Source of the DNA: Candidatus Sigynarchaeum calidifontis
GTDB taxonomy: Archaea > Asgardarchaeota > Lokiarchaeia > Sigyniarchaeales > Sigyniarchaeaceae
Assembly (NCBI GenBank): GCA_030587475.2
Contig: JAUQYZ020000231.1
Coordinates: 2,948-66,947 of the forward strand
Length of the DNA stretch: 64,000 nt
Reading direction: 5' to 3'
Part shown: positions 1 to 64,000 of the stretch, in pieces
Layout: each line of letters begins with the position of its first letter
Position numbering within the stretch: the first letter of the stretch is position 1
Program-made: the position numbers and the translations under genes
The notes under the pieces: generated by a model
The model's input: only the letters and a program-made list of their open reading frames with translations
What the model was told of the DNA's origin: nothing
Databases searched by the model: none

Positions 1-744
1 AAAGCCCTTGCGCGTCCAGTATTCGAAATAGGACGGGTAATCGAGTTTACCCTTGCCAACGACCGTGTAGTGTTTCCAGAACAGCGCCCCGGCGCCGTCT
101 TTCACGTGATGGTGACCGACGCGGTCTTTAACTGCATCGTAGAAGGTGATCGGGTGGATCTCGCCGGCCATGAAGTAGTTTCCAGGATCCATAAGGAGTT
201 TAAAGTAGGGATCCTTGATGTCCTCGAGGATGCGGAGAGTGTTCGCCCACGTGCTCACGGGCGAGAAGGCCTCGTTCTCGATAACGATTTCGATCTTCTC
301 TTGTTTCGCCATGTCGACGAATCTCGTGATGTCGTTGACAAGGACCCGCCAATGGTCGTCTGAGACCTTTGGCAACCCAAGATAGCCGAAGACGCGCGTC
401 CGGCTCGCCTTGAAGAACTTGACAATCTCGATAACCCGGGGCAACGCATTCCGGGACATTTCAACGTCCGTGCTGAACTTGCCACTCCCCAACTTGTGGC
501 CCGGCAACCACGGGGCGATGTTCTTGAACAGTGGCCCTGCGATGTTCGAAACCCCCATCTTGTTCTGGTCAAGCAAGGCCTTCAGCTTGGCAAGCTCCTC
601 GTCGGTAAAGTTGATGATGTTCTTGCCCCAGACATTACGAAACTCCACGGCTTTTATCTCGTATTTTTTCAAGGTGGGAAGGATGTTCTCGACGTCCTGG
701 CCGATCTCGTCGGTGATGACCGATAGCTGCTCGGTTGGTTTCAT
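1..744 (-). CDS. Xylose isomerase-like TIM-barrel protein (sugar phosphate isomerase/epimerase family), C-terminus cut by the window edge
   Basis: My own minus-strand translation from ATG 744 stays open to base 1 (248 codons). It is absent from the ORF track because there is no stop in the window. Sequence: MKPTEQLSVITDEIGQD...QEKIEIVIENE...LLMDPGNYF...GHHHVKDG, the typical metal-ligand pattern of this fold. Listed ORFs 70-363, 255-572 and 410-787 are shadows of it. Confidence 0.7.
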   Translation of the reverse strand, partial: MKPTEQLSVITDEIGQDVENILPTLKKYEIKAVEFRNVWGKNIINFTDEELAKLKALLDQNKMGVSNIAGPLFKNIAPWLPGHKLGSGKFSTDVEMSRNALPRVIEIVKFFKASRTRVFGYLGLPKVSDDHWRVLVNDITRFVDMAKQEKIEIVIENEAFSPVSTWANTLRILEDIKDPYFKLLMDPGNYFMAGEIHPITFYDAVKDRVGHHHVKDGAGALFWKHYTVVGKGKLDYPSYFEYWTRKGF

Positions 745-783
745 AATCCATCGCCGTTCTGTAATTTATGCGTTCGACATTGT

Positions 784-1785
784 TTAAAAGCAGATCTCAT
801 CGAGCCTGTCGACGTCGATGGCGTCCTTGATCTCCCGGGCAATGCGGCGCCCCATCGACATGGGTTCACCCCACATGACATAGCTATACGGGCTATATGG
901 CACGAAAAAATTGGTTCCGGCAACGATGCGCCCTGAAAACTCGAACGTGTAGACCTTGAGATCGCGGTCGACGACCATCTCAAGACAAAATGCGCCGTTC
1001 AAGCCCGGCGGAACGAGCCGCTTGGTAGCCTCTATGAAATTCTCCCCGTCCTTCTGGATTTGCACTGCGAGCGATTCCCTCAAGACAAGCGGGTAATTTC
1101 CCACGATGGTGAAGGTCGGGTTATGTTCGTCGAAAAACATCTCGAGTGAAGAGTCCACGTCGCTTTCATAACGCCGGTCGACACAAAATAATTCCGTGCG
1201 GTTCCGGATCGTGCTGTGGAAAAATGAAGGGTAGATGTTTGTCCCGCGGATGAGTTCCTGAATGAGCTTGGGTTTATCTGCCTCCCCGGGGAGCTTCTTG
1301 ATCCGCTGCCTGAGCTCGGCCGGCGTCCTCGCGATGTAGAATCCCTGGCCGCCGTGGGCACCGTGGTGCTTCACGATGACCGGGCGGTCGACCTCGTCGA
1401 CGGTCTTGAATTCTCTCGGTAACAAGAGACCGGCGGCCTTCATCAAGTCAGACTTTTTTTGCCGGTCACTTTCCCATTCCAACATCTTCTTGTTGCCAAA
1501 AATGGGTATGCGAAATTCCTTCATGAGCCGGTCGAGCTCATAGTATGCAACGAAAGAACCATGGGGAACGACGATACAATCCTCGATCTGTTCTTGCATG
1601 TCGAAAATGTCATTATAATTGTTGATCTCGATGGTTTCATTGCAGATACCGAATGACTCATAGAAACGAGCCGTTCCTTTCTTGCAGATGAGAAGCGTCG
1701 AGAAACCTTCGTCCATCGCGCCGCGCAAAATGTTGAGAGCGCTGTGGGAACCGATCGTGCAGATCCTTGGCTTTTTCACGAACAA
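784..1785 (-). CDS. purP: FAICAR synthetase, archaeal ATP-grasp PurP
   Basis: ORF 784-1944 is collinear with archaeal PurP (ICTIGSHSALNILRGAMDEGF, VVPHGSFVAY, IFGNKKMLEWESDR, IVGNYPLVLRESL, VPPGLNGAFCLE, GEPMSMGRRIAREIK). The first 53 ORF codons look non-homologous. The likely start is TTG 1785 or GTG 1779. Confidence 0.85.
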   Translation of the reverse strand: MFVKKPRICTIGSHSALNILRGAMDEGFSTLLICKKGTARFYESFGICNETIEINNYNDIFDMQEQIEDCIVVPHGSFVAYYELDRLMKEFRIPIFGNKKMLEWESDRQKKSDLMKAAGLLLPREFKTVDEVDRPVIVKHHGAHGGQGFYIARTPAELRQRIKKLPGEADKPKLIQELIRGTNIYPSFFHSTIRNRTELFCVDRRYESDVDSSLEMFFDEHNPTFTIVGNYPLVLRESLAVQIQKDGENFIEATKRLVPPGLNGAFCLEMVVDRDLKVYTFEFSGRIVAGTNFFVPYSPYSYVMWGEPMSMGRRIAREIKDAIDVDRLDEICF

Positions 1786-1990
1786 TACCTTCCGGGTTGA
1801 TATGAATGGGCGTTGAAACCGCCAGGTATTTGACAAAAGATTCTCTCGGTATATTTGAACATTGTTAATAATGCAACTCACGGGGATTGACCACGGGAGG
1901 CCGAGCTGGAACCCGTCTCGGCCGTCTCTAGAAATTCGCTGCACGCTCCTGGCTTATCATCTACGAAGCCGATCAGCTTTACCGACAACC

Positions 1991-2458
1991 ATGCTCGATG
2001 AACAAGCGATCGTCAAGATTGCACGGGTCTGCCCGTCGAGGGAGGCCGCATCTGACCAGGTCAAGGCATACCTGGCGAATCGCGGATGGCTGATCGCCGA
2101 GCGGGAGGAGTTTGACGTCGTGGCTGTCCATCCGAGCGGTTCCCGCGCCATCATCAAGTTCTGGATCCGGACCGACAAGAAACCCGTTCCGAAGTTTTAT
2201 GTCAAGAAATTCGACAAGGCGGTGCAAGAGTTCGTCAAGGAAAACGACATTAAAGATAACGTGGTAGCATTGCTGGTCACCAACATGGTTTTGGATGACG
2301 AGGCTTACGCGTACTACCGTCAAGTCGGGCGTTTCACGATGAAGCTGTGCTGCATCGCGATGGATATCAAGGAGCAGGTGGCCATGATTCATCAGGAAAC
2401 TATGCCCGTCCGGCGAAAGAACGTCCAGACATCGCTGCAGCGCTACGTGCCTGCTTGA
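1991..2458 (+). CDS. Hypothetical protein, possible restriction-endonuclease-like (Mrr_cat / PD-(D/E)xK-like) fold
   Basis: ORF 1862-2458, with the probable start at ATG 1991 (MLDEQAIV). The pattern LANRGWLIAE..FDVVAV..AIIKFW..VVALLVTN..DDEAY resembles the Mrr catalytic-core topology, but the acidic residue of the ExK motif is not evident. Confidence 0.45.
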   Translation: MLDEQAIVKIARVCPSREAASDQVKAYLANRGWLIAEREEFDVVAVHPSGSRAIIKFWIRTDKKPVPKFYVKKFDKAVQEFVKENDIKDNVVALLVTNMVLDDEAYAYYRQVGRFTMKLCCIAMDIKEQVAMIHQETMPVRRKNVQTSLQRYVPA

Positions 2459-3696
2459 CGACCTTGCTCCTCTTTATTCGCAGATCTCATGAAATCGAGC
2501 AAAGCTTGGAGCACGACATCCATGTGCTCGCCGCTGACCCCGCTCATCGTGTCATGGCGCGTGTTCGCAATGGTGCAAGCATGGGAGACCCATATGGACG
2601 GCATGCCGATCGCTGCAAACGGGGCGTGGTCTGATGCGGGATAGGGCATCCACGTGCTGATCCCCTTCTTGGTTCGCTTGACCAGATCGTCTATAAGTAT
2701 TTGCAAGTCAGCATCTTTGGGCGGGCGGGTGATCCTCGGGAACCCGAACGATGCGCTAATAACGAGCGGCCCCGAACCACCCGGCTCGTCAATCGAGACG
2801 AAGCACGCCCGACCATTCCCGTCCCGGCCGAACTTGCGCTCGTGCCTCGCCGCGTGGAAGGCTGACCCCCACAAGCCTTCCTCCTCCGCGTCGAAGAACA
2901 CGAACGTGATCTCGGAGAACCGCGAGCCGGCTCCCAATTTCTTGCACGCGCCCGCCAGCTCGAGCAATACCGCGCAGCCCGTGGCGTTGTCGACCGCTCC
3001 ATCGGATCGGTTCGTTCTCTTGTTGGCGAGCCTTGCCACGAGCGTGCAGCACGAGAGCAAGCACAAGAGGGCGATGGCGAGACGAAACCACGGGCTCGCC
3101 ACGTTGCCGGCCAATGCAATGATACCCTCGATAATGGCAAGCACCCCGACGAACAAGATGCCGACCGTGTTTCCAAGGAAAATGAAGAGATTAAGCCCGG
3201 GTGGAAAAGCCAGTGATATCGAATCATAATGCGCCCCGACGATGAGCCGGGGCCGCTTGCGATCGCCCGCGGCGTGATTATCGAGCTTCGCGACGATGTT
3301 GATGCCCCGCTTGGCGTTGCGCGGCAACTCGCCAGTTCCTTCGAGCGTGGCATTCATCCGCCATTTAAGCGGCATCGAATACTGGAAGAACAGCACGGAA
3401 AGCAACACGGTCGCCAGGAGCGTTGTGAGCCACGCCGTTTCCCCGGGTTGGAACCACAAGATGGCAAAGATGCAATAATCCGTGATGGCCAGGGAAATGA
3501 TAACAAGGGTATTTACCACGTGCAGCCGGCGCGGCTTGTACCAGAAGACCTCTTCGGCAGCATCGTACCCCCGTGCCTTCAAATCCGCGGCGATGATCTC
3601 GCGCGCCCGGTCGTTCCCGCTCGTGCCCGTCCGCCGCGGGAAGGCGAGGCGCCCGGCAAGTGCTATCAATGTCCCGGCTGCATGTTCGCTGCTCAT
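2443..3696 (-). CDS. M28 family zinc aminopeptidase with internal transmembrane segments
   Basis: M28 motifs GAHYDS, DNATGCAVLLELA, FVFFDAEEEGLWGS and SDHAPF are present, with several hydrophobic helices in between. Its ATG overlaps the upstream gene stop (ATGA at 3696-3693). Confidence 0.85.
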   Translation of the reverse strand: MSSEHAAGTLIALAGRLAFPRRTGTSGNDRAREIIAADLKARGYDAAEEVFWYKPRRLHVVNTLVIISLAITDYCIFAILWFQPGETAWLTTLLATVLLSVLFFQYSMPLKWRMNATLEGTGELPRNAKRGINIVAKLDNHAAGDRKRPRLIVGAHYDSISLAFPPGLNLFIFLGNTVGILFVGVLAIIEGIIALAGNVASPWFRLAIALLCLLSCCTLVARLANKRTNRSDGAVDNATGCAVLLELAGACKKLGAGSRFSEITFVFFDAEEEGLWGSAFHAARHERKFGRDGNGRACFVSIDEPGGSGPLVISASFGFPRITRPPKDADLQILIDDLVKRTKKGISTWMPYPASDHAPFAAIGMPSIWVSHACTIANTRHDTMSGVSGEHMDVVLQALLDFMRSANKEEQGRQAGT

Positions 3697-5168
3697 AGAT
3701 TCCGCCCGTGAAGTGAAAAATCCCGTCTTGTTACGAGCTTATAGATACCCTTGAATGCCCTCACGAAAACATCGCGATCGAGCAGGAACAGCATGGCAAA
3801 GATGAAAAGGATCAAGAAGATCTCTGCATAAGGGAACAAGGGAGTAACGAGAATCCAGAAGAAGTACGCGGCGATGCCAGCGATCAACATAACGGAGAAG
3901 GCAACCACGTTAATCCAAAAGAACACGTGGCGGCGACCGAACGGGTTGCGGATCTTGGCGACGAAAAGCCAGAGAAAAGCACGTGCGATGCGCGGCTTGT
4001 TCTTGTACTTGTCCATAACTCGCCGCACGTGCGCCTTTTCAGCCTCGACTTCGTAATCACGGGGATAACCGAAGAGCAAGACAGCGATCATACAGATGAG
4101 CACGGCAGCGATGATGACGATGACCGCGAGCAGCGGGAAATATTCGGCCGGCACTATGCGGAGATATGCAAGAACCTCGTCTCGACCCTCCTCGTCGACG
4201 ATCAGCGCATCTTCCAAGGTCGCGATGATGTTCTGGCCGAGCAAGACCGTGTTATCGTCCATGAAGATGCCATACACGTGAACGGATGCCCAGTGATTGA
4301 GGAACACGTAGGGGGTCGTGTTGTTGATTTTCACGGCCGTGAACCAGTGGCGAGCGCCGCACGCGACGAAAGCCTGGCCCGTGAGGTTTCCCTGATTTAT
4401 CAACCGGCGGATGAAGCTGACCGTGACCACGGCGATGCCGTCACAATCATCCCGCGCTTGAAGATTGGAGTTCGTTGGATTCGCCTTCCAAGCTTCAGTG
4501 AAGCTCCAGCGGGACAAGGCTTCGTCGGGGGTAGGAACGTGATCCGACACGTGCCAGGTCCACGAGTCTTCAGTCCAGCGAATGATCATGTTTTGGATGA
4601 AATAATCGACGATGAGCAGCTTTTGGAATTGAGAATAATAAGAAGGGGACGAGAACGTGGTCAGGCTCAACCCGGATGCGGATATCGTCTTTGAAAAAAC
4701 ATGGTAATAAACGTCCTCCATGGGTTTGCTGGTGTCGGTCAAGTTATCCGCGTAATACGTGAGGCTATTGGAGAAATCCGTACTGCGATTATCCAGCCAC
4801 CACTTGAATGCATTGTCCAATTCCTCCATTTTCGAGCTATCTGTCTGGATCAACGTGCTTTTGAACGCGTGGCGCCATATCTGCGACGGCCAGAGGGAAG
4901 GATTTTCCACGAGAGCGCCGATCGTGAGGAATGTTGCAGCAAAGGCGATGAACGATGCTCGAGTGAATCGGATGCCGAAATTCTTCTTGCGAATGGTCGC
5001 GGCGAATACGACTATCGAAGTGATGGCCATTATCATGCCGTTCGCGACCATGTATCCATTTATAAAGATGATGAGCCCGATGAAGAGTGGCACCCCGATG
5101 ATCAAGAACATCCACGACTGCCGGGATAGCCTTTTCTGCCGGGATGCAGGGAGAGTTTGCTGGGTCAT
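3693..5168 (-). CDS. Multi-pass membrane protein with a transglutaminase-like (BTLCP-like) cysteine protease domain
   Basis: 491 aa with N- and C-terminal TM clusters. The central soluble domain has RDDCDGIAVV ... ARHWFTAV ... VFLNHW, which resembles the Cys-His-Asn/Asp arrangement of transglutaminase-like cysteine proteases. Coding is well supported. The function is inferred. Confidence 0.6.
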   Translation of the reverse strand: MTQQTLPASRQKRLSRQSWMFLIIGVPLFIGLIIFINGYMVANGMIMAITSIVVFAATIRKKNFGIRFTRASFIAFAATFLTIGALVENPSLWPSQIWRHAFKSTLIQTDSSKMEELDNAFKWWLDNRSTDFSNSLTYYADNLTDTSKPMEDVYYHVFSKTISASGLSLTTFSSPSYYSQFQKLLIVDYFIQNMIIRWTEDSWTWHVSDHVPTPDEALSRWSFTEAWKANPTNSNLQARDDCDGIAVVTVSFIRRLINQGNLTGQAFVACGARHWFTAVKINNTTPYVFLNHWASVHVYGIFMDDNTVLLGQNIIATLEDALIVDEEGRDEVLAYLRIVPAEYFPLLAVIVIIAAVLICMIAVLLFGYPRDYEVEAEKAHVRRVMDKYKNKPRIARAFLWLFVAKIRNPFGRRHVFFWINVVAFSVMLIAGIAAYFFWILVTPLFPYAEIFLILFIFAMLFLLDRDVFVRAFKGIYKLVTRRDFSLHGRNL

Positions 5169-5555
5169 TATCGATGCTTCCTTGCCGTTCTCTTGATCCC
5201 AAGACTCGCTTGGAGAAAATAAAGGTCACACCTTAGCCTTCGGATGTCGATTTACGCCTCCCGGGCGGGATGACCGAACTATACCATAACAATGGTTTCG
5301 GGTCAAATGGTGAAAGACCTAAAAGGGAAGGGCGTATACAATCAGAATTTTTCGTGGTTTAGGTAACGCGGGATGCCGGCTCGCCCTTGCTAGGGTAACA
5401 TGTATATGTGCTTTTAATTGCGCTGGCGGGGTCGTTTTCAATAGGTTTAAATATGCTGATAGACCAACAAACATCGATCAAATGTGTCCCGCCGTAGCAT
5501 ATCTTGACCTTATACGACCGAGACACGCCTCTAATCTAGATGAGCCCCGGTAGCC

Positions 5556-8500
5556 ATGGGTGAAGAGCCCGAGAAGAAACGTCGTCCGCGCGCCAAGCCG
5601 GCGGTGGATCAGCCCTCCTCCGAGAATAAAAAGCGGGAGCGAACCAAGCCAGCAAGTAATGGAAGCATAATGGGGGGAGAAAAGAAGAAGCGTGAGAAGG
5701 TGGAACAAGCAACCCAGGCCGAACCAGATAGTGACACGAAGGATACTTCCGTGATCAAGCAGGGTTCGATTGCTTCTTTCATGAGAAAGCGGACACAATT
5801 AGTCGGTTTCGATACAGGGCATTTCAAACACGTCCAATACGCCGTGGAATTCGTTGATAACAGTCTTGATGCCATTGAATCTTTCCACTGGAAGAATACC
5901 AACCCTGAAATTGCCTACCAGCTCGAATCCGGGCTCGAAAGTGGTCTCGACAAGCTCGTGAACCTAGAGTCCGAACTGATGGATGCCACGACCACGGTCG
6001 TGCATGGCTTGTCCCCTGACCTGGCCAACGTGTTCACGAGCATGGGCGAGTCTAACGGGGAAGCCGCTTCCGTTACAGGGCAGCAAAGCGCAGGCGCACA
6101 AGAAAGCATGGCCGAGGAATCCGAGGCAGAAGACACGCGAAAAGTGGAAGTCAAGACCAAGCTCGTCCAGCAAACTGATGTCGACCAGCGCATCGCCTCA
6201 ATTTCGGAAGCCATGGAGGCGCTCATCAACCCGTATATCGATCGCGTGCTCGCCGAGCCGATCATCATCATCAAGCTTAGCGAGGTCGAGGATCCCTCCC
6301 TCACGTTCCTCGATGAAAAGTCTGGAAAGCTGTACTGCTTCGAGATCTTCGATTCCGGCACGGGCATCGGGCAAGCTGACCTCGAGCGTTTCGGCACGTA
6401 CCTGGCATCGAGCAAGAGCGAGAAGCTCAAGCAGACGAGGGGTTCGCAAGGCTTCGGCAGCCCGTCAGCATTCAGTGACGCTCAGAATACGACGGGCAAA
6501 CCCATCCAGGTTATTTCAAAGCATTACAAGGCAGAAATGGGATACATCACCGAATTTTTCACCACGGGCGAGAACAAAAAGAGTTACAGCATCGAAACCC
6601 AACAAATCGACACGCCATTCCAGCACGGTACCTATGTTCGCCTCTATTATACGAACGTAAAATACAAGAGCGGGTTCGTCGACACGTATATTAAGCAAAC
6701 CGCCCTCATGAACTCGCACGTCAATATCATATTCATCGATCCCTATGGTGACACGCACGAATATCCACGACTGGTTAATGAATTTCCCGATGAGCCGAAA
6801 TATGCGAAGCCACACCCATCTTCGATAAATATCGGCGAATTCCAGGATATGCTTCGCACGACGACCTACTCGACCATCAAGCAGTTTCTCACCCACAGTT
6901 TCGTGCGCATTAGCGATAAAAACGCCCAAAATATCATCTACGGCGCGGAAGACGAGCTCCAAGACAAGGTCGGATTGCTGGAACTCTCGGATAAAGAATA
7001 TATTACAATACCGGAGAAGGTAGATGATTTTGTCTACTTGCTTAGCGAGGAAGAACGCGTTTTCGGGAAGTCAACGAAAGCCCGGAAGAAGATGGTCATT
7101 TACTTGCTGAATGTAGGTAAAACGGACGCCGTGGAAGCTTACAAGGACGTGTACAAGAAATATAAGGCAATTACCAGGGATATCGGGAAGATAGAAAACG
7201 AGCTGAAGAAAGCTATTACGGAGCGAGATTCGGCTGAGAAGAAAAAAGACAAGTCTGAAATCGCTAAGCGCATCAAGGAACTCGAAAAATCGAAGAAAGA
7301 CGCGGATAAGAGCAAGGACGATATTAAAAAGGAGTTCCACGAGTTTATAAAAGTACACAAAGACGCGTTCGAGGAAATCACTGATGAAAAAGTCGAAAGC
7401 GTAATGATGGAGAAATATAACACGATTTCGGTCTCCAGCACCTCGCCGAAGGACATTATGGAACTGCAAGTGAACGTTCTCTACAAGTATTTCACGGCGG
7501 AAAAATATCTTGCTCCGCCGACAGACACGGCCATTCCTGTCGGAGCAGACGTGCTCGAGTCTGTGCTAATTACGGAATTCGGTTTGCAGATTTCCAAGTT
7601 CGATTCATACTTCGCTGAGGACGAGGGTTCTACCATCGAAAATGATGTGGTCTCTCTCCCCAAGATGCAAAAGAAACTCAAGGAGGAGGCCGAGGAGAGC
7701 GATGATGAAGATCCAAAGTATCAAGCCTTGCTCAAGCTCAGCGAGGATGAATTTGTCCGCAAGATGGCGGCGATCCCTCTCATTAAATTCACCGAAATCA
7801 CTAATGACATCAAGAAAGATTTATACAAGGACTTGGTTGACTTTCCGGTCGACGTTTACAAGCAACCGGAGCTATATTCCGAGGAGATCGTGGAGGAGGA
7901 TCTCGATTTCGTTTCCGCGGTCACTCGCCCGCCGACTAGCGGGAAAGGACTCGCGTTCGTGGTCGAGGCGGCTATCGCCTATGGTAACAATGTCAAGCCA
8001 CCAGCAAAGCCTGCCGATGTCGTGTACCGGTTCGTCAACCGCACGCCCAAGCTCCGGGACAACGCGGACTGTGCCATCTGGAAGACCGTGAGCATGGTTA
8101 ATTGGAAAAATTATATGGTCGACACGTTCGACAACGGCATCCCGAAAGCCCCGATCCGCATATTCATCAACGTTTCGGGCCCGTTCGTGCACCTCATGTT
8201 CAAGTCTCAGTCAAAGCAGGCCCTCGCGGAAGACGAGAACTTGATCAAGGAGATAAAGCTCGCGCTGGAACAAGTCGGCCGGCGCTTGAAGGCATACATT
8301 TCCAAAAGGCAACGACACGCCGATTCGAAAAAGCGGGCCTCCCGATTTATCATGTTTGCCCCCCACGTCGCTCGTGCCTTGTACAATATCTTGAGCAAGG
8401 TACCTGAATACAAAGGAAACATCGCATCCCCCGACACGATCGAGGAACGAATCGTGATGGCAATCGGTGGTGCCCCAGCACGTGCACCATCCGTTACTGG

Positions 8501-9032
8501 ATTGAAACCGGTGACCCAGATCTCTGCAAAGCCTACCAGCGCACCCATTTCAGGCGTGAAAATGGCCACGACTCTGCCGATTCAAAAGTTGGCCGTGGCA
8601 GGGGCCGCGATACCGAGGCCTGTCGATGCCGCCACCAAGGGACCAGAGGCAAAGCCAGCGCTCGATAAAAAAATGCCCGTGCAGCAGAAACTCGGCGTGC
8701 CCGCGGCATCGCCAGCGCCCTCGACAAAGCCAGCAGCAGCGCCCGCGCAGTTGGCGGCCAGCGCGAAGCCGGTTGAGCAGCAAAAGCCCCCGGTTGCACC
8801 AGCGGCTGCAACAACTGCTGCAACAGCTTCACCGTTAAAACTAAATGAAGAGAATATACTAAAATGCATGCCGGAGGGAAAATACGTGAAGATTTCTTAC
8901 ATCATCAAGGCGCTCAACATCACGGACATCACCGAAGCACGGTTTTTGGAAGTCAAGCTCAAGACGCTCATCAATCAAGGAAAGCTTGAGCGAGAAATGC
9001 AGGATGGCAAGTCTTATTACAAGAAAAAATGA
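5556..9032 (+). CDS. top6B: DNA topoisomerase VI subunit B, unusually long (1158 aa) with several insertions
   Basis: GHKL N-box AVEFVDNSLDA, G1 box FEIFDSGTGIG, TRGSQGFG, an H2TH region HPSSINIGEFQDML..FLTHSFVRIS, and the transducer region LAFVVEAAIAYGNN, VYRFVNRTPKLRDNADCAIWK. Low-complexity insertions and tails are extra (see findings). Confidence 0.85.
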   Translation: MGEEPEKKRRPRAKPAVDQPSSENKKRERTKPASNGSIMGGEKKKREKVEQATQAEPDSDTKDTSVIKQGSIASFMRKRTQLVGFDTGHFKHVQYAVEFVDNSLDAIESFHWKNTNPEIAYQLESGLESGLDKLVNLESELMDATTTVVHGLSPDLANVFTSMGESNGEAASVTGQQSAGAQESMAEESEAEDTRKVEVKTKLVQQTDVDQRIASISEAMEALINPYIDRVLAEPIIIIKLSEVEDPSLTFLDEKSGKLYCFEIFDSGTGIGQADLERFGTYLASSKSEKLKQTRGSQGFGSPSAFSDAQNTTGKPIQVISKHYKAEMGYITEFFTTGENKKSYSIETQQIDTPFQHGTYVRLYYTNVKYKSGFVDTYIKQTALMNSHVNIIFIDPYGDTHEYPRLVNEFPDEPKYAKPHPSSINIGEFQDMLRTTTYSTIKQFLTHSFVRISDKNAQNIIYGAEDELQDKVGLLELSDKEYITIPEKVDDFVYLLSEEERVFGKSTKARKKMVIYLLNVGKTDAVEAYKDVYKKYKAITRDIGKIENELKKAITERDSAEKKKDKSEIAKRIKELEKSKKDADKSKDDIKKEFHEFIKVHKDAFEEITDEKVESVMMEKYNTISVSSTSPKDIMELQVNVLYKYFTAEKYLAPPTDTAIPVGADVLESVLITEFGLQISKFDSYFAEDEGSTIENDVVSLPKMQKKLKEEAEESDDEDPKYQALLKLSEDEFVRKMAAIPLIKFTEITNDIKKDLYKDLVDFPVDVYKQPELYSEEIVEEDLDFVSAVTRPPTSGKGLAFVVEAAIAYGNNVKPPAKPADVVYRFVNRTPKLRDNADCAIWKTVSMVNWKNYMVDTFDNGIPKAPIRIFINVSGPFVHLMFKSQSKQALAEDENLIKEIKLALEQVGRRLKAYISKRQRHADSKKRASRFIMFAPHVARALYNILSKVPEYKGNIASPDTIEERIVMAIGGAPARAPSVTGLKPVTQISAKPTSAPISGVKMATTLPIQKLAVAGAAIPRPVDAATKGPEAKPALDKKMPVQQKLGVPAASPAPSTKPAAAPAQLAASAKPVEQQKPPVAPAAATTAATASPLKLNEENILKCMPEGKYVKISYIIKALNITDITEARFLEVKLKTLINQGKLEREMQDGKSYYKKK

Positions 9033-10282
9033 ATTTACATGCTTTATTTCGCAGAGAATTGAACATGTGCGCAAAAAAACAAGCAGCAGTTGGGCCGTCG
9101 ATCGACCCTGCGATCCGGAAGGAGAGAGCAATCAAGGTGCTGCGCGATGCTTTCGAGGAAAAATTAAAAGAAACTACCCAGCTGTCATACCAGCTTCCCG
9201 AGGGAGCGCTGGTTGTCGATGAAATCCCGGCGGATGTCGCGTTCAAGAAGACGGTCGAGATCGCCAAGAGCTTGTACGACCAAATCATGGAATCCGGCCG
9301 GTTCGGTCTAGATGTTCCATCACGCAGCTCGACCAACATCATCTATGACGAGAATAACGACCTTCTACTTTTAGGTGATAAAAAAAACCGGAAATGGTTC
9401 CATTCCTTAACTAGCGTCGAGGACATGACCCAACTCATCAAGACCCTCGAGATAGTGAATCAATTACTGGAGAAACGGATCCACGCAACAAAGCGTGAGG
9501 TTTTTTACAACGACGTGAATCTTTTCAAGGAACAAGTGAACTCGGACAATTGCATCGAAGACTTGTCAACCATTCTCAACACGATCCGGAACTCGACGAA
9601 CATCGTCGCATCGGCCGTGGGCAAGGCAGTTGGCAGGTTGCGGATTCGAGACCAGTCGGACATCATCGATCTCGAAGCAATGGGCTCGGGAGGCTGGGCG
9701 ATCACGCCTTTTCTCGACAACGTGGAAATCATCGAATCCGACGCCGAATTTGTCCTCGTGATCGAAAAGGATGCCGCTGCAATGCGGTTGAGCGAGGCTA
9801 AATGGTGGAAGGAATATCCTTGCATCATCATATCGGGGCGTGGTGCCGCCGACATCGCGACACGCATGTTTTTGAAGCGGATCAACAAAGTTCTAAACAT
9901 TCCCACCTTTTGCCTAGTCGATTCCGACCCGTATGGTCACTACATCTATTCCATCTACTTGCGCGGCTCCAAGAAGCTGTCCTACGAGTCACCCTTCCTC
10001 GCCACGCCGAATATCCATTTACTTGGCGTGTTGACACGTGACCTCGATTCCTATAATGTCCCGAAAGAATGTCGCATCCCTATGAACAAGACCGACATCA
10101 AGCGGTGCCAGGAGATGCTTAACGAAAGCTTTGTCCAAAAAAATCCTAAATGGGTCGCCGACCTCGAGTTAATGATGAAGATCAAGGAAAAAGCCGAGAT
10201 ACAGAGCCTCAGCGCCCACGGATTCGAGTATCTTACTTCTGAATATTTACCATCTAAGATCGCCACAGCCGACTGGATTTGA
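9029..10282 (+). CDS. top6A: DNA topoisomerase VI subunit A (Spo11 family)
   Basis: KREVFYND (catalytic Tyr region), the Toprim Glu in FVLVIEKDAA, and DxD in CLVDSDPYGHYIYSIY. ATGA overlap with the top6B stop. An alternative start is the Met of MCAKKQ, 12 codons in. Confidence 0.9.
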   Translation: MNLHALFRRELNMCAKKQAAVGPSIDPAIRKERAIKVLRDAFEEKLKETTQLSYQLPEGALVVDEIPADVAFKKTVEIAKSLYDQIMESGRFGLDVPSRSSTNIIYDENNDLLLLGDKKNRKWFHSLTSVEDMTQLIKTLEIVNQLLEKRIHATKREVFYNDVNLFKEQVNSDNCIEDLSTILNTIRNSTNIVASAVGKAVGRLRIRDQSDIIDLEAMGSGGWAITPFLDNVEIIESDAEFVLVIEKDAAAMRLSEAKWWKEYPCIIISGRGAADIATRMFLKRINKVLNIPTFCLVDSDPYGHYIYSIYLRGSKKLSYESPFLATPNIHLLGVLTRDLDSYNVPKECRIPMNKTDIKRCQEMLNESFVQKNPKWVADLELMMKIKEKAEIQSLSAHGFEYLTSEYLPSKIATADWI

Positions 10283-10290
10283 CCCAAACC

Positions 10291-10833
10291 ATGAAAGTGT
10301 TTCGATTGAGCGATGGCCGCATCGTCCAAATCATCGATAAGGACAAGATACAGAGATGGGACCCGGCAACCCCTGCCTTGTTTGTCAATTACATCCTGGA
10401 CAAGAAGATCGAATCATATGGTTCTTCAAAAGATCAAGCCGAGATCCGTGCCTATTTAAACGAGATACTCGAGGAAATTGCCGTTCCCAAGCTCACGAGC
10501 GCCTTGAAGTCCCCCGATCCAAACGTGCGGCTCACGATCGCCAAGAACCTGGTCGACATATCTAAGAAAAAAGCAGATATGGTCAAGGGTGTCTTGAGCT
10601 TCTTGCAAGAAGCGGAGAAGAACGAGACCGAAACGGATATCAAGGCAAACATCGCCCAAGTCTTGAAAAATTATGACAAGGCGGTGAAGCGGAAGCAATA
10701 CGAGGCCAAGCGAAAGAAAATGAAAGAACTGGACGAAAGGCTCAAGGCGGGCAAGATCACGGCTGATGAATACGTGAAGGAACGGAAGGAATTCCTGCTC
10801 CTGGGCGTGGAAACGGGCGCAGAGGAGGAATGA
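10291..10833 (+). CDS. HEAT-repeat-like / SHOCT-motif protein
   Basis: LKSPDPNVRLTIAKNLVDIS is a HEAT/PBS-lyase-type repeat. A KE-rich helix follows. C-terminal LDERLKAGKITADEYVKERKEFLLL matches the SHOCT motif. Start is ATG 10291, or TTG 10279 overlapping the top6A stop (TTGA). Confidence 0.7.
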   Translation: MKVFRLSDGRIVQIIDKDKIQRWDPATPALFVNYILDKKIESYGSSKDQAEIRAYLNEILEEIAVPKLTSALKSPDPNVRLTIAKNLVDISKKKADMVKGVLSFLQEAEKNETETDIKANIAQVLKNYDKAVKRKQYEAKRKKMKELDERLKAGKITADEYVKERKEFLLLGVETGAEEE

Positions 10834-10846
10834 AGGGGGGAAATAG

Positions 10847-11692
10847 TTGATCTACGGCATTTCGATCATTACGACCACCGGATATCCGTATTACAACAAA
10901 GATTTCGCCCTCGAGCCGCGGAACACGGTATTGAAAAACCTTTTTTTTAATTACTCGAAAAACGTGATTCAAACAGCTAACGAGAACGAATTTGAGCTCG
11001 TCGCGGGCCTGGTATCAGCCTTGTTCAATTTCTCGGGTGCCCAGAATCGCCCGATCCAGGAGCTCGTGTACACGCGTCCCGAGTACCAGATCGAGAATCT
11101 CCTGGATGGTCAAACCAAGAACGAGACCGGGACGCTCATAACAATTCGATGCGAGTATTACAGCATCAAAGCAGCTGTGAAACGAAAACTCGACTACATC
11201 TACGAGAAAATGATAAAGCCACTCGAGCCGCTGGGGGACAAATCGAAGCTCGCGCCCTCGGAGGAGAAGACGATACAAGATATCTTGTTGAATATGCCGT
11301 CCAAGCAGATTATTCGAGCACACTCGAAGGAATTAGATAATTATCTCAAGACCTTCATCAAGGACAATAAAAGTTATGGTATAAAAGCCATCGCGATCGC
11401 GAGCGCCGATTTGACGCTGTTAAAGACCGTGGGGATCATCGACGAGGACTTGCAAAAGCTATTGCGCGTGGTGGAATGCCCCGAGGTCGATCCCTTAGCG
11501 TGGAAGTTCCGCCAAGCATGGACATTTGACAACCAGCAAGTCACCCTCGTTTTCGTGAACTCGGCGTTCAACGTGGAGCATGACACGCTCAAGGAACCGC
11601 TATATTACATCATTTTGTGCGACGCGTATTCTGCTATCGGTGAGCTACCGCGCAGACTCTTCATGGACATAAACGCGATAATCGAAAAATGA
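10847..11692 (+). CDS. Tandem longin-like / roadblock (LC7/MglB)-like domain protein
   Basis: TTG start preceded by AGGGGGG 6 nt upstream. N-terminal IYGISIITTTGYPYY...LVAGLVSALFNFS...LITIRCEYY...KLDYIYEKM fits a longin-type pattern. C-terminal IKAIAIASADLTLLKTVG...VTLVFVNS...LYYIILCD...GELPRRLFMDINAII is roadblock-like. Confidence 0.65.
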   Translation: MIYGISIITTTGYPYYNKDFALEPRNTVLKNLFFNYSKNVIQTANENEFELVAGLVSALFNFSGAQNRPIQELVYTRPEYQIENLLDGQTKNETGTLITIRCEYYSIKAAVKRKLDYIYEKMIKPLEPLGDKSKLAPSEEKTIQDILLNMPSKQIIRAHSKELDNYLKTFIKDNKSYGIKAIAIASADLTLLKTVGIIDEDLQKLLRVVECPEVDPLAWKFRQAWTFDNQQVTLVFVNSAFNVEHDTLKEPLYYIILCDAYSAIGELPRRLFMDINAIIEK

Positions 11693-11703
11693 GCATCCAT
11701 TCA

Positions 11704-12417
11704 TTACGTATTCCTGAAGATCTCGACGATGCCGTTACCTTTTATCTTGATCCCGCGGGAAGCGAACTGCTTGAGCACGTCGGGGTGTTCCTGGGACACT
11801 AGAACGATTGTTTTGCCGAATGTTGAATTGGCCTCCTTGAAAGACTCGAAAAGTTCCATTCGGCCATCGCTATCGAGGTTCTGCTCAGGTTCATCAGCAA
11901 AAATGATGTCCCGATCCATGGCCAGTGCCCGCGTGAGCAAGGCGCGTTGTTGCTGCCCGATGCTGCACGTGTTCGGGTGTTTCTCGAGGATATCCTCGAT
12001 TTTGAACCGGTTGACGTAGATATCGAGCCGTTTAACGATATCCTCGGGATTGCTCCTTTCTTGATTGGAGCCATCCATACCACCTCGCTCATAAGAGAGA
12101 TAAAATGGCAAGAGTATGTTTTCGCGGATCGTGAGTTCCGGGAGAAGAACCTGGTATTGTGAAACGAAACCGAAGTTCATCGCTTGCCACGTGACGATCC
12201 CCTTGAATGGTTGCATGATTCCGCTCATGATTTTAAGGAGGCTTGTCTTGCCACTGCCATTTGGCCCGGATATGGACAAGAACTCGCCCTCAAGCACTTC
12301 GAGGCTCACGTCGCTCAATGGCGTGAAGATCTTCTTTCCCTTGAATGGCCCCGAATTCCGGTCCACCTTGTAGGAGATCGTAACGTGGTCTAGTTTAATT
12401 AACCATCTTCGCGACAT
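11704..12417 (-). CDS. ABC transporter ATP-binding protein (MacB/LolD-like)
   Basis: Walker A GPNGSGKTSLLKIMSG, signature CSIGQQQRALLTRAL, Walker B IIFADEPEQNLD. It overlaps the upstream permease gene by 23 nt. Confidence 0.9.
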   Translation of the reverse strand: MSRRWLIKLDHVTISYKVDRNSGPFKGKKIFTPLSDVSLEVLEGEFLSISGPNGSGKTSLLKIMSGIMQPFKGIVTWQAMNFGFVSQYQVLLPELTIRENILLPFYLSYERGGMDGSNQERSNPEDIVKRLDIYVNRFKIEDILEKHPNTCSIGQQQRALLTRALAMDRDIIFADEPEQNLDSDGRMELFESFKEANSTFGKTIVLVSQEHPDVLKQFASRGIKIKGNGIVEIFRNT

Positions 12418-14956
12418 ACTTGTCCACCTGGACGAGCTTCAAGAGCAAGGCGCATAAAACGAACAGCAAGAGTAACAAGATGACCCAACTTTCCAAAGTA
12501 ATGAACGAAAAGTAAAACATGTCCTGGAAATCGATCGTCCATTTGATGATCGTGAGTTTCAAGATAGCAACGAACAAGGGGCCCAGAACGAGGAAACCAA
12601 GCATTGCCCCGACACCGTAGCCGATCGAATCTTGGATCAGCTGTTCGGTATAATAATACTTGGAAATGGCTTCCCGATCGAGCTTGCACACGTGCTTCAA
12701 GATGAAAATGCGGTCTTCCTCGCGGTACATCTCGCGCTTGACATTTTGATCATTGATCGAAATGAAAATGGCGATGAATACGACGATAACCAGCACCATG
12801 ATCACGAGCAGGGTCGTGATCGCCCCTATAACGAACTCTTCAAAATCAGGGCTGAGCAGCCCGGGGATGACCCCGACGTAGAGATACGGGTTGAGCCGAT
12901 CCGTGACCTGGTATTGCACGCTGTAATAGTCAGTGTTGTTCAAGATGTCGTATAAAACGATCCGGCAGTAAACCACGGATCCGTTGACCTGGGATGGCAA
13001 GACCACGTACCAATAACCGTTTTTATTGCTTGAACCCCCCTCGTAGGTCATGTTCAACGTGGCATTCTTGTCAAAGGTGCTATTCAGCGAAAACATAACG
13101 CTCGCATTCTTCACGCCGGTAACATCGAATAAATTAACGCGTATTTTCGCCTTGTCATTTGAAGAAATCGTGGTAGTCGTGCTGAAATAACGGCCGCTCG
13201 GGGCGATGCGGATTTCACGTATAACGGGCCCTTGCAAATCCTGGTACAAATAGGCGACGGGGACATGAAAATCTTGACCGTTCTGGTCATAATGCTTGCT
13301 TTCCGGCCCGAAATAGACGGTAAAGTTGAATAGCACGTGTTCTGCATACAACGGGATGTTGATGGTAGCGCGAAGAATTCCCTTTCTCACACCCGTGGAT
13401 GTGGTGCTGTTGATGATTGAAAACAAGACATGCTGGTAAGGGGGCGTGTAATCGAAGATGTACCATAGATCTCCTGAAATCGAGGCTGTGTAATTCGTAC
13501 TAAAGTTGAGATCCACGTATAACTTCCCACCGGGGATTGCAAACGGGTTGAAGGTAAAGTGATGGATGATGTATGGCTGCTGCATCACCCGGAGGATAGT
13601 GGAATTGACCCGCCCATCCACGTTCGTTGCGGTTATGTTGAGGTAGTTCCAGCCCCTGGTCAAGCCCATCCCCCCGAGGATCCCGGAGGTTATATTCAAG
13701 TATGACCTGGCCGAACCGGTAACGTTCAAGTTCTCAACCGTGACATTGCATGCCTCCGAAAATGATGCATTTATGCCGATCGTGATGTTCACCAGCGAGC
13801 TCGTGTTTCTCGGGGAGAAAATGTAGATGTATGGCTCGCTTGATTTCTGGAACGTGAAGTGCAGGGTGAAATACCTGGTATTACCATAGTTATCAGCCGC
13901 GTTGATATCGACGGAGTAATTCCCGAAGGTCTTGTTGAATTCAACCCGAAAAGAAAAGTACTTCTGATAGCTCGATATGTTCCAAGCCTTGTTAAAATTG
14001 CCAGCCAGGCTGACGTTGCACTTGATGTAATCGTTAGCCGTGAAGTTGATCCATCGCAGCGAATTATAAACCGTGCTCCCGTTACCAGGTTTTAGCGATG
14101 TAAGAGTTATAGGGGTATCCACCCTGTTGACCAAAATAGTCCTCGAATAAAGCTTGTTTTGCTGGACGAAAAACGTGATATTGTTTAATCCAACGTTTAA
14201 ATTAGTGGCAGGAACGAAGGAATAGTACCTGGCCCCGGAACGCTGTGTTGACGAGTTCCCGTTGATCGAGACCCATGCAGTCGATGTTTGGTTGATCCAG
14301 AGGCTCAATGTCGGGCGGGGATCACGCGTGGTGGTCTGGTTATAAATGCCTATTTGCACGCGTTGTATTGCCTGGAGCAGTGACGGATCCTGATAATTAA
14401 TACCTTGGCCGCTCGCCTCTTGCAATCGGATGGAGAAAAATGATTGGCCATTATCCTCGTGGGTGAAATATCCGGCACTGTTATTCGCCCAGATGAAAAA
14501 TAAATAGGTTAAAGGTTCAGGGATTCCCGACTCGGCGAGCACGTAATCGATCGTGAATCGATAGAACTGGCCCGATAGATTCGTCGCAAACAATTTCCCT
14601 TCGATCGGGACACTCGTTTTCATGAAATCGATCGAATAATACAATCGAACGCTCTCTACGGCATAAAAATCGGAGACGCCGCAAGTGATGTTAACTGCAC
14701 GCGGCATCTCGAGAGCGATGGAGATGCTTTCAGTGGGATACTTGATGTCGAAAATCCGTGGACCCTTTATCCCCATGGCACGGTAGGAGGCTGACAAGAA
14801 AGACGAGCCCACGACGAGCATTGCGACGAATAGAGCGGTGACACCCGCAGTGAGAATGATGCCAGGCGTGTACTTGCGCGTCTCGTAAAGCAGCCGTCTC
14901 CGGAAGAGCCAGAAAAGCGAACGGTGCTTGATCTCTCGCGGGGTTTGCCCCTTCAT
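12395..14956 (-). CDS. FtsX/MacB-like ABC permease with a roughly 650-aa sequon-rich extracellular domain
   Basis: N-terminal TM (IILTAGVTALFVAMLVVG), a long beta-rich ectodomain with Ig-like repeat signatures (GNYSVDINAADNYGNT, LNITATNVDGRVNST), then a C-terminal three-TM FtsX-like module (REMYREEDRIFILKHV..LDREAISKYYYTEQLIQDSIGYGVGAMLGFLVLG). I counted 31 N-x-S/T sequons by eye. Confidence 0.7.
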   Translation of the reverse strand: MKGQTPREIKHRSLFWLFRRRLLYETRKYTPGIILTAGVTALFVAMLVVGSSFLSASYRAMGIKGPRIFDIKYPTESISIALEMPRAVNITCGVSDFYAVESVRLYYSIDFMKTSVPIEGKLFATNLSGQFYRFTIDYVLAESGIPEPLTYLFFIWANNSAGYFTHEDNGQSFFSIRLQEASGQGINYQDPSLLQAIQRVQIGIYNQTTTRDPRPTLSLWINQTSTAWVSINGNSSTQRSGARYYSFVPATNLNVGLNNITFFVQQNKLYSRTILVNRVDTPITLTSLKPGNGSTVYNSLRWINFTANDYIKCNVSLAGNFNKAWNISSYQKYFSFRVEFNKTFGNYSVDINAADNYGNTRYFTLHFTFQKSSEPYIYIFSPRNTSSLVNITIGINASFSEACNVTVENLNVTGSARSYLNITSGILGGMGLTRGWNYLNITATNVDGRVNSTILRVMQQPYIIHHFTFNPFAIPGGKLYVDLNFSTNYTASISGDLWYIFDYTPPYQHVLFSIINSTTSTGVRKGILRATINIPLYAEHVLFNFTVYFGPESKHYDQNGQDFHVPVAYLYQDLQGPVIREIRIAPSGRYFSTTTTISSNDKAKIRVNLFDVTGVKNASVMFSLNSTFDKNATLNMTYEGGSSNKNGYWYVVLPSQVNGSVVYCRIVLYDILNNTDYYSVQYQVTDRLNPYLYVGVIPGLLSPDFEEFVIGAITTLLVIMVLVIVVFIAIFISINDQNVKREMYREEDRIFILKHVCKLDREAISKYYYTEQLIQDSIGYGVGAMLGFLVLGPLFVAILKLTIIKWTIDFQDMFYFSFITLESWVILLLLLFVLCALLLKLVQVDKYVAKMVN

Positions 14957-15032
14957 GATGGTGCATCCAACGGGTGATAGCGGTGCCTATCACCACAATA
15001 AAACCACCTTTGGATTAAATATTCTTTGGAGG

Positions 15033-15039
15033 AAAAAAA
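15033..15039 (-). terminator. Oligo-T terminator after thrS
   Basis: T7 on the minus strand, 7 nt downstream of the thrS stop (15046-15048). Confidence 0.45.
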
Positions 15040-15045
15040 GGGGAT

Positions 15046-17112
15046 TTATTGGCGGAAGTAGACACGTGTGCTGAGCTTACGGAAGGGCAAGGGTAACTCG
15101 CGCCGGGGGAAGCCTTCCAGGTCCTTGTTAACCATGTCAATAAAGGTATCGAGCGGGATATTGTTGATCTGCTCGGCAGTCTTTCCTTCGACGATTTTTT
15201 CACCAACGAGACGCTTGCGGATCGAAACGGTCTTGTTCTTGACCTCTTCTGCCCCGATTACAACAGTATACGGGATCCATTCCACCTCGGACTGGCGGAT
15301 TTTCTTCCCGACTGTCTCGTCGCGGTCATCGAGATCGGCTCGTATATTATGGCGATTGATTTCGTCAGCGATTTTTTGCGCGTAACTAGCTTGATCCTTT
15401 CCAACGGAGATCACGCGAACTTGTATTGGCGAAAGCCACGTCTTGAACCCGGTCACGTGCGTGTCTTTATTACGGATGTTCCCCTCGAGCAGCGCCCAGA
15501 TCACGCGCTCTATACCACCGCTGGGTGAGTTATGGAGGATGATCGGGTGGCCGGTTTTTCCGTCCTTTGCGTGCCACGTGATGTCGTATTTCTGGCGTTT
15601 CTTGCCGTATTGCTCGATGTAATCCATACCCGATTCAACATCAATTTGGATGGTCGAGAGGCAAGAACTCTGTCCAGATACTGACAAGGCAGGACGCTCG
15701 TATTTCAAGATAAAATAATAGTAACGCTCGGGCCAGAGCTCGAGCAATGCAGGTCGTGCCTCGGACTTTATCACGTCGATGATCCAACTTTTATTCTCGG
15801 CCCAGAACGCCTCGGTCGTGCGGATGATCATGAAGGTTTTGATGCCCAGCTCGCTGAGGCACTTGTTGTCCATGATGAATTGGCGCTTGAATTCCTCGAC
15901 TGCTTGCGGGAGGTCTTTGCATAGCGTGTGAAGGTCGGGCATGATGAACGCGCGCAGGCGACGCAGCCCAGAAAGCTCGCCGGCTTGCTCCCGACGGAAC
16001 GCGTACTGCTCGTACTCGTAAGCACGCAATGGCAAGGTCTCCTCTCGTATGTTCATTTCCGAGAACATGTTAAACAGCAAGAAATCCGACGCGAACCTGA
16101 GCAAGTATCGGTTGTTCCCGCTGAGCACCGTGTAGGTTTTGGCGGGGAAGCGGGCCGTTTGAGCCGTGAGCTTCTTGTTCTTGACCGTGTACATGACCGG
16201 CGTGTCCACGAGCACGGCCCCGTTTTCGATGACCAGGTGTTCCACGTAGTCGCGAATGAGATTCTTCATTATTATCCCACGCGTGTACCACCGGAAGTTA
16301 CCCTGGTCGCTTGCTTCGTCGAAGTCCGCGATCTCGAACTTCTTCATCAAGGCAATGTGCGGGGGCTCACCCTCCTCGGCACGGAGACCAAGAACCTCTG
16401 AATGGATGAAATCCTGGAAATCTTTAAAGCCAGCGCCTGCATATTGCTCGGGGACCTTGGCTTTCTTCTTCGATTCCTCGGAGCTATCACAAAGATCGAT
16501 TATCTTGCCGTTCTCAGTGACGATCTTGAATTTTGATATGGCACGAACCTCGTCCGCGAGAACTGCGAGCTTGACATCACGGTAACTTTCCGCCACCTCA
16601 TGACCGAGGCATTCAATCTTGAAAGCCTTGTACCATCCAAAAGGGGAGTAATACGCGTCTATGCCTTTTTGCTTGAGTAATTCGGCGATCTTTGGGCATA
16701 CCTCAGAGGCAGTCGCCTCGTTGCTCAAGAAATTGCTAAGATGTGCCCATGGGTAGACGAGAACCTTGTCGACCCGATACATGGAAGGATCCAGGATGAG
16801 CTTTTTCAATTCGCGGGGTTTCTCCGTTGGAGGTTTTATCTTTGGATTCTTTGCGGCAGCCTCGGCTTGCCGCTTGATTTTTTCGTTAGCCTTTGCGATC
16901 TCCGCGTTTTCGTCCTGGATTCGCTTCGGGAAGCCCTGGATGAGGTCTATACCCGCGAGGATTTCGTCCGCGCCTTGTTTTGATATGATATCCGTGTCGA
17001 ACGTGTCTTGGTCCTCGACGGACACATAGCATACCAGCACGAGGCCATCGAGCTTCAGTTCGCTCTTGTCGTATTCCTGGGCATGTGCCATGGCCGGGGC
17101 TTTCTTTTGCAT
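15046..17112 (-). CDS. thrS: Threonyl-tRNA synthetase, archaeal type with N-terminal editing domain
   Basis: Editing domain VYPWAHLS and PFGWYKAFKIECLGHEV. Class II motif 2 FRREQAGELSGLRRLRAFIMPDLH, motif 3 region HNSPSGGIERVIWALLE, and an anticodon-binding C-terminus. Start set at ATG 17112 (GGAG 7 nt upstream). ORF codons 17113-17304 look non-coding. Confidence 0.9.
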   Translation of the reverse strand: MQKKAPAMAHAQEYDKSELKLDGLVLVCYVSVEDQDTFDTDIISKQGADEILAGIDLIQGFPKRIQDENAEIAKANEKIKRQAEAAAKNPKIKPPTEKPRELKKLILDPSMYRVDKVLVYPWAHLSNFLSNEATASEVCPKIAELLKQKGIDAYYSPFGWYKAFKIECLGHEVAESYRDVKLAVLADEVRAISKFKIVTENGKIIDLCDSSEESKKKAKVPEQYAGAGFKDFQDFIHSEVLGLRAEEGEPPHIALMKKFEIADFDEASDQGNFRWYTRGIIMKNLIRDYVEHLVIENGAVLVDTPVMYTVKNKKLTAQTARFPAKTYTVLSGNNRYLLRFASDFLLFNMFSEMNIREETLPLRAYEYEQYAFRREQAGELSGLRRLRAFIMPDLHTLCKDLPQAVEEFKRQFIMDNKCLSELGIKTFMIIRTTEAFWAENKSWIIDVIKSEARPALLELWPERYYYFILKYERPALSVSGQSSCLSTIQIDVESGMDYIEQYGKKRQKYDITWHAKDGKTGHPIILHNSPSGGIERVIWALLEGNIRNKDTHVTGFKTWLSPIQVRVISVGKDQASYAQKIADEINRHNIRADLDDRDETVGKKIRQSEVEWIPYTVVIGAEEVKNKTVSIRKRLVGEKIVEGKTAEQINNIPLDTFIDMVNKDLEGFPRRELPLPFRKLSTRVYFRQ

Positions 17113-17215
17113 ATATGCTCCAGAACTATGTACCATCAGAAGTTTCATAACCAAAATAAAGGCAAGGATACTCATATAACATGCGCACGGGTGTGGTGTG
17201 CGCGGGTGAAACCGC

Positions 17216-17839
17216 GTGGATTTTAACATCGTTTTCAAGGACATATGTGAAGATCTAGACGCTTTCGACGAGGTCCGGGAGGAAATCATGGTGCTTGGCC
17301 GCAAGGGTATCAGGTTATGTTCTGAGGCGATAAAGAAACTGCACCGGCACGAAAACGGCGTGGACCAGCTTATCGATGAAGCACGTGGAGTGTTGAAAGG
17401 AATGCTGGATGTCGCTTCCAGGCATCCGAAACTCCAGTTCGGCTCCTATTTTGATGGCATATACCAAGAATTCACGGAGGCTTGCTTGCTCAAGAGTATT
17501 TTCACTGGGGGGAAGTTCCCGAGACCCGCCGAGCTAGATCCGTCCGTCCCCGCGGTCCAATACCTTACAGGCTTATGCGACGTGATCGGGGAACTTCGAC
17601 GTGCCGTTCTCGATTGCATCAGGGAAGAGCATTTCGAAGAGGCACTCAAATATTTCGATATAATGGAAAAATTACACGACCACGTGAATGCGCTCGATTA
17701 TCCGAATGCCGTGATCCCCGACGTGCGTCATAAAGCAGATGGTAATCGAAAAATCATCAATGCAACGCGCAGCGAGCTCACCATGGCAATGCATATACAT
17801 AAACTCAACGATAATCTCTCGAAAACAACCAAGGATTAG
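17216..17839 (+). CDS. Translin family protein
   Basis: All-helical 207 aa with the translin signature region YLTGLCDVIGELRRAVLD. GTG start. The stop lies 4 nt before the sepS ATG. Confidence 0.7.
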   Translation: MDFNIVFKDICEDLDAFDEVREEIMVLGRKGIRLCSEAIKKLHRHENGVDQLIDEARGVLKGMLDVASRHPKLQFGSYFDGIYQEFTEACLLKSIFTGGKFPRPAELDPSVPAVQYLTGLCDVIGELRRAVLDCIREEHFEEALKYFDIMEKLHDHVNALDYPNAVIPDVRHKADGNRKIINATRSELTMAMHIHKLNDNLSKTTKD

Positions 17840-17843
17840 GATC

Positions 17844-19412
17844 ATGGTCAAATTCGACATTAATTCGCTGCTGGAAGCCGCCAAGCGAAATTACGAGCGG
17901 GCATGGAACGAGTCGGCCAAGCTGCTCGAGAAAGAGGGAACCAAGTTCAAGCTCGACCCGGCAAGAGGTTCCCCGCACCCGATTTATTCATTTATCCAAG
18001 AGGCGCGGCAAGCACTCATATCGCTTGGATTCGAGGAGGTCGTTTTGCCCATATTCGTCGACGAGGAAGAAATATACAAGGAATATGGACCCGAGGCGGC
18101 CCTCATTACAGATCGCATTTTCTACACGGCTGAATTACCACGCCCCGACATCGGCATCTCGACAAAAAAAATGGATCATATCAAGATGCTGGTTCCAAAA
18201 TTTGATAAATTCGATGATCTCCAGAAGCTCTTCAAAGCTTACAAGAAAAACGAGATCGAGGCAGATGACTTTCTTGATGAAATGGTGAAACAACTTGGTG
18301 TTTCCCCGTCGGAAGCCGCGGATATCATTGACAAGGTGTTTCCCGAATTCAAGAACATCCAGCCCGTTCCGTCTAAGCGGACGCTCCGCTCACACACGAC
18401 CGCGTTGTGGTTCCCCGTGCTCGGCGCGCTCCAAGGCAAAAAGCCACTCCCTATCCAGCTGTTCCACGTCGGGCTCAAATTCCGCAGGGAGCAAAAGCTC
18501 GATGCACGCCACCTCTACGAATCACACACCATGTCGCTCGTGATTTGCCACGAGCACATCACGCTGCAAGATTGCATGGATATATCGAGACTGATTTGCA
18601 AGAAAATCGGGTTCCAGGACGCGAAATTCGAGATCAAGAAAACAACAGGGAAGTACTATGCACCCGGCACGGAGTTCGAGATCTTCGTCAAGCACGAGAA
18701 CTATGGCGATTGGCTGGAGATCGGCGACGGCGGGTTCTACAGCCCGATCAGCTGCGCCAAGTACGGGATCCTGTATCCCACGTTCAACATCGGCTTCGGC
18801 GTCGAGCGAATCACGATGATCAAGACAGGCTGCGCTGACATTCGCCAACTCGCCTATCCATATTTTTATGCCCCATCGTCGTTTTCCGACAAGGAAATGG
18901 TCCCGCTCATCCGCATCTGCAACGTGCCGTCGACCGACGTCGGGAAATCGGTCACCAAGGCAGTAATTAAAGCGATCAAGGAGCACGGGCATGACCCGTC
19001 GCCGTGTACCGTGGTGGCCGGCAAATTCACGATCGACAACAAGCAAGTACAAGTGGTATTGTGGCAGAAGGAGACAAACGTGAAGCTCGTTGGCAAGGCG
19101 CTCTACAACGAGATCTATGTCAAGAACGGCGAGATCAATTGTTTCGAGAGTAGCACGGGCTCGCTTCCAGATGGTGCTACCAGCACGGGCATCAAGTTCA
19201 TAGACGGGATCGCCAACGAGATAGCTTTCCAGGCGGAACAGCTCGCCAAGTCAAGCGGAAAGGAGGTCACCATCCAATACAAGATGGTCAAGAAAGCGGC
19301 AGACGTGAACGTTGCCATCGATCCCGCGGTCGTGCGGTTTATCACGGACAACCAGCGAAAAATCAAGATCAACGGGCCCGTGTTCGTCAACGCCACGATC
19401 ACGAGGGATTAA
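17844..19412 (+). CDS. sepS: O-phosphoseryl-tRNA(Cys) synthetase (SepRS)
   Basis: Starts MVKFDINSLLEAAKRNYERAW. Collinear with methanogen and Archaeoglobus SepRS (TLRSHTTALWFPVLGAL, PLPIQLFHVGLKFRREQ, NIGFGVERITMIK, PSPCTVVAG). The ORF 17739 extension was rejected. Confidence 0.85.
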   Translation: MVKFDINSLLEAAKRNYERAWNESAKLLEKEGTKFKLDPARGSPHPIYSFIQEARQALISLGFEEVVLPIFVDEEEIYKEYGPEAALITDRIFYTAELPRPDIGISTKKMDHIKMLVPKFDKFDDLQKLFKAYKKNEIEADDFLDEMVKQLGVSPSEAADIIDKVFPEFKNIQPVPSKRTLRSHTTALWFPVLGALQGKKPLPIQLFHVGLKFRREQKLDARHLYESHTMSLVICHEHITLQDCMDISRLICKKIGFQDAKFEIKKTTGKYYAPGTEFEIFVKHENYGDWLEIGDGGFYSPISCAKYGILYPTFNIGFGVERITMIKTGCADIRQLAYPYFYAPSSFSDKEMVPLIRICNVPSTDVGKSVTKAVIKAIKEHGHDPSPCTVVAGKFTIDNKQVQVVLWQKETNVKLVGKALYNEIYVKNGEINCFESSTGSLPDGATSTGIKFIDGIANEIAFQAEQLAKSSGKEVTIQYKMVKKAADVNVAIDPAVVRFITDNQRKIKINGPVFVNATITRD

Positions 19413-19433
19413 TCGAGAGCGAAGGCACGCAGC

Positions 19434-19886
19434 ATGACCAAGAAAAAACGCAAGACAGTGTTGGTCGCAGGAACGTTTGACTTGATCCATCCTGGCCACT
19501 TGCACTTGATAGCCGCAGCGGCGAAACTCGGGAAAGTCGTCGTCGTCGTGGGTACTGATGCGATTGTAGAAAAAATTAAGGGACACAAGCCCGTTATCCC
19601 CGAAAAGCAGCGACTGTTCGTCGTGAGTAGTTTAAAAGGAGTTGACAAGGCTGTCCTCGGCCACGAGACGTTGGATTTCACGAGGATCATCTCCGACGTC
19701 ATGCCCGATATTATCTTGCTCGGGCCGGACCAAGGGCCTTCGATCGAGAAGTGGCAATCAATGCTCGCCGAGAAAGGACTCTCTCGCATCGAAGTCACGA
19801 GGCTCCACGAGAGAATCAACGATTTCCCCCTTACGAGCACTAGTGATATCGTGGGTAAAATCAAGAAGTTACCGGAACACCCATAA
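19434..19886 (+). CDS. ribL: FAD synthetase (FMN adenylyltransferase), archaeal RibL type
   Basis: VLVAGTFDLIHPGHLHLI, KGHKPVIPEKQRLFVVSSLKGVDKAVLG and PDIILLGPDQ are collinear with the MJ1179-type RibL. Confidence 0.8.
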   Translation: MTKKKRKTVLVAGTFDLIHPGHLHLIAAAAKLGKVVVVVGTDAIVEKIKGHKPVIPEKQRLFVVSSLKGVDKAVLGHETLDFTRIISDVMPDIILLGPDQGPSIEKWQSMLAEKGLSRIEVTRLHERINDFPLTSTSDIVGKIKKLPEHP

Positions 19887-19892
19887 TCGTGC

Positions 19893-19912
19893 AAAAAATC
19901 TCTTTTATTTTT
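19893..19912. terminator. Bidirectional T-tract region between convergent ribL and ribK
   Basis: Plus strand has TTTTATTTTT at 19903-19912 after the ribL stop. Minus strand has T6 at 19898-19893, 7 nt after the ribK stop. Confidence 0.4.
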
Positions 19913-20609
19913 GATTGCCAGGCAAGTAAGTAATCCGTACGATATCATCATCCACGAGATTCAAGTCTTTTCGCAACTCGAATGGCGAGATGAGCTCGAT
20001 CACGCTCTTGTCATAATGTGTTCTTTCGATCTTGAGAAAATATGCAGGTAGTGTTCGACCGGTCTCATCGTCATCGCGAGAAATCGTGACGCGAAAAGCA
20101 AACACGTCGCCGAACGACCGCTCTTGCTCCGTGAACCCTCGCATAAGGATGCCCCCCTTTACCTCGACCTGACTCCGGAACAACACGTCGCGCTCGTCGA
20201 GGAGCTTGACGTTCAGAGTACCCGGAAACGGGGTCATGCCAAGATTGTTTCGGAAGAAATCGGAATATTTACTAACGTAATACCGGCCCTCCTTGATGCC
20301 GCTCGTCACTTTCCCCCGTATGATGATTTCCCCGGGTTTTGAAAAGAGGCGTTCGAGTTCTCCGTGCAGCTCCTTGAGCTCGACGATTGCTTTTTCCGTG
20401 AGGGCAATTTCTTGCACCTTGTTCCCGTTAACCTCGATGCGCTTGATGTACCCAAGTTCCTCGAGATGGGCTAGACGCCGGGAGGCGGTCTGCTGGCTGG
20501 CCCCGACAAGCTCGCCGACGCGCGTCGTGCTGATCGGGATCCTGCCAGCTAGTGCCCCAGCCTTTGCTAACTCCAAGAGATATTTCCAATAGGGTGATTT
20601 TAGCTGCAT
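19905..20609 (-). CDS. ribK: Winged-HTH fused to CTP-dependent riboflavin kinase (RbkR/RibK type)
   Basis: N-terminal HTH (ISTTRVGELVGASQQTASRRLAHLEELGYI) and a C-terminal archaeal riboflavin kinase domain (GKVTSGIKEGRYYVS, TPFPGTLNVKL). Confidence 0.8.
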   Translation of the reverse strand: MQLKSPYWKYLLELAKAGALAGRIPISTTRVGELVGASQQTASRRLAHLEELGYIKRIEVNGNKVQEIALTEKAIVELKELHGELERLFSKPGEIIIRGKVTSGIKEGRYYVSKYSDFFRNNLGMTPFPGTLNVKLLDERDVLFRSQVEVKGGILMRGFTEQERSFGDVFAFRVTISRDDDETGRTLPAYFLKIERTHYDKSVIELISPFELRKDLNLVDDDIVRITYLPGNQK

Positions 20610-20637
20610 CGGCGAACATCTCGGCTATGCGCTTGGT

Positions 20638-21162
20638 TCAACTACAAGAAAGTTCCAGGCAGGCCCGAGCTATGCGCACGAAGATCGCCTCGACTTGCTC
20701 GCCAGTTTTCGCAGATGCCTCGTCATAAAGGCAAGTAAAGCGGTTCGCCAAGGCTTCCGCATCCATCCGGGAAACGGCGCGATGGTCGGCGAGGTCGGTC
20801 TTGTTGCCGACGACAATGATGGGGATGTTGCCACACACGTCCCGCAGCGACATGATCCATTCGGGAAGCGCGCGGAGCGAGTCCAGGGAAGTGACGTCGT
20901 AAACGGCGATGGACCCGTTCGAGCCTTGAAAATACTTGGCCCGCATGGACACGAACTGGTCTTGGGCCCCGATGTCAAAGATCAAGAGCTGTATCTTGAC
21001 ATCATCAATCGTGACCGGCTTTATCATGAAGTTCGTGCCGATCGTGCTCTTGAGATCGCTTTTAAACGTGTTCTTGACGTAACGAAGGATGAGGGACGTC
21101 TTCCCGACGCTTGCAGCCCCGATCAGGCTGATCTTGAACTTGTAATCAAATTTTTCTTCCAC
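20638..21162 (-). CDS. Ras-superfamily small GTPase, Rab-like
   Basis: G1 GAASVGKTS, switch I TIGTNF, G3 FDIGAQD, G4 GNKTDL, G5 SAK. Collinear with Rab1-like proteins. GTG start with GAGG 8 nt upstream. Confidence 0.85.
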   Translation of the reverse strand: MEEKFDYKFKISLIGAASVGKTSLILRYVKNTFKSDLKSTIGTNFMIKPVTIDDVKIQLLIFDIGAQDQFVSMRAKYFQGSNGSIAVYDVTSLDSLRALPEWIMSLRDVCGNIPIIVVGNKTDLADHRAVSRMDAEALANRFTCLYDEASAKTGEQVEAIFVRIARACLELSCS

Positions 21163-21206
21163 GAGCGCTGCCTCGGTTTACGTCCAAATACAACATTATC
21201 CCGTGT

Positions 21207-21220
21207 TTTATATAAAATTT
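21207..21220 (-). promoter_or_regulatory. TATA-box-like element for the small GTPase gene
   Basis: The minus strand reads AAATTTTATATAAAA, 45-58 nt upstream of GTG 21162. GAGG lies at 21174-21171. Confidence 0.45.
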
Positions 21221-21282
21221 GAAGCCGTTGTCTTGCTTCAAATGCGGGGAAGCGAAGGTAAAAGGAGGGTTGAAAAAAATGT

Positions 21283-22446
21283 TTAGATCTCCTCGTCGTC
21301 GTCGAGACCCTTGATGGGCGCGGGTGGACCACCGCCCGGCGCGGGTTCGCCACCGCCGAACTTGCCAAGGAGATCGTCGATCAATTTTTCGGTCTTGCGC
21401 TTCACGTTGCCATAGAAACAATACTCGCAGCGGAACTTTTCGCCCTCCTTGTCCTTGCTAGACTTGAGGAACTCGGCACCGCAATCTGGACACTTGTAGA
21501 GCTCGCCCGCGATTGGCTTGTTCTGCTTGAGATCGCGAACGAGGCGCTTCCCCCAGACGGTCTGAACGATCTTGTCCAGGACTTGCACGAAGATCTGGTT
21601 GACCGTCCACTTCTCGGCTGCCTCTTCTAGGATCTGGTTGATCTTGGATTGCTTCGCCGGATTGTCTGGCTTGATATTCAAGATGGCACGGGGCATCACG
21701 TCAGGGTACCCGTTCATGTAATCCAAGTCTAGCTCGATCCGCTCGTTCCCATTCTCCAGATCACCCGAAATGTATCCCGTAGCAGGGTTGAAAGAAAAAG
21801 ATTCCTTGTTGACGAACTCGGAAAACTTTTGAATAACGTTCGACTCGAAGTTGATACGCTCATACAATTCCAGCCGATACTCCAATTCCGCGACGAGCTC
21901 GAACAAGTGACCAGCCCACTTCTCGACGAACCGGAGATCTTCGGGCTCACCAATTTTCTCGGAAAGTTTCTCGGGGAATGTAACTTTCAGCTTCGGGTAC
22001 TCGTTACAATCGATCGTGATGAGATATTCGTTCTTGCGGAGGTCGACAATCTTTACCTTGGCTACTTTTCCCTCGAACGTCGCGCGAGGGCCATAATTGC
22101 CGACTAGCACATAGATCTCGTCCATTACCGTGAATTTTGCCGTCGAAGCAGACATCAACTGGTCCTCGAGCTCGTACAAGACATTCACGAGCTCGCTTTC
22201 CTCATTCCAGTTGGCCATCGTTTGGAGCGTGTTGTTGATGTTTCCGAGGATGTCCTTGATCTGTTTCTCGAAGCCGATCTTCGGTTTCTTGCCTTGAGCT
22301 ACCGGGGCCATATCGATATCGAGCTCAAAATTCAGCTCATTAGAGGCAAACATATATACCTTAATCCGCGTGTCCGAAACCTTCTCCACTTGAAAGGAAT
22401 TCTCGACTTCTTCAATTTGCTCAGCGATTGACTTCATTTCGCTCAC
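21283..22446 (-). CDS. Uncharacterised protein: three RWD/UBC-like repeats, a C4 zinc ribbon and an acidic C-terminal tail
   Basis: Three units of about 100 aa, each a beta-meander followed by helices, with YPxxxP-like elements (NEYPKLKVTFP, NGYPDVMPRAILNI). No HPN-Cys catalytic motif. C319PDC-x17-C340EYC, a Gly/Pro linker, and a terminal GLDDDEEI. Start is GTG 22446 or ATG 22437. Confidence 0.7.
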   Translation of the reverse strand: MSEMKSIAEQIEEVENSFQVEKVSDTRIKVYMFASNELNFELDIDMAPVAQGKKPKIGFEKQIKDILGNINNTLQTMANWNEESELVNVLYELEDQLMSASTAKFTVMDEIYVLVGNYGPRATFEGKVAKVKIVDLRKNEYLITIDCNEYPKLKVTFPEKLSEKIGEPEDLRFVEKWAGHLFELVAELEYRLELYERINFESNVIQKFSEFVNKESFSFNPATGYISGDLENGNERIELDLDYMNGYPDVMPRAILNIKPDNPAKQSKINQILEEAAEKWTVNQIFVQVLDKIVQTVWGKRLVRDLKQNKPIAGELYKCPDCGAEFLKSSKDKEGEKFRCEYCFYGNVKRKTEKLIDDLLGKFGGGEPAPGGGPPAPIKGLDDDEEI

Positions 22447-22470
22447 TTCTCGCTTGAAACGTGTGGTTGG

Positions 22471-22481
22471 TATTTAATAAA
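22471..22481 (-). promoter_or_regulatory. TATA-box-like element for the RWD-like gene (short or no leader)
   Basis: The minus strand reads TTTATTAAATA, 25-35 nt upstream of GTG 22446. Confidence 0.4.
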
Positions 22482-22634
22482 CGATGTTGATCGATTTGTC
22501 CACTACTTTTATATACTTTCTCATGAGCGCGGCGGCGGCTAGCCGGTGCAATATACCATTAACATAATACCCGTCCAATTCTGCGTATAATTGATACGCC
22601 TATTGCTCTACCTCGTTTGTTTTCGAACGAGTAA

Positions 22635-22686
22635 CCTATATACTGCGTTTTTTCCACGGTCAAAGCGAAAAAGAATGACGAGGTGA
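22635..22686 (+). promoter_or_regulatory. TATA-like box and Shine-Dalgarno for the 22693 gene
   Basis: CCTATATAC at 22635-22643 and GAGGTGA at 22680-22686, 6 nt before the ATG. Confidence 0.45.
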
Positions 22687-22692
22687 AATTGC

Positions 22693-23433
22693 ATGCATAC
22701 AAGGACAGATAAGAATGCATCGAATGTCCTCGTAAAAACGAGGATAGGGCACGAAAGCTGCACCACGTTCCCGGTCCAGGATTCCCGGGCGGATGATTGG
22801 ATTGGCAAGCTCTTCAAAAAGCCGGCGCCTCAAGCTGATATCATGCTCCCGCTGCGCTTATTCAGGGATTTTCATGTGATCAGTGCGGGTCACGAGATCA
22901 CGGAAGGGCGCACCAAGGCGGCCATTTTCCACTTCAAGCTTGCTGCACAAGCTTGCTTCGATCTCGGCGAGAATGCAATGTGCAACAACCTGCTGGATCG
23001 CGCCGACGCGGCCCAGATGGATCTCGCGAACGGTCTCCGCAAGGATTCCGCGACCAAGCTTGGAAAGAAGGCTTCTTTAAGCAGATATATCGATTTATTG
23101 AGAAACGAGGCTAGCGATGCCATCAAGAAAGGCGACTTGAGCCACGCGCGCGATGTCTTGAGGCAGATCGTCGTGCTCGGCAAGGATATAGGAGATAAGC
23201 GAATGGTCAAGGATTATAGGAGCCAGCTTCGCTCCATCGAGATGATCTATTCCGTGAAGGGGCGCCACAGCGTGACCATCCAGAAAGTGTTCGCATCACG
23301 TCTCGTGCACACATTGAAGGAGGCCACTCTGCGCCGCGAATTGGCATTCCGGATGTCTTTTGCACAGCAGATAAACGTGCTCCAGCCGATCCTGGCATTG
23401 CCTCTATTGCTGCCACTTTCCAACAAATCATGA
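22693..23433 (+). CDS. Hypothetical helical-repeat (TPR/MIT-like) protein
   Basis: The ATG is preceded by GAGGTGA (22680-22686, 6-nt spacer) and a TATA-like CCTATATAC at 22635-22643. The sequence is helical with Ala-rich repeats (AAIFHFKLAAQACFDLGENAM, GDLSHARDVLRQIVVLGKDIGD). Confidence 0.6.
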   Translation: MHTRTDKNASNVLVKTRIGHESCTTFPVQDSRADDWIGKLFKKPAPQADIMLPLRLFRDFHVISAGHEITEGRTKAAIFHFKLAAQACFDLGENAMCNNLLDRADAAQMDLANGLRKDSATKLGKKASLSRYIDLLRNEASDAIKKGDLSHARDVLRQIVVLGKDIGDKRMVKDYRSQLRSIEMIYSVKGRHSVTIQKVFASRLVHTLKEATLRRELAFRMSFAQQINVLQPILALPLLLPLSNKS

Positions 23434-23512
23434 ATCTATTTAAACGCGATCAAGTTGCTAAAAAACGCGAAAGAGAATTACGCAAATTGAGAAATACATT
23501 CGATTTTACAGT

Positions 23513-23953
23513 TCAAAACTTGCACGAGTTCAAGAAGTTCTCCATCATGCCCTTTAGCTTCTCGTCGCGCATAAGCTTTCGTTGGTATTCGGCTTGTTCC
23601 CGGTACCGCGTCTCGATGAGCACCGCCCGGTCAACGAGCATCTTCTCCATATCAGCGACGATCTGGTTGTGCCTCGTGAGGTCTTTTTCCTCGAACCGTG
23701 CTAGCCGGGCCAGCATGGCAAGCAATGCTTGCGCGTAACATAAAGTCGGGCTCATAATTTCTTGTTCTTGCTCCGTGCTCCCTTCGTGGTAAAATGCCAA
23801 CGCCTTGTTCACCTGCTTGGTCAGCACGTCGACATTGGCCACGAGTAACGACCACGACATGGTCTTGAATGGCTCGGGGAACAGCTCGCCGTGTAGCCCA
23901 GCGAGGTAGTCTTGCAACACCTCGTACTCGTTCGTACCGTTCATCACGATCAT
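23513..23953 (-). CDS. Hypothetical helical protein
   Basis: 146-aa ORF with protein-like composition and no recognisable motif. Convergent with 22693-23433. Confidence 0.5.
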   Translation of the reverse strand: MIVMNGTNEYEVLQDYLAGLHGELFPEPFKTMSWSLLVANVDVLTKQVNKALAFYHEGSTEQEQEIMSPTLCYAQALLAMLARLARFEEKDLTRHNQIVADMEKMLVDRAVLIETRYREQAEYQRKLMRDEKLKGMMENFLNSCKF

Positions 23954-24010
23954 AATGACGACAGCAAGTTATTACCTTGATTCGATAGAAAAATCAGCAT
24001 CAAACTTCAA

Positions 24011-24940
24011 ATGAATGCGGGAGCAAGAGGATCTTCATTAAATCGTAGCGTCGGTATGAGAATGACTGGCACGACCTGGACATTGGATGGAAAGATTTGC
24101 TTGATAACGGGGGCGACATCCGGCATCGGCAAAGCGACTGCTTTCGGACTTGCGAAGGCGGGCGGTACCGTAGTGATAGTGGCCCGAAATAGAGAAAAGG
24201 GGACTTCCGTGGTTCAATCTATAAAGGAAAAAACCGGCAACACGAAAATCGACTTGTTAATCGCGGACCTGTCCCGGCAAGCGGATATACGCAATCTTGC
24301 AAGCACGTTCAAGCAAAATTATGATAGATTGCATGTTCTCATCAACAACGCGGGGATCATCTTGTTTCAACGGGTCGAAACGGTCGACGGTCTTGAAATG
24401 ATTTTCGCGGTGAATTACTTGAGCCAGTTCTTGCTTACCAATCTCCTTCTAGATGTAATCAAGCGCAGCGCGCCCGCGCGCATCATCAACATGTCCTCGA
24501 ACGCGCAAGGATGGTGGGGGACGAGGTTGGACCTGAATGATTTGCAAGGGAAGAAACATTTTTCGGGATTCCTTGCCTATGCCGGTTCCAAGCTCGCTAT
24601 CATATGCTTCACGTACGAGCTGGCTCGCCGATTGGAAGGAACGGGGGTCACGGTCAACGCGCTTCACCCCGGTCTCGTGAAAACGAACTTCGGTCGCAGC
24701 GATCAAGGTAAAGGCCCGGGTTTCCTCGGGTTTATCTCTACCTTGTTCGGCACATCGCCCGAAAAAGGCGCTCGAACGAGCTTATACCTCGCGATGTCGC
24801 CAGACATCGAGGGTGTGACTGGAAAGTATTGGAAAAACTGCAAGCAAATTCGTTCTGCCCCCATCTCGCATGACACGGGAATTGCAAGAAGATTATGGGA
24901 TATCAGCGAGCAATTAACGGGTTTAAAGTTTTCCCAATAA
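24011..24940 (+). CDS. Short-chain dehydrogenase/reductase (SDR), retinol-dehydrogenase-like
   Basis: ITGATSGIGKATA, NNAGI, YAGSKLA. The true start may be Met 16 or 18 (24056 or 24062). Confidence 0.85.
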   Translation: MNAGARGSSLNRSVGMRMTGTTWTLDGKICLITGATSGIGKATAFGLAKAGGTVVIVARNREKGTSVVQSIKEKTGNTKIDLLIADLSRQADIRNLASTFKQNYDRLHVLINNAGIILFQRVETVDGLEMIFAVNYLSQFLLTNLLLDVIKRSAPARIINMSSNAQGWWGTRLDLNDLQGKKHFSGFLAYAGSKLAIICFTYELARRLEGTGVTVNALHPGLVKTNFGRSDQGKGPGFLGFISTLFGTSPEKGARTSLYLAMSPDIEGVTGKYWKNCKQIRSAPISHDTGIARRLWDISEQLTGLKFSQ

Positions 24941-25747
24941 AAATTGGAAGAATTGCTTCACGCGCTTGGGAGAACAAACAAACGCAGGGACGCTTTTCTG
25001 ATATCGGCGGTAAGACTCTCCGAACCGCTCGATCAGCTCTTTTTCTTCAACGAAATGAATATGGTATTCCCAGCGAATCACGATGATCAAAAAGAAGGTG
25101 AAGGAATATGCCGAAAACCACCACAATGCACCACCGAAATTCATTAAAATGAAGCTCAAGTACGTGGGATGCCGCACGATGGAATATATCGCGTTTCGCT
25201 GGATCTCGGATCCCTCTGGAAAATACAAATACATGTATAGCAAGTAATCCAGCCCAAAAGTCATTGTTGATCGATACAGCAGCGTAAGTCCGATGGCCAA
25301 GAAGCTGATGCCGGCGACAATGCGAATGATTGATGTATAGGGAATCCATACTGAAACGAAGGACAGAAGAGGAGTGGCGAATATTTTCCCGATTTCCTCA
25401 ACCCATGGGGTGGGGAGGAACATTCGGGTGATCACGACATATTCGAGGTTCATGCCGAAGCATATGTAAAAGAAGCTGTGCTGGTAGGCCTTGTCCTTCA
25501 ACGTGGCAAGGAGCCCCTGCCTTTTCGTCCACATCCGATGCACCATTGCAAATTCCAGGAATTCAATGATGCCGATGCCGATGATGGGCGTCAATGGGGC
25601 GATTTTCTGGAGAAAAGGGATGCTCATGAATACGCGCGGAAGGTTGTCAAAAAAAAACATCACCGTGAAACCGACAAGAACAGATGCCGCCGTTAACATG
25701 ATGTAATACTTGAGCATGCGAGGGAAGTCGGGCAAGTGAGCCCGCAA
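24923..25747 (-). CDS. Isoprenylcysteine carboxyl methyltransferase (ICMT)/phospholipid methyltransferase family membrane protein
   Basis: Multi-TM protein with VRHPTYLSFILMNFGGALWW and EEKELIERFGESYRRYQKSVPAF. Confidence 0.7.
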   Translation of the reverse strand: MRAHLPDFPRMLKYYIMLTAASVLVGFTVMFFFDNLPRVFMSIPFLQKIAPLTPIIGIGIIEFLEFAMVHRMWTKRQGLLATLKDKAYQHSFFYICFGMNLEYVVITRMFLPTPWVEEIGKIFATPLLSFVSVWIPYTSIIRIVAGISFLAIGLTLLYRSTMTFGLDYLLYMYLYFPEGSEIQRNAIYSIVRHPTYLSFILMNFGGALWWFSAYSFTFFLIIVIRWEYHIHFVEEKELIERFGESYRRYQKSVPAFVCSPKRVKQFFQFLLGKL

Positions 25748-25786
25748 TTTTTCCGCGCCCTTGATTGTCGGGATACATATCGCCTT

Positions 25787-27049
25787 CTAAACTAGTGCTG
25801 ATGTTAGCAGTTCTATGGCATCGTTCAAAATCTTTTCCATCTTTGGAACCGGAGTAGTGATCTCGTTGTAGATAGGTTGGAAGTGGAGTATGCCGTTAAG
25901 CGTATGGATGAAAATGACGATGGAATTGACCTTGGCCGATACGCCTCCGAAGAAAGTTTCGACGCGAAAGTTTCCCATGGCGGAATACATGCCTACTTTT
26001 TCGAGAACCCCCCAATTCGTGATGGCAAGCCTCTTGGTCTCCTCGAAGTCGGAAAACATCGCCCAAAATTGACGAATCAACGGCAAGGGCACGGCACGAT
26101 GTAACAAGGTATATATGAAAAATAGGGAGTTGTCCCGCAATGATTTAGTCAATTTTTCTTGGTACTTCCTTGCGTTTTCCCAGAAAGTCTGTTTGGGATT
26201 ATATCTCATCCGGATGTTCATTCCGGTCGCGAATAACCCAATGGCTTCTCCGATGGGCATTTTCAAGCGATCGCGTAGGTTTACAGGCGTGTAGATGGTG
26301 GTGAAGATTGACGAGAAGGCAGTGCATAGCGCCGCTTGGACGGTAACATGCTCTTGCTTGCATCGCGAAACAAGGGCGCTGGTCAATTTCTCGGACAATT
26401 GCGTCGAAGAAGTCTTGAATGAAAAGCCCGTGACCATTTTTTTTTTCGTGGGGCGGATGGAGAGCAATAAATGAAAAAATCTCAGGAAATATAGCCACCA
26501 CTTAAATCTCGTCGCGGTTTTAGGTATCTTCTCCCGGATCGTGGCGGGTAAAATGGTGTCTTGCATCACGGCATCGGCGAGCGGCGTCACTTCCTGACCG
26601 GGATTATCCAGGAGTTGAAAAAAATCCCGAAAAAAGAAGATGTGAGAAAGGGCATCTCCGAGAAAATGGGGCCCACAGATGATGATCTCGGAAGGCTCGA
26701 GAATCATGTCCTTGGGACGCAACCATATTACTCGCATCAAGGGGAGAGGGGGTTCTTGGAAGGGTTTTGCCATCTCTTGTTCCATAACACGTAGAACATG
26801 CTCGTTCCCTTTCCGTTCAATGACCTCCGGCTGGATCGGAGTCACTCCCTCCGAAGTTAGCCACGGCATACCCGTTTCATCTAAAAAGACCGTTGTCCTT
26901 AATAAAGGGTGGCGTATCTGGATTTTCACAAGTGCATCTTGCACGCGCTCGGGCGATAAATCGCCATAAAAACGACAAGCCAACGCAGCATTCGCGGGTT
27001 GACCCATTGTCCACGTGAGAAATTCCAATTCATTTAGTTCTCGTTTCAT
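25787..27049 (-). CDS. Condensation-domain / PapA5-like acyltransferase superfamily protein
   Basis: From MKRELNELEF: LSPERVQDALVKIQIRHPLLRT, then an HHxxxDG-like GPHFLGDALS about 130 aa in. The first His is replaced by Pro. The ORF extends to 27118, but that N-terminus looks non-homologous. Confidence 0.5.
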   Translation of the reverse strand: MKRELNELEFLTWTMGQPANAALACRFYGDLSPERVQDALVKIQIRHPLLRTTVFLDETGMPWLTSEGVTPIQPEVIERKGNEHVLRVMEQEMAKPFQEPPLPLMRVIWLRPKDMILEPSEIIICGPHFLGDALSHIFFFRDFFQLLDNPGQEVTPLADAVMQDTILPATIREKIPKTATRFKWWLYFLRFFHLLLSIRPTKKKMVTGFSFKTSSTQLSEKLTSALVSRCKQEHVTVQAALCTAFSSIFTTIYTPVNLRDRLKMPIGEAIGLFATGMNIRMRYNPKQTFWENARKYQEKLTKSLRDNSLFFIYTLLHRAVPLPLIRQFWAMFSDFEETKRLAITNWGVLEKVGMYSAMGNFRVETFFGGVSAKVNSIVIFIHTLNGILHFQPIYNEITTPVPKMEKILNDAIELLTSALV

Positions 27050-27257
27050 TGATATCTCCGGAAGAGACAAATTATTGATGCGCCGTTCGTGCCTATTTAC
27101 TATCGTGGTTCTTTGCATTTCTATTTACTGACCTCGGACGTGCCTACAAGGTGCGTTGGGGGTTGTTAATAGCTCGCGATAATTAGAATTACCGTGCCCG
27201 TTCGTTTACCTGGCATGCCTATACTCGCGCAAGCGACGAAAAAGAAAGTGATCTAAC

Positions 27258-28469
27258 GTGGTTCTCGCGGATTTCACACCTTCGTTCCGTAAGTTCGATT
27301 TCGTGACCGACGCGAGCGGCTATATCTCGATGCTGATCTACAACTCGCACCCGCCAGGAAGTCTTTTCATCGCGCCGAAGTACTATCCCGACCCGAACGG
27401 GACGTGGTCATCCCATGAGACGCAGCAGAAATATAGCCGGTTCGAGTACTATTGGAACCTTAACTTGAAACAACAATCCAGGGGTAAAGCCGGGCGCGTT
27501 TACGAGGTCGACAAGAACCCGCTCCACGATTACGCAACCGACGTGGTCAGCAAGTTCAACCAGCATCTCGTGGATGACCCGTGCCATGGCGTGCCCATGT
27601 ACCGGCTTCCCCGCGACGCTGTCGTGCGTTATTGGGATGCGAGGATGAAATATCAGTCGGTGGTGGAGCGCAGGCCTGCAAACCTCGATAAATTCGCCTC
27701 GTTACTCAAGAAAATGGGCGATGCATTCGAACCTAGCCAGGTCGGCATCACCGGCTCGTATCTCTATGAGATTTACCAGGATTTTTCCGACATCAACTTC
27801 GTGGTTTATGACGAGGCCGCGAGCATCCTCCACGACATGTTAATGGCGGAGAGCGGTTTGTTGAAGCGCCAGGACATCGAAATAACGATGCCCAGCACCA
27901 CCTGGCCCGGCTGGCTGGGGGACAAAGTCGACGTGCTCGAGTTGCTCCCCGCAAAAACGAGACGGAAGGGCGACAAGGCCGTCGTCCCGGTCAAGAACCG
28001 GTTCATCGGGTCCATTCACGACCCGTTTGACAAGCGCATTCGGGCAGGCTTCTGGCTTGGCAACACGACCGACCCGCACCCTCATGGCACGTTCAAGAAA
28101 ACCAAGCTCGGTATCGCGGTCATCACTGCACGGCTCTCGAACGGGGAAGATGATCTCCCGTCGGGCCACTTTCACGTGGATGATGTCGACCTTCTCGGTT
28201 TCCATCCGACACTCGATATCACGTCAAAAGAATTGGCTAGCATCACGGATGCAAATAGAAACACAAATTTAACGGAAAAAATGCATATCTCGGCCGTTCA
28301 AGTCATCGGCGAATTCAATCGCATGTTTCTTTCCAATGAAAGCATTATTGCATTCGGCCTGGTCGAGGAAATAACGCTTGCTGGCCAAGAAAAGCCCGTT
28401 CACGAGTTGCTCGTCGGCGGCCGCGAGGTGGGGGGATGGATTTTTCCCCGGGACGATATCATCGCTTGA
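27258..28469 (+). CDS. Hypothetical protein with a Pol-beta-type nucleotidyltransferase-like motif
   Basis: GTG start preceded by GTGATC. VGITGSYLYEIYQDFSDINFVVYD resembles hG[GS]-x9-13-DhD, but the second acidic position is Asn. The C-terminal part is beta-rich. Confidence 0.5.
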   Translation: MVLADFTPSFRKFDFVTDASGYISMLIYNSHPPGSLFIAPKYYPDPNGTWSSHETQQKYSRFEYYWNLNLKQQSRGKAGRVYEVDKNPLHDYATDVVSKFNQHLVDDPCHGVPMYRLPRDAVVRYWDARMKYQSVVERRPANLDKFASLLKKMGDAFEPSQVGITGSYLYEIYQDFSDINFVVYDEAASILHDMLMAESGLLKRQDIEITMPSTTWPGWLGDKVDVLELLPAKTRRKGDKAVVPVKNRFIGSIHDPFDKRIRAGFWLGNTTDPHPHGTFKKTKLGIAVITARLSNGEDDLPSGHFHVDDVDLLGFHPTLDITSKELASITDANRNTNLTEKMHISAVQVIGEFNRMFLSNESIIAFGLVEEITLAGQEKPVHELLVGGREVGGWIFPRDDIIA

Positions 28470-29589
28470 TCTCGGCAAGAAAATTGCGTAAAAACGTCTC
28501 TTCGGAAAATTTTTCCACGACGAGCCCGGTGTTACCCCGCATCCCTTCCAACTTCTTCTCATCAGCGAGCAGGTTCCCGATCACCTCGGCCATTTCTACC
28601 TCATCCTTGCAAAGCACACCGGTCTTACCCGGTATCACGGTTTCTTTCACCCCGCCCGAGTCAAACGCGACCACGGGTACCCCCGAGACCATCGCCTCCA
28701 CGGGAACGAGACCGAGCGGCTCGTTCTTGGGAAAAAACACGAGTAATCGTGTCGCTGCGTAGAGATTCTTCAAGTCCAGTAATGAAGGGTTCGGAACGAA
28801 CGTTATCGCTCTTTCGATGCCTTCTTTCCGAGCGATTGCCTTCAACTCGTCGAGAAACGTCATGTCCTCCCGGCGTATGGCACCCGCGACGAGAAACTTG
28901 CTCCCAGGGCGCTGCCGCGCCACGTCCTTGAACAGATCAAGAGCGGCTGAGAATTGCTTGCCCGCGTTCAACCGTGAAAACACCATGACATCGTGCTCTT
29001 TCTTCCGCGAGTCCCGGGCATCCGCGAAAAATAACGTGTCCGTGCAAGGATACAGCACCCTGGCATCGCACCCGAACTGTTCCTTCAGCAATGCTTTCAT
29101 GAATGCTGAATTCGCCAAGACGATCCGCTCTTGCAAGGTGTCCTTGTAAAGCCGAAGCAATTCAGGGATTTTCAACACGTTTTCCATTTCCCACACGCCC
29201 GGTTGGAAATACACGATGGACTTTTCAACCATCGCGACCGGCGGGAAGAACATACCCCAGTGATTCGTCACGTGTGCCGAGACGTGCCCCGGATGAAGAG
29301 CGAAATACCGCTCAAGTGCCGCGTTCATGACAAGATGCACGTGCGGGGATTCGCCGCCGACGAAGAGATCGATGTCGAAGATGCTTGGAAATGGCTTGTG
29401 CGCACCAAAATAGAAGGGAAACGACTGGAGATCGTGGAAATTTTTTGCGACGACGATGGACGCATCTTTCGTCGCGCTCGTGATGGCGAGATAAACGCGC
29501 TCGAGTCCACCCACGCCGAACCAAGGATTTGAAAGCACCAGCGAGCCAAGATTTGCTATCTCGTCCTTGATCTTGTTTTTTTGTAACAT
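28459..29589 (-). CDS. Glycosyltransferase family 4 (GT-B fold)
   Basis: EPLGLVPVEAMVSGVPVVAFDSGGVKETV is the canonical GT4 C-terminal motif. Confidence 0.85.
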   Translation of the reverse strand: MLQKNKIKDEIANLGSLVLSNPWFGVGGLERVYLAITSATKDASIVVAKNFHDLQSFPFYFGAHKPFPSIFDIDLFVGGESPHVHLVMNAALERYFALHPGHVSAHVTNHWGMFFPPVAMVEKSIVYFQPGVWEMENVLKIPELLRLYKDTLQERIVLANSAFMKALLKEQFGCDARVLYPCTDTLFFADARDSRKKEHDVMVFSRLNAGKQFSAALDLFKDVARQRPGSKFLVAGAIRREDMTFLDELKAIARKEGIERAITFVPNPSLLDLKNLYAATRLLVFFPKNEPLGLVPVEAMVSGVPVVAFDSGGVKETVIPGKTGVLCKDEVEMAEVIGNLLADEKKLEGMRGNTGLVVEKFSEETFLRNFLAEIKR

Positions 29590-29592
29590 TTT

Positions 29593-30492
29593 TCATTCAC
29601 CGTCCATTATTTTTGAGATCAACGCTGCATCGGCCGTAATGGCATCCATTGCCTCGCTAGGCCCGGCGAATTCTTCGAGATCATACTCGAAGATGCACGG
29701 CACTGCATCCATGTTCACGTAACAGGCGATCTCGTGGATCGTACCAAGTAAAAGCTCGTTACTTGCTAGGTTCATGCGGCCGTGCGTGCGATGTTTGTTC
29801 GGGCTACTCAAGTGCAACACGCGGATTCTCCCCCCGTGCACGTTCAAAAAATCTTTCATGGTAGATCTACTAAGACGGGGCTCCCGCACGTGACACGTGG
29901 CCTCGATGTTGGTTGTCTTGATCACGTGGGCGAGGTCAAGCGTGATCCCAATTTGCGGGTTCTTTTCAAGCATATTTTCGATGATATAAAGTGATTCAAG
30001 TGGTCTGCTCATGGATTCCGATGCTGCATCGTTTTCCAAGCAGATAGTTATATCAAGCTTTTCTTTTTCGATAAAATCCAGCAACTCGGCGATGAATCGT
30101 TCGAGAAGGATGATGTCGAACCTGGACACGCGGGACCCGAAGCTGGAAAAACCGCCGTGCAAGGTCGCGAGCTTTGCCCCCATGGCGCTTGCGAACACGA
30201 GCGATGCACGTGTTTCGGCGAGCGTGTGCCGCTGCATGGCGGGAGAATACGCGATCGGATTCACGTCGAACGCTGCTGCGTGGGTCACGATTTCCATACC
30301 CGATTTATCCAGTTGTTGTTTCGTGGAGGAAATCACGCCCAGGCGGCCGGCTTCATCCGCGAGGAGGTGGAACGGGGTGTCGTACCAGAGATCGATGACC
30401 CTGGTGGTAGGATATCTGCCAAGCAAGGAGAATAGCTCGATCGATCGCATGTCCCCGAAGAACATGCTGGAAACGCCCGCTTTCATGATCAT
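29593..30492 (-). CDS. Xylose isomerase-like TIM-barrel protein (sugar phosphate isomerase/epimerase)
   Basis: LATLHGG, ITICLENDA, GITLDLAHV, IRVLHLS. Its stop lies 3 nt upstream of the GT4 start. Confidence 0.7.
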   Translation of the reverse strand: MIMKAGVSSMFFGDMRSIELFSLLGRYPTTRVIDLWYDTPFHLLADEAGRLGVISSTKQQLDKSGMEIVTHAAAFDVNPIAYSPAMQRHTLAETRASLVFASAMGAKLATLHGGFSSFGSRVSRFDIILLERFIAELLDFIEKEKLDITICLENDAASESMSRPLESLYIIENMLEKNPQIGITLDLAHVIKTTNIEATCHVREPRLSRSTMKDFLNVHGGRIRVLHLSSPNKHRTHGRMNLASNELLLGTIHEIACYVNMDAVPCIFEYDLEEFAGPSEAMDAITADAALISKIMDGE

Positions 30493-30531
30493 GGGATCCT
30501 CTTGGTAATGTGCTTTAGAAATGAAGCGCGG

Positions 30532-31692
30532 TTAGCCCTCTTTAGTAATTTTTGAAGTGTATTTGAACACGCCGGGCCCGATATTGCACGACGCGGCGAG
30601 CCGGGCCATGAAAAGCTGGATGATAGCGATCTCCATCACGGGAGCAAGGTAGGGATTCGTGATGCCGTGGACGACGGGCAGCAACCGGCTTTCTCCTTCG
30701 AAATTGGCGACGCGCTTGTTGGTCACGAAAATTGCCTTTCCACCACCCCACTTGTGCGTGATGTTCCACGCGATGTCCTCTGCGAGAGCACGTGTGCTAT
30801 CGTCGGAAGTCAGTACAAAGCATCGAAAGTCTTTGTTGACGATTTCAATGGGGCCGTGCCGGAATTGGCCACCAGTAATCGCTTCCGCGGGGATCTTGTT
30901 CGTTTCTTTGATGTTCAAAGCTGCTTGTTGAGCGGTCGCTAGCGACGTGCCACGTGCGATGATTTCGATTTGCCTCACATCCTTCCCCATAAAAGCGACC
31001 ATCCTGTCCCCCAGTCCCGATTGCTCCGAGAACAAGTGATCGAGGTCTTTCACGAGATCGCGCGCCTCACGGGCAAAATCATCTATGCAAGCTGCTGCAT
31101 CGGCATTAGAGGGAGAGAGGAGCACGCGAGGGAGCAAATACATGAGCAAGAGAGTGTTGGAAAATGTTTTCGTCGTTACTGATAGCTCCGTACCCGCGTG
31201 CAAATATGCGGTTCGCTTCGCTTTTTTTGCCAAGGTGCTGCTGGCGGTGTTCGTGATGCCCCACAATCCTGCATCTGGATATTGTTCCGCGATGATACCG
31301 ACGATCTTCGCGATCTCCGCGGATTCCCCGCTCTGACTGATGAGAATGTATAAAATTTTCCTTCGATCCCTATTATCTGATTTAGAACCCCCGGAAAGCG
31401 CGTAATAGAGCAATTCTCCTGCATCGATCACGTTACACGGGACACCGGCTTGCTGGAAGGCCATCTCGGCCTGGTGCGCCGCGAACAAGGAAGAGCCCAT
31501 GCCCGTAACGATCACGCTCGTGTAAGCGGTATTGTCCCATTCCTCCTTGAACCCGAGCAGCATGGCCTTGCCATCTGCCCCCGTGTAGAAATTCACGAAC
31601 GATTCGATCGCTCCAGGTTGTGCGAACATGTCGCTGACGAAAGAAAATTCGGTCTTGAGCTGATCCCACGTGTAATTGGAAATGTTTTGCAT
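30532..31692 (-). CDS. Double SIS-domain sugar-phosphate isomerase/deaminase (GlmS C-terminal / AgaS / FrlB-like)
   Basis: VIVTGMGSSLFAAHQ, YILISQSGESAEI, and a second SIS with IIARGTSLATAQQAALNIKE. Confidence 0.8.
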   Translation of the reverse strand: MQNISNYTWDQLKTEFSFVSDMFAQPGAIESFVNFYTGADGKAMLLGFKEEWDNTAYTSVIVTGMGSSLFAAHQAEMAFQQAGVPCNVIDAGELLYYALSGGSKSDNRDRRKILYILISQSGESAEIAKIVGIIAEQYPDAGLWGITNTASSTLAKKAKRTAYLHAGTELSVTTKTFSNTLLLMYLLPRVLLSPSNADAAACIDDFAREARDLVKDLDHLFSEQSGLGDRMVAFMGKDVRQIEIIARGTSLATAQQAALNIKETNKIPAEAITGGQFRHGPIEIVNKDFRCFVLTSDDSTRALAEDIAWNITHKWGGGKAIFVTNKRVANFEGESRLLPVVHGITNPYLAPVMEIAIIQLFMARLAASCNIGPGVFKYTSKITKEG

Positions 31693-31715
31693 ATTTTCAT
31701 CATCATTGAACGAGA

Positions 31716-32363
31716 TTACTTGATGAATGCCCCGTCCTTGAACGTGTGGGTGTCGGAAATTTTCCCTTCCTTCCCGTCGTGGAGCTCGACCAGCATTGTT
31801 TCAACGTCCAAGCCTTGCTTGGATTGTTCGATATCGATCACCATGAAAGACGGGAGAAGCGTGGCCACGAAGCTCCAGGCACCCGTGGCACTCCCGGGAT
31901 TGATAAGCAACACTTGGTGGCCATCGCTGGCACGTTGGTAGAGATTAATGGATGATGCGTGCGTATGGCCGGAGATCAAGACATGCACCCCCAACTCCTT
32001 CGCTATCTCGGCCAGGCCTTCGAGATCACCCCTAGGGGACACTTGATGCCCGTGGATGAGACCGAACTTGAGCACGTCAAACCCGCGAATGTAATTCCTA
32101 GTATCGAACACGATATTTCGGGGAAAATGCTTTACGTTGCGCGCGTCATAATCCATGTTTCCTTGAACAACGAAATAATCCCGGCTCCATGAAGCAAGGA
32201 ATGGCTCGAGCTGGTCAGCTTTCGTCAAATCCCCCGTACAAGCGACTAAATCGAAGTTTTGCTTGTTCGCGATGCGCATTATCGATGCATCGAGCTCGGG
32301 TGGGACCACGAATGTCCGGTCCGGGATGTGGAAATCTCCAATGGCGAGCACGCGCATGATCAT
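31716..32363 (-). CDS. Metallophosphoesterase, MJ0936/YfcE/Vps29 family
   Basis: VLAIGDFHIP, ACTGDL, VQGNMD, GLIHGH, SGHTHAS. Confidence 0.8.
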   Translation of the reverse strand: MIMRVLAIGDFHIPDRTFVVPPELDASIMRIANKQNFDLVACTGDLTKADQLEPFLASWSRDYFVVQGNMDYDARNVKHFPRNIVFDTRNYIRGFDVLKFGLIHGHQVSPRGDLEGLAEIAKELGVHVLISGHTHASSINLYQRASDGHQVLLINPGSATGAWSFVATLLPSFMVIDIEQSKQGLDVETMLVELHDGKEGKISDTHTFKDGAFIK

Positions 32364-32368
32364 TCACT

Positions 32369-33256
32369 TCAAGTGAAGGATGCAATCTTTTCAGTTTTAT
32401 CCACGACGATCGTTGCCGAAGTGCCCAGGATAAAAGTGAGAGGTTCCATGCCGACGATGCCCTTGAAAACGATGGCATCGAGATTCTTCCACTTCGTGGT
32501 CCCGAGTGCCACGTTGATGGCTTCATCGTCATTCTCGTTCTCTAGCTGGATAGTCGTCCACCCGAGCTTGTCGATTATTTCACCGATCTGTTTGTTGAAG
32601 GTAATGCAGGTGGCACTGCGAATCTCCGGCATGTATTTTCGGACAATCGAGACTATCCGTGCGATGTGCTTGGATGCACCAAAAGCGGGTGCTCCCGTGA
32701 TGCGGGCTTCGTTCTCATGCTTGATTATCCGGCCAGGGAAACTTGCATAATCATCAATGTCATTTCGCCCCGGGTCGTTGAATCCGAGCACGAGATTTGT
32801 TTGCACCTCGGGTATCAACGAGACGTACCGCTTGTTATTGGAGATCCGCCGGAAGTTGTCGAGCAATTCCTCGATGATCGCCCGCCGTTCATCCTCCAAA
32901 ATCAATATCCCTTGGTTCAGGTATTTCGTGCAGATATTACATCCTTCATTACCAAGCCCGGGAATTTCGGCAACATGTGCTCTGCAAAGGTTCGCGCCCG
33001 AAGCACGAGAAACCTTGCAAGCGCGGCACACGAGATCCATAACGCCGCTCGTGCTCGCGGGATCTTTTTGCATAATGGAAACGGAATGCTTCACGAGGGT
33101 ATGGATAGCGTCAGGATCGAAGCTTTCTGGATTGTATTCTTTTTTCAAGTAGGCCGAAACCGCCGCTTGCGTGAGAAACAAGGCGCTGGCGATCCGCTGC
33201 TGCGTCCATCCCAGACCCGCAAGCGCCTTTATCAGCGCGTGCCGGTACGAGGTCAA
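32369..33256 (-). CDS. HTH plus ThiN-domain protein (ThiR-like thiamine regulator / thiamine-phosphate synthase-like)
   Basis: N-terminal HTH (LGWTQQRIASALFLTQAAVSAYLK), a Cys-rich linker (CRAC-x10-C...CNIC), and a ThiN domain (PEVQTNLV, ASFPGRI, PAFGASKHIARIV, GMEPLTFILG). Confidence 0.65.
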   Translation of the reverse strand: MTSYRHALIKALAGLGWTQQRIASALFLTQAAVSAYLKKEYNPESFDPDAIHTLVKHSVSIMQKDPASTSGVMDLVCRACKVSRASGANLCRAHVAEIPGLGNEGCNICTKYLNQGILILEDERRAIIEELLDNFRRISNNKRYVSLIPEVQTNLVLGFNDPGRNDIDDYASFPGRIIKHENEARITGAPAFGASKHIARIVSIVRKYMPEIRSATCITFNKQIGEIIDKLGWTTIQLENENDDEAINVALGTTKWKNLDAIVFKGIVGMEPLTFILGTSATIVVDKTEKIASFT

Positions 33257-33322
33257 GAAATTCTTGACAACGGTCTCGCACGGGAATCTCGCTTTAATCC
33301 GCCTCGTGATTTCGATCTCTCG

Positions 33323-34426
33323 TCAATTTTTCCTCGCCCTCGCAATCCTCATGAATGCAGGCCAGAACGGGTCCTTGATCTCGGCGGGAAAATCGTGCAT
33401 TGACCCATCGATGGTGTATACCCTGGGCGAGCCCTGAGCTTTCATCACTCCGATCTTCCGGCTCGGCACCCCCGCTCGCTCGAGCTCGTCTAGAAGCGCG
33501 CTCGAGAGGCTGGGCCGGCAGCCAATGACCACGCCCCCTTGCCCGCTGGCGGCCCAGATATCGACAGGGTCGGGAAAATGGTGCTTGATGAAGGCCACCA
33601 TGGAGGGGTCGAACGCCCAGCCGTCGAGCGAGATGCTGCAACCCAGCCCGGTCGCCTCGCACCAGTCATTGACCGCACCGAGCACGCCCCGCTCCGCTAC
33701 GTCGTGCATGGCGCTGATTGACTCGCCACTCCACATTCCCGTGCGAATCATAAGCTCGCGAGCAACCCCGACGGGCTTATCGACGCTCAGCTGCTGCCAA
33801 GTTTGCTGCTTGATGGCCTCGTAGCGCGCCCCGAACTCGTCCCGGCCATTTTGCTCGTCCACCTTCAACAGCGACGCGATCGCCTCCAATCCCGGCGGGT
33901 TCGCGAGCACGATATCGTCCCCGGCTTTCAACGTGTCGACGGTTATGTATTGTCCGATCCTGGATCGCGCCATTACCGTGCCAGCCCCGATCATCGGGAA
34001 CGCGCAACCATCATAGCTGCCCGTGTGTCCCCCGACGATGGCGATGCCCATGCGCCTGCATTCATCATCGATGACAGACCATATGCGCTCGAAAACGTCT
34101 CGCTCGATGTTGTTGGGCAAGCTCAAGGTGAAGAGGGCATACTCGGGCCTGACCCCGCTCACGAGCACGTCGGTCACCACGATCTGGAACCCGAGCCATG
34201 TCGCATCCTCGATGCCGAACGCCGGGTTCACGTAGAACGGATCAGTCGCGACGAGCATGACATCCCTCTCCTTCCCGGGAAGCTTGATGACGTTGAAATC
34301 TCTCCCGAAGCCCGGCTTATGCATTACATCGACTCGTCCAAGGCCGAGTTTTTCGAGAACGGTCGATTTCAGGCTCGAGCCCGATAATTTCCCGGGCCGC
34401 TCGGTTGTATGACCTTTGTCATCCAC
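33323..34426 (-). CDS. AIR synthase-related (PurM/ThiL/HypE superfamily) protein
   Basis: VMLVATDPFYVNP...GFQIVVTDVLVSGVRPEYAL, GIAIVGGHTG and GDDIVL give the typical PurM-like N- and C-domain layout. Confidence 0.7.
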   Translation of the reverse strand: MDDKGHTTERPGKLSGSSLKSTVLEKLGLGRVDVMHKPGFGRDFNVIKLPGKERDVMLVATDPFYVNPAFGIEDATWLGFQIVVTDVLVSGVRPEYALFTLSLPNNIERDVFERIWSVIDDECRRMGIAIVGGHTGSYDGCAFPMIGAGTVMARSRIGQYITVDTLKAGDDIVLANPPGLEAIASLLKVDEQNGRDEFGARYEAIKQQTWQQLSVDKPVGVARELMIRTGMWSGESISAMHDVAERGVLGAVNDWCEATGLGCSISLDGWAFDPSMVAFIKHHFPDPVDIWAASGQGGVVIGCRPSLSSALLDELERAGVPSRKIGVMKAQGSPRVYTIDGSMHDFPAEIKDPFWPAFMRIARARKN

Positions 34427-34511
34427 CGGGGGTTACCTTGCAATATTCCTTTGTGAATAACACGTCATCTTGACCATTTATATGTTAACAAGAAAGAATG
34501 AAGGCGGGGGA

Positions 34512-35114
34512 TCAGACGGGATCGTTGAAGAGGAGTTTATCGAAAAATTCTGTCTTGTAATATTTTCGCACGCCGTATAGCACGGCGATGCCAGCTGGGA
34601 TCAAGACCAGGTCGATTAACACCCACTGATAATATATGATCGTTGCAACGTAGTCCATACCAGTAAACACGGAAGCGACGGTCACGTAACCAAAGAATTC
34701 CCAGATTCCTCCGATCGTGATGATGACGGCCTCCCGCAGCCGCTTGCTCTTTTCGGAGAGCTCCTTGTTCCGCACGAAGGCCTTCTCCAGCAAGCTCAAA
34801 ACAAGACCCTCGAGCCCGCGGGCGACGAACGCGCCGGGTAAATAGAGCCACAAGTACGAGGCCCATCCAAAAATGATATCCGCGAGCAGCTCGCCTATCA
34901 CGGCTCCCACAGCGCATATCGCAAATGCCCGCAGTGGTTTTAAAGTGATCCCCAGGAAAATTATCACGATGGGTACAAACGAAAAGTAGGCTAGCGGTGG
35001 AGGTAGTGGTATCGAAGTAATGCTCAAGACGGCAATTAGCGCTGCAAAAATAGCGTAGAGCGCAACCGATCTCGATTGAGAAGATGATTCTGCCAACGTT
35101 AATAACCAATACAA
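34512..35114 (-). CDS. Small polytopic membrane protein, ECF S-component/ThiW-like
   Basis: 200 aa with about 5-6 TM helices (LYAIFAALIAVLSITSIPLP, FVPIVIIFLGITL, AVGAVIGELLADIIFG). The assignment is weak and rests partly on the neighbouring ThiN gene. Confidence 0.5.
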   Translation of the reverse strand: MYWLLTLAESSSQSRSVALYAIFAALIAVLSITSIPLPPPLAYFSFVPIVIIFLGITLKPLRAFAICAVGAVIGELLADIIFGWASYLWLYLPGAFVARGLEGLVLSLLEKAFVRNKELSEKSKRLREAVIITIGGIWEFFGYVTVASVFTGMDYVATIIYYQWVLIDLVLIPAGIAVLYGVRKYYKTEFFDKLLFNDPV

Positions 35115-35192
35115 GTGACTTTTACAAGTGGATTATATTCATTCCGATTATAAAAATCATGTTATTTTAGGGGCGTGCGGTGAGAATAACCC

Positions 35193-36545
35193 ATGAACGA
35201 GAAACCGGCATCACGAAATTTCGCATTTCCCATTACCACGTTCATCGCCGTTGTGGCCATCGTCTATGCCATCCAGAACTTGATAGCACCGAACCTCGAG
35301 TACTTGTCCGTCTTGTTCGGTTTCGGTGGAGAGACAACGCCGATGGGCACGATCCAGTTCTCGTTCATGATGACGAGCGGGGTGGTCATGGTGATCTTCG
35401 GATACCTCGCAGACAAGTTGACACGGGTTCGTCTCCTCTTCGCGGGCACGCTGCTCTTCTCGGTTCCATCGGTGCTCGTGGCGCTCGTCGATACGGGGAT
35501 TTCCGGATATGTACTCTTCTTTATATTGCAAATGATATCTGGCGCGGGGCTCGGGATGACGATCCCCGTCACGTTCAGCCTCACGGGTGACCTCGTGCCG
35601 CAGAACGATCGTGCCAAGGGTTTTTCCTACTTCTCCATTGCCACGCTGCTTGGGGGGGTCGTGGCATCGGTCATCGCCGGCACGACCCCGGCAGATCTGT
35701 GGAGGATGCTGTACATCGGGGTCGGCATCGCGGGGATCGCGGTATCGGTCATGGTTTTTTTCCTGAAGGAACCGAACCGCATCGGCCGGGACTACCTGTA
35801 TTCTGGGGACAAGGAGACGATGGAATATTCCTACCGGATCCGGCGGGCTGATCTGAAGGTGATCGTGAAGAAGCGGACGAATGTCTGGCTGATCATCAAT
35901 TTCGTTGATACTATTCCAACTGGCATCATTCTTTTCCTTCTTTACACGTACATGGAAAATTTTCATAACGTGAACAAGAGCATGACGCTTGTTTTTCTCG
36001 CTTTCGTGCTCGTCGGCACGCTCATCGGCACGCTCGTGTTCGGATCCATCGCGGACAAGCTGTTCAAGCGGGGAAACAAGAAGGCAAGGGTATTGCTCGC
36101 CCTCTTCGCTAACATCGCGCCCATCCCCTTCGTGTTCATCGCTTTCCGCATCCCGTTCTGGTTTACGGGAACGACAGTGCTCGACCTCTTCATGGTACCA
36201 GGGGCCGTGCTCACGATAATCTTGCTAACTGTGGGGCTGTTCTTGAACGGTGCCACGAATGGCTCGTGGTATGCCACGGTCGTGGACATCAACTTGCCCG
36301 AGCACCGCGGCACTGTGCTCGCGACAGCGAATTTTTTCGACATTTTCGGGAAATCCATTGGCCCGTTGATAGGCACCTTGCTTTCGGACAAGTTTGGGGT
36401 TTTAATGGGCATCAATGCAAGCATCATCTTCTGGTGTGCCTTGCCATTCTTCTGGATCGGCGTGCTGAGACATTTTATTTCCGATCTCGAGACCACCGAT
36501 GCTATATTCAAGGAGCGCTTGGAGAAGGCCAAGACCAGCAAATAA
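35193..36545 (+). CDS. MFS transporter
   Basis: About 12 TM helices, with MFS motif A FGYLADKLTRVRLL. Confidence 0.85.
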   Translation: MNEKPASRNFAFPITTFIAVVAIVYAIQNLIAPNLEYLSVLFGFGGETTPMGTIQFSFMMTSGVVMVIFGYLADKLTRVRLLFAGTLLFSVPSVLVALVDTGISGYVLFFILQMISGAGLGMTIPVTFSLTGDLVPQNDRAKGFSYFSIATLLGGVVASVIAGTTPADLWRMLYIGVGIAGIAVSVMVFFLKEPNRIGRDYLYSGDKETMEYSYRIRRADLKVIVKKRTNVWLIINFVDTIPTGIILFLLYTYMENFHNVNKSMTLVFLAFVLVGTLIGTLVFGSIADKLFKRGNKKARVLLALFANIAPIPFVFIAFRIPFWFTGTTVLDLFMVPGAVLTIILLTVGLFLNGATNGSWYATVVDINLPEHRGTVLATANFFDIFGKSIGPLIGTLLSDKFGVLMGINASIIFWCALPFFWIGVLRHFISDLETTDAIFKERLEKAKTSK

Positions 36546-36554
36546 ATACGATGG

Positions 36555-37763
36555 TTATGCAATGACATGCTTCCGTATCGCTCGCGATGTCAAGTAGAAA
36601 GCGAGCGCGAGAATGGCGATGGCAGTCGAGACCGAGGCGACCACGACATATGCAATGGCATAACCAAGGCCGAGGACCGAGCTGCCAAGGATCGGCGCGA
36701 TGAATGTCCCGAAGCCGATGGATGCCTCGAAGAAGCCGGCAACGCGGCCCTTCCGATGCTCGTTTATCCCCATGAGCAGCTCGAGGGTCGTGGTGTACAG
36801 CATACCCGAGAAAACACCCATGACGGATACAAAGACCAGGTACCAAGTGAAATCGGTCGTCATCGCGAACAAGAAGCAAGTCGCAGAGAGCCCTAGAGCG
36901 ATGGCTATCCGGAGGGCGATGGACTTGCTCTTCATCCGGTTCTGGACGATGAAGGCCCCCGTGCGCGCGAGGCCGAATGTCAAACCGATCGCGCCAGTCT
37001 CGACCTCGGAAAAACCGATTTTCGAGATGGCAATGTCGGGAAACAAGCCGATGAAAAAGGACTTGGTGAACGCGTACACGAAAATCGTGAGGATCAAGAT
37101 GGCACTCGGGACGGCTAGATTCCCAAGACTTTCATTACCAGGATGCCGGGTATCCTTATTCCCTTCCAAGGAGGATCCTCGAGCATAACCGCTCGGTTGG
37201 ATGAATAAACCGACGATCACGAAATTCGTCACGGAAAAGGCGAGTAACAGCAAGAACGAAAAGATCGCGCCGATGATCGACAGCAGCGGGCCGAGGAAGG
37301 GACCCATCATGTAGCCGAGGCTCCAAGATATGCAGAAATTGTTGAGCTTTCGCTGGTGATCCGCGGTCGTCGTGTTCTCGCTGATGTACGCTTCGATACT
37401 ACTCCACCAAAAACCATAGAGAATACCGATGGCTACCTGACCAAAAACAAGCAAAGCGATGATCGTGGGAAAGGCGATGAAAAGGGTGGCGATGATGGAA
37501 AAACCGATGCTCGTGATGAAAAGGCTGCGCCGCCGGCCGATCTTGTCTGACACGTGCCCAAACATCGCAGCCGAGAACATGTACGATGCCCCGTAGGAAC
37601 TTCCCAGGATTCCGATTATCCAGTTTTCCACCCCGAGCCTAGTACCCACGAGCACGCACGCGACGATGAGCAAGGAACCTAGCAAGTCGCCGGAGAACGC
37701 TAGAAAATAGATTGGCTTGAATCGCGGACCTCGCGCGCCGGGCCCGACTTCGGTTCCATTCAT
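36555..37763 (-). CDS. MFS transporter
   Basis: About 12 TM helices, with motif A FGHVSDKIGRRRSL. Confidence 0.85.
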   Translation of the reverse strand: MNGTEVGPGARGPRFKPIYFLAFSGDLLGSLLIVACVLVGTRLGVENWIIGILGSSYGASYMFSAAMFGHVSDKIGRRRSLFITSIGFSIIATLFIAFPTIIALLVFGQVAIGILYGFWWSSIEAYISENTTTADHQRKLNNFCISWSLGYMMGPFLGPLLSIIGAIFSFLLLLAFSVTNFVIVGLFIQPSGYARGSSLEGNKDTRHPGNESLGNLAVPSAILILTIFVYAFTKSFFIGLFPDIAISKIGFSEVETGAIGLTFGLARTGAFIVQNRMKSKSIALRIAIALGLSATCFLFAMTTDFTWYLVFVSVMGVFSGMLYTTTLELLMGINEHRKGRVAGFFEASIGFGTFIAPILGSSVLGLGYAIAYVVVASVSTAIAILALAFYLTSRAIRKHVIA

Positions 37764-37886
37764 GAAATCACCAAGTCATGGCGTCCCTAAAACAGCCGAG
37801 CTAATCCCCCGCAAACAATAATTGATGCTCGTCCTTGACATCCCGTGACATTCACGTAAAACGAAGTCCAAATAGTGAATGCAACC

Positions 37887-39500
37887 ATGTCGCAAAAGAA
37901 GGGCACGAAAAAGGCGGATGGCAGCGGCGAGGCCGGTGCAAAAAAAGCGCCCGCCGATCATCAGTCTGCGAAGAGCGCGAAAGCCGAGGTGAAAAAGGAA
38001 AAGCCCGCCCCGGTCGAAAGCGAGCAAAAAACAAAGCCGATGACCGCCATCACGGTCAAGAAAGCAGATGACTTCAGCGAGTACTTCACCCAGCTGGTCG
38101 AGAAGGCCGAGCTGGCGGATATCCGATACGGCGTGAAGGGATTCGTCTGCTACATGCCGTGGGCGGTCATTACTATCAAGAAAATGTATGCCAAGTACGA
38201 GAAATTGCTCGAAGCGAACGGGCACCTCCCGCTCATAATGCCCACGGTCATCCCGAAGAGTTTTTTCGAGAAAGAGTCCGATCACGTCAAGGGTTTCGCC
38301 CCGGAGGTGTTTTGGGTTACCGAAGCCGGCGGGAACCACGAGAAACTCGAGGAGCCCCTTGCCTTGCGCCCGACCAGCGAAACCGCGTTGTATAGCATGT
38401 ATAGCATGTGGATCCGTAGCTATCAAGACTTGCCCTTCAAGCGGTATCAATCATGCCAGGTTTTCAGGTACGAAGGCCGCGCGACCCGGCCGTTTTTCCG
38501 GGCCCGTGAGTTCCACTGGATCGAGGCGCACGACGTGTTCGCGACGCTCGAGGACGCCAAGAACCAGGTCCTTCAGGACATGGACATGACATACAAGATG
38601 GTTCGCGACGAGTTTTGCATCCCGATCATCTTCTTCCAGCGGCCCGAGTGGGACAAGTTCGCTGGGGCTGTCCACACGTACGCGGCAGACGCGCTGCTCG
38701 AGAACGGGAAGGTTATCCAGTTACCGTCGACACACTTGCTCGGCCAAAACTTCTCAGGGCCCTTCAACGTGAAGTACGTGACCAAGGAAGGCAAGGAGGA
38801 GCTCGGGTACATCACGTGTTATGGCCCGGCCATCAGCCGCATCTACGGTGCCATGATAGCCGTCCTCGGCGACGACCAGGGGCTCGTGCTGCCATGGGAC
38901 CTCGCGCCCGTGCAGGTGGTGATCGTCCCGATCTATTTCAAGGGACAAGTGGAGGCCGTGGATAAGGCAAGCAAGGAGGTCGAAGCCGCCATCAAGGCCA
39001 AGATGGATGTCGCCGTGAAAATCGACAACCGGGACTACGTGACAGCGGGTGAAAAGTACAACGAGTGGGAGATGCGTGGTGTACCCGTCCGCATCGAGAT
39101 CGGCCCGAAAGATGTCGAGAAAAACCAGGTCGTCGTTGTCACGCGTACCCCCAAGAAAAAGGAGTTCGTGCCGCGCACCAAGCTGGTCGAGGTTATCGAG
39201 GGCATTGCGAAAACATACACGCAAAACTTGCGGGATCACCACTTGCTCAAATTCGACTCTCTCGTCCAGAAATGCGATTATATTGAGGATGCAAAGGATG
39301 CCATCGACCACAACAAGATTGCTTGCATCGGCTTGTGCTCGATCGATATGAGCGGGTACTCTTGTGCCGAAAAGGTCGAGAAAGGAACGGGCGGGGTCAT
39401 CCGCGGCAAGCGAGTGGACGATGAACCAAACAAGTTCGACCGGTGCGTCGCTTGCGGGGCACCGAACCCGGTCACGGTCTACGTGGCGCGCAGCTATTAA
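37887..39500 (+). CDS. proS: Prolyl-tRNA synthetase, archaeal/eukaryotic type, with a Lys/Ala-rich N-terminal extension
   Basis: FSEYFTQLVEKAELADIRYGVKG, LALRPTSETALYSMYSMWIRSYQDLPF, QVFRYE, ITCYGPAISRIYGAMIAVLGDDQGL, and a C-terminal ...TVYVARSY ending in Tyr. First ATG is 37887 (GTG 37875 is also possible). The canonical core begins about 55 aa later. Confidence 0.9.
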   Translation: MSQKKGTKKADGSGEAGAKKAPADHQSAKSAKAEVKKEKPAPVESEQKTKPMTAITVKKADDFSEYFTQLVEKAELADIRYGVKGFVCYMPWAVITIKKMYAKYEKLLEANGHLPLIMPTVIPKSFFEKESDHVKGFAPEVFWVTEAGGNHEKLEEPLALRPTSETALYSMYSMWIRSYQDLPFKRYQSCQVFRYEGRATRPFFRAREFHWIEAHDVFATLEDAKNQVLQDMDMTYKMVRDEFCIPIIFFQRPEWDKFAGAVHTYAADALLENGKVIQLPSTHLLGQNFSGPFNVKYVTKEGKEELGYITCYGPAISRIYGAMIAVLGDDQGLVLPWDLAPVQVVIVPIYFKGQVEAVDKASKEVEAAIKAKMDVAVKIDNRDYVTAGEKYNEWEMRGVPVRIEIGPKDVEKNQVVVVTRTPKKKEFVPRTKLVEVIEGIAKTYTQNLRDHHLLKFDSLVQKCDYIEDAKDAIDHNKIACIGLCSIDMSGYSCAEKVEKGTGGVIRGKRVDDEPNKFDRCVACGAPNPVTVYVARSY

Positions 39501-39557
39501 AACCGGTATGCACAAGTTTTTTCTCTGTTGCTACCTCATTCTGTATCGTGGTGTTTA

Positions 39558-40088
39558 ATGAGCAGCAGCGGTGATAACGAGGCCTTGTACGCGGGTCTCT
39601 TCCAGGTGCTCGACGGCTTGTGGTTTGTTCGACTCGAGAAAGAGTTCGGCTTTGAAAAGGCGTTACAACTCGACAAGGAAGTCTGGGAAATCTTCGCCAG
39701 AAAGGAGGCTCAACGGCTGGTGAAATTTCTCATGGACAAAGGCACTATCACGAAATCTGATGGGCCAGTCACGATCCTGGAGAAAATTCTCCCGATATCC
39801 ATCTTCAACAAGACATTGAAGTTCCGGATCGAGACGAACGGGAAGGACGAGCTCGAATTCATCGTATTTGAATGCAAGACGCTGGCAGGTATGAAAAAAA
39901 TCGGGCGGCCCGAGCAACAGGCACACACGGTCTGCTTTGACATGGGCTTCACGTACTACAACCACTTCGCGAAGGAAATCGACCCCGCATTCAACGTCTC
40001 GTGCATGTTCACGCCATACAAGAAGCTTGTTGACGCGCCCGGAAATGGCTTGTGCGGTTGGCGGTTCAAGATCGGGAATAAAAAGTGA
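39558..40088 (+). CDS. Hypothetical cytosolic protein (DUF6125 / ATC-hydrolase-like)
   Basis: LDGLWFVRLEKEFGFEKALQLDKEVWE and ECKTLAGMKK give a weak resemblance only. Start set at MSSSGDNE. Confidence 0.45.
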   Translation: MSSSGDNEALYAGLFQVLDGLWFVRLEKEFGFEKALQLDKEVWEIFARKEAQRLVKFLMDKGTITKSDGPVTILEKILPISIFNKTLKFRIETNGKDELEFIVFECKTLAGMKKIGRPEQQAHTVCFDMGFTYYNHFAKEIDPAFNVSCMFTPYKKLVDAPGNGLCGWRFKIGNKK

Positions 40089-40131
40089 AAGTCATAGACA
40101 ATTGGGGCTACAAGCACCAAAAAAAGCCGAG

Positions 40132-40692
40132 TTATTTCAAGAGTCGCATGACGCGGCGTAAATTCTTGTCGATAATGCCAGCCACGCTACCAGTAATTGT
40201 TTTATGGATTACTTGAGCTTGCTTCCTCGCCCGTTCGAATCTTTCCCTAACGATTTCAATTGGTTCGCTGAAGATCGTGTGATACTTGCTCCTTTTGCCT
40301 ATTTCCTTTTCCAACTCATCTGCAAAACTTTCAAATTTACTCACGTTCGAGAAATCGCCCTTTTCAACGTAATCAGCATACATGGACTCGAACCGCTGCC
40401 GGATGTGCGAAAGAAACGTTCGTATCTCGCCCCGGCTAACCTCGTTGGTAGCGACGATAACGAAATACAACTTGCCCTCGAGCGTGTAATGGATAGACAC
40501 GTTCTCGAGCTGGATAAGCTGGATTTTCTGGCCAGTCATCTCGGTCGAAAAGGCATCTATCGCCGTTAAAAAACCCCCGATCATGTCCTTGTTGATCGGA
40601 TTCGGTAGCGGCATAAATTCTTGCTCGAATATCAAGATGCCCGACGTCTCGATGATGAACACGTCGTGCAAGCCAGCTGCAAGGTCGCTCAT
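40132..40692 (-). CDS. Longin/roadblock-like domain protein
   Basis: VFIIETSGILIFEQEF...MIGGFLTAIDAFSTEM...IQLIQLENVSIHYTLEGKLYFVIVATNE...IRTFLSHIRQRFESMY fits a Mon1/Fuzzy-type longin pattern, followed by a helical tail. A TATA-like element lies 21-34 nt upstream of the ATG. Confidence 0.65.
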   Translation of the reverse strand: MSDLAAGLHDVFIIETSGILIFEQEFMPLPNPINKDMIGGFLTAIDAFSTEMTGQKIQLIQLENVSIHYTLEGKLYFVIVATNEVSRGEIRTFLSHIRQRFESMYADYVEKGDFSNVSKFESFADELEKEIGKRSKYHTIFSEPIEIVRERFERARKQAQVIHKTITGSVAGIIDKNLRRVMRLLK

Positions 40693-40712
40693 GATACGTA
40701 CTTGATCGAGCG

Positions 40713-40726
40713 CATATCTAAAAAAA
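40713..40726 (-). promoter_or_regulatory. TATA-like element for the longin-like gene (leaderless geometry)
   Basis: The minus strand reads TTTTTTTAGATATG, 21-34 nt upstream of ATG 40692. No SD is present. Confidence 0.4.
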
Positions 40727-40780
40727 CTGTCTATGTTCCCAGACTGAGCTGTGAAATGGAAAAAAAAGGTGGTATGAGGT

Positions 40781-41527
40781 TCAAGACCGGCGGCGACCGC
40801 CCCCGATCACGAGGATCAAGAAGATCCGCACGATGAGGATGAAGTAGTTGATTGCCAAGGACGCTGTCGCGTAGACCCACTGGCCAAAGGCGACCCGGGC
40901 TCGCAAGACGTGGATGTCGACGATCGTGAAGATACCGACCATGAACACCGTGATGATGCTGCTGACGAGCAAGTATATATCAAAGCCACCGAGGAATAAC
41001 GCCGCTAACGACCATACGGACACGCCGAGCAAGCCAAAAATAGCGATCCATAACGCAATTCGCATGTACCCGCGTCCCGGGCTAAAGAACGACGGGAAAG
41101 TCCGCACCATCCAGGTGATGGTCAGAATGACGGCCGTTGCCGCGAGCACAGCGACGACGAACAATTGCGACGCGTACTCGAAACTTCCAAGATACTGGGA
41201 GGCAAACAGTAATACGGGCCGTTGCAAGAACCCCGACGCCACGCTCAAGCCGTAGAACGAGATCAATGCCGGCGTGTTCATTCTGCGGCTTCCAAAACCG
41301 AACGTCGCGATCGCTAGCCCGATATACGCTATGATACTCAATATATACCATCCAAAATCATATGGAAGTGCATACGTCGCAAACATCGTCAAACAAAATA
41401 TCAGCGTGCCGCCTGCAAGGGTCGGCAACACGTTAAACTTGATTATCTGGTCTACCTCTTCTGGGTCCAACACGCGCTCCTGATCCGCTATCTCTCGATA
41501 CCGTCTATAGCTCATCCTGATATTCAC
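40781..41527 (-). CDS. Bax inhibitor-1 / YccA (TMBIM) family membrane protein
   Basis: Seven predicted TM helices, a cytosolic N-terminus and a basic C-terminus (GGGRRRS). The overall layout is that of BI-1-like proteins. Confidence 0.6.
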   Translation of the reverse strand: MNIRMSYRRYREIADQERVLDPEEVDQIIKFNVLPTLAGGTLIFCLTMFATYALPYDFGWYILSIIAYIGLAIATFGFGSRRMNTPALISFYGLSVASGFLQRPVLLFASQYLGSFEYASQLFVVAVLAATAVILTITWMVRTFPSFFSPGRGYMRIALWIAIFGLLGVSVWSLAALFLGGFDIYLLVSSIITVFMVGIFTIVDIHVLRARVAFGQWVYATASLAINYFILIVRIFLILVIGGGRRRS

Positions 41528-41623
41528 CTCTTCGGATTGGAAATCCTACAAATATGAGATCAATCCGGCAATTTATGTCTTCGCATTTAAAACGAAAAGA
41601 ATAACCAGGCACGTGCTTTTTTT

Positions 41624-44600
41624 ATGGATAATTTGGCCACTTATAGTAGCAGACCGAAGCAAGACCTTCATATACCTTGGCACCACTGTGATCAACCCAT
41701 GACACGCGTGAAGCTCATTCCCGAAAAGTTCAAGACAGGAAAGTACTCTGGCTCGCCACGTGACTTTGACTGGTACGAGACGCTCAAGACCCAGCCCCGC
41801 GGCGGCGAGGATTTCCTCGAGGCGTGGTATTCCGAGGACCCGGAAGAGTCGGAATATTTGAACAAGAGCTTTCAAGCCCACATCGACGCCAAGCTCGCTG
41901 CTTTGAAAAAAGAAGGATGGGATCCGGCAAAACAATTCGCCTTTTGCGTATCTCAGAGCCATCTCGATCTTGGCTGGATGTGGCATTTCCGGCAGGGCGT
42001 GGCCAAGGCAGAGACCACGTTTGACAAGCTGCATCACCATTTCAAGTTATTTTCGCCATTCACGTTTGCCGGCAGCCAACCCGCGCAATACCAGTGGATC
42101 AAGCTGCACGACAAGGCCATCTGGAACAATGTCGTCGACGACGTGGCCCGCCGCCGGCACGAGCTGCAAGGTGGCACCTGGTGCGAGGCGGATGGCCGGA
42201 TGCCGAGCGGCGAGGCATGGGTGCGCCACTGCTTGTATGGACAACTGTTCTATGCCCGCAACTTCGGACGCATCGCGAACATCGCATGGTTTCCCGATTC
42301 GTTCGGTTTCGCCAATAATCTTCCCCAGATCTTCGCAAAAAGCGGGCTCGACTCGTTTTTCACGACCAAGCTCGTCTCGAACAAGGAGACCAAGTGGCCG
42401 TTCTGGGCATGGACCTGGCGAGCACCCGACGGCTCCACCCTGGTCAGTTATCAATCCGGAATAAGTTTGAAACTCGGCCCGTTCGGGCGGTTTCACCAGC
42501 CCCAGCCCGACAGCGATACTGTCCCAGAATCGTACAAGGACAGCTACAAGCTCCTCCAGCCGGGGCAGAAGCTCGTCTGCGATTATGATATGGACCAGGT
42601 CGAGAAGCGGCCCGAGGTATCTGACGATGACCTCCCGGTACTTGGCGTTTTTTTCGGCGAGGGCGATGGTGGCCACGGGCCGCAGGGTGTCGAGGTCGCG
42701 ACGTGCAGGGGCATGGTCGACCGCGGCGTGGCGACGTGGAGTACCGCGAAGGAATTTTTCGAACTCGTGGCCAGGTACAAGGACAGGTTACCCGTCTGGA
42801 ACGACGAGCTTTACTACGAGTTCCACCGCGGCTCGCTAACGACCCAGACCCTAATGAAACGCATGAACCGGTTCTTCGAATGGCAACTACCCGCAATCGA
42901 GGGTCTGTGCACGATCGCTATGCGGGGAAATCCTGGCGCGCGGATAGGATCTCTCGAGACCTTCTACACGAGCGAGCAAGACCAGACGCCGGCAACGAGG
43001 AATGCCATCGAGCAAATCTGGCAAAACGTGCTTCTCATGCAGTTCCACGACGTGCTGTCGGGCACGTCGATCCCCGAGGTATACGACGAATGCTACGAGT
43101 TCTGGACGCAGGATAAAGCCCTTTTAGAGGCTATCTCCAGGGAGGCACTCCAAGCGGTTACAAAATGCCATGGCATATCCAAGCCCGGGCCCTTTTACGT
43201 GCATTTCCCGATAGCACTCGAGGTCAAGGTGCCGGGAAAAACAACCATTGCCGTGGAGAGATTAGTTCTCGTTCCAACGATCATCGCCAATATGGCGGGG
43301 GTCACTTTCTGCCAGGCTGTTGACGTTCCAGTGAGCCAGCTGCAAGGCCTTTTACCTTTCGGCGTGATACTCGATGAAAGTTCCGGGAACATGAATCGCG
43401 TCCAGTTCGTCTCTGGCGACGAGATATGTCCGGACATCGATAAGAAGCAACCCCGCTGGATATTCACTGCGTGGCTACCGCCGTGGACGACAATCGTCGC
43501 GTGGATTGTCGCCTTGCCGTACGGAATCGATGGACCCGCGGATCCTGCGACGGTTAATACGATCTCGAAAGCTGCATTTTCCGCCCTCGGCGGCATCGCC
43601 GAAGAGAAAGAAGCGTGCCTGGCATCGGACAAGATGGACATCACATGCATTAGTTTCCCGGGCGGAACCATCGGGATCAACAAGAAAACTGGCTTTCTAG
43701 ACCGCTTGGATGAGGGCGGGACGTCGTTCATCAGGGCGCCTTGCGCGTTGAAGGCCTACGATGACGTGCCATACCGTGAACCTTGTTGGAACTTTCAGGC
43801 GGGATATTGGAACCACCCGAAAGCCATCTTCGATAAGCCAGCGGCGGTCGATGTTATCGAATCTGGCCCGGTTCGCCACGTCGTGCGCTCGATACGGCCG
43901 TTCGGCAACGGGTCGCGTGCGGTCATCGACTACTCGGTCATCCAAGGCGTAGAAGGGATTGGCATTTCGATCGCTCTCGATTTTCACGAAACCGAAACGC
44001 TTATCAAGTATGAGATCCCGATCGGCTTGCACGCAACGTATTCTGTCGCAGAGACGTGCTATGCCACGTCAAAGCGCCGCAACAAGCCTGAGGCGAACCG
44101 TGACGTGCCGCGCTGGGAAAAATGGATGCATTCGTTCGTTCTCATAGAAAGCGACGACGGGGCATCTGGCCTCGCCGTGATCAATGAAGGTAAATACGGC
44201 TTCGACACGCGTGGCGGAAATCTTGGCATATCCATCGTCCATGGCCCCCGGTACCCCGAGGCAAACGTCGTCGCGTGGGCTCGCGACGAGCGCAAGAAGC
44301 GCAGGGAAATGGGCCTCGGCGAGCCACCCACCCATGCTGATCAGGGACCGCACTTGACGCGCCTCTGGCTCTTGCCTTACCATGAATCGTGGCGGAAGGG
44401 GAAGGTGCACCAGGCCGCGCATGGATTCAATAGCCCCGTGCAAGTGCTGGTGCTCAATGACCCTAAAAATGCTAGACGAACCATTGGCGGGCGGGAGATC
44501 ACGGTAAAGATCCTCCGATCGTATATCCACGATGCGCAACCGAAAGCTGCAAATTGGATCCGCTGGATACTCAGCGACAAGCCATCCGTGGAAGTCACTT

Positions 44601-44896
44601 GCATCAAGCCTGCTGAAAAGCTCCCGCCCGTGCTTGATTCCTTGCATGGCCATCGGGATGCGATCGTGATGCGCGTCGTGAACAATATGGACGGCGCGAA
44701 TAAAGCAACCTTAAGCATCGAGCCTGGCCTCGCGCCCCCGGACTCAACCATTCTGGAAACAGACTTGCTCGAGCGCATCCTCCCGAGATCCGCCGATCCC
44801 CGGTTCCGCGTGGAGAAGGCTGCCGATGGTCGCATCGCTTTACAGCTGGATTTCAAGCCACACGAGATACGCACGTTTAAAATTTTCAAGGAATGA
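41624..44896 (+). CDS. GH38 alpha-mannosidase, cytosolic Man2C1/Ams1/MngB-like
   Basis: VSQSHLDLGWMW, AWFPDSFGF, YYEFHRGSLTTQ. No signal peptide. The start may be the Met of MTRVKL (41699). Confidence 0.85.
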   Translation: MDNLATYSSRPKQDLHIPWHHCDQPMTRVKLIPEKFKTGKYSGSPRDFDWYETLKTQPRGGEDFLEAWYSEDPEESEYLNKSFQAHIDAKLAALKKEGWDPAKQFAFCVSQSHLDLGWMWHFRQGVAKAETTFDKLHHHFKLFSPFTFAGSQPAQYQWIKLHDKAIWNNVVDDVARRRHELQGGTWCEADGRMPSGEAWVRHCLYGQLFYARNFGRIANIAWFPDSFGFANNLPQIFAKSGLDSFFTTKLVSNKETKWPFWAWTWRAPDGSTLVSYQSGISLKLGPFGRFHQPQPDSDTVPESYKDSYKLLQPGQKLVCDYDMDQVEKRPEVSDDDLPVLGVFFGEGDGGHGPQGVEVATCRGMVDRGVATWSTAKEFFELVARYKDRLPVWNDELYYEFHRGSLTTQTLMKRMNRFFEWQLPAIEGLCTIAMRGNPGARIGSLETFYTSEQDQTPATRNAIEQIWQNVLLMQFHDVLSGTSIPEVYDECYEFWTQDKALLEAISREALQAVTKCHGISKPGPFYVHFPIALEVKVPGKTTIAVERLVLVPTIIANMAGVTFCQAVDVPVSQLQGLLPFGVILDESSGNMNRVQFVSGDEICPDIDKKQPRWIFTAWLPPWTTIVAWIVALPYGIDGPADPATVNTISKAAFSALGGIAEEKEACLASDKMDITCISFPGGTIGINKKTGFLDRLDEGGTSFIRAPCALKAYDDVPYREPCWNFQAGYWNHPKAIFDKPAAVDVIESGPVRHVVRSIRPFGNGSRAVIDYSVIQGVEGIGISIALDFHETETLIKYEIPIGLHATYSVAETCYATSKRRNKPEANRDVPRWEKWMHSFVLIESDDGASGLAVINEGKYGFDTRGGNLGISIVHGPRYPEANVVAWARDERKKRREMGLGEPPTHADQGPHLTRLWLLPYHESWRKGKVHQAAHGFNSPVQVLVLNDPKNARRTIGGREITVKILRSYIHDAQPKAANWIRWILSDKPSVEVTCIKPAEKLPPVLDSLHGHRDAIVMRVVNNMDGANKATLSIEPGLAPPDSTILETDLLERILPRSADPRFRVEKAADGRIALQLDFKPHEIRTFKIFKE

Positions 44897-44924
44897 TGAG
44901 TTTTTCCGAATTTCTCTTTACCCC

Positions 44925-45986
44925 TCATTGTTTCGGTTCTAGGACATATTTTATCACGTTCCCCTTGCGATAGCCTAGATCCTTGAAAGCCTCCACCCCG
45001 CGAGATAAAGGTAACACTTCGGTCACGAGCGGGGCGAGATCAATAAGCCCTTTGCGGACGAGGTCGATCGCGGCCTCGAATGGCCCACACCTCGACGTGT
45101 AAAACGTTATTTCCTTCACCACACCTGCCGTCAAGTCGAACGGAACAGGTACACCATGGGTGGACTTGAGCGCGACCTTGCCACGGGCGCGGGCCAGGTA
45201 GATGGCCTGGTTGAGCGCCCTCGGGTTCCCGGTCGCCTCGATCACGAGATCGGCGCCCTTGCCATCTGCCATAAAGGCGGCCACGCGCTTGAACAAGGCT
45301 TGTTCTGAGAGCTTGCTGGAATTAATGGTTTCGGTGGCCCCGAAACGCCTCGCGAGGTCGAGCTTGAAGTCATGGTGGTCGATGACAGTAATCCGACGTT
45401 TCTGGGGTGTATCCTGGAGCTTGTCCATGGCCACCAGGACTTGCAAAATGAGCAACCCCAACTTGCCAGCGCCGATGATGACCACGTCTTGGTCCTGGAC
45501 GGTCAACGGCATCATTTTGAAGGTCTGGACAGCTGCTGCGAGCGGTTCGATCAAGGTCGCGGGTCGTGGATCCAGGCCCTCGGGTAATGCATGGATGAGA
45601 TCATAGCGGATTGCAAGCCGCGTCGCCATCCCACCATTCACGTCGATGCCAAGGGCCTTGCGCTGGATGCATTGGGTCGGCACACCATTCTTGCAGAAAA
45701 AACACGTTCCACAAGTATTGGTGTTGATCTCGGTCGTGATCAACTTGCCCGCGAGTGCTCGAATGCGCTCAGGAACCTTATCCCCGAATGACTCGATGAC
45801 ACCCGCTATTTCGTGACCCAAGATAATTGGCCTCGGGGTCGGGAGCGTTTCATTCACGATGGCAATGTCCGTGCCGCAAATGCCGACTGCCTTGACCCGG
45901 ACCATGACCTCGTCTGCCCCCATTATGGGGTCGGGATAGGTTGCTGTGTATTGCAGCCCGTATTTGTCGATGAAAAGAGCTTCCAT
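44925..45986 (-). CDS. Zn-dependent medium-chain dehydrogenase (sorbitol/threonine dehydrogenase-like)
   Basis: GICGTDIAI, GHEIAGVIESFG, CGTCFFCKNG, VVIIGAGKLGL. Start set at MEALFIDKYG. The ORF start at 46043 would overlap grpE. Confidence 0.85.
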   Translation of the reverse strand: MEALFIDKYGLQYTATYPDPIMGADEVMVRVKAVGICGTDIAIVNETLPTPRPIILGHEIAGVIESFGDKVPERIRALAGKLITTEINTNTCGTCFFCKNGVPTQCIQRKALGIDVNGGMATRLAIRYDLIHALPEGLDPRPATLIEPLAAAVQTFKMMPLTVQDQDVVIIGAGKLGLLILQVLVAMDKLQDTPQKRRITVIDHHDFKLDLARRFGATETINSSKLSEQALFKRVAAFMADGKGADLVIEATGNPRALNQAIYLARARGKVALKSTHGVPVPFDLTAGVVKEITFYTSRCGPFEAAIDLVRKGLIDLAPLVTEVLPLSRGVEAFKDLGYRKGNVIKYVLEPKQ

Positions 45987-46014
45987 TATCGGGCACACCA
46001 GATCGATGACCACG

Positions 46015-46746
46015 TCAACAGATATCGGGATCCGCGTGGACATTCCGCGCGGTAGTGCTTTTTTTCTTGGTGGCTTCAGGAGAGGAATCTTGGCTTTTCG
46101 CGTCTGGTGGGTTGCATGCCGTGGCTGGCTCCGGCGTTTCTATCTTCACCGGCTTCCTCGACACGGCGACCATCGCGGGACGTAAAACCTTGCCGTTGAG
46201 CAGCCATCCTTGCTGGATCACTTGTACGATCGTGTCCTCGGGCAAGTTTGCATCCTCGACTTGCGCCATAACCTCGTGGTAATTGTAGTCGAACTTCTTG
46301 CCGAGGGCATTCATGCGCTTAAGATTACGGGTTTCGAGGATATCGTTGAGGTTCTTGTACAAGCCTTCAAGCCCGCCAAAGAACTTCTTGAGCGTGTCGC
46401 TCATCCCACCATCTTGATCAACGATATTCTTGGCGGTTTGCATTGCTTTGTCAAATGTGTCAAAAAACGGGAGAAGATCTTTCATTAATTTTCCGAGCAT
46501 AGCCTCTTTTTCGATATCCATGCGGCGATCGGTTGATTTCCGAAAATTATCGAAGTCCGCACGCGCCCACTTCAGATCGGATTCGAGATCGGTTATCTTC
46601 TTATCCTTTTGCTTGATAAGCTCCTCGAGCTGCTTGATCTTCTCCTCCGGCTTCGGAGCTTGCTGATCCTGAACTTTTGGATTCTTGGCGTCCTTTTCAT
46701 CCTTGGAAGCTTCCAAATTTGCTTCGCTTTTTTTTCCGTCCGCCAT
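46015..46746 (-). CDS. grpE: Nucleotide exchange factor GrpE, with charged N-terminal and extra C-terminal segments
   Basis: LKWARADFDNFRKSTDRRMDIEKE, LLPFFDTFDKAM, GKVLRPAMVAVSRK, followed by about 45 extra residues. Confidence 0.85.
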   Translation of the reverse strand: MADGKKSEANLEASKDEKDAKNPKVQDQQAPKPEEKIKQLEELIKQKDKKITDLESDLKWARADFDNFRKSTDRRMDIEKEAMLGKLMKDLLPFFDTFDKAMQTAKNIVDQDGGMSDTLKKFFGGLEGLYKNLNDILETRNLKRMNALGKKFDYNYHEVMAQVEDANLPEDTIVQVIQQGWLLNGKVLRPAMVAVSRKPVKIETPEPATACNPPDAKSQDSSPEATKKKSTTARNVHADPDIC

Positions 46747-46966
46747 CGTCCATCACGTCATAGATCATATCTTTGGAGGGAACTTCCTTCGGGACAAGTC
46801 TTTCTGGGAGTAAAAGACCTCCGATAGTTTTTTTCTTTTACCTTTGAAAGATATAAGATATCTTCATTCCTCAAGGTCTGTCAAGCAGTCCACAATTGCC
46901 AAGACAAGCTTTATCCAAAATAAAAATGAAGAGAAGTATTTCTGTGATAAACAGAAGAGGAGAACA

Positions 46967-47146
46967 TCACCCAACGCGATCTTGGAAGTCGTTCGTGTGA
47001 GATTCATATCCGGAGGCCTTGTCTTTTACCTCGTTGTAATCGAGCGTCCCCAAATTGTGTCCAGTGTGTTCTCTTTCAAAAAGTTTTATTGCTTGCTGGT
47101 TTTTAAATGAACCGTCTTTTATGACGACGAAATGCTTGCATTTCAA
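46967..47146 (-). CDS. Candidate small protein (59 aa) with CxxC...HxxH, not in the ORF track
   Basis: My own translation from TTG 47146: (M)KCKHFVVIKDGSFKNQQAIKLFEREHTGHNLGTLDYNEVKDKASGYESHTNDFQDRVG, stop 46967-46969. A further Cys lies 3 residues upstream in the open frame (ACLKC). An AT-rich TATA-like element sits at about 47188-47200. This is speculative. Confidence 0.25.
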   Translation of the reverse strand: MKCKHFVVIKDGSFKNQQAIKLFEREHTGHNLGTLDYNEVKDKASGYESHTNDFQDRVG

Positions 47147-47323
47147 GCACGCGCGAACCTTTACCGTTTTTGACCAACTCTTGGAATGTTAATAATTGTA
47201 TTTTGTGCCGAAACCTTGCATTTTACATGCGATTTCGGGGTTTTGACCAGCCATTTCGATGCGAGCACGAAGGCTATGTGCATATAACTACGAGCCAACT
47301 ATTAAGATTTTTCCCACATCCTT

Positions 47324-47330
47324 AAAAAAA
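47324..47330 (-). terminator. Oligo-T terminator after the GH36 gene
   Basis: T7 on the minus strand, 18 nt downstream of the stop at 47348-47350. Confidence 0.45.
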
Positions 47331-47347
47331 TCCTCTCGGCGCCGATT

Positions 47348-49810
47348 TCATGCCAGCTGAACCTTCAGCGCGAGATCCAGAGCTTGATCGAATGAAACGT
47401 CTATGGCATACACGCAATCGGCCAGCTCTTTCACATTATAGCCAGGGCCACTAGCCAGCTCGAATAAACAACGACTGGGCATCTTCACGAAGACATTTCC
47501 CTTGTTCAGCCCGTACTTGTTGAGCTTCAAATGTAAGCGATTCTCGGCGCGGTCGAAGGCGAACGCCTCGACCTCGATAGCACCCTGCACCACGTGGAGC
47601 GTCGTGCCGAGCAGCGCCGCATCTTGGCCAGGGTCGAGTGTCACGCGGAGGAGACGACAGCCATGAGCGGCGATTCCATGCAAAGGCACGACATCATTCC
47701 CGTTGAATAAGCCCATGTACGAACTGCTCCAGAAGTCGACCAAGTGGTATTTTTTCGATGGAATGCAACCAATCGCAGCCAGATCGAGAGTCATATCCCT
47801 TTTCTTGCCCTTCCAGTTGATCACGGTTACGACCTTCCACTCGCCGTGCACTTTCGATTTCCCTTCCAGCATAAAGAGTTCAGGGAATGGGTGCACGAAC
47901 ATGTCGGGAGAATAGGCAGGTTCCGAATACAAGGGCTGCACGAGGGATATTAATCGCATGCGATCCTCGAGGAGCAAGGCGAGATCGTCAGAGACCGCCA
48001 CTTGTCCGCCGCTAAGGCCGATTACCGAGATTTCTGTCCGGATCTCATCCTCGGTTAGCTTGGCATCCGTGAGGCGGACCATCAAGCAATCCGGGTCGTT
48101 TATCCAGAATTTCTTGTGCATCCAGCTCCTGGTGATCGTGTTGATCAGCGCACCGCGCATTCCAGCCACGACGATGTTGAAAGCGTTAAGGATCCTAATA
48201 AAGCTGCCCCACCTGGGGGCAGTGTCCGTGCTGATTCGCATACCATTTACGAAACCGACGCTTTCGAGCATTGGTGCCCCGCAGCCAAGGATAAAAATAT
48301 CATCTCCAGCGGCTTCCCGCAAGATCTTGAGTGCATTCCGGTATGCCTCGACTCGACTTACTTCGTTGTCGTAGAACGCCGCATTTGCCGTGAAGGCAGA
48401 ATACACGAAGTCGATCTTGATATATTTGAACCCGACTTCTTTAACCAGGAACGTGAACAAGTCCTTCAAGAATGATTTCACTTCGGGATGGGTAGGATCG
48501 AGGGCGTATTGGAACTTAGAGGAGATCATAGTAGGCTTGAAGGGCTTTCCTTGTTTGTCCTTGAGGATCCAATCGGGATGCGCCTTGGCAAGATCCGATT
48601 CGGGAAGCACGTTGAACGGGGCGATCCACAAGCCAGGGATGAGACGTTTCTTGTCAATCGCTGCAACCAGCTTGGTGAATCCACCAGGGAATTTGACAGG
48701 GTTCAGCCGGCGCCAGTCACCACATTGCGCCTTGGTGAATTGATAACCATCATCCAGTTGAAAGTACTCGATCTTGAAGAACGGGTTCTTTTGCTTATCC
48801 GTAGCGATGTCGAGATTCTTGAGTGCCTCGTTCTCGTCGATGTCCGAATAATAATAGTACCACGTGCAATATCCAAAAGGCACGTGACTCCAGAAAACCG
48901 GGTTCATATTAGCTGCGACCATATCCGCATATTCATCGAGACAGCGCGGGTAATGATTTCGATCTTGTATATACAAGATTTCTGAAAAGAATTCAGTACC
49001 AGGATGCAATGGTTTCCCCTCGCAACAGCTAATACATCGAATACCGAGGATGCCGCGTTTTGTATCGCCAATTACCTCGATATCCCCATGTTGCGTGCAC
49101 GCCGTGATGAAACCGATGGTAATCGATCGTTTATTCGCAGGTTGCGTGATGACCGTAACACTGTTGGACACTTGTGTCCCCCTCGGCCGCTTGAACCACC
49201 ACTTTGCTCCCCTCTGCCGGTAATGGAACAACCACTCGGAATAATTCACCAAGGCGTGCCACTGCCGCTCCTTCAAAGAAAATGACCGCGCTAGCGACCA
49301 CGATTGGTATCCGTTGTAGAACACCCGTTCGTTTCCCGTGCCCTCGCCAAGCACCTTGCATGCGCCGGGACCAGCGATCAACGGTTGTATGGATAAAGTC
49401 TTGACCGAAAAAATGTTGTTATTCGTGATCGATGTCCGAATGATAGCATCCGACCGCCCCGGTGCCAATTCGATCAAGAGGGCTGCGGAAAACTTGGCTT
49501 TGGGCGCGTTGAGCTCGATCCGGGCGGCTTTTGCTCCGGCACGCCCTCGCGAGACAGGTTCGTTAACAAGCTCGTGATGCGTGCACGTGAAGTCCTTGCT
49601 GCTGAGCACGACACGATGGGGCCGCTTTTCCGCATCTTCCATCTCGATAACGAAGGCGAATTGGGCCTTTTCTATAATGGAAACTTGCGTTTCGAGATTT
49701 TCTAACGTGTAGGAGAGCACATCGAGAAAAATTTCGATGCGCGTGAGACCGTTCGAGAGGATGATGGACTTCTGCCCTGTTTCCAGGGTCACATCTTGGG
49801 GCCCGGCCAT
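47348..49810 (-). CDS. GH36-type alpha-galactosidase (TmGalA/GalS-like core) with long N- and C-terminal extensions
   Basis: YFQLDDGY, GFKYIKIDFVYS (KxD nucleophile context), ILGCGAP, RISTDT, WINDPDCLMV. Confidence 0.7.
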   Translation of the reverse strand: MAGPQDVTLETGQKSIILSNGLTRIEIFLDVLSYTLENLETQVSIIEKAQFAFVIEMEDAEKRPHRVVLSSKDFTCTHHELVNEPVSRGRAGAKAARIELNAPKAKFSAALLIELAPGRSDAIIRTSITNNNIFSVKTLSIQPLIAGPGACKVLGEGTGNERVFYNGYQSWSLARSFSLKERQWHALVNYSEWLFHYRQRGAKWWFKRPRGTQVSNSVTVITQPANKRSITIGFITACTQHGDIEVIGDTKRGILGIRCISCCEGKPLHPGTEFFSEILYIQDRNHYPRCLDEYADMVAANMNPVFWSHVPFGYCTWYYYYSDIDENEALKNLDIATDKQKNPFFKIEYFQLDDGYQFTKAQCGDWRRLNPVKFPGGFTKLVAAIDKKRLIPGLWIAPFNVLPESDLAKAHPDWILKDKQGKPFKPTMISSKFQYALDPTHPEVKSFLKDLFTFLVKEVGFKYIKIDFVYSAFTANAAFYDNEVSRVEAYRNALKILREAAGDDIFILGCGAPMLESVGFVNGMRISTDTAPRWGSFIRILNAFNIVVAGMRGALINTITRSWMHKKFWINDPDCLMVRLTDAKLTEDEIRTEISVIGLSGGQVAVSDDLALLLEDRMRLISLVQPLYSEPAYSPDMFVHPFPELFMLEGKSKVHGEWKVVTVINWKGKKRDMTLDLAAIGCIPSKKYHLVDFWSSSYMGLFNGNDVVPLHGIAAHGCRLLRVTLDPGQDAALLGTTLHVVQGAIEVEAFAFDRAENRLHLKLNKYGLNKGNVFVKMPSRCLFELASGPGYNVKELADCVYAIDVSFDQALDLALKVQLA

Positions 49811-49849
49811 GTTTGTGCTACCTTTTTTCTCTTATATCTATGAAAAAAA

Positions 49850-51094
49850 TTACTCGTAGACCTTCTCATCGTCCGCGATCTCGTTTGCATCGAGTTCCAC
49901 GTTCCGCTCGTCCTTGCGAGCCTTGCGTTCGCCTAATTCCCTGTAGAACTCGTGTTGGATAATTAAATTCATGATCTCGCTCGTGCCGGTCCATATCATG
50001 GAGAGACGCGCGTCCCGGAGAATTTTCTCGATGGGGTAGATCTGCGTGTAACCTATCCCCCCCACCACTTGCATTGCCATGTTAATGATCTCCCAGGATT
50101 TCTCGGTGGCAAATCGCTTCGCCTCCGAAACGAGACGACGACACATCGATGCAGGCTGTTTCGTGTCGATTGCCCGCGCGGCCATGTAGACGAGTGCCCG
50201 GGCAGCGTCAAGCAGCATGATGGAATCGGCGATTTTAAAAGATACACCCTGGTATTCCATAATGTGTTTGCCGAATTGCTTGCGCTTGGTCGAATATTCC
50301 GCGGCGACATCCAGCGCCGTCCTTGCACCGCCGATGATGCCGGCCGCGCTGGTCATCCGCTCGGGGATCATCATTTGGTAGAATATTTTCCCGCCATCGC
50401 CGATCTTGCCGATGACATTCTCCTTGGGGACGCGAACGTTGTTTAAAACGAGGCGTCCAGCGCCGCCACCCCTGGTTCCCAGGAGCTTGTAGAGGTACTT
50501 GGTCTCGACACCCTTGTCCTTGTCAACGATGAAGAGCGAAATGGCATCCTTCGACGGGGTCGACGCGTCGCCAGTGCGAGCGTACAAGATGAAATAATCC
50601 GCGCCCTCCGCGCCGACGACGAACCGTTTTTGACCAGTGAGGAGCCAATCATCGCCATCTCTGACCGCTTTTGTCGTCGCTCCAAAGAAATCGGAGCCAC
50701 CGCGCGGCTCGGTGAGTGCCTCGGCTGTAAATTTCTTCCCTTCTAGTGTTGGTTTCAAGTATCGTGCCTTCTGGTCGTCATTTCCGAAGACGGAAAGGGC
50801 CTCGCCACAAATACTCGGCAAGGAATAGAGGCAACCGAGACTCATCCCCAGCGGCCCGATTTCCTCGAGTGCCGCGACCTCGGCTGTCCAGCCGAGCCCT
50901 TGGCCGCCCCACTTGGGATCAAAACGCAACCCGAGGAGACCTTCCTTGGCCAGGTTCACGACATACTCGCGAGGGTATTGCACCTCGTCCGCGTCCATTT
51001 TCTTGAGCAATTCCGGTGGCACTTTTTCCTTGACGAACTTCCGGGTCTTGTCTCTTATCTCTATATCCTTTGGGGTCATGAGAAAATCGTACAT
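49850..51094 (-). CDS. Acyl-CoA dehydrogenase family protein
   Basis: ALTEPRGGSDF, RFVVGAEGADYF, GGIGYTQIYPIEKILRDARL. Confidence 0.9.
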   Translation of the reverse strand: MYDFLMTPKDIEIRDKTRKFVKEKVPPELLKKMDADEVQYPREYVVNLAKEGLLGLRFDPKWGGQGLGWTAEVAALEEIGPLGMSLGCLYSLPSICGEALSVFGNDDQKARYLKPTLEGKKFTAEALTEPRGGSDFFGATTKAVRDGDDWLLTGQKRFVVGAEGADYFILYARTGDASTPSKDAISLFIVDKDKGVETKYLYKLLGTRGGGAGRLVLNNVRVPKENVIGKIGDGGKIFYQMMIPERMTSAAGIIGGARTALDVAAEYSTKRKQFGKHIMEYQGVSFKIADSIMLLDAARALVYMAARAIDTKQPASMCRRLVSEAKRFATEKSWEIINMAMQVVGGIGYTQIYPIEKILRDARLSMIWTGTSEIMNLIIQHEFYRELGERKARKDERNVELDANEIADDEKVYE

Positions 51095-51180
51095 GGTTTA
51101 ACCTCGATCAAGCTATGCTTTTTTTGGTGTCTATGCGAAATTTTTACGCGGAACCCTTATGAATATTACAAAGTGCGACA

Positions 51181-52155
51181 ATGAGCGACATTCCTAAGGA
51201 CAAGGTTGCGCTCGTCAATCCGAGTGACGGGGATGCACGTGGCTTCTACGACTTGAAGAACCGCATTAATGACCTAACCGGAAAGGAATGGGTGTTTGCA
51301 ACCAAGTCAGTAATACCAAGATCCTACCCGCCGAGCTTTCAGCACGCGCTTCGCAACAAGCACGGAGGACAAAAGCCACCCGAGCTTTGTGCAGAGATCG
51401 TGAAGATGTTCACGAAATACGGCCAGTTCGTCTTGGATCCTTTCGCCGGGGTTGGCGGGACACTCATCGGTTGCTCGCTTTGTGGTAGAATAGCAATTGG
51501 CATAGAGATTAACAAGGATTGGATCGAAATCTACCATCAAGTCTGCGCACTAGAGCACTTGCCACGCCAACCGATCTTGTATGGCGATGCCACCACTATT
51601 CTTCCTGCATTGCGTGCCTTCCCGGTCGACATGGTGCTCACAGACATTCCCTACTGGAACATGGACAAGATCGAGAAATCTAAAGGCACCTTCAAACGCG
51701 CTGGCGAGGCCGCCAAGGGAATTTATTCGGACAAGTCCAAGCTCGGTCGCTTCGACGAGGGTGGCCCCCAGACCAAGGATGAGTGGCTCTCGATGCTTAG
51801 GATCGTATTCACTGCTTGCTACGGCGCACTCAAGAACAAAGGTTACGCTGCGGTATTCGTCGGGAATATGTATAACAAGGGCGAGTTTCACTACCTAACG
51901 GCGGATGTCGCCGGTATCTTGAAATCCGCAGGCTTTGTTTTCAAGGGCGAGATCATCTGGTATGATGTCGCCAAGAAGCTTCACTTATACGGTATAAACT
52001 ACGAGTGGATTCCAAGCATGGTCCACCAGAGCATCCTCGTGTTCCAGAAAAACACGGGCGATCGTGATATCGACGATGGGGAGTCGATCAAGGCACAGAA
52101 CCTTGCACGAATTCACGCTTTTCAAAAGCAGAAGCATGGTCGGGCGATTCGGTAA
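51181..52155 (+). CDS. N6-adenine/N4-cytosine-type methyltransferase with permuted motif order
   Basis: HGGQKPPELCAEIVKMFTKYGQFVLDPFAGVGGTLIGCSLCGRIAIGIEIN (AdoMet motif I block) precedes VLTDIPYW (a DPPY-like motif IV). This is the reverse of the common beta-class order. Confidence 0.7.
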   Translation: MSDIPKDKVALVNPSDGDARGFYDLKNRINDLTGKEWVFATKSVIPRSYPPSFQHALRNKHGGQKPPELCAEIVKMFTKYGQFVLDPFAGVGGTLIGCSLCGRIAIGIEINKDWIEIYHQVCALEHLPRQPILYGDATTILPALRAFPVDMVLTDIPYWNMDKIEKSKGTFKRAGEAAKGIYSDKSKLGRFDEGGPQTKDEWLSMLRIVFTACYGALKNKGYAAVFVGNMYNKGEFHYLTADVAGILKSAGFVFKGEIIWYDVAKKLHLYGINYEWIPSMVHQSILVFQKNTGDRDIDDGESIKAQNLARIHAFQKQKHGRAIR

Positions 52156-53949
52156 CTATGATCCTTTTTTCCTTGCAGATCCCGCGGTTTCGGGAGATAT
52201 GTTCGCAAGAACTTCGCGGAATTTCTCGAATATGCTCGATGTTTCAATACCCGCTGGGCAAGAAACGTGGCACCGGTCGCAAAGCATGCACGACATGAAT
52301 TTTTTTGCCAGGTCATTGCCAAGAACGACTCGATTCAAGGCAATTCCCTGGAGCAAGGATAGCCGCGCCCGGGGGCTGTAACACTCCCACCCGTAATAGC
52401 TCAAGGACGGGCATTGCAGCCGGCAAAAACCACATTTCATACAATTGTTGTCGTAGCCGACGAACTTTGATAGGATAGTATTATCAACCTTGTTGAGAGG
52501 AAAATACGTTTCAAACACGGACTCGAGACTTTCTGGGATATATCCAGATTTGCCTTTTAAGGGGTTGAGAATACCTTTTGGATCGAACACGGCCTTTATC
52601 TTGTGCATGATATCGAGGGCGGATGCGTGCTCGTGCCGCAAATACGGGGCCTTGATGATACCGATGCCGTGCTCTCCCGTGATGGACCCGTCCACCCGGG
52701 GAATGATTTCATCGTAAAGTGCGCTCATGCTCTTGAACAAGATTTTCAAGTGGTTGTCGTCCATCCCGTTGAACACGAACGTCGGGTGCAAGTTGCCATC
52801 GCCGATGTGGCCGAACACTGCCACGTGAAAGTCCGGGATGCAAGCATCGCCGCAAGAGTTCTTGATGTCTCGAACCACGAGGGGGATATCCTTCAAGAGC
52901 ACCGAGCAATCCTCGATGAGAACAGTCCTGTTGAGACGAGCAAGAGCTGGCAGTGCCGACTTTCGCAGCGCGATGACGCTGTCGCGCTCGCCGGGTTTCG
53001 CCTCGATCGTCGAAACCTTCACGCCCGCTTGTTCCAGGCGGGCAATGATTTCGCGCACTTTCAAGGCATTCTCGTCAACCTCCTTGGAAGTTCCGTCCAT
53101 CTCGAGCATGATGAGGACCTTTCCTTGAAACGGGTACCGAGGCTCGTCGATAAACTTGAGCACCGCATTCGTGGTCACGTCATCCATGAATTCCATCATG
53201 CTGGGGACGAAACCGGTCGATTGGATGGTGGACGTGAATTGGATTGCATCCTGAAGATCATCGAACCCGATGACAAAGGTCTTGCGGGTTTCAGGCACCG
53301 GAAGCACGCGGATCGCGATCTTGGAGATGAATGCGATGCATCCCTCGGAACCCACGAGCATGTCTTGAAGTGCCAAACTGGAACTCGACTTTAACGCACG
53401 GCTACCAAGTATCGATATCGTTCCGTCGGCCATTATTGCCTCGAGCCATACGACGTGGCTTTTAGTGACGCCATATTTCGCTGCTTGAATCCCCCCTGAA
53501 TTGTTCGCGACCATCCCGCCGATCGTGCACACGGAGCTGCTGCCGGGATCGGGGGCGAAAAAACAGCCCTTTTCACTCAGCCACGCGTTCAGGTCATCGC
53601 AAACGACGCCCGGTTCGACGATTACGATCCGGCTCTCGGGCTTGAAATCCAACACGCGGTTTAGCCCCGTCGTGTCGATCACGAGGCCGCCTCGAAGTGG
53701 TATTGAATTTCCGGAAAGCGAGGTCCCCGCGCCCCGGATCGTCACGGGAATCTCGTTGTCGTTACAATACCGGAGCACTCGCGAAATAACTTGCACGCCA
53801 TCTGGTTTTATGACTGCAACGGGAGGTATATTCGAGATTAGGGGTGATGCATCTTGGCTATAAAAGAACATGTCACAACTATCAAATAAACAATTGGATT
53901 TGCCGACATTATCAAGCAAGAATGATCTTAGCTTTTCTTCATCAAACAT
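52156..53949 (-). CDS. FAD-linked oxidase (GlcD/D-lactate dehydrogenase-like) fused to a 2x[4Fe-4S] ferredoxin-type domain
   Basis: FAD-binding VTIRGAGTSLSGNSIP, GSITGEHGIG, and C-terminal CMKCGFCRLQCP and CMLCDRCHVSCP. Confidence 0.85.
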   Translation of the reverse strand: MFDEEKLRSFLLDNVGKSNCLFDSCDMFFYSQDASPLISNIPPVAVIKPDGVQVISRVLRYCNDNEIPVTIRGAGTSLSGNSIPLRGGLVIDTTGLNRVLDFKPESRIVIVEPGVVCDDLNAWLSEKGCFFAPDPGSSSVCTIGGMVANNSGGIQAAKYGVTKSHVVWLEAIMADGTISILGSRALKSSSSLALQDMLVGSEGCIAFISKIAIRVLPVPETRKTFVIGFDDLQDAIQFTSTIQSTGFVPSMMEFMDDVTTNAVLKFIDEPRYPFQGKVLIMLEMDGTSKEVDENALKVREIIARLEQAGVKVSTIEAKPGERDSVIALRKSALPALARLNRTVLIEDCSVLLKDIPLVVRDIKNSCGDACIPDFHVAVFGHIGDGNLHPTFVFNGMDDNHLKILFKSMSALYDEIIPRVDGSITGEHGIGIIKAPYLRHEHASALDIMHKIKAVFDPKGILNPLKGKSGYIPESLESVFETYFPLNKVDNTILSKFVGYDNNCMKCGFCRLQCPSLSYYGWECYSPRARLSLLQGIALNRVVLGNDLAKKFMSCMLCDRCHVSCPAGIETSSIFEKFREVLANISPETAGSARKKGS

Positions 53950-54170
53950 TATCGTGCCCCCCTTTCAAATGGACATATTCTTGTCTCGAATTAGATATGC
54001 GTTCTCATTCATCTCGACATCGCTCGTGCCGGGGGCTTGCTTGATGCAGACGCGTAGCTTGACCTTTAACAACACGGTTCCATCACGGTTCGGCGATCTG
54101 GACAAATGAACCAGCGTTAAAAAACGCGTTAATAATGTACAACGAGGAGAAGGCAGAAAAAAACGCCTTA

Positions 54171-55235
54171 TCACTTCATTACCTTCATAAGCCATGCCCG
54201 GAAGTTTGCCATCGCCCGTTCGAGCATCGTGTTGTCCCCAAGCATGAGGGCACCCATAATTTTTGTTTTATTAATCTTGACCTCGTCTCCCTTGTATGTA
54301 ATGATACCGTCTTTATCCGGATGGGACAAATATTCGTAAAAGTCCTCTATAAAATCGACGACGCCGAGCTTGTCTGCAAAATCATAGGCAAGCATTTTTT
54401 GTTCTGTCGTGATAATGGTCTTGAACCGTTCCATGATGCCCTCGAACTCTAGTGCCTTTTTCTGCTCCGGAGAGATCTCCTGGTCGACCTTCCCGATATC
54501 GAAGCCGAGATCGATTTTCGCTGCTTGTTGATTTGCTGACACGGTAGCAGGGGGGGGAGACGAGGGTAACCCGGAGGGAGGTGAGGGATAGGCTTGCTGC
54601 GATTGCGGCGTAGCCGTGGCGATTGGGCTAGCGAGCGTCAATCCAGGTGCCGCCGGTTGAGTCGACGACGGGATTGGACGAACCACGGTCTTGACTGATT
54701 TTTGCACTGTCGGGGTAAAGGTGGGAAACGCCGACGGTGGCGTGATGCCTGCCGGTGGCCCGACCGGCTTGCGCGCTGCGACCGGGCTCGTGAGTGCTAG
54801 CGGCGGCATACTCTGTTGCGCGGGAGCAACTGGCTGGATAGCCGGTTGTATGGCTTGCTGGGGAACTGGCTTCTGTACCGGATATTGCGTGGGCACCGGT
54901 TGTCCCATGAGGTTCGCCATGAACCGCTGCTCGAGGGGGTGCATCGCGGGCGTCACGGGCTGGGCCGCGACTGGTGCCACCATCACGGGTTTTACCACCG
55001 GCTGCATCGTAACGGGATACGGGGTTTGAACCGTGGCCGGCGGGCCAGGAGGTGGCGGGAGAGGCAGGCCACCGGGACGCAATTTCTTGCCACACGTCGC
55101 GCAGTACGACCCGCTAACGCTCACGGGCTGATAGCACGTGCAGAAATCCGTCGAATCAGGTGGCGGAGGCGGGGGTGTTTTCCAAGCCATTTTGGTCAAT
55201 TCCCACGTGATTTGGGCTGTCCTCGTGGAATGCAC
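54171..55235 (-). CDS. Zinc-ribbon, polyproline and Pro/Gln-rich protein with a C-terminal globular domain
   Basis: KTPPPPPPDS, FCTC-x11-CATCGKKL, PLPPPPGPP, then about 180 aa of P/Q/V/A-rich low complexity and a roughly 110-aa structured C-terminus (EFEGIMERFKTII...DFIEDFYEYLSHPDKDGIITYKGDEVKI). Start is GTG 55235 or ATG 55190. Confidence 0.65.
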   Translation of the reverse strand: MHSTRTAQITWELTKMAWKTPPPPPPDSTDFCTCYQPVSVSGSYCATCGKKLRPGGLPLPPPPGPPATVQTPYPVTMQPVVKPVMVAPVAAQPVTPAMHPLEQRFMANLMGQPVPTQYPVQKPVPQQAIQPAIQPVAPAQQSMPPLALTSPVAARKPVGPPAGITPPSAFPTFTPTVQKSVKTVVRPIPSSTQPAAPGLTLASPIATATPQSQQAYPSPPSGLPSSPPPATVSANQQAAKIDLGFDIGKVDQEISPEQKKALEFEGIMERFKTIITTEQKMLAYDFADKLGVVDFIEDFYEYLSHPDKDGIITYKGDEVKINKTKIMGALMLGDNTMLERAMANFRAWLMKVMK

Positions 55236-55285
55236 GGGATCCCGACGGTACCCAATATGCTTGAGTAATCTTCTCCTTGAAAAAT

Positions 55286-56392
55286 TTAAAGTTCAGTTCT
55301 AGCCATGGGATACGAGCCCAGGATCTTCAAAAATATGGTGTGGCTTCGGAGCTCCTCCATCGCGGCCTTGACTCGCTCGTCGTCGACATGGCCCTCGAAA
55401 TCTGTAAAAAAGTTATATTGCCATATTTCGGGAAGGTGCCTGGCGGGGCGTGATTCGATCTTGGTTAGATTTATTGCATGGCGAGAAAATACCTCGAGCG
55501 CGTGGAATAACGACCCTGGTTCGTGCTTGAGAGTGAAGATGATCGATGTTCGGTCCCGGCCAGTGGGCCGCATGGCGATCTTGCCAATTATGATGAAGCG
55601 CGTCTGGTTATTGGGGTTATCCTCGATGGCGTGGCCGATTATCTCCATGCCGTTGTGCCTCGCGGCGAGCTCGCTACCGATGGCCGCGCACGACTTGCCC
55701 GCTTCCTTGGCTTGCCGGACGGCTGAAGCCGTGCTGAACGTTTCCTTCACTTTTGCATCGGGAAAGTGTTCCTGGAGGTATTTGCGGGTCTGCGCGATGG
55801 CTTGCGGGTGCGAGAAGATAACCGTGATGTCCTTTTCCTTGGCGCCGGGGTTCACGATGAGGTTCTGGTGCACTTTGATCTCGATCTCGCCGCAGATCTT
55901 GATGCTAGGCGAGTCGAGCAGCAAGTCGATGGTTTCCCGTTCCGTGCCTTGCGTTGAATTTTCCACGGGCGTGACTCCGTAGTCGATGGTACCCGCTTCG
56001 AGTGCCCGGAATAGCTGCCAATTGCTATCATAGGGAACGAACGCATTTCCTGCGTTCGAGAAGAACTCACGGGCAGCCATCTCGCAAAACGTCCCCTCGG
56101 GGCCGAGATAGCCTACTCGTTCCTCCAGGTTCTCGAGATGACGGCACGCGCCCATTATCTCCTTGAAAATCTTTTCGATGTCGGCAGGGTCAAGGAGGTG
56201 TTGTGGTTGCGATGACACGCGATGTAAGATGTCCATCTCCCGCGACCAGTCGCGGACGGGCAACCCCTTCGATTTCTTGTACTCGCCGATCTCCTTGGCG
56301 ATCGCGGCTCGCTTCTCCAATAATTTCATGAGATCGTCGTCGATCGCGCTGATTTTTTTCCGCAGCGCGGGCAGCTTGTCGTCATCGCTCAT
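55286..56392 (-). CDS. pheA: Bifunctional chorismate mutase / prephenate dehydratase
   Basis: CM helix LRKKISAIDDDLMKLLEKRAAIAKEIGEYK, PDT VGYLGPEGTFCEMAA, and ACT TSIIFTLKHEPGSLFHALEVFSRHAINLTKIESRP. Confidence 0.9.
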   Translation of the reverse strand: MSDDDKLPALRKKISAIDDDLMKLLEKRAAIAKEIGEYKKSKGLPVRDWSREMDILHRVSSQPQHLLDPADIEKIFKEIMGACRHLENLEERVGYLGPEGTFCEMAAREFFSNAGNAFVPYDSNWQLFRALEAGTIDYGVTPVENSTQGTERETIDLLLDSPSIKICGEIEIKVHQNLIVNPGAKEKDITVIFSHPQAIAQTRKYLQEHFPDAKVKETFSTASAVRQAKEAGKSCAAIGSELAARHNGMEIIGHAIEDNPNNQTRFIIIGKIAMRPTGRDRTSIIFTLKHEPGSLFHALEVFSRHAINLTKIESRPARHLPEIWQYNFFTDFEGHVDDERVKAAMEELRSHTIFLKILGSYPMARTEL

Positions 56393-56518
56393 GCGAACGG
56401 CACCACGCGATTCGGCGGGGCGGGTTATTTTTCAATAGCGAGCCTTTCAAGATAAGCATTCCGATAGGTGTAAAAGGAAATTAATGCATAACTATTCTGG
56501 ACGGTTTTCATCTAACAA

Positions 56519-57751
56519 GTGAGTTTTATGAGTGAAGAAACGACTTATCCTGCGGGCAGTGCGGAATTAAGGGATGCCAAGACCGGCACCTTCCGTATCG
56601 AAAAGCAGCGCTATAACTGGATAGACCAAGCACGTGGCTTTGTAATGTTCATGCTCGTGATATCCGGGCTAATGCCTACGTTGTGGCGCAAAGCAAATGA
56701 CATAACATGGTTTTTTCTCGAACATCCGAACGATTCGACCCACGCGACGTACATGAACGTGTATGATATTGGTGTACCAGCGTTCTTTTTCATCATCGGA
56801 CTGCTGATGGCCGTCTCGTTTCACAAGCGCCTCGAAAAAAAGGGGCCAGGACCCGCCGTTTTGAACGCGTTGCTTCGATGGGGCACGGTCGCGGGCGTGG
56901 GCGTGCTCTTCATCATTATCCCAGGACTCCTAAATGGGGATGCCCCAGATACATGGTTCGGCGAAGTCAAGGAGATCGCCCCGGGGCTATACATGTATGT
57001 CGTGTACTGGGATGTCGTGATCTCGCTCGGTGTCGTCGGGCTCGTGTCGATCCCGTTTCTTTTTCTCAAGCGAACCCCCCGCCTCGTCATCTCGTACGCC
57101 ATGATGACGTTCCACCAGATAATGATCTTTATTCCGGAAACGCACTGGCGCGACTATGCTATCGCCAGCGTCCACGGCGGCATCATGGGTGGGTTCCTTG
57201 TCCTGGTACCTATTGTCCTCATCGCGTCTGTCATTGGCGAGTTTTTCATCCTAGACCAGGAAACGCCATCGCAAGTAAAAGTCAAGAACTTCTTGCTCCT
57301 GGGCGTGATCAACCTAGCCATCGGCATCGCATTGTGGTTGATCCCTGGCGGGTTCCCCAACAAGCGGCAATCGACAATGTCTTGGGCAACGATAAGCCTC
57401 GCGGTATGCATCTTCGTGAGTTATCTGCTCATCAAGATCGACTACAAGGACGAGGACTACCCTTCCTTGCACCCGGTTAACAAGGGCCGCATCGTGCTCT
57501 TCAAGGCATATGGCATGAATCCGTTTTTGATATACGCCATGACCGAGATCCCGGCAGTCATTATCGATGCGCTGGCCGGCAGCGATTTCGTGATCGAGCT
57601 ACTCCGGTGGCTCATCATGGTTCCTGTAATAACCTTGATCGCGCTGCTTCTATACAAGAAAGGAAAGGCAATATCGACCACGAAGGTGGCGCTCGGGGTC
57701 ATTGCGACCGTCGCATTACTTTCGGTTATCCTTTTACCGATTCTAGCATGA
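56519..57751 (+). CDS. DUF1624/DUF5009-type membrane acyltransferase (heparan-alpha-glucosaminide N-acetyltransferase-like)
   Basis: RYNWIDQARGFVMFMLVI plus about 10 TM helices. Start is GTG 56519 or ATG 56528. Confidence 0.65.
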   Translation: MSFMSEETTYPAGSAELRDAKTGTFRIEKQRYNWIDQARGFVMFMLVISGLMPTLWRKANDITWFFLEHPNDSTHATYMNVYDIGVPAFFFIIGLLMAVSFHKRLEKKGPGPAVLNALLRWGTVAGVGVLFIIIPGLLNGDAPDTWFGEVKEIAPGLYMYVVYWDVVISLGVVGLVSIPFLFLKRTPRLVISYAMMTFHQIMIFIPETHWRDYAIASVHGGIMGGFLVLVPIVLIASVIGEFFILDQETPSQVKVKNFLLLGVINLAIGIALWLIPGGFPNKRQSTMSWATISLAVCIFVSYLLIKIDYKDEDYPSLHPVNKGRIVLFKAYGMNPFLIYAMTEIPAVIIDALAGSDFVIELLRWLIMVPVITLIALLLYKKGKAISTTKVALGVIATVALLSVILLPILA

Positions 57752-57816
57752 TTTAGACGGTCATCTTATTAATCTTCTTTTTTAACGAGTTAAGACTCGA
57801 ATATGTGAAAGATATT

Positions 57817-58773
57817 TCAAGTCTTGGTTTGAGAAGCCATTAATTTGTCGACTTCAGCCCGGCTATGCGACGCCATCGGCCCGAAACTTGTCACTTTTAA
57901 TGCCCCGACGGCGTTGGCGAACCGGGCCGCGTCCCTAAGCGATGCTCCGGCCAGGTACTCGACGACGAACGCGCCGCCGAAACTATCCCCGGCACCAGTC
58001 GGGTCGACTTCCTTGACCTTGAAGCCGGGTACCTTGATGGCCGCCTTCTTCGTGTAGACCGTGCAGCCCTCCTTGGCCTCCTTGAGCACGACAACCTCGG
58101 GCCCCGCCTTGAGCAGGCTTTCGCACGCGGATTTCGCGTCCTTGTCGCCCGTGAGTAGCATTGCTTCTTCACCGCTCGGGAGCAGGATCTTGGTCTTTTT
58201 GATGACGGGTTGGACCATCTCGCGGATCTGGTCGAGCGGCATCATCTCGGCGCGCAAGTTCGGGTCGAAGCTCACGATGCCGCCGTTTTCGATAGTAAGG
58301 TCGATGGCCTTGAGAACAGCGGCTTTTGACGTCGGGGAGATAGACATTGCCGAGCCCATGACGTGGAAGGCCTTGATGCCCTTGAAATAAGCATCCTTGA
58401 CGTGCGCGTCGGTGAGTTGCCCGGCTGCGCCCGCTGCAAAGATGAATTTCCGGGATCCGTCCTTGTTGTATTGGACGAAGGCAATACCGGTCGTGGAACC
58501 CGCGATCGTTGCAACCGCCGAACAGTCAACGCCATCCATTTTCATTTTATCAATGATTACCTTGCCGAAATCATCGTTGCCAATCGTGCCGATGAAGCCG
58601 GTCGTGAGTTTTCGTGCCTTAGCCATGCGGGCCGCCGAATCGATGAAAATACACGGGGCACCACTGGGATAAGGGCCTTTGTACACGCCACCGACTTGCA
58701 CGTGGGGCACGCCGACCTCGGCGCGCATGATTTCGACGAGCATCTCACCAGCGCAGATTATGTCTGGAGACAA
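57817..58773 (-). CDS. PfkB-family sugar kinase (ribokinase/KDG kinase-like)
   Basis: DPTGAGDSFGGAFV, an N-terminal GEMLVE..GG pattern, and FDPNLR. Confidence 0.85.
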   Translation of the reverse strand: MSPDIICAGEMLVEIMRAEVGVPHVQVGGVYKGPYPSGAPCIFIDSAARMAKARKLTTGFIGTIGNDDFGKVIIDKMKMDGVDCSAVATIAGSTTGIAFVQYNKDGSRKFIFAAGAAGQLTDAHVKDAYFKGIKAFHVMGSAMSISPTSKAAVLKAIDLTIENGGIVSFDPNLRAEMMPLDQIREMVQPVIKKTKILLPSGEEAMLLTGDKDAKSACESLLKAGPEVVVLKEAKEGCTVYTKKAAIKVPGFKVKEVDPTGAGDSFGGAFVVEYLAGASLRDAARFANAVGALKVTSFGPMASHSRAEVDKLMASQTKT

Positions 58774-58821
58774 GTGTTGGTTCCTCCTGCATTCTTGAGA
58801 AAAATAAGGTGGAACGATGGA

Positions 58822-59937
58822 TCACTCCTTGCCGGAGACCTTTACGAGGATCTTGATGTTGTCCTTCGCTTGCTTGTCCAACATCTCGAAGCCCTTCGCA
58901 CCATCGTCTAGATCCACGATGTTCGTGATCATCGCGTCGACGTTGACCTTGTTCTTGTAGATGGCATCGACCGTGTCGGTCACATCACGCCACGTGTACA
59001 TGAGGGATCCCATGATGTTGAACTCACGGTCTTGCACCCACGCGGCGTTGAAATGGTTGACCTCATCACCGAATACCCCGAGCACCATGATCGTGCCACC
59101 CTTGCGCGTGATCTTGACACATTCATTCATCGAGCCCTCGACCCCGACGCATTCAAACGCGATGTCGACGCCTTCCTCCCCCATGATCTGCGGGTTCTTC
59201 GCGAGGTAATCGGCGACGCTCTTTTCCTTGGAAAGGTCAACGACGTGCGTGGCGCCGAGCTTTTTCGCGATTTCAAGGCGGTTTGGAAGGAAATCAGCGA
59301 CCATCAAGACGTTGGCGCCCGCAAGCCTTGCAAACTGGAGGCAACTCAAGCCGATGGTACCCGCGCCGAGTATGACGACGTGGTCGCCCACCTTGATGCC
59401 GGACCGGCGCACCGCGTGCAAGCCCACGGCCAGAGGTTCGGTCAAGGCGGCTTTCTTGAGGCTCAAGTCCTTCGGGATCTTGACGACCTTGTTCGCCGGA
59501 GCCACGAACTTGTCGGCCATCATACCCTTGGTACGCTCGGTCATCTGGCAACCCATCACCTTCAAATTCAAGCAGATGTTGTAGAGCCCCTTGCGGCAGT
59601 TGTAACACGTGCCGCAGTTGAGGTTTGGCTCGAAGGTCACCCGATCGCCGACCTTTAATCCCCATTTCTCGGCACCCTTGCCGAGCTTGGAGATGATGCC
59701 AGAACCCTCGTGTCCTGGATATGCTGGGGTCGGGACGAAGGGGTGTTTTCCCTTGTACGCGTGGACATCGCTGCCACAAATCCCGCAATACGCGATTTCG
59801 ACTTGTACCTCGTTTTCCGCTGGCTCGATAACGGGAACTTTCCCGATCACGACCTTGTAAGGCTCTGGAACTTGTAACTGGCGCATGGTACTGCTGTCGG
59901 TTGCACCGGCTGGTGCGTCAACGGTTTTCTTGCCCAT
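58822..59937 (-). CDS. Zn-dependent medium-chain dehydrogenase (sorbitol/L-threonine dehydrogenase-like)
   Basis: CGICGSDVHAYKG, GHEGSGIISKLG, CGTCYNCRKG, VVILGAGTIGL. Start set at ATG 59937 (GGTGAT 3 nt upstream). The ORF extends to 60024. Confidence 0.85.
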   Translation of the reverse strand: MGKKTVDAPAGATDSSTMRQLQVPEPYKVVIGKVPVIEPAENEVQVEIAYCGICGSDVHAYKGKHPFVPTPAYPGHEGSGIISKLGKGAEKWGLKVGDRVTFEPNLNCGTCYNCRKGLYNICLNLKVMGCQMTERTKGMMADKFVAPANKVVKIPKDLSLKKAALTEPLAVGLHAVRRSGIKVGDHVVILGAGTIGLSCLQFARLAGANVLMVADFLPNRLEIAKKLGATHVVDLSKEKSVADYLAKNPQIMGEEGVDIAFECVGVEGSMNECVKITRKGGTIMVLGVFGDEVNHFNAAWVQDREFNIMGSLMYTWRDVTDTVDAIYKNKVNVDAMITNIVDLDDGAKGFEMLDKQAKDNIKILVKVSGKE

Positions 59938-60085
59938 GATATCACCACATGTCATGTAATTCGATCGTACCTTTGAACCCGAGTGATACCGTGCTTTCGA
60001 TGGTTTTTCATATCTGGCATCCACAAATCATAAGAAGTTTCCCTGGCTCTATGGCTCACGGCGATGAAAGGAGTGTTGATGGAAC

Positions 60086-60886
60086 GTGCTTGACATACGA
60101 AACTTATCGGTCTCCGTCGGTGAAGGCAAGGAACGAAAGCAGATCTTGAAGGATTTGTCGCTTCACGTCGAGGATGGAGAAGTTCACGTTATATTTGGCC
60201 CGAATGGGAGTGGAAAGACGACCCTCGTACAATCTTTACTCGGTTATCCGGGTTACACGATTGATTCCGGCAAGATCGAGATCAACGGCGAGGATGTCAC
60301 CAGGTTACCGATTAACGAGCGCGTTGCACGCGGGTTGGGTGTCGTGTTCCAATATCCCCCGGCTATACGCGGTATCAAGTTGAACGACATGGCGAATCTC
60401 GTTTTGAAAAAAAAGAACGTCAGTGATGTCCTTCCGGAAACCGCAGATTATGCAAGGCGGTTGAACATGCAGAATTTTCTCCAACGTGACGTGAACCTCG
60501 GATTTTCAGGCGGGGAGAAGAAGCGCGCCGAGGTGCTACAGATCTTGCTCCAGAATCCTAGCTTGCTTCTCCTTGATGAGCCGGACAGTGGTGTTGACGT
60601 GGAAAACGTCGAGATCATCGGGCGCTTGTTGAACAAGTTCTTGCAGCGCGACCTCAAGCCCCAGGCACGCAAGAAAGCTGCGGTCATCATCACGCATCTC
60701 GGTTACTTGCTCAACTTTATTAAAACAGACCGGGCGCACGTGCTCTGCGACGGGCAATTCTTGTGCTCTGGTGATCCGAAAGAAATCTACGAGAATATCT
60801 TGAAAAACGGGTTCGACAAGTGCCAGAACTCGTGTTTATTCTCCGCCCGAGAGGAGGCAGGTTGTGCCATTCCAGCAAAGGAATAA
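60086..60886 (+). CDS. sufC: Fe-S cluster assembly ATPase SufC
   Basis: MLDIRNLSV, GPNGSGKTTL, FSGGEKKRAEVLQILLQNPSLLLLDEPDSGVD. GTG start. Confidence 0.9.
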   Translation: MLDIRNLSVSVGEGKERKQILKDLSLHVEDGEVHVIFGPNGSGKTTLVQSLLGYPGYTIDSGKIEINGEDVTRLPINERVARGLGVVFQYPPAIRGIKLNDMANLVLKKKNVSDVLPETADYARRLNMQNFLQRDVNLGFSGGEKKRAEVLQILLQNPSLLLLDEPDSGVDVENVEIIGRLLNKFLQRDLKPQARKKAAVIITHLGYLLNFIKTDRAHVLCDGQFLCSGDPKEIYENILKNGFDKCQNSCLFSAREEAGCAIPAKE

Positions 60887-60902
60887 CCAGAGGGAAACGT
60901 TT

Positions 60903-62081
60903 ATGTCGATGCAAGACCTTGATCCGAACGAATTTAAAACCCAGGACCCAGATGCTCATGAGAAAGTTACAACTATCAAGGATCTCAGCGCTGAGATGAA
61001 GGAAAAACTCGCACGTATCGGTTTTACGATGGCGGAAGAATCCGGCGCCGGAGCGTACTTGCAACGCGACCAGACGGCGAGCTTGTGCAACACGCGTTCC
61101 AAGGGTGTCGAAGTCCTCCCTATAAAACAAGCGATGCAAAAATACGACTGGCTCAAGGACTACAGCTGGAAAGCCCTAAATCCAGGCACGGATAAGTTCA
61201 CGAAAGATGCCGCCAGCGCGCCTCCCGAGGTCATCCAGGGATATTTCATACGTGGACTGCAAGGCAAGATCGAGAGGGCCGCCGTCCAGACATGCTTGTA
61301 TGTCGAGTCAAAAAGCACCAAACAAGTCGTGCATAACATCGTCATCGCCGAGGAAGGCAGCGAGATCAACATCGTCACCGGCTGCCTATCCCACGGGGGC
61401 GTTGGCCGGGCTTTGCATGAGGGCATAACGGAATTCTATCTCAAGAAAAACGCAAAGATTACGTTCACCATGGTGCATGAATGGGGGAAGGAAATGGAAG
61501 TTCGCCCCCGCACCGCGATAATTCTTGACGAGGGCGCGTCATTCATCAACAATTATATTGCTTTGACACCGGTGAACTCGATCCAGGCAAACCCCATCGC
61601 CTACTTGAACGGCGACAACAGCCGCGTCATGTTCCAGACGATCCTCTATGGACGCGGGAATTCGAGGATGGATCTCGGCTCGCGCGCCATTTTGAAAGGC
61701 CAGAACTCTTCCGCCGAGATGATCAGCCGCATCATCACGACCGACAAGGCGGATATCGTTGCACGCGGTCTCATCGTGGGTGAAGGCTCAGGCACCAAGG
61801 GTCATCTCGAATGTCGCGGCTTGCTCTTGTCGAACACGTCACGCATCGACTCGATACCCGAGCTCGACGCGAAAAACCCCGACGTGAACATCACGCACGA
61901 GGCAGCCGTCGGCAAGATATCCCAGGACGAGATCAACTACCTCATGGCACGCGGCGCGACCGAAGAAGAGGCGACATCCATGATCATCAACGGTTTTTTG
62001 TCTTTCGATCTATCCCAACTGCCACCAGAAATCGCGAAGGATACAAAGAAGTTAGTCGACCAGACCATGAAGGGTTTGTAG
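60903..62081 (+). CDS. sufB: Fe-S cluster assembly scaffold SufB/SufD family
   Basis: GHLECRGLLLS and IPELDAKNPDVNITHEAAVGKISQDEINYLMARGATEEEATSMIINGF. ATG is 16 nt after the sufC stop, with AGAGGGA upstream. Confidence 0.85.
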   Translation: MSMQDLDPNEFKTQDPDAHEKVTTIKDLSAEMKEKLARIGFTMAEESGAGAYLQRDQTASLCNTRSKGVEVLPIKQAMQKYDWLKDYSWKALNPGTDKFTKDAASAPPEVIQGYFIRGLQGKIERAAVQTCLYVESKSTKQVVHNIVIAEEGSEINIVTGCLSHGGVGRALHEGITEFYLKKNAKITFTMVHEWGKEMEVRPRTAIILDEGASFINNYIALTPVNSIQANPIAYLNGDNSRVMFQTILYGRGNSRMDLGSRAILKGQNSSAEMISRIITTDKADIVARGLIVGEGSGTKGHLECRGLLLSNTSRIDSIPELDAKNPDVNITHEAAVGKISQDEINYLMARGATEEEATSMIINGFLSFDLSQLPPEIAKDTKKLVDQTMKGL

Positions 62082-62292
62082 ATATTTCATTTTTCCCTCG
62101 AATTTTTCAAGAATGGATTCGCGAAACCGCTTGATAACCTCGATCTTCGCAAGATCATTCGTTATGTGCTCGTTACGGCCATTGGAAAAAAAACCATCAC
62201 GTGTATTTTTAGGTGGAAGAAATGGAAGATACAACACGTGCCAACGTTTTCAGCTGTGCTTTTCTGCCACTGCTTTCATGATCTAAGACATT

Positions 62293-62634
62293 TCAACCCT
62301 CAAGCATGGCAAGTATCGTCGTCCCGACGATCTCCACGATGATGCCGAGACCCATGAGCTCCGCAAGGCCCGCACCACTCAAGAAGATCTCGATCACGAC
62401 GAAAACGATAAGGATCCACGAAGTAAGCTGGATCTGGATTTTCCGGACGTGCAAGAGGCCGACCATGATGAATATCAATACCGTGATCCCGATAACGACG
62501 ACGGGGCCAATGTAATTTTGTACGTCGGCGTGATGGGCTTCGGCGAGGTCAATGATCCTCATCGTAGCACCGATCGCCGCAAGCACTGAGCCAATGATGA
62601 GCACGACCTTGACGCTATCTTGTGTTGCTCGCAT
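62293..62634 (-). CDS. Small membrane protein (three predicted TM helices)
   Basis: 113-aa ORF with three clear hydrophobic helices. No motif recognised. Confidence 0.5.
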   Translation of the reverse strand: MRATQDSVKVVLIIGSVLAAIGATMRIIDLAEAHHADVQNYIGPVVVIGITVLIFIMVGLLHVRKIQIQLTSWILIVFVVIEIFLSGAGLAELMGLGIIVEIVGTTILAMLEG

Positions 62635-62831
62635 GTGAACCGTATGGGAGAACTACATAATAAAAACTATGCAACATGAAGCGATGGTTATATGAATCGC
62701 GATGGCCATCATCGAGCTGCGCGTTCACCAGGAAGCACCCGCGGTTGGATCCATTCACGGATCTACTCAAGCAATGCGTCATTGGGGGAATTGAGGAACC
62801 GAAAGTCCCGACCAACACTCGATATGCCTCT

Positions 62832-63098
62832 TTAATCGCCCTTAACGTTCCTGCGCGAATAAGATTCTGGGCGTGCAACGAACACGGGGCACTGGGGGGC
62901 GCATTTGCTCATGTCGCCTACCGTGCAAGGAATCTTGGTGCTGGAGGGGAACCGCGGGCAGCCCCAGCATGGCAAGTTGGCGGATGCGAGCTTCTGGATG
63001 GCTTTCTGGAAGCGAACCTCTTCATAGGGATTTCGCTTGGTGATGCTGCTCATGAAGATAAGATCCTTCCACGATGCCTTGAAAGATGCGGCGGCCAT
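62832..63098 (-). CDS. Hypothetical Cys-rich small protein
   Basis: 88 aa with CWGC-x12-C-x9-C-x3-C. Its composition is more protein-like than the overlapping plus-strand ORF 62676-63146. Weak. Confidence 0.35.
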   Translation of the reverse strand: MAAASFKASWKDLIFMSSITKRNPYEEVRFQKAIQKLASANLPCWGCPRFPSSTKIPCTVGDMSKCAPQCPVFVARPESYSRRNVKGD

Positions 63099-63224
63099 TG
63101 GTTAGCACGCTCCAATATATTTCCAATACGATCGGGAAATTACTAAGAGACGTTTCGCTATGTTAGTATGTTTGGATCATCAAAAATAGATCGAGAACGA
63201 ATGCCTTGAAGGCTCGACCGCTAC

Positions 63225-64000
63225 ATGACGACGGACACCATGCTTGAAACAAAAGGCAAGAAACAACGATTCTTGCTGGCGCGCTTGTTTCCGTTCATGC
63301 GAGTTCACCTGGGAAAGTACGTGAGCTTGCTCGTCTTGTCGGTCATGACGTCGATTATCGGTATTCTCCCGGCCCTTTTTCTGCAAGTTGCCATCGACGC
63401 CGTGACCGTTTCCCACGACATGTCAGTCATAACGGTTATCATCTGGCTCATGATCTTGTACGGGGTAATGGGCGGGCTTCTTGGTTTTGTCAACACTTAT
63501 TTGCGGGAATTTCTGGGTAATAAAATCGTCATGGACATGCGCATAAAACTATATTCCCACGTGAACGAGCTGTCATTTTCTTTTTTCGATAAAACACGAA
63601 CAGGCGACGTCATGGCACGCGTGATGCAAGATGTTCAAATGCTCCAGGCCTACATGACGATGGGCGTCATCACCCTCGTCACGAACACGGCCACGCTGGT
63701 GGGAGTGGTCGCGATCCTTTTCTCGTGGAACCCGATCATCGGCTCGATCTTTTTGATAGATATTCCGTTCATCTTGATCGGGATGCGATCTTTCTCGAAA
63801 CGGGTCGCCCCTGCCAACGCCCGCCTCCGGAAGGCGAACGGGATCATCTCAGCATCGATCCAGGATTGCTTGAACGGCATCCGAGAGGTCAAGCTGTACG
63901 GCAGGGAGGAGTTCATGCTCGGCGTGTTCGACAAGTGGAACGACGAGTATTTTAACTCCGTGATCGACTCGAACAAGCAGCACGCGTTCTGGATGCCGTA
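63225..64000 (+). CDS. ABC exporter, fused TMD-NBD type (MsbA-like), N-terminal part only
   Basis: My own translation from ATG 63225 is open to the window end: LARLFPFMRVHLGKYV..., FFDKTRTGDVMARVMQDVQMLQ, GIREVKLYGREEF. Not in the ORF track because there is no stop in the window. Confidence 0.8.
   Translation, partial: MTTDTMLETKGKKQRFLLARLFPFMRVHLGKYVSLLVLSVMTSIIGILPALFLQVAIDAVTVSHDMSVITVIIWLMILYGVMGGLLGFVNTYLREFLGNKIVMDMRIKLYSHVNELSFSFFDKTRTGDVMARVMQDVQMLQAYMTMGVITLVTNTATLVGVVAILFSWNPIIGSIFLIDIPFILIGMRSFSKRVAPANARLRKANGIISASIQDCLNGIREVKLYGREEFMLGVFDKWNDEYFNSVIDSNKQHAFWMP

Follow-up and report, generated by a model that had tools for sequence, protein, structure and literature searches.

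Does the topoisomerase VI (Topo VI) operon of Candidatus Sigynarchaeum calidifontis encode more than the two subunits of the enzyme? The Topo VI and Spo11 complexes of eukaryotes require non-enzymatic accessory subunits, for example RHL1 and BIN4 in plants. Archaeal Topo VI is treated in reviews as a plain heterotetramer (PMC11894792). In the window, that is the whole stretch of 64,000 nucleotides analysed here, top6B and top6A are followed by two open reading frames, ORF3 and ORF4, for neither of which a published description was found in the literature. The original prediction described their products as a HEAT/SHOCT protein and a tandem longin/roadblock protein and proposed both as candidate accessory or regulatory subunits.

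Layout of the gene cluster

The gene map and the sequence placed the four open reading frames where they had been predicted, closely packed and in the same direction, with the following features:

5446..5453, + strand: TATA-like TTTAAATA, candidate operon promoter element
5556..9032, + strand: top6B, 1158 aa (Pfam Topo-VIb_trans 3e-34, NCBIfam PRK04184 5e-100)
9065..10282, + strand: top6A, 405 aa from ATG 9065 (Pfam TOP6A-Spo11_Toprim 3e-58, TP6A_N 8e-18)
10291..10833, + strand: ORF3, 180 aa, pI 9.0, HEAT/ARM-like with a K/R-rich helix, candidate Topo VI partner
10834..10840, + strand: putative Shine-Dalgarno-like AGGGGGG, 7-13 nt 5' of the ORF4 TTG
10847..11692, + strand: ORF4, 281 aa, TTG start, two domains, C-terminal half predicted to be roadblock/LC7-like
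11704..12417, - strand: convergent ABC-type ATPase gene (Pfam ABC_tran 1e-23)

The TATA-like TTTAAATA sits about 100 nt 5' of the top6B ATG, inside a 387-nt divergent intergenic region, and the 3' end of the cluster is marked by the convergent ABC-type ATPase gene, 11 nt past the ORF4 stop. The two downstream junctions read as had been described. The top6A stop TGA (10280-10282) is followed after 8 nt by ATG 10291 and is also overlapped, as TTGA, by TTG 10279; ATG 10291 is the start of ORF3, every homologue of which opens with MK/EVF. The ORF3 stop (10831-10833) is followed by AGGGGGG and, after a gap of 13 nt in all, by TTG 10847. This TTG start of ORF4 is supported by the closest relative, L005 (Top6A 93% identical), which has TTG at the same site and retains the AGGGGGG upstream of it, and by more distant relatives, in which the codon at this site is ATG.

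The first junction had been read as an overlap of the top6B stop with the top6A start. The ATGA is indeed present at 9029-9032, and the longest top6A reading frame starts there, but its use as the start did not hold up. The 12 codons that it adds, MNLHALFRRELN, are unconserved and L005 lacks an ATG at the position equivalent to 9029, whereas the start ATGTGTGC (MCAKK), at 9065 of the window, is common to all five relatives in the alignment, and a public record with an identical ORF3 annotates Top6A as 405 aa. The top6B/top6A junction is thus most likely a 32-nt gap rather than an overlap.

It had also been claimed that the junctions lack promoter-like AT-rich elements and T-tracts. The second part stands, as no T-run of five or more was found on the + strand at any junction of the four-gene cluster; the first does not strictly hold, since a TATA-like GAATATTTACC lies at about 10241-10251, inside the 3' end of top6A. 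This element is unconserved among relatives, which counts against a conserved internal promoter, and the spacing together with the junctions free of T-runs is consistent with a single top6B-top6A-ORF3-ORF4 transcript. A search of sequencing runs located the window in a single run, of DNA; three metatranscriptomes yielded nothing usable, with just spurious fragments in those from the study of L005.

An apparently active Topo VI with an enlarged B subunit

Top6A aligns over its full length with the S. shibatae subunit (2ZBK_A, 2e-62) and in this alignment carries the catalytic R..FY (RevFY), the Toprim glutamate (viEKDA) and the DxD (DsDPYG), so that it has the features of a type IIB subunit A, a 5Y-CAP domain with the catalytic tyrosine and Toprim E and DxD. 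Top6B scores 335 bits against NCBIfam PRK04184 (cut-off 274) and, aligned to the M. mazei subunit 2Q2E_B, keeps the GHKL N, G1 and G2 boxes and the switch-lysine region (vDNsLDA, DsGtGIg, RGsQGfG, SqSKqA); we class it as a type IIB subunit B, a type defined by a GHKL ATPase, H2TH and a transducer with the switch lysine. Since both subunits retain their catalytic motifs, Topo VI looks active here.

The canonical archaeal top6B-top6A operon (Sulfolobus, Methanosarcina; A2B2) shares with this cluster the two genes, their order and tight spacing, and the GHKL, transducer, 5Y-CAP and Toprim motifs. It differs in that Top6B is here about twice the canonical length, with a basic N-terminal extension, three insertions (placed by alignment to 2Q2E_B) and a 200-aa C-terminal extension, and in that a third gene is coupled to top6A. 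Two of the Top6B insertions are strongly acidic (pI ~4.2), and Top6B is 1114-1187 aa long in all the related loci. Asgard- and eukaryote-specific helices of TopoVIA and TopoVIB have been proposed as interfaces for partners (Brinkmeier et al. 2022, PMC9665070).

ORF3 stays beside top6A while its neighbours change

Homologues of ORF3 fall into about 55 clusters, all from Lokiarchaeia- or Sigynarchaeota-like Asgard archaea in a word-indexed, non-exhaustive search, and include the cultured Lokiarchaeum ossiferum and Promethearchaeum syntrophicum. ORF3 directly follows top6A in 15/15 distinct loci examined (the window, which is L097, and L001/L002, L003, L005, L006, L004, L092, L009, L007, L090, L093/L094, L095/L096, L008, L091 and L014), starting between -4 and +27 nt from the top6A stop. 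The distance is 5-9 nt in the clade of the window, and in Lokiarchaeia the two genes abut or overlap (TAAATG, ATGA, TTGA), with one exception of 27 nt. Across the span of these loci identity drops to merely 37-41% for ORF3 and 57-66% for Top6A. Upstream, top6B is preceded by a 491-503-aa membrane protein gene in one group and by DFP in the other, and downstream of ORF3 six arrangements were found among the examined loci:

Arrangement 1: ORF4, then the ABC ATPase
Arrangement 2: ORF4-like gene, longin-like gene, LeuRS
Arrangement 3: LeuRS preceded by one or two longin-like genes
Arrangement 4: 291-aa membrane protein
Arrangement 5: LeuRS immediately
Arrangement 6: 137-aa gene, then a LeuA-like gene

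Because the linkage held in every locus while both flanks changed, the comparative data argue strongly for a top6B-top6A-ORF3 operon. The expectation that both extra genes stay beside top6BA in relatives was therefore borne out for ORF3; for ORF4 it failed outside the clade of the window and one Lokiarchaeia subclade. The linkage of ORF3 is invariant and that of ORF4 is confined to some lineages. As an accessory subunit of Topo VI, ORF3 is a plausible candidate and ORF4 a weak one.

Does gene order of this kind reflect function? Archaeal operons commonly contain genes of unrelated function, and with such mixed operons being frequent, ORF3 and ORF4 could be functionally unlinked to Topo VI, passengers of the top6 operon or plain neighbours of it, retained by ancestry and by a coupled junction that is hard to break. 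As the loci all belong to a single region of the Asgard tree, shared ancestry accounts for part of the conservation of ORF3; much broader synteny is shared inside each group, and none of the ORF3 homologues found (matches of 137-210 aa) was fused to Top6A or Top6B. Still, the top6A-ORF3 junction persisted while its surroundings, both flanks and the next gene downstream, were rearranged in at least six ways and ORF3 itself diverged so far, and in L095/L096 ORF3 kept its link to top6A after the ORF4-like and longin-like genes had left with LeuRS. We regard the absence of a functional link as rather unlikely, if a serious contender. The explanation that we prefer, with about an even chance of being right, is that top6B-top6A-ORF3 forms a conserved Lokiarchaeia/Sigynarchaeota-like operon in which ORF3, translationally coupled to the end of top6A, encodes a small partner of Topo VI without catalytic function of its own. 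We infer the co-transcription of the cluster, a physical binding of ORF3 to Topo VI and the role proposed below for the basic helix of ORF3.

ORF3 as a HEAT-like candidate partner of Topo VI

The AF2 model of ORF3 (pLDDT 90) predicts an N-terminal beta-hairpin and a short core of HEAT/ARM-like helical repeats (~46-112), followed by a long helix that spans residues 113-152, then by a short one and finally by an acidic tail. The long helix is K/R-rich, strongly basic and nearly invariant, and the 17 positions that are invariant among 25 diverse members of the family cluster in it. The confidence of the model, the number of homologue clusters and these invariant positions indicate a real, well-folded protein. 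The HEAT part of the original description is sustained by the family profile, which matches alphaRep HEAT-like repeats (4e-8), by the MK-D1 orthologue, which clears Pfam HEAT (27.2 vs a cut-off of 23.5), and by the predicted fold, matched by Foldseek to alphaRep/armadillo with a probability of ~1.0 but an E of only ~2e-2. ORF3 of the window itself falls slightly under the Pfam cut-offs (HEAT_2 24.4 vs 27.7; HEAT 21.8 vs 23.5), and we class the protein as a HEAT-like alpha-solenoid repeat protein, a type defined by tandem helix-turn-helix repeats of about 30-40 aa, with just ~2-3 repeats. The SHOCT part was dropped: PF09851, with a gathering score of 27 bits, reached only 15.5 bits (E 0.014) and only on the isolated C-terminus, with no match on whole ORF3 or on the distant homologue P0033.

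HEAT repeats are general-purpose interaction modules and are not indicative of topoisomerases. In a possible mechanism, the HEAT/ARM-like core of ORF3 would dock on Topo VI, either on Top6A or on an acidic lineage-specific insertion of Top6B, the K/R-rich helix would then touch DNA or the acidic Top6B insertions, and this contact might tune the capture of DNA crossings or recruit or assemble Topo VI. A different role, as a chaperone-like assembly or stability factor for the large Top6B, or as a DNA-binding HEAT-like protein of the AlkD kind that acts on DNA alongside Topo VI but not as one of its stable subunits, seems to us very improbable. ORF3 always accompanies a Top6B of the enlarged size in the examined loci, and its helix is strongly basic where two insertions of that subunit are strongly acidic, which would suit such a factor; all these loci, however, were found with ORF3 as the search bait. 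Likewise, the ORF3 profile weakly matches AlkD2-type HEAT-like repeats, but at an E of 0.026 this similarity is under significance.

The partner role that we favour for ORF3 has a conceptual precedent in RHL1 and BIN4 (MIDGET), accessory proteins of Topo VI in plants and other eukaryotes, which are small, non-catalytic, DNA-binding proteins co-distributed with Topo VI and proposed as parts of the holoenzyme (PMC9665070, PMC11302465). The likeness is one of concept, in that small proteins without catalytic activity are linked to Topo VI. The cores of RHL1 and BIN4 are beta-barrel dimerisation modules resembling CTF8/DCC1 (PMC9665070), whereas ORF3 is predicted to be all-helical and HEAT-like save for the short N-terminal beta-hairpin, and ORF4 alpha/beta and roadblock-like; by this comparison of described folds we rejected both as RHL1/BIN4 homologues, and RHL1 and BIN4 are reported to be absent from archaea (PMC11302465). 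Their tie to Topo VI comes from genetics, Y2H and co-IP, that of ORF3 and ORF4 from gene order. The partners of Spo11 (Rec102/Rec104/Ski8; TOPOVIBL, REC114, MEI4) are similarly extra non-enzymatic proteins on a Top6A-type subunit, although in a meiotic setting and with unrelated folds, and PDB searches gave no sequence or fold similarity of ORF3 or ORF4 to them.

It is possible, though we put it forward tentatively and with some doubt, that the Topo VI of Lokiarchaeia/Sigynarchaeia is a three-subunit machine, with a HEAT-repeat 'C' subunit coupled to Top6A, maybe seated on the acidic Top6B insertions, and with a basic helix controlling the engagement of DNA. If true, this enzyme would depart from the textbook A2B2 form, and ORF3 would be the archaeal equivalent, of independent origin, of the eukaryotic RHL1/BIN4 accessory layer, in an Asgard lineage related to eukaryotes.

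ORF4, a predicted roadblock-like protein of a family usually found elsewhere

The description of ORF4 as a tandem longin/roadblock protein is supported, at the level of the predicted fold, for one half. The C-terminal half (~137-281; pLDDT mostly 77-97, against a mean of 66) is predicted to have the alpha-beta-beta-alpha-beta-beta-beta(-alpha) order of a roadblock/LC7-like domain, and Foldseek matched it to MglB (6H5B_C, 0.99), LAMTOR (6B9X_B, 0.97), MK-D1 Roadblock2 (9JQ8_B, 0.99) and Nprl, with probabilities of 0.96-0.99 overall and target TM of 0.47-0.56, but with E just ~1e-2. For the longin half the signs are mixed: residues 1-106 have a pLDDT below 50, the low-confidence beta-beta-alpha-beta-beta-alpha order of the N-terminal half is compatible with longin but one strand short of its beta-beta-alpha-beta-beta-beta-alpha fold, and profile comparisons linked this half neither to Pfam families nor to the longin-like neighbour family nor to the C-terminal half. 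In predicted strand and helix order the C-terminal half resembles MglB, LAMTOR/Ragulator, Rag C-terminal domains, Nprl2/3 and MK-D1 Roadblock2, and ORF4 differs from the known roadblock and longin proteins in being a two-domain protein without a match to Robl_LC7, Longin or any other Pfam family in 16 members of its family. A PDB sequence search with ORF4 gave no match.

In an exhaustive HMM search the ORF4 family (~285 aa) was Lokiarchaeia-wide, with 41 representatives in Lokiarchaeia and Helarchaeota. ORF4 follows ORF3 only in the clade of the window (L001-L003, L005, L006) and a single subclade of Lokiarchaeia (L093/L094, L014 and, probably, L017). Could the enzyme have four components, with ORF3 and ORF4 both as accessory or regulatory subunits? 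The four genes lie one after another in the window, ORF3 8 nt behind top6A and ORF4 13 nt behind ORF3, and since their order recurs in that distant subclade, whose ORF4-like proteins are just ~30% identical to ORF4 of the window, it must be old; moreover, the slot after ORF3 often holds a longin-like gene in other genomes (L004, L007, L009, L090, L092). Yet 79/80 metagenome loci of the wider family lack top6 genes over a distance of 7 kb and adjoin LeuRS instead, the usual setting being LeuRS > [longin-like gene] > ORF4-like < TPI. In genomes of the P. syntrophicum type the fourth gene is absent or an unrelated membrane protein gene, the spacers between ORF3 and the fourth gene are longer (7-102 nt) and leave space for separate promoters, and the established roles of roadblock and longin proteins are those of regulators or scaffolds of small GTPases and not of subunits of DNA enzymes (PDB matches; PMC10933270). 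A four-component enzyme is, in our judgement, improbable. ORF4, a predicted roadblock-domain protein whose family usually has LeuRS and a longin-like gene as neighbours, probably shares the transcript here because the ancestral gene order was retained, and not as a dedicated subunit of Topo VI. The window has no GTPase gene next to ORF4. As a bolder extension, an ancestral block top6B-top6A-ORF3-roadblock-longin-LeuRS would couple chromosome decatenation to GTPase-type or nutrient-type signalling. Asgard archaea have an expanded set of roadblock/LC7 and longin proteins (PMC10933270).

A conserved third gene in the probable topoisomerase VI operon

In the gene map of the window, a 387-nt divergent intergenic region is followed by four co-directional genes at 5556-11692 on the forward strand; a convergent ABC-ATPase gene, whose end lies 11 nt beyond ORF4, closes the cluster. 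The four genes are:

5556-9032, +: top6B
9065-10282, +: top6A
10291-10833, +: ORF3
10847-11692, +: ORF4

Word-indexed searches found ORF3 homologues in 16 clusters near the window and, once seeded from the most distant homologue of the first round, in 40 more. All come from Lokiarchaeota, Promethearchaeota and Sigynarchaeota MAGs, from the cultured Lokiarchaeum ossiferum and Promethearchaeum syntrophicum, or from a Harpocratesius MAG, and a scan of the genome collection found ORF3 in at least two species representatives. ORF3 lies directly 3' of top6A in all 15 distinct loci examined, and a top6B of 1114-1187 aa precedes top6A wherever the contig is long enough. The top6A stop and the ORF3 start are 5-9 nt apart in the window's clade; in Lokiarchaeia the two genes abut or overlap (TAAATG, ATGA, TTGA), with one case of 27 nt. 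The upstream neighbour of the cluster, by contrast, encodes a membrane protein in the window's clade and is DFP in Lokiarchaeia, and six arrangements follow ORF3: ORF4; an ORF4-like gene with a longin-like one; one longin-like gene or two; an unrelated membrane protein; LeuRS directly; or a 137-aa gene. Over this span identity falls to 37-41% for ORF3 and 57-66% for Top6A. Since the tight top6A-ORF3 junction persists despite changing surroundings and low identity, its conservation is, at the level of sequence comparison, what selection on a translationally coupled pair of genes would be expected to give. The best-supported reading is that top6B, top6A and ORF3 form a conserved operon, with the ORF3 product a candidate non-catalytic partner of Topo VI, although we give substantial weight to the alternative that the top6A-ORF3 linkage has no functional meaning. 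The original prediction had proposed both additional proteins as accessory subunits and named synteny as the check; its interpretation is partly supported, in that the comparison argues well for the HEAT-like ORF3 (15 of 15 loci) but weakly for the roadblock-like ORF4, which is linked to top6 in two groups only.

The position after ORF3 changes readily in evolution. P. syntrophicum has there an unrelated protein of 291 aa, multi-pass membrane-like to judge by its sequence (L008:9664-10539), and another lineage has the 137-aa protein, without family match (L095:2782-3195). In two unrelated arrangements, small GTPase genes of the Arf/Ras family are present a few kb beyond the 3' end of the top6 cluster (L003:15636-16187 and L095:5581-6270), which may be chance, since Asgard genomes carry many such genes. 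One contig labelled 'Candidatus Bathyarchaeota archaeon' (L006, WJJB01000373.1) has top6B-top6A-ORF3-ORF4 as one block that is 54-69% identical to the window; it was probably misbinned or misclassified.

Junctions between the genes

The gene boundaries had been described largely correctly, with the top6A start corrected here. An ATGA is present at 9029-9032, where top6B and top6A had been proposed to overlap, but alignment with five relatives places the conserved top6A start at ATGTGTGC (MCAKK), window position 9065. Because L005, the nearest relative, lacks an ATG where the overlap would be, and a public record with an identical ORF3 calls Top6A as 405 aa, this conserved start makes the junction most likely a 32-nt spacer. 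Both downstream starts held: ORF3 begins at ATG 10291, 8 nt past the top6A stop, where all homologues begin MK/EVF, and ORF4 at TTG 10847, 13 nt past the ORF3 stop and behind AGGGGGG, with TTG also in L005 and ATG at this codon in more distant relatives. Runs of five or more T are absent from the junctions, as predicted, but a TATA-like GAATATTTACC does exist; it sits inside the end of top6A and is not kept in relatives, which argues against a conserved internal promoter before ORF3.

A further TATA-like element, TTTAAATA at 5446-5453 (+), lies inside the divergent intergenic region about 100 nt before the top6B start, a candidate promoter of the entire cluster. A T8 run within ORF4 (10941-10948, +), over the codons of the invariant Phe33-Phe34, and a T6 run within top6A (9501-9506, +) resemble archaeal terminators. 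We found no RNA run with the window sequence; a single DNA run, from a hot-spring metagenome, contained 5% of the words of the window. The three metatranscriptomes examined from the L005 study gave just spurious pieces of 19-33 nt.

The ORF3 protein and its possible role with Topo VI

ORF3 encodes 180 aa with a pI of 9.0, and its model (pLDDT 90) starts with a beta-hairpin at the N-terminus, continues with a short core of helical repeats and a single long helix, and closes with a terminal helix. The predicted HEAT assignment was borne out at family level: the ORF3 family profile hits the HEAT-like repeats of alphaRep at 4e-8, Foldseek returns alphaRep and armadillo proteins with probability of about 1 and weak E-values, and the P. 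syntrophicum orthologue lies above the Pfam HEAT cut-offs, the window ORF3 just below. These matches justify the term 'HEAT-like'. The accompanying SHOCT call was rejected, as the isolated C-terminus, scanned alone, reaches 15.5 bits against a cut-off of 27. Thirteen K/R residues occur in the long helix (residues 113-152), which is also where many of the 17 positions that do not vary among 25 diverse members are located. A defence-system reading was likewise set aside: PADLOC gave just a 13-bit AbiK match for ORF3 and none for ORF4, and a weak NCBIfam Avs3b match (0.016) was discounted.

The first gene of the cluster encodes a Top6B of 1158 aa (Pfam Topo-VIb_trans 3e-34, NCBIfam PRK04184 5e-100) that retains the GHKL boxes and switch-lysine region; the second encodes a Top6A (TP6A_N plus Toprim, 3e-58) that can be aligned over its whole length with S. 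shibatae Top6A and retains the R..FY, E and DxD motifs. With these catalytic motifs in place, the Topo VI of the window looks catalytically competent. Its Top6B is about twice the canonical length, and all related loci fall within 1114-1187 aa.

Additional segments of the window's Top6B relative to M. mazei Top6B
Residues 1-67: N-terminal extension, basic
Residues 110-252: insertion in the GHKL domain, acidic
Residues 464-640: K/E-rich insertion, 177 aa
Residues 668-779: second acidic insertion
C-terminal extension, 200 aa: Ala/Pro-rich linker and basic domain of about 65 aa

The acidic insertions have a pI of about 4.2, and the basic C-terminal domain has no Pfam match. We hypothesise that the HEAT-like core of ORF3 would dock on Topo VI, while its basic helix could contact DNA or the strongly acidic insertions of Top6B.

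Work on all type IIB topoisomerases and on Spo11 takes archaeal Topo VI, an enzyme treated as self-sufficient, as its model; the accessory proteins of these enzymes (RHL1/BIN4, the Spo11 partners) are regarded as a eukaryotic addition. If the third gene encodes a true partner, Topo VI would have gained dedicated partners within archaea too, and ORF3 could help explain the doubled size of Lokiarchaeial Top6B. The archaeal enzyme is treated as an A2B2 heterotetramer (PMC11302465, PMC11894792) and RHL1 and BIN4 are stated to be absent from archaea (PMC11302465); Brinkmeier et al. (PMC9665070) pointed to Asgard/eukaryote-specific TopoVIA and TopoVIB helices as possible partner interfaces and described no archaeal partner. 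Since ORF3 and ORF4 are both unlike the beta-barrel cores of RHL1/BIN4, the likeness would be one of role, not of family. A literature search of limited coverage turned up no account of a third gene in the top6 operons of Asgard archaea. Orthologues in the two cultured species make the idea directly testable; even if the link is merely positional, a well-folded Asgard-specific HEAT protein family has been named and the reading of ORF4 as Topo VI-specific corrected.

ORF4 as a probable passenger

Neither ORF4 itself (281 aa) nor its family as a whole has a sequence match in Pfam, NCBIfam or the PDB, and no roadblock or longin signal emerges from the family's sequences even when E is relaxed to 10. 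The AF2 model of ORF4 is confident in the C-terminal half only, where the order of strands and helices is that of roadblock/LC7 and where MglB, LAMTOR, MK-D1 Roadblock2 and Nprl subunits are matched with probability 0.96-0.99 and E of about 1e-2. Of the predicted tandem longin/roadblock architecture, the roadblock part is thus reasonable at fold level for the modelled C-terminal half, whereas longin, with no signal and an N-terminal half that the model does not resolve, is only a possibility. No signal of internal duplication between the two halves was seen, and BLASTP and hhalign gave no homology of ORF4 to the P. syntrophicum 291-aa fourth-gene protein or to a 195-200-aa longin-like family, whose C-terminal part carries CxxC...H.

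An exhaustive profile search gave 41 representatives of the ORF4 family, among them full-length proteins (280-296 aa) in Lokiarchaeia and weak paralogues in Helarchaeota. A metagenome scan seeded with six distant members returned 80 loci, most of them from one large clade. No top6 gene occurs within 7 kb in 79 of these; LeuRS lies immediately upstream on the same strand in 61, the longin-like gene stands between LeuRS and the ORF4-like gene in 13, and triose-phosphate isomerase usually converges from downstream. Linkage of ORF4 to top6 is found in the window's clade and in a separate Lokiarchaeia subclade (L093/L094, L014, probably L017) with the order top6B-top6A-ORF3-ORF4-like-longin-like, then convergent LeuRS. 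Given these two separate groups, the four-gene order is probably ancestral and, judging from the gene orders compared, was probably broken repeatedly between ORF3 and ORF4. After the break in L095/L096, ORF3 stayed with top6A, and ORF4 and the longin-like gene with LeuRS. ORF4 is more likely a passenger reflecting old gene order.

The LeuRS/longin-like/ORF4-like cluster is conserved (L010-L089, e.g. L011:3439-7864 and L028:6275-7864; also L093:7647-11962). LeuRS converges right behind the ORF4-like and longin-like genes in top6-linked loci, and the adjacency therefore outlasts a change of orientation. In eukaryotes LeuRS is linked to the Rag GTPases and Ragulator, which the LeuRS/longin-like/roadblock cluster might, speculatively and by analogy, recall. 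Elsewhere in the window, a 186-aa protein (40132-40692, -) has a longin domain that falls just short of the Pfam cut-off (Longin 1.3e-5, 25.4 bits against 26.2) and a weak match to Clat_adaptor_s. It shows weak similarity (hmmsearch 1.4e-5) to the longin-like family that accompanies ORF4-like genes in other loci.

Follow-up and report, generated by a model that had tools for sequence, protein, structure and literature searches.

A triple UBC/RWD-like protein of Sigynarchaeota and its probable origin by RING decay within an Asgard-wide FANCL-like family

UEV domains and the ELF domain of FANCL are non-catalytic UBC folds with ubiquitin binding, and the RING of FANCL follows a C4HC3 pattern. In the pairs Gir2–Rbg2 and RWDD1–DRG2, Obg-type DRG GTPases are bound through a DFRP domain and not through the RWD domain. 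The RWD scaffolds of eukaryotes (kinetochore, FANCL, Mediator, GCN2) have been proposed to descend from an archaeal non-catalytic E2, with a single Asgard RWD-like sequence to point to (Tromer et al. 2019, PMC6601020). Moreover, Asgard UEV-Vps23 binds Ub, and in Hodarchaeia the genes for UEV-Vps23, Ub, Yip1 and a Rab-like GTPase are linked (bioRxiv 10.1101/2023.07.25.550441). The locus analysed here lies in a 64-kb stretch of DNA from Candidatus Sigynarchaeum calidifontis, referred to as the window, and comprises a gene for a 387-aa protein (the window protein) and the gene of a Rab-like GTPase (Table 1).

Table 1 Features of the locus, with positions counted from the first letter of the window
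Feature	Position	Strand	Basis and remarks
Rab-like small GTPase, 174 aa	20638..21162	(-)	Pfam Ras 2.4e-45; next gene downstream, neighbour
Intergenic spacer, 120 nt	21163..21282	(-)	T7 run and TATA-like box; from sequence
Triple UBC/RWD-like protein gene with degenerate RING remnant	21283..22446	(-)	387 aa; ORF, orthologues, AF2 and Foldseek
Gly/Pro-rich linker and acidic C-terminus (…GLDDDEEI)	21286..21357	(-)	five closest sequences only
RKxEKLIDDLLGKF segment, aa 349-363	21358..21402	(-)	invariant among orthologues; short helix
C4 zinc knuckle, aa 315-346 (C319, C322, C340, C343)	21409..21504	(-)	alignment to relatives' finger; predicted
Unit 3, aa 210-300	21547..21819	(-)	most RWD/E2-like domain of the three; NGYPDVMPRAI
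Unit 2, aa 104-209	21820..22137	(-)	UBC/RWD-like domain; NEYPKLKVTFP turn at aa 148-158
Unit 1, aa 5-103	22138..22434	(-)	UBC/RWD-like domain; YPxxP motif lost; AF2 and hhalign
TATA-like box TATATAAAA	22507..22515	(-)	putative; some 60-70 nt ahead of the start of the RWD gene; from sequence

The gene of the window protein opens with GTG. An alternative ATG at 22437 would give a product of 384 aa and agrees with the start position of the orthologues. A word-indexed homologue search with the 387-aa protein retrieved close Sigyn-type orthologues only, and the same search rerun with a wide alignment added at least four further proteins. Alignment of 15 homologues, at 57–89% identity, left 82 invariant columns, and 21283–22446 is therefore considered a real gene.

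The AF2 model of the window protein (pLDDT 81.7) displays, three times over, a helix, a meander of three to four strands and subsequent helices, at aa 7–102, 107–208 and 218–298. In unit 1 the succession is H7–17, E19–22, E27–33, E39–45 and E56–58, with helices to residue 102. The units are mutually homologous according to hhalign, with probabilities of 99.2% (E 1.8e-19) for units 1 and 2, 77% for units 1 and 3 and 51% for units 2 and 3. Both results agree with the three units of about 100 aa delineated in a preliminary description of this DNA, and the YPxxxP-like turns assigned there to units 2 and 3 were both located in the sequence, the latter at aa 245–258 as NGYPDVMPRAILNI. Y150 and P151 of unit 2 are invariant among the orthologues, P151 also family-wide; in unit 3, P248, P252 and W280 are invariant throughout the family and Y247 is nearly so (at least 90%). 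The more distant relatives described below have YP…P turns in all units, and they keep (N/D)YPxxP at the position of unit 1, where the motif is absent from the window protein. The combination of an alpha-helix, a four-strand beta-meander, further alpha-helices and a YPxxxP-type turn that characterises UBC/RWD/UEV folds is thus found by AF2, Foldseek, alignment and hhalign.

Direct Pfam and PDB sequence searches with the window protein gave nothing beyond sub-threshold RWD and zinc-ribbon matches. Unit 3 scored 16.4 bits (E 0.01) against Pfam RWD (PF05773), below the gathering threshold of 22.8 bits. In the relatives, the same unit passes RWD (41.5 bits at most) and takes part in the UQ_con matches of proteins above the UQ_con cut-off, so that the RWD homology of the window protein is supported by transitivity and not directly. 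The structure prediction and Foldseek search that had been suggested in the preliminary description returned FANCL, BRE and RWD proteins as top matches. FANCL ranked first (9a0j_L, E 9.4e-10, 387 columns, i.e. the full length; also 7kzp_L/M), and the FANCL comparison drawn previously stands well ahead of any other structural match. BRE (6gvw_C, E 5e-6) and the DRWD of FANCL (3zqs, E 6.6e-5) followed, and the RWDs of CENP-O/P, Knl1, Mediator and GCN2 were found at lower rank. The only Cys residues of the window protein are C147, which is not conserved, and the four of the zinc site; there is thus no HPN-Cys site, as had been stated before. A catalytic E2, which has an HPN motif and its active-site Cys about 8 residues further on, was rejected on the same grounds, given that no Cys outside the zinc site is conserved and that the HPN-Cys segment is replaced where unit 3 aligns to Ubc13. 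Taken together, the identity of the window protein as a triple, non-catalytic UBC/RWD-like protein is strongly supported.

The knuckle downstream of unit 3 is spaced CPDC-x17-CEYC, and its four Cys align with both CPxC pairs of the finger found in the relatives (ligand pairs 1–2 and 3–4). Two of the five Cys/His pairs of the family finger are left, namely the middle two CxxC pairs; ligand pairs 5–6 and 7–8 and the extra N-terminal CxxCH are missing in the alignment. A RING-type E3 has eight Cys/His ligands in a cross-brace around two zinc ions, as compared to four ligands in the window protein and none in the orthologues P0011–P0013, which have lost all four Cys and kept the rest of the protein. 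In Pfam, the knuckle gave weak Zn-ribbon matches only. The C4 site reported earlier is accordingly there, but its designation as a zinc ribbon needs correction: it is what is left of a more extensive RING/PHD-type finger of C4HC3 pattern. Within the segment that follows, R350, K351, E353, I356, D358, L359 and L360 are invariant, and AF2 places a helix at H355–363 with low pLDDT. The segment aligns to the helix EKVISSIGKC of the relatives' RING-like finger, and in both the spacing from the second CxxC is +10. For aa 352–387 the pLDDT is below 50 and the chain ends in DDDEEI, in line with the flexible acidic tail proposed from the sequence.

When 1.84e9 representatives were searched with a profile, 27 matches were obtained, including proteins of 350–670 aa that cover all three units. 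These relatives have three to four UBC-like domains and a C4HC3 RING/PHD-type finger with the invariant pattern C-x2-C-H-x3-C-P-x-C…C-P-x-C-x4-H-x2-C-W…C-x2-C. They pass Pfam RWD (P0023 41.5 bits, P0020 36.7 bits) and UQ_con (46.2 bits), whereas their matches to FANCL_d1, BRE, UEV and Prok-RING_1 stay below threshold. Run against the PDB, the family profile finds Ubc13 and UbcH7 (about 1e-4). The RING/PHD call for the finger is derived from ligand spacing, sub-threshold Pfam matches and the whole-chain Foldseek alignment, with no domain-level structural match. The Rubicon homology domain, which binds Rab7, was discarded as an identity for these fingers, as 13–17 bits against a cut-off of 28.1 bits are typical of Cys-rich matches. 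The model of the relative P0034 (pLDDT 91) has FANCL as its top Foldseek match (E 1.4e-8, 400 columns), with Listerin (RWD + RING; matches 4–6), the SEA complex and BRE, as well as numerous E2s, among the further ones.

Searching GTDB species-representative genomes with the RING-bearing subgroup brought the family to at least 96 confirmed loci. The labels of the 80 loci that were kept read Asgard or “uncultured archaeon”, save for one “Bathyarchaeota”, a MAG that also has a Sigyn-type orthologue. Both forms occur in the MAG with WJJB01 contigs, the Sigyn-type one as L004 and the RING-bearing one as L076. When the genes flanking the 80 RING-bearing loci were clustered, mainly a class I aaRS and sugar-epimerase/glycosyltransferase genes emerged, which is housekeeping collinearity and no functional clue. 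The preliminary description knew of no prokaryotic equivalent; this is superseded by an Asgard-wide family whose members automated annotation tags with Pfam RWD/UQ_con. In the openly accessible literature, no description of it was found beyond Tromer 2019, and the RWD + finger family is apparently undescribed.

In our view, the window protein is probably a Sigynarchaeota-specific, RING-decayed paralogue of this FANCL-like family, likely a non-catalytic scaffold or pseudo-E3, with the GTPase a neighbour rather than a partner. Its RING/PHD-type finger has decayed and the following helix has been kept invariant. We infer that the protein is not an E2, and RING E3 activity is very unlikely. Its RWD lobes and conserved C-terminal helix may hold protein partners, probably archaeal ubiquitin-system components or substrates, among which may be the RING-bearing paralogue of the same genomes. 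Family genes adjoin ubiquitin-system genes in three lineages: a complete Ub-E1-E2-JAB-RING operon begins with P0034, and the Helarchaeota loci L088 and L090 have E1 directly downstream, L088 also with E2 and JAB. As no ubiquitin-system gene was found in the 64-kb window or beside any Sigyn-type orthologue, any tie of the window protein to ubiquitin would be carried over from remote paralogues of about 20% identity. The operon location of these relatives, the FANCL-like architecture seen by Foldseek and the invariance of the helix that matches the central helix of a RING could also be read as signs of an E3 that is still active, a minimal FANCL recruiting its E2 via zinc knuckle and conserved helix. 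We regard this as very improbable for so degenerate a finger, since ligand pairs 5–6 and 7–8 and the N-terminal CxxCH are absent, three orthologues lack any Cys ligand in an otherwise kept protein, and no Ub, E1 or E2 gene is near the window gene. No better placed is a role as UEV-type ubiquitin receptor that, like Asgard UEV-Vps23, would feed a sorting pathway of ESCRT-like or other type. Binding of ubiquitin is common among non-catalytic UBC-fold domains and is seen in Asgard UEV-Vps23, and a weak Pfam UEV match was seen in the relative P0019. Still, neither a steadiness box nor a coiled-coil stalk nor a Vps28-like domain is seen by Pfam and AF2 in the window protein, no ESCRT genes are located near its gene, and Foldseek places FANCL, BRE and RWD proteins above the UEVs of Tsg101/Vps23. 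An identity as ESCRT-I Vps23 itself is ruled out by the missing steadiness box and stalk.

The neighbouring GTPase, with GTG as start codon, consists of a G domain whose top matches shown are almost all Rab/Ypt; its best solved relatives are Rab30, Rab6, Rab5, Rab43 and the Thorarchaeota Rab 7ezb. Switch II reads DIGAQ, not the canonical DxxGQ, and a search for a CC/CXC prenylation motif found no conserved C-terminal Cys motif among the GTPase orthologues. As described previously, it is encoded on the same strand 120 nt downstream and has its own TATA-like box (TTTTATATAAAA at 21206–21217, about 45–55 nt upstream of the GTG). A terminator-like T7 run (21273–21279) is found right behind the stop codon of the RWD gene. 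The presence of both elements in the spacer suggests that the two genes can be transcribed separately. A function of the triple-RWD protein as adaptor, effector or regulator of this GTPase, the working partnership put forward in the preliminary description, is unlikely on balance. The GTPase gene does lie directly downstream on the same strand in 8/8 distinct orthologue loci (window, L001/2, L003, L004, L092/93, L094, L095), and the pair was never split by rearrangements, although these occurred upstream of the RWD gene, as an insertion of 4.8 kb in the window and of two genes in L003. According to the orthologue alignments, the change from DIGGQ to DIGAQ (Gly to Ala) in switch II is confined to, and arose in, the GTPase clade with an RWD neighbour, and the Hodarchaeia UEV-Vps23 cluster sets a precedent for linkage of UBC-fold and Rab-like genes (bioRxiv 10.1101/2023.07.25.550441). 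However, the entire block is collinear in a narrow clade, and the adjacency is therefore little informative. The T7 run and TATA-like box separate the two genes, and the GTPase gene is spaced 72–288 nt from the RWD gene versus 19–93 nt from the riboflavin-kinase gene (RibK). Sister-lineage orthologues of the GTPase (50–53% identity) occupy the same translin/aaRS/FAD-synthase/RibK block with no RWD family member within 5 kb. The adjacency holds in the orthologue loci but does not extend to the remote RING-bearing relatives, where a small GTPase gene is adjacent in 2/80 loci only, about what chance would give at a few-per-cent frequency of small-GTPase genes, an assumed value. The Gir2–Rbg2/RWDD1–DRG2 precedent invoked earlier is ruled out by GTPase class and domain content, as the neighbour is Ras/Rab and not DRG/Obg and the window protein has no DFRP match in Pfam at E up to 1. 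Under the RING-decay reading, the Rab-like GTPase gene would have a promoter of its own and belong to a conserved housekeeping block.

Concerning origin and significance, it is conceivable, albeit tentative, that the Asgard tandem-RWD + RING family represents the archaeal stock of the eukaryotic tandem-RWD scaffolds (FANCL, Listerin-type, kinetochore, Mediator). The tandem arrangement of three or four UBC/RWD lobes and a RING/PHD-type finger already exists in this family, which spans at least 96 species-representative genomes of Asgard archaea. If upheld phylogenetically, the “RWD(s) + RING” design of FANCL and Listerin-type proteins would be older than eukaryotes and testable in vitro with archaeal E1/E2/Ub. 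The window protein adds a probable case of decay of a RING ligase into a pseudo-E3 scaffold within archaea. The archaeal-stock scenario is more probable than one in which Sigynarchaeota re-purposed a RING-less FANCL-like pseudo-E3 to serve the adjacent Rab-like GTPase as its dedicated effector, scaffold or regulator; the latter we consider quite unlikely. The coupling to the GTPase is the more striking idea, currently with gene order as its support; if true, it would be a prokaryotic link of RWD/UBC-fold scaffolds to Rab-type signalling with no described equivalent.

Among known systems, FANCL and the window protein both have three consecutive non-catalytic UBC-fold lobes ahead of a zinc finger. 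The serial ELF and DRWD lobes of FANCL have counterparts in the window protein (9a0j_L, 3zqs), with unit 1 in the position of the ELF lobe, and the finger of the relatives has the C4HC3 spacing of FANCL. Conversely, FANCL has a complete C-terminal C4HC3 RING whereas half of the finger is lost in the window protein, and FANCL is the E3 of the multi-subunit Fanconi anaemia core complex, in which it acts with a dedicated E2 (UBE2T), the archaeal protein being without FA-complex partners. The global TM-score to full-length FANCL is 0.24–0.28 because the domain arrangement differs, and the match is one of domain fold and order. Pfam FANCL_d1, FANCL_d2/3 and FANCL_C gave no match for the window protein, and the relatives stayed below threshold (FANCL_d1 21.7 vs 23.8 bits, FANCL_C 14.8 vs 27.3 bits). 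Listerin/LTN1 and RNF25 share with the family an RWD directly before a C-terminal RING, but they are much larger, very different proteins with a single RWD, and the window protein lacks the complete RING. The RWDs of Knl1, CENP-O/P and GCN2/RWDD1 type use the tandem fold purely as protein–protein scaffold (Foldseek probability 0.9–1.0, TMt about 0.5); their E-values are weaker than those of FANCL and BRE, and the window protein has no kinetochore context. Asgard UEV-Vps23 and the Ub-E1-E2-srRING operons of Caldiarchaeum/Asgard likewise tie archaeal non-catalytic E2-derived domains to a ubiquitin cascade. Yet UEV-Vps23 is a single UEV with stalk and steadiness box, as opposed to three or four UBC-like domains and a finger, and the archaeal ubiquitin operon holds P0034 and not the window gene. 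BRE/BABAM2 (BRCC45), finally, is a tandem UBC-fold scaffold, all non-catalytic and without ligase activity, whose Foldseek similarity to the window protein is accompanied by a sub-threshold Pfam BRE match over unit 1 of the relatives. With its several UEVs it scaffolds two deubiquitinase complexes, BRCA1-A and BRISC. It has neither zinc finger nor conserved C-terminal helix and works with an MPN+/JAB deubiquitinase, no JAB gene being located near the window gene. By analogy, BRE would be the best functional counterpart of the RING-less form.

The reading frames of the RWD gene and of the gene downstream are as the preliminary description gave them, and the motifs that it quoted are present in the 387-aa product (the window protein). 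GC content is about 52% in the window, with composition unbroken at the RWD/GTPase locus. An AlphaFold2 model built from 16 orthologues (pLDDT 81.7, pTM 0.64) contains three units, each a helix, a 3–4-strand meander and helices (U1–U3; aa 7–102, 107–208 and 218–298), followed by a small zinc-knuckle region (aa 316–346) and a tail disordered from aa 352. Profile–profile comparison related U1 to U2 with 99.2% probability (E 1.8e-19), U1 to U3 with 77% and U2 to U3 with 51%, and by this measure the three are judged homologous to one another. Foldseek against the PDB placed FANCL first (9a0j_L, 387 columns, E 9.4e-10; 7kzp_L and 7kzp_M next), followed by BRE/BABAM2 (E 5e-6) and the FANCL double-RWD crystal structure (E 6.6e-5), with further matches to Mediator subunits, CENP-O/P, Knl1 and the GCN2 RWD. 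As global TM-scores are low (about 0.27), the match is one of domain fold and order, not of rigid-body arrangement. Together, the modelled units, the Foldseek matches and the homology between units bear out the earlier three-unit UBC/RWD reading. Because its only cysteines are C147 (not conserved), C319, C322, C340 and C343, the protein lacks an HPN-Cys active site, again as described; the last four form the reported CPDC-x17-CEYC ribbon. The window protein is a non-catalytic triple UBC/RWD fold with FANCL-like domain order, and its fold and family are assigned with high confidence.

Only 15 close homologues (57–89% identity), which belong to MAGs of Sigynarchaeota and Promethearchaeota, came out of a word-indexed search. 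When 1.84 billion representatives were searched exhaustively with a profile, 27 matches emerged, among them 350–670-aa Lokiarchaeia/Promethearchaeota proteins aligned to all three units. In Pfam, these relatives score above the gathering cut-offs of RWD, with at most 41.5 bits, and of UQ_con, with at most 46.2 bits; matches to FANCL_d1, BRE, UEV and Prok-RING_1 fall below threshold. A PDB search with their profile picks up Ubc13 and UbcH7 at about 1e-4, the HPN-Cys segment being replaced. In many there is a further UBC-like domain, the fourth, at the N-terminus, together with a low-complexity linker; in long-form members (P0023, L078) the linker separates that domain from the triple module, and in some it holds extra CxxC…CxxC zinc-ribbon-like inserts. 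The C-terminus is in all cases an invariant Cys/His domain, C-x2-C-H-x3-C-P-x-C…C-P-x-C-x4-H-x2-C-W…C-x2-C; its core is spaced like a C4HC3 RING/PHD-type cross-brace, the type also seen in FANCL. Such RING-bearing proteins are encoded at 96 loci in GTDB species representatives. Of these, 80 were kept; their labels are Asgard or "uncultured archaeon", with one "Bathyarchaeota" exception whose MAG also holds a Sigyn-type gene (a close orthologue of the window protein's). P0034, a 351-aa relative made up of the three units and the finger, was modelled as well (pLDDT 91, pTM 0.83). FANCL was again the best match, ahead of Listerin (RWD+RING), the SEA complex and BRE; dozens of E2s came after these. 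P0034 heads a complete Asgard-type ubiquitin operon (P0034, ubiquitin, E1 (ThiF), E2, JAB deubiquitinase, RING protein), and two Helarchaeota members lie directly upstream of E1, one (L088) with E2, JAB and RING-like genes also downstream. The window protein is homologous to RING-bearing proteins linked to ubiquitin operons; the remaining members are set among housekeeping genes.

In a joint alignment, the four ribbon cysteines correspond to the two CPxC pairs of the relatives' finger (ligand pairs 1–2 and 3–4). The CxxCH before these pairs is missing, as are the HxxC pair and the last CxxC. The invariant EKLIDDLLGKF segment pairs with the finger helix EKVISSIGKC of the relatives, the distance to the second CxxC (+10) being the same in both. 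Three orthologues (P0011–P0013) have lost all four cysteines and retained the rest of the protein; the YPxxP turn of unit 1 is also lost in the window protein. As one MAG (contigs WJJB01…) has a Sigyn-type gene (L004) as well as a RING-bearing one (L076), the window protein is regarded as a paralogue that is specific to its lineage and whose finger has decayed; it is the only family member within the 64-kb window. At L094 the orthologue comes as two ORFs that overlap, through either a frameshift or an assembly error, hence the 270-aa length of P0015.

On balance, the data are best explained, with moderate confidence, by a RING-less paralogue acting as a non-catalytic scaffold or adaptor (pseudo-E3). 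Its RWD lobes and conserved C-terminal helix would bind partners, most plausibly in the archaeal ubiquitin system, and one possibility is that it regulates the RING-bearing paralogue; a role in that system is proposed tentatively. Residual E3 activity, with four cysteines kept and three elements of the finger gone, is improbable, and equally so a UEV-type ubiquitin receptor.

The product of the downstream gene is clearly a GTPase of the Ras superfamily, and Rab-like, its closest solved structures being Rabs, a Thorarchaeota Rab included. The 120-nt spacer begins with a T7 run right after the stop codon and contains, as previously read from the sequence, a TATA-like TTTTATATAAAA about 45–55 nt upstream of the GTPase GTG; a TATA-like box likewise precedes the RWD gene. 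The two products had been proposed to work together, and a Ras-family gene indeed lies directly downstream in 8/8 distinct Sigyn-type loci (gaps 72–288 nt). Moreover, the GTPase has DIGAQ as its switch-II/G3 motif, Ala replacing the DxxG glycine (Ras Gly60 position). The motif is the same in all 8 GTPase orthologues of at least 60% identity for which the sequence was read; in the next-closest group (50–55% identity) it is canonical WDIGGQ. This change, which may alter the GTPase cycle, is confined to exactly the clade with the RWD neighbour, a coincidence worth keeping. However, the 8 loci also agree in the entire gene order that follows downstream (RibK, FAD synthase, class II aaRS, translin, ThrRS), and the GTPase–RibK gap (28 nt in the window, 19–93 nt in relatives) is tighter than the RWD–GTPase gap. 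Sister-lineage GTPase orthologues (50–53% identity, WDIGGQ) also sit in the translin/aaRS/FAD-synthase/RibK block, and no family member is encoded within 5 kb of them. Among the 80 RING-bearing loci, an adjacent Rab-like gene occurs in one Lokiarchaeial lineage only (L055, L059), directly before a long-form member, the L055 ORF being truncated to 66 aa; 2/80 is about chance if small-GTPase genes make up a few per cent, a frequency assumed rather than measured. The adjacency is therefore most readily put down to gene order inherited within a narrow clade; a partnership with the GTPase is unlikely.

A 4.8-kb insertion relative to L001, L004 and L092 separates the RWD gene from its usual divergent neighbour. 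The latter, a conserved 369–407-aa protein with no Pfam match, is divergently transcribed with respect to the RWD gene wherever a relative's flank is long enough and is a possible functional neighbour. The translin-family ORF runs into the start of the synthetase ORF; since relatives measure 521–524 aa, the true synthetase start is probably further downstream.

Coordinates of features in the window and at related loci
Feature	Location	Strand	Remark
RWD gene	21283-22446	-	ORF, 387 aa
Rab-like GTPase	20638-21162	-	ORF, 174 aa; Pfam Ras 2.4e-45
DIGAQ motif	20962-20976	-	GTPase aa 63-67
Riboflavin kinase (RibK)	19905-20609	-	HTH-fused, CTP-dependent
Class II PheRS-alpha-like/SepRS-like synthetase	17739-19412	+	ORF, 557 aa
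Translin family	17216-17839	+	ORF
Insertion	22447-27257		4.8 kb
ORF in insertion	22693-23433	+	no Pfam match at family cut-offs
ORF in insertion	23513-23953	-	no Pfam match at family cut-offs
Short-chain dehydrogenase	24011-24940	+	in insertion
PEMT/ICMT-family membrane methyltransferase	24923-25747	-	in insertion
Condensation-domain protein	25787-27118	-	in insertion
Conserved 369-407-aa protein	27258-28469	+	also L001 4680-5804; L092 2393-3616
P0034 ubiquitin operon	L008 3923-9083; L009 1525-6685
Helarchaeota members + E1	L088 5926-12935; L090 5815-8380
Split Sigyn-type orthologue	L094 3220-4321		ORFs 3220-3399, 3383-4321
Rab-like gene before long-form member	L059 1412-1942; L055 5220-5420

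The value of the locus lies in the family it reveals rather than in the proposed GTPase partnership. The preliminary description knew of no prokaryotic equivalent, and a literature search, asCOG tables not covered, found no paper on an Asgard multi-RWD plus RING family; a single Asgard RWD-like sequence is mentioned by Tromer et al. 2019 (PMC6601020). Still, the claim needs qualifying, as automated annotation already labels relatives RWD/UQ_con or "ubiquitin-protein ligase". By no sequence test run here does the window protein qualify as an orthologue of FANCL, and FANCL is its closest known architecture. Listerin and RNF25 have the RWD–RING junction in common with the family, and the closest functional analogue for the RING-less form is BRE/BABAM2.
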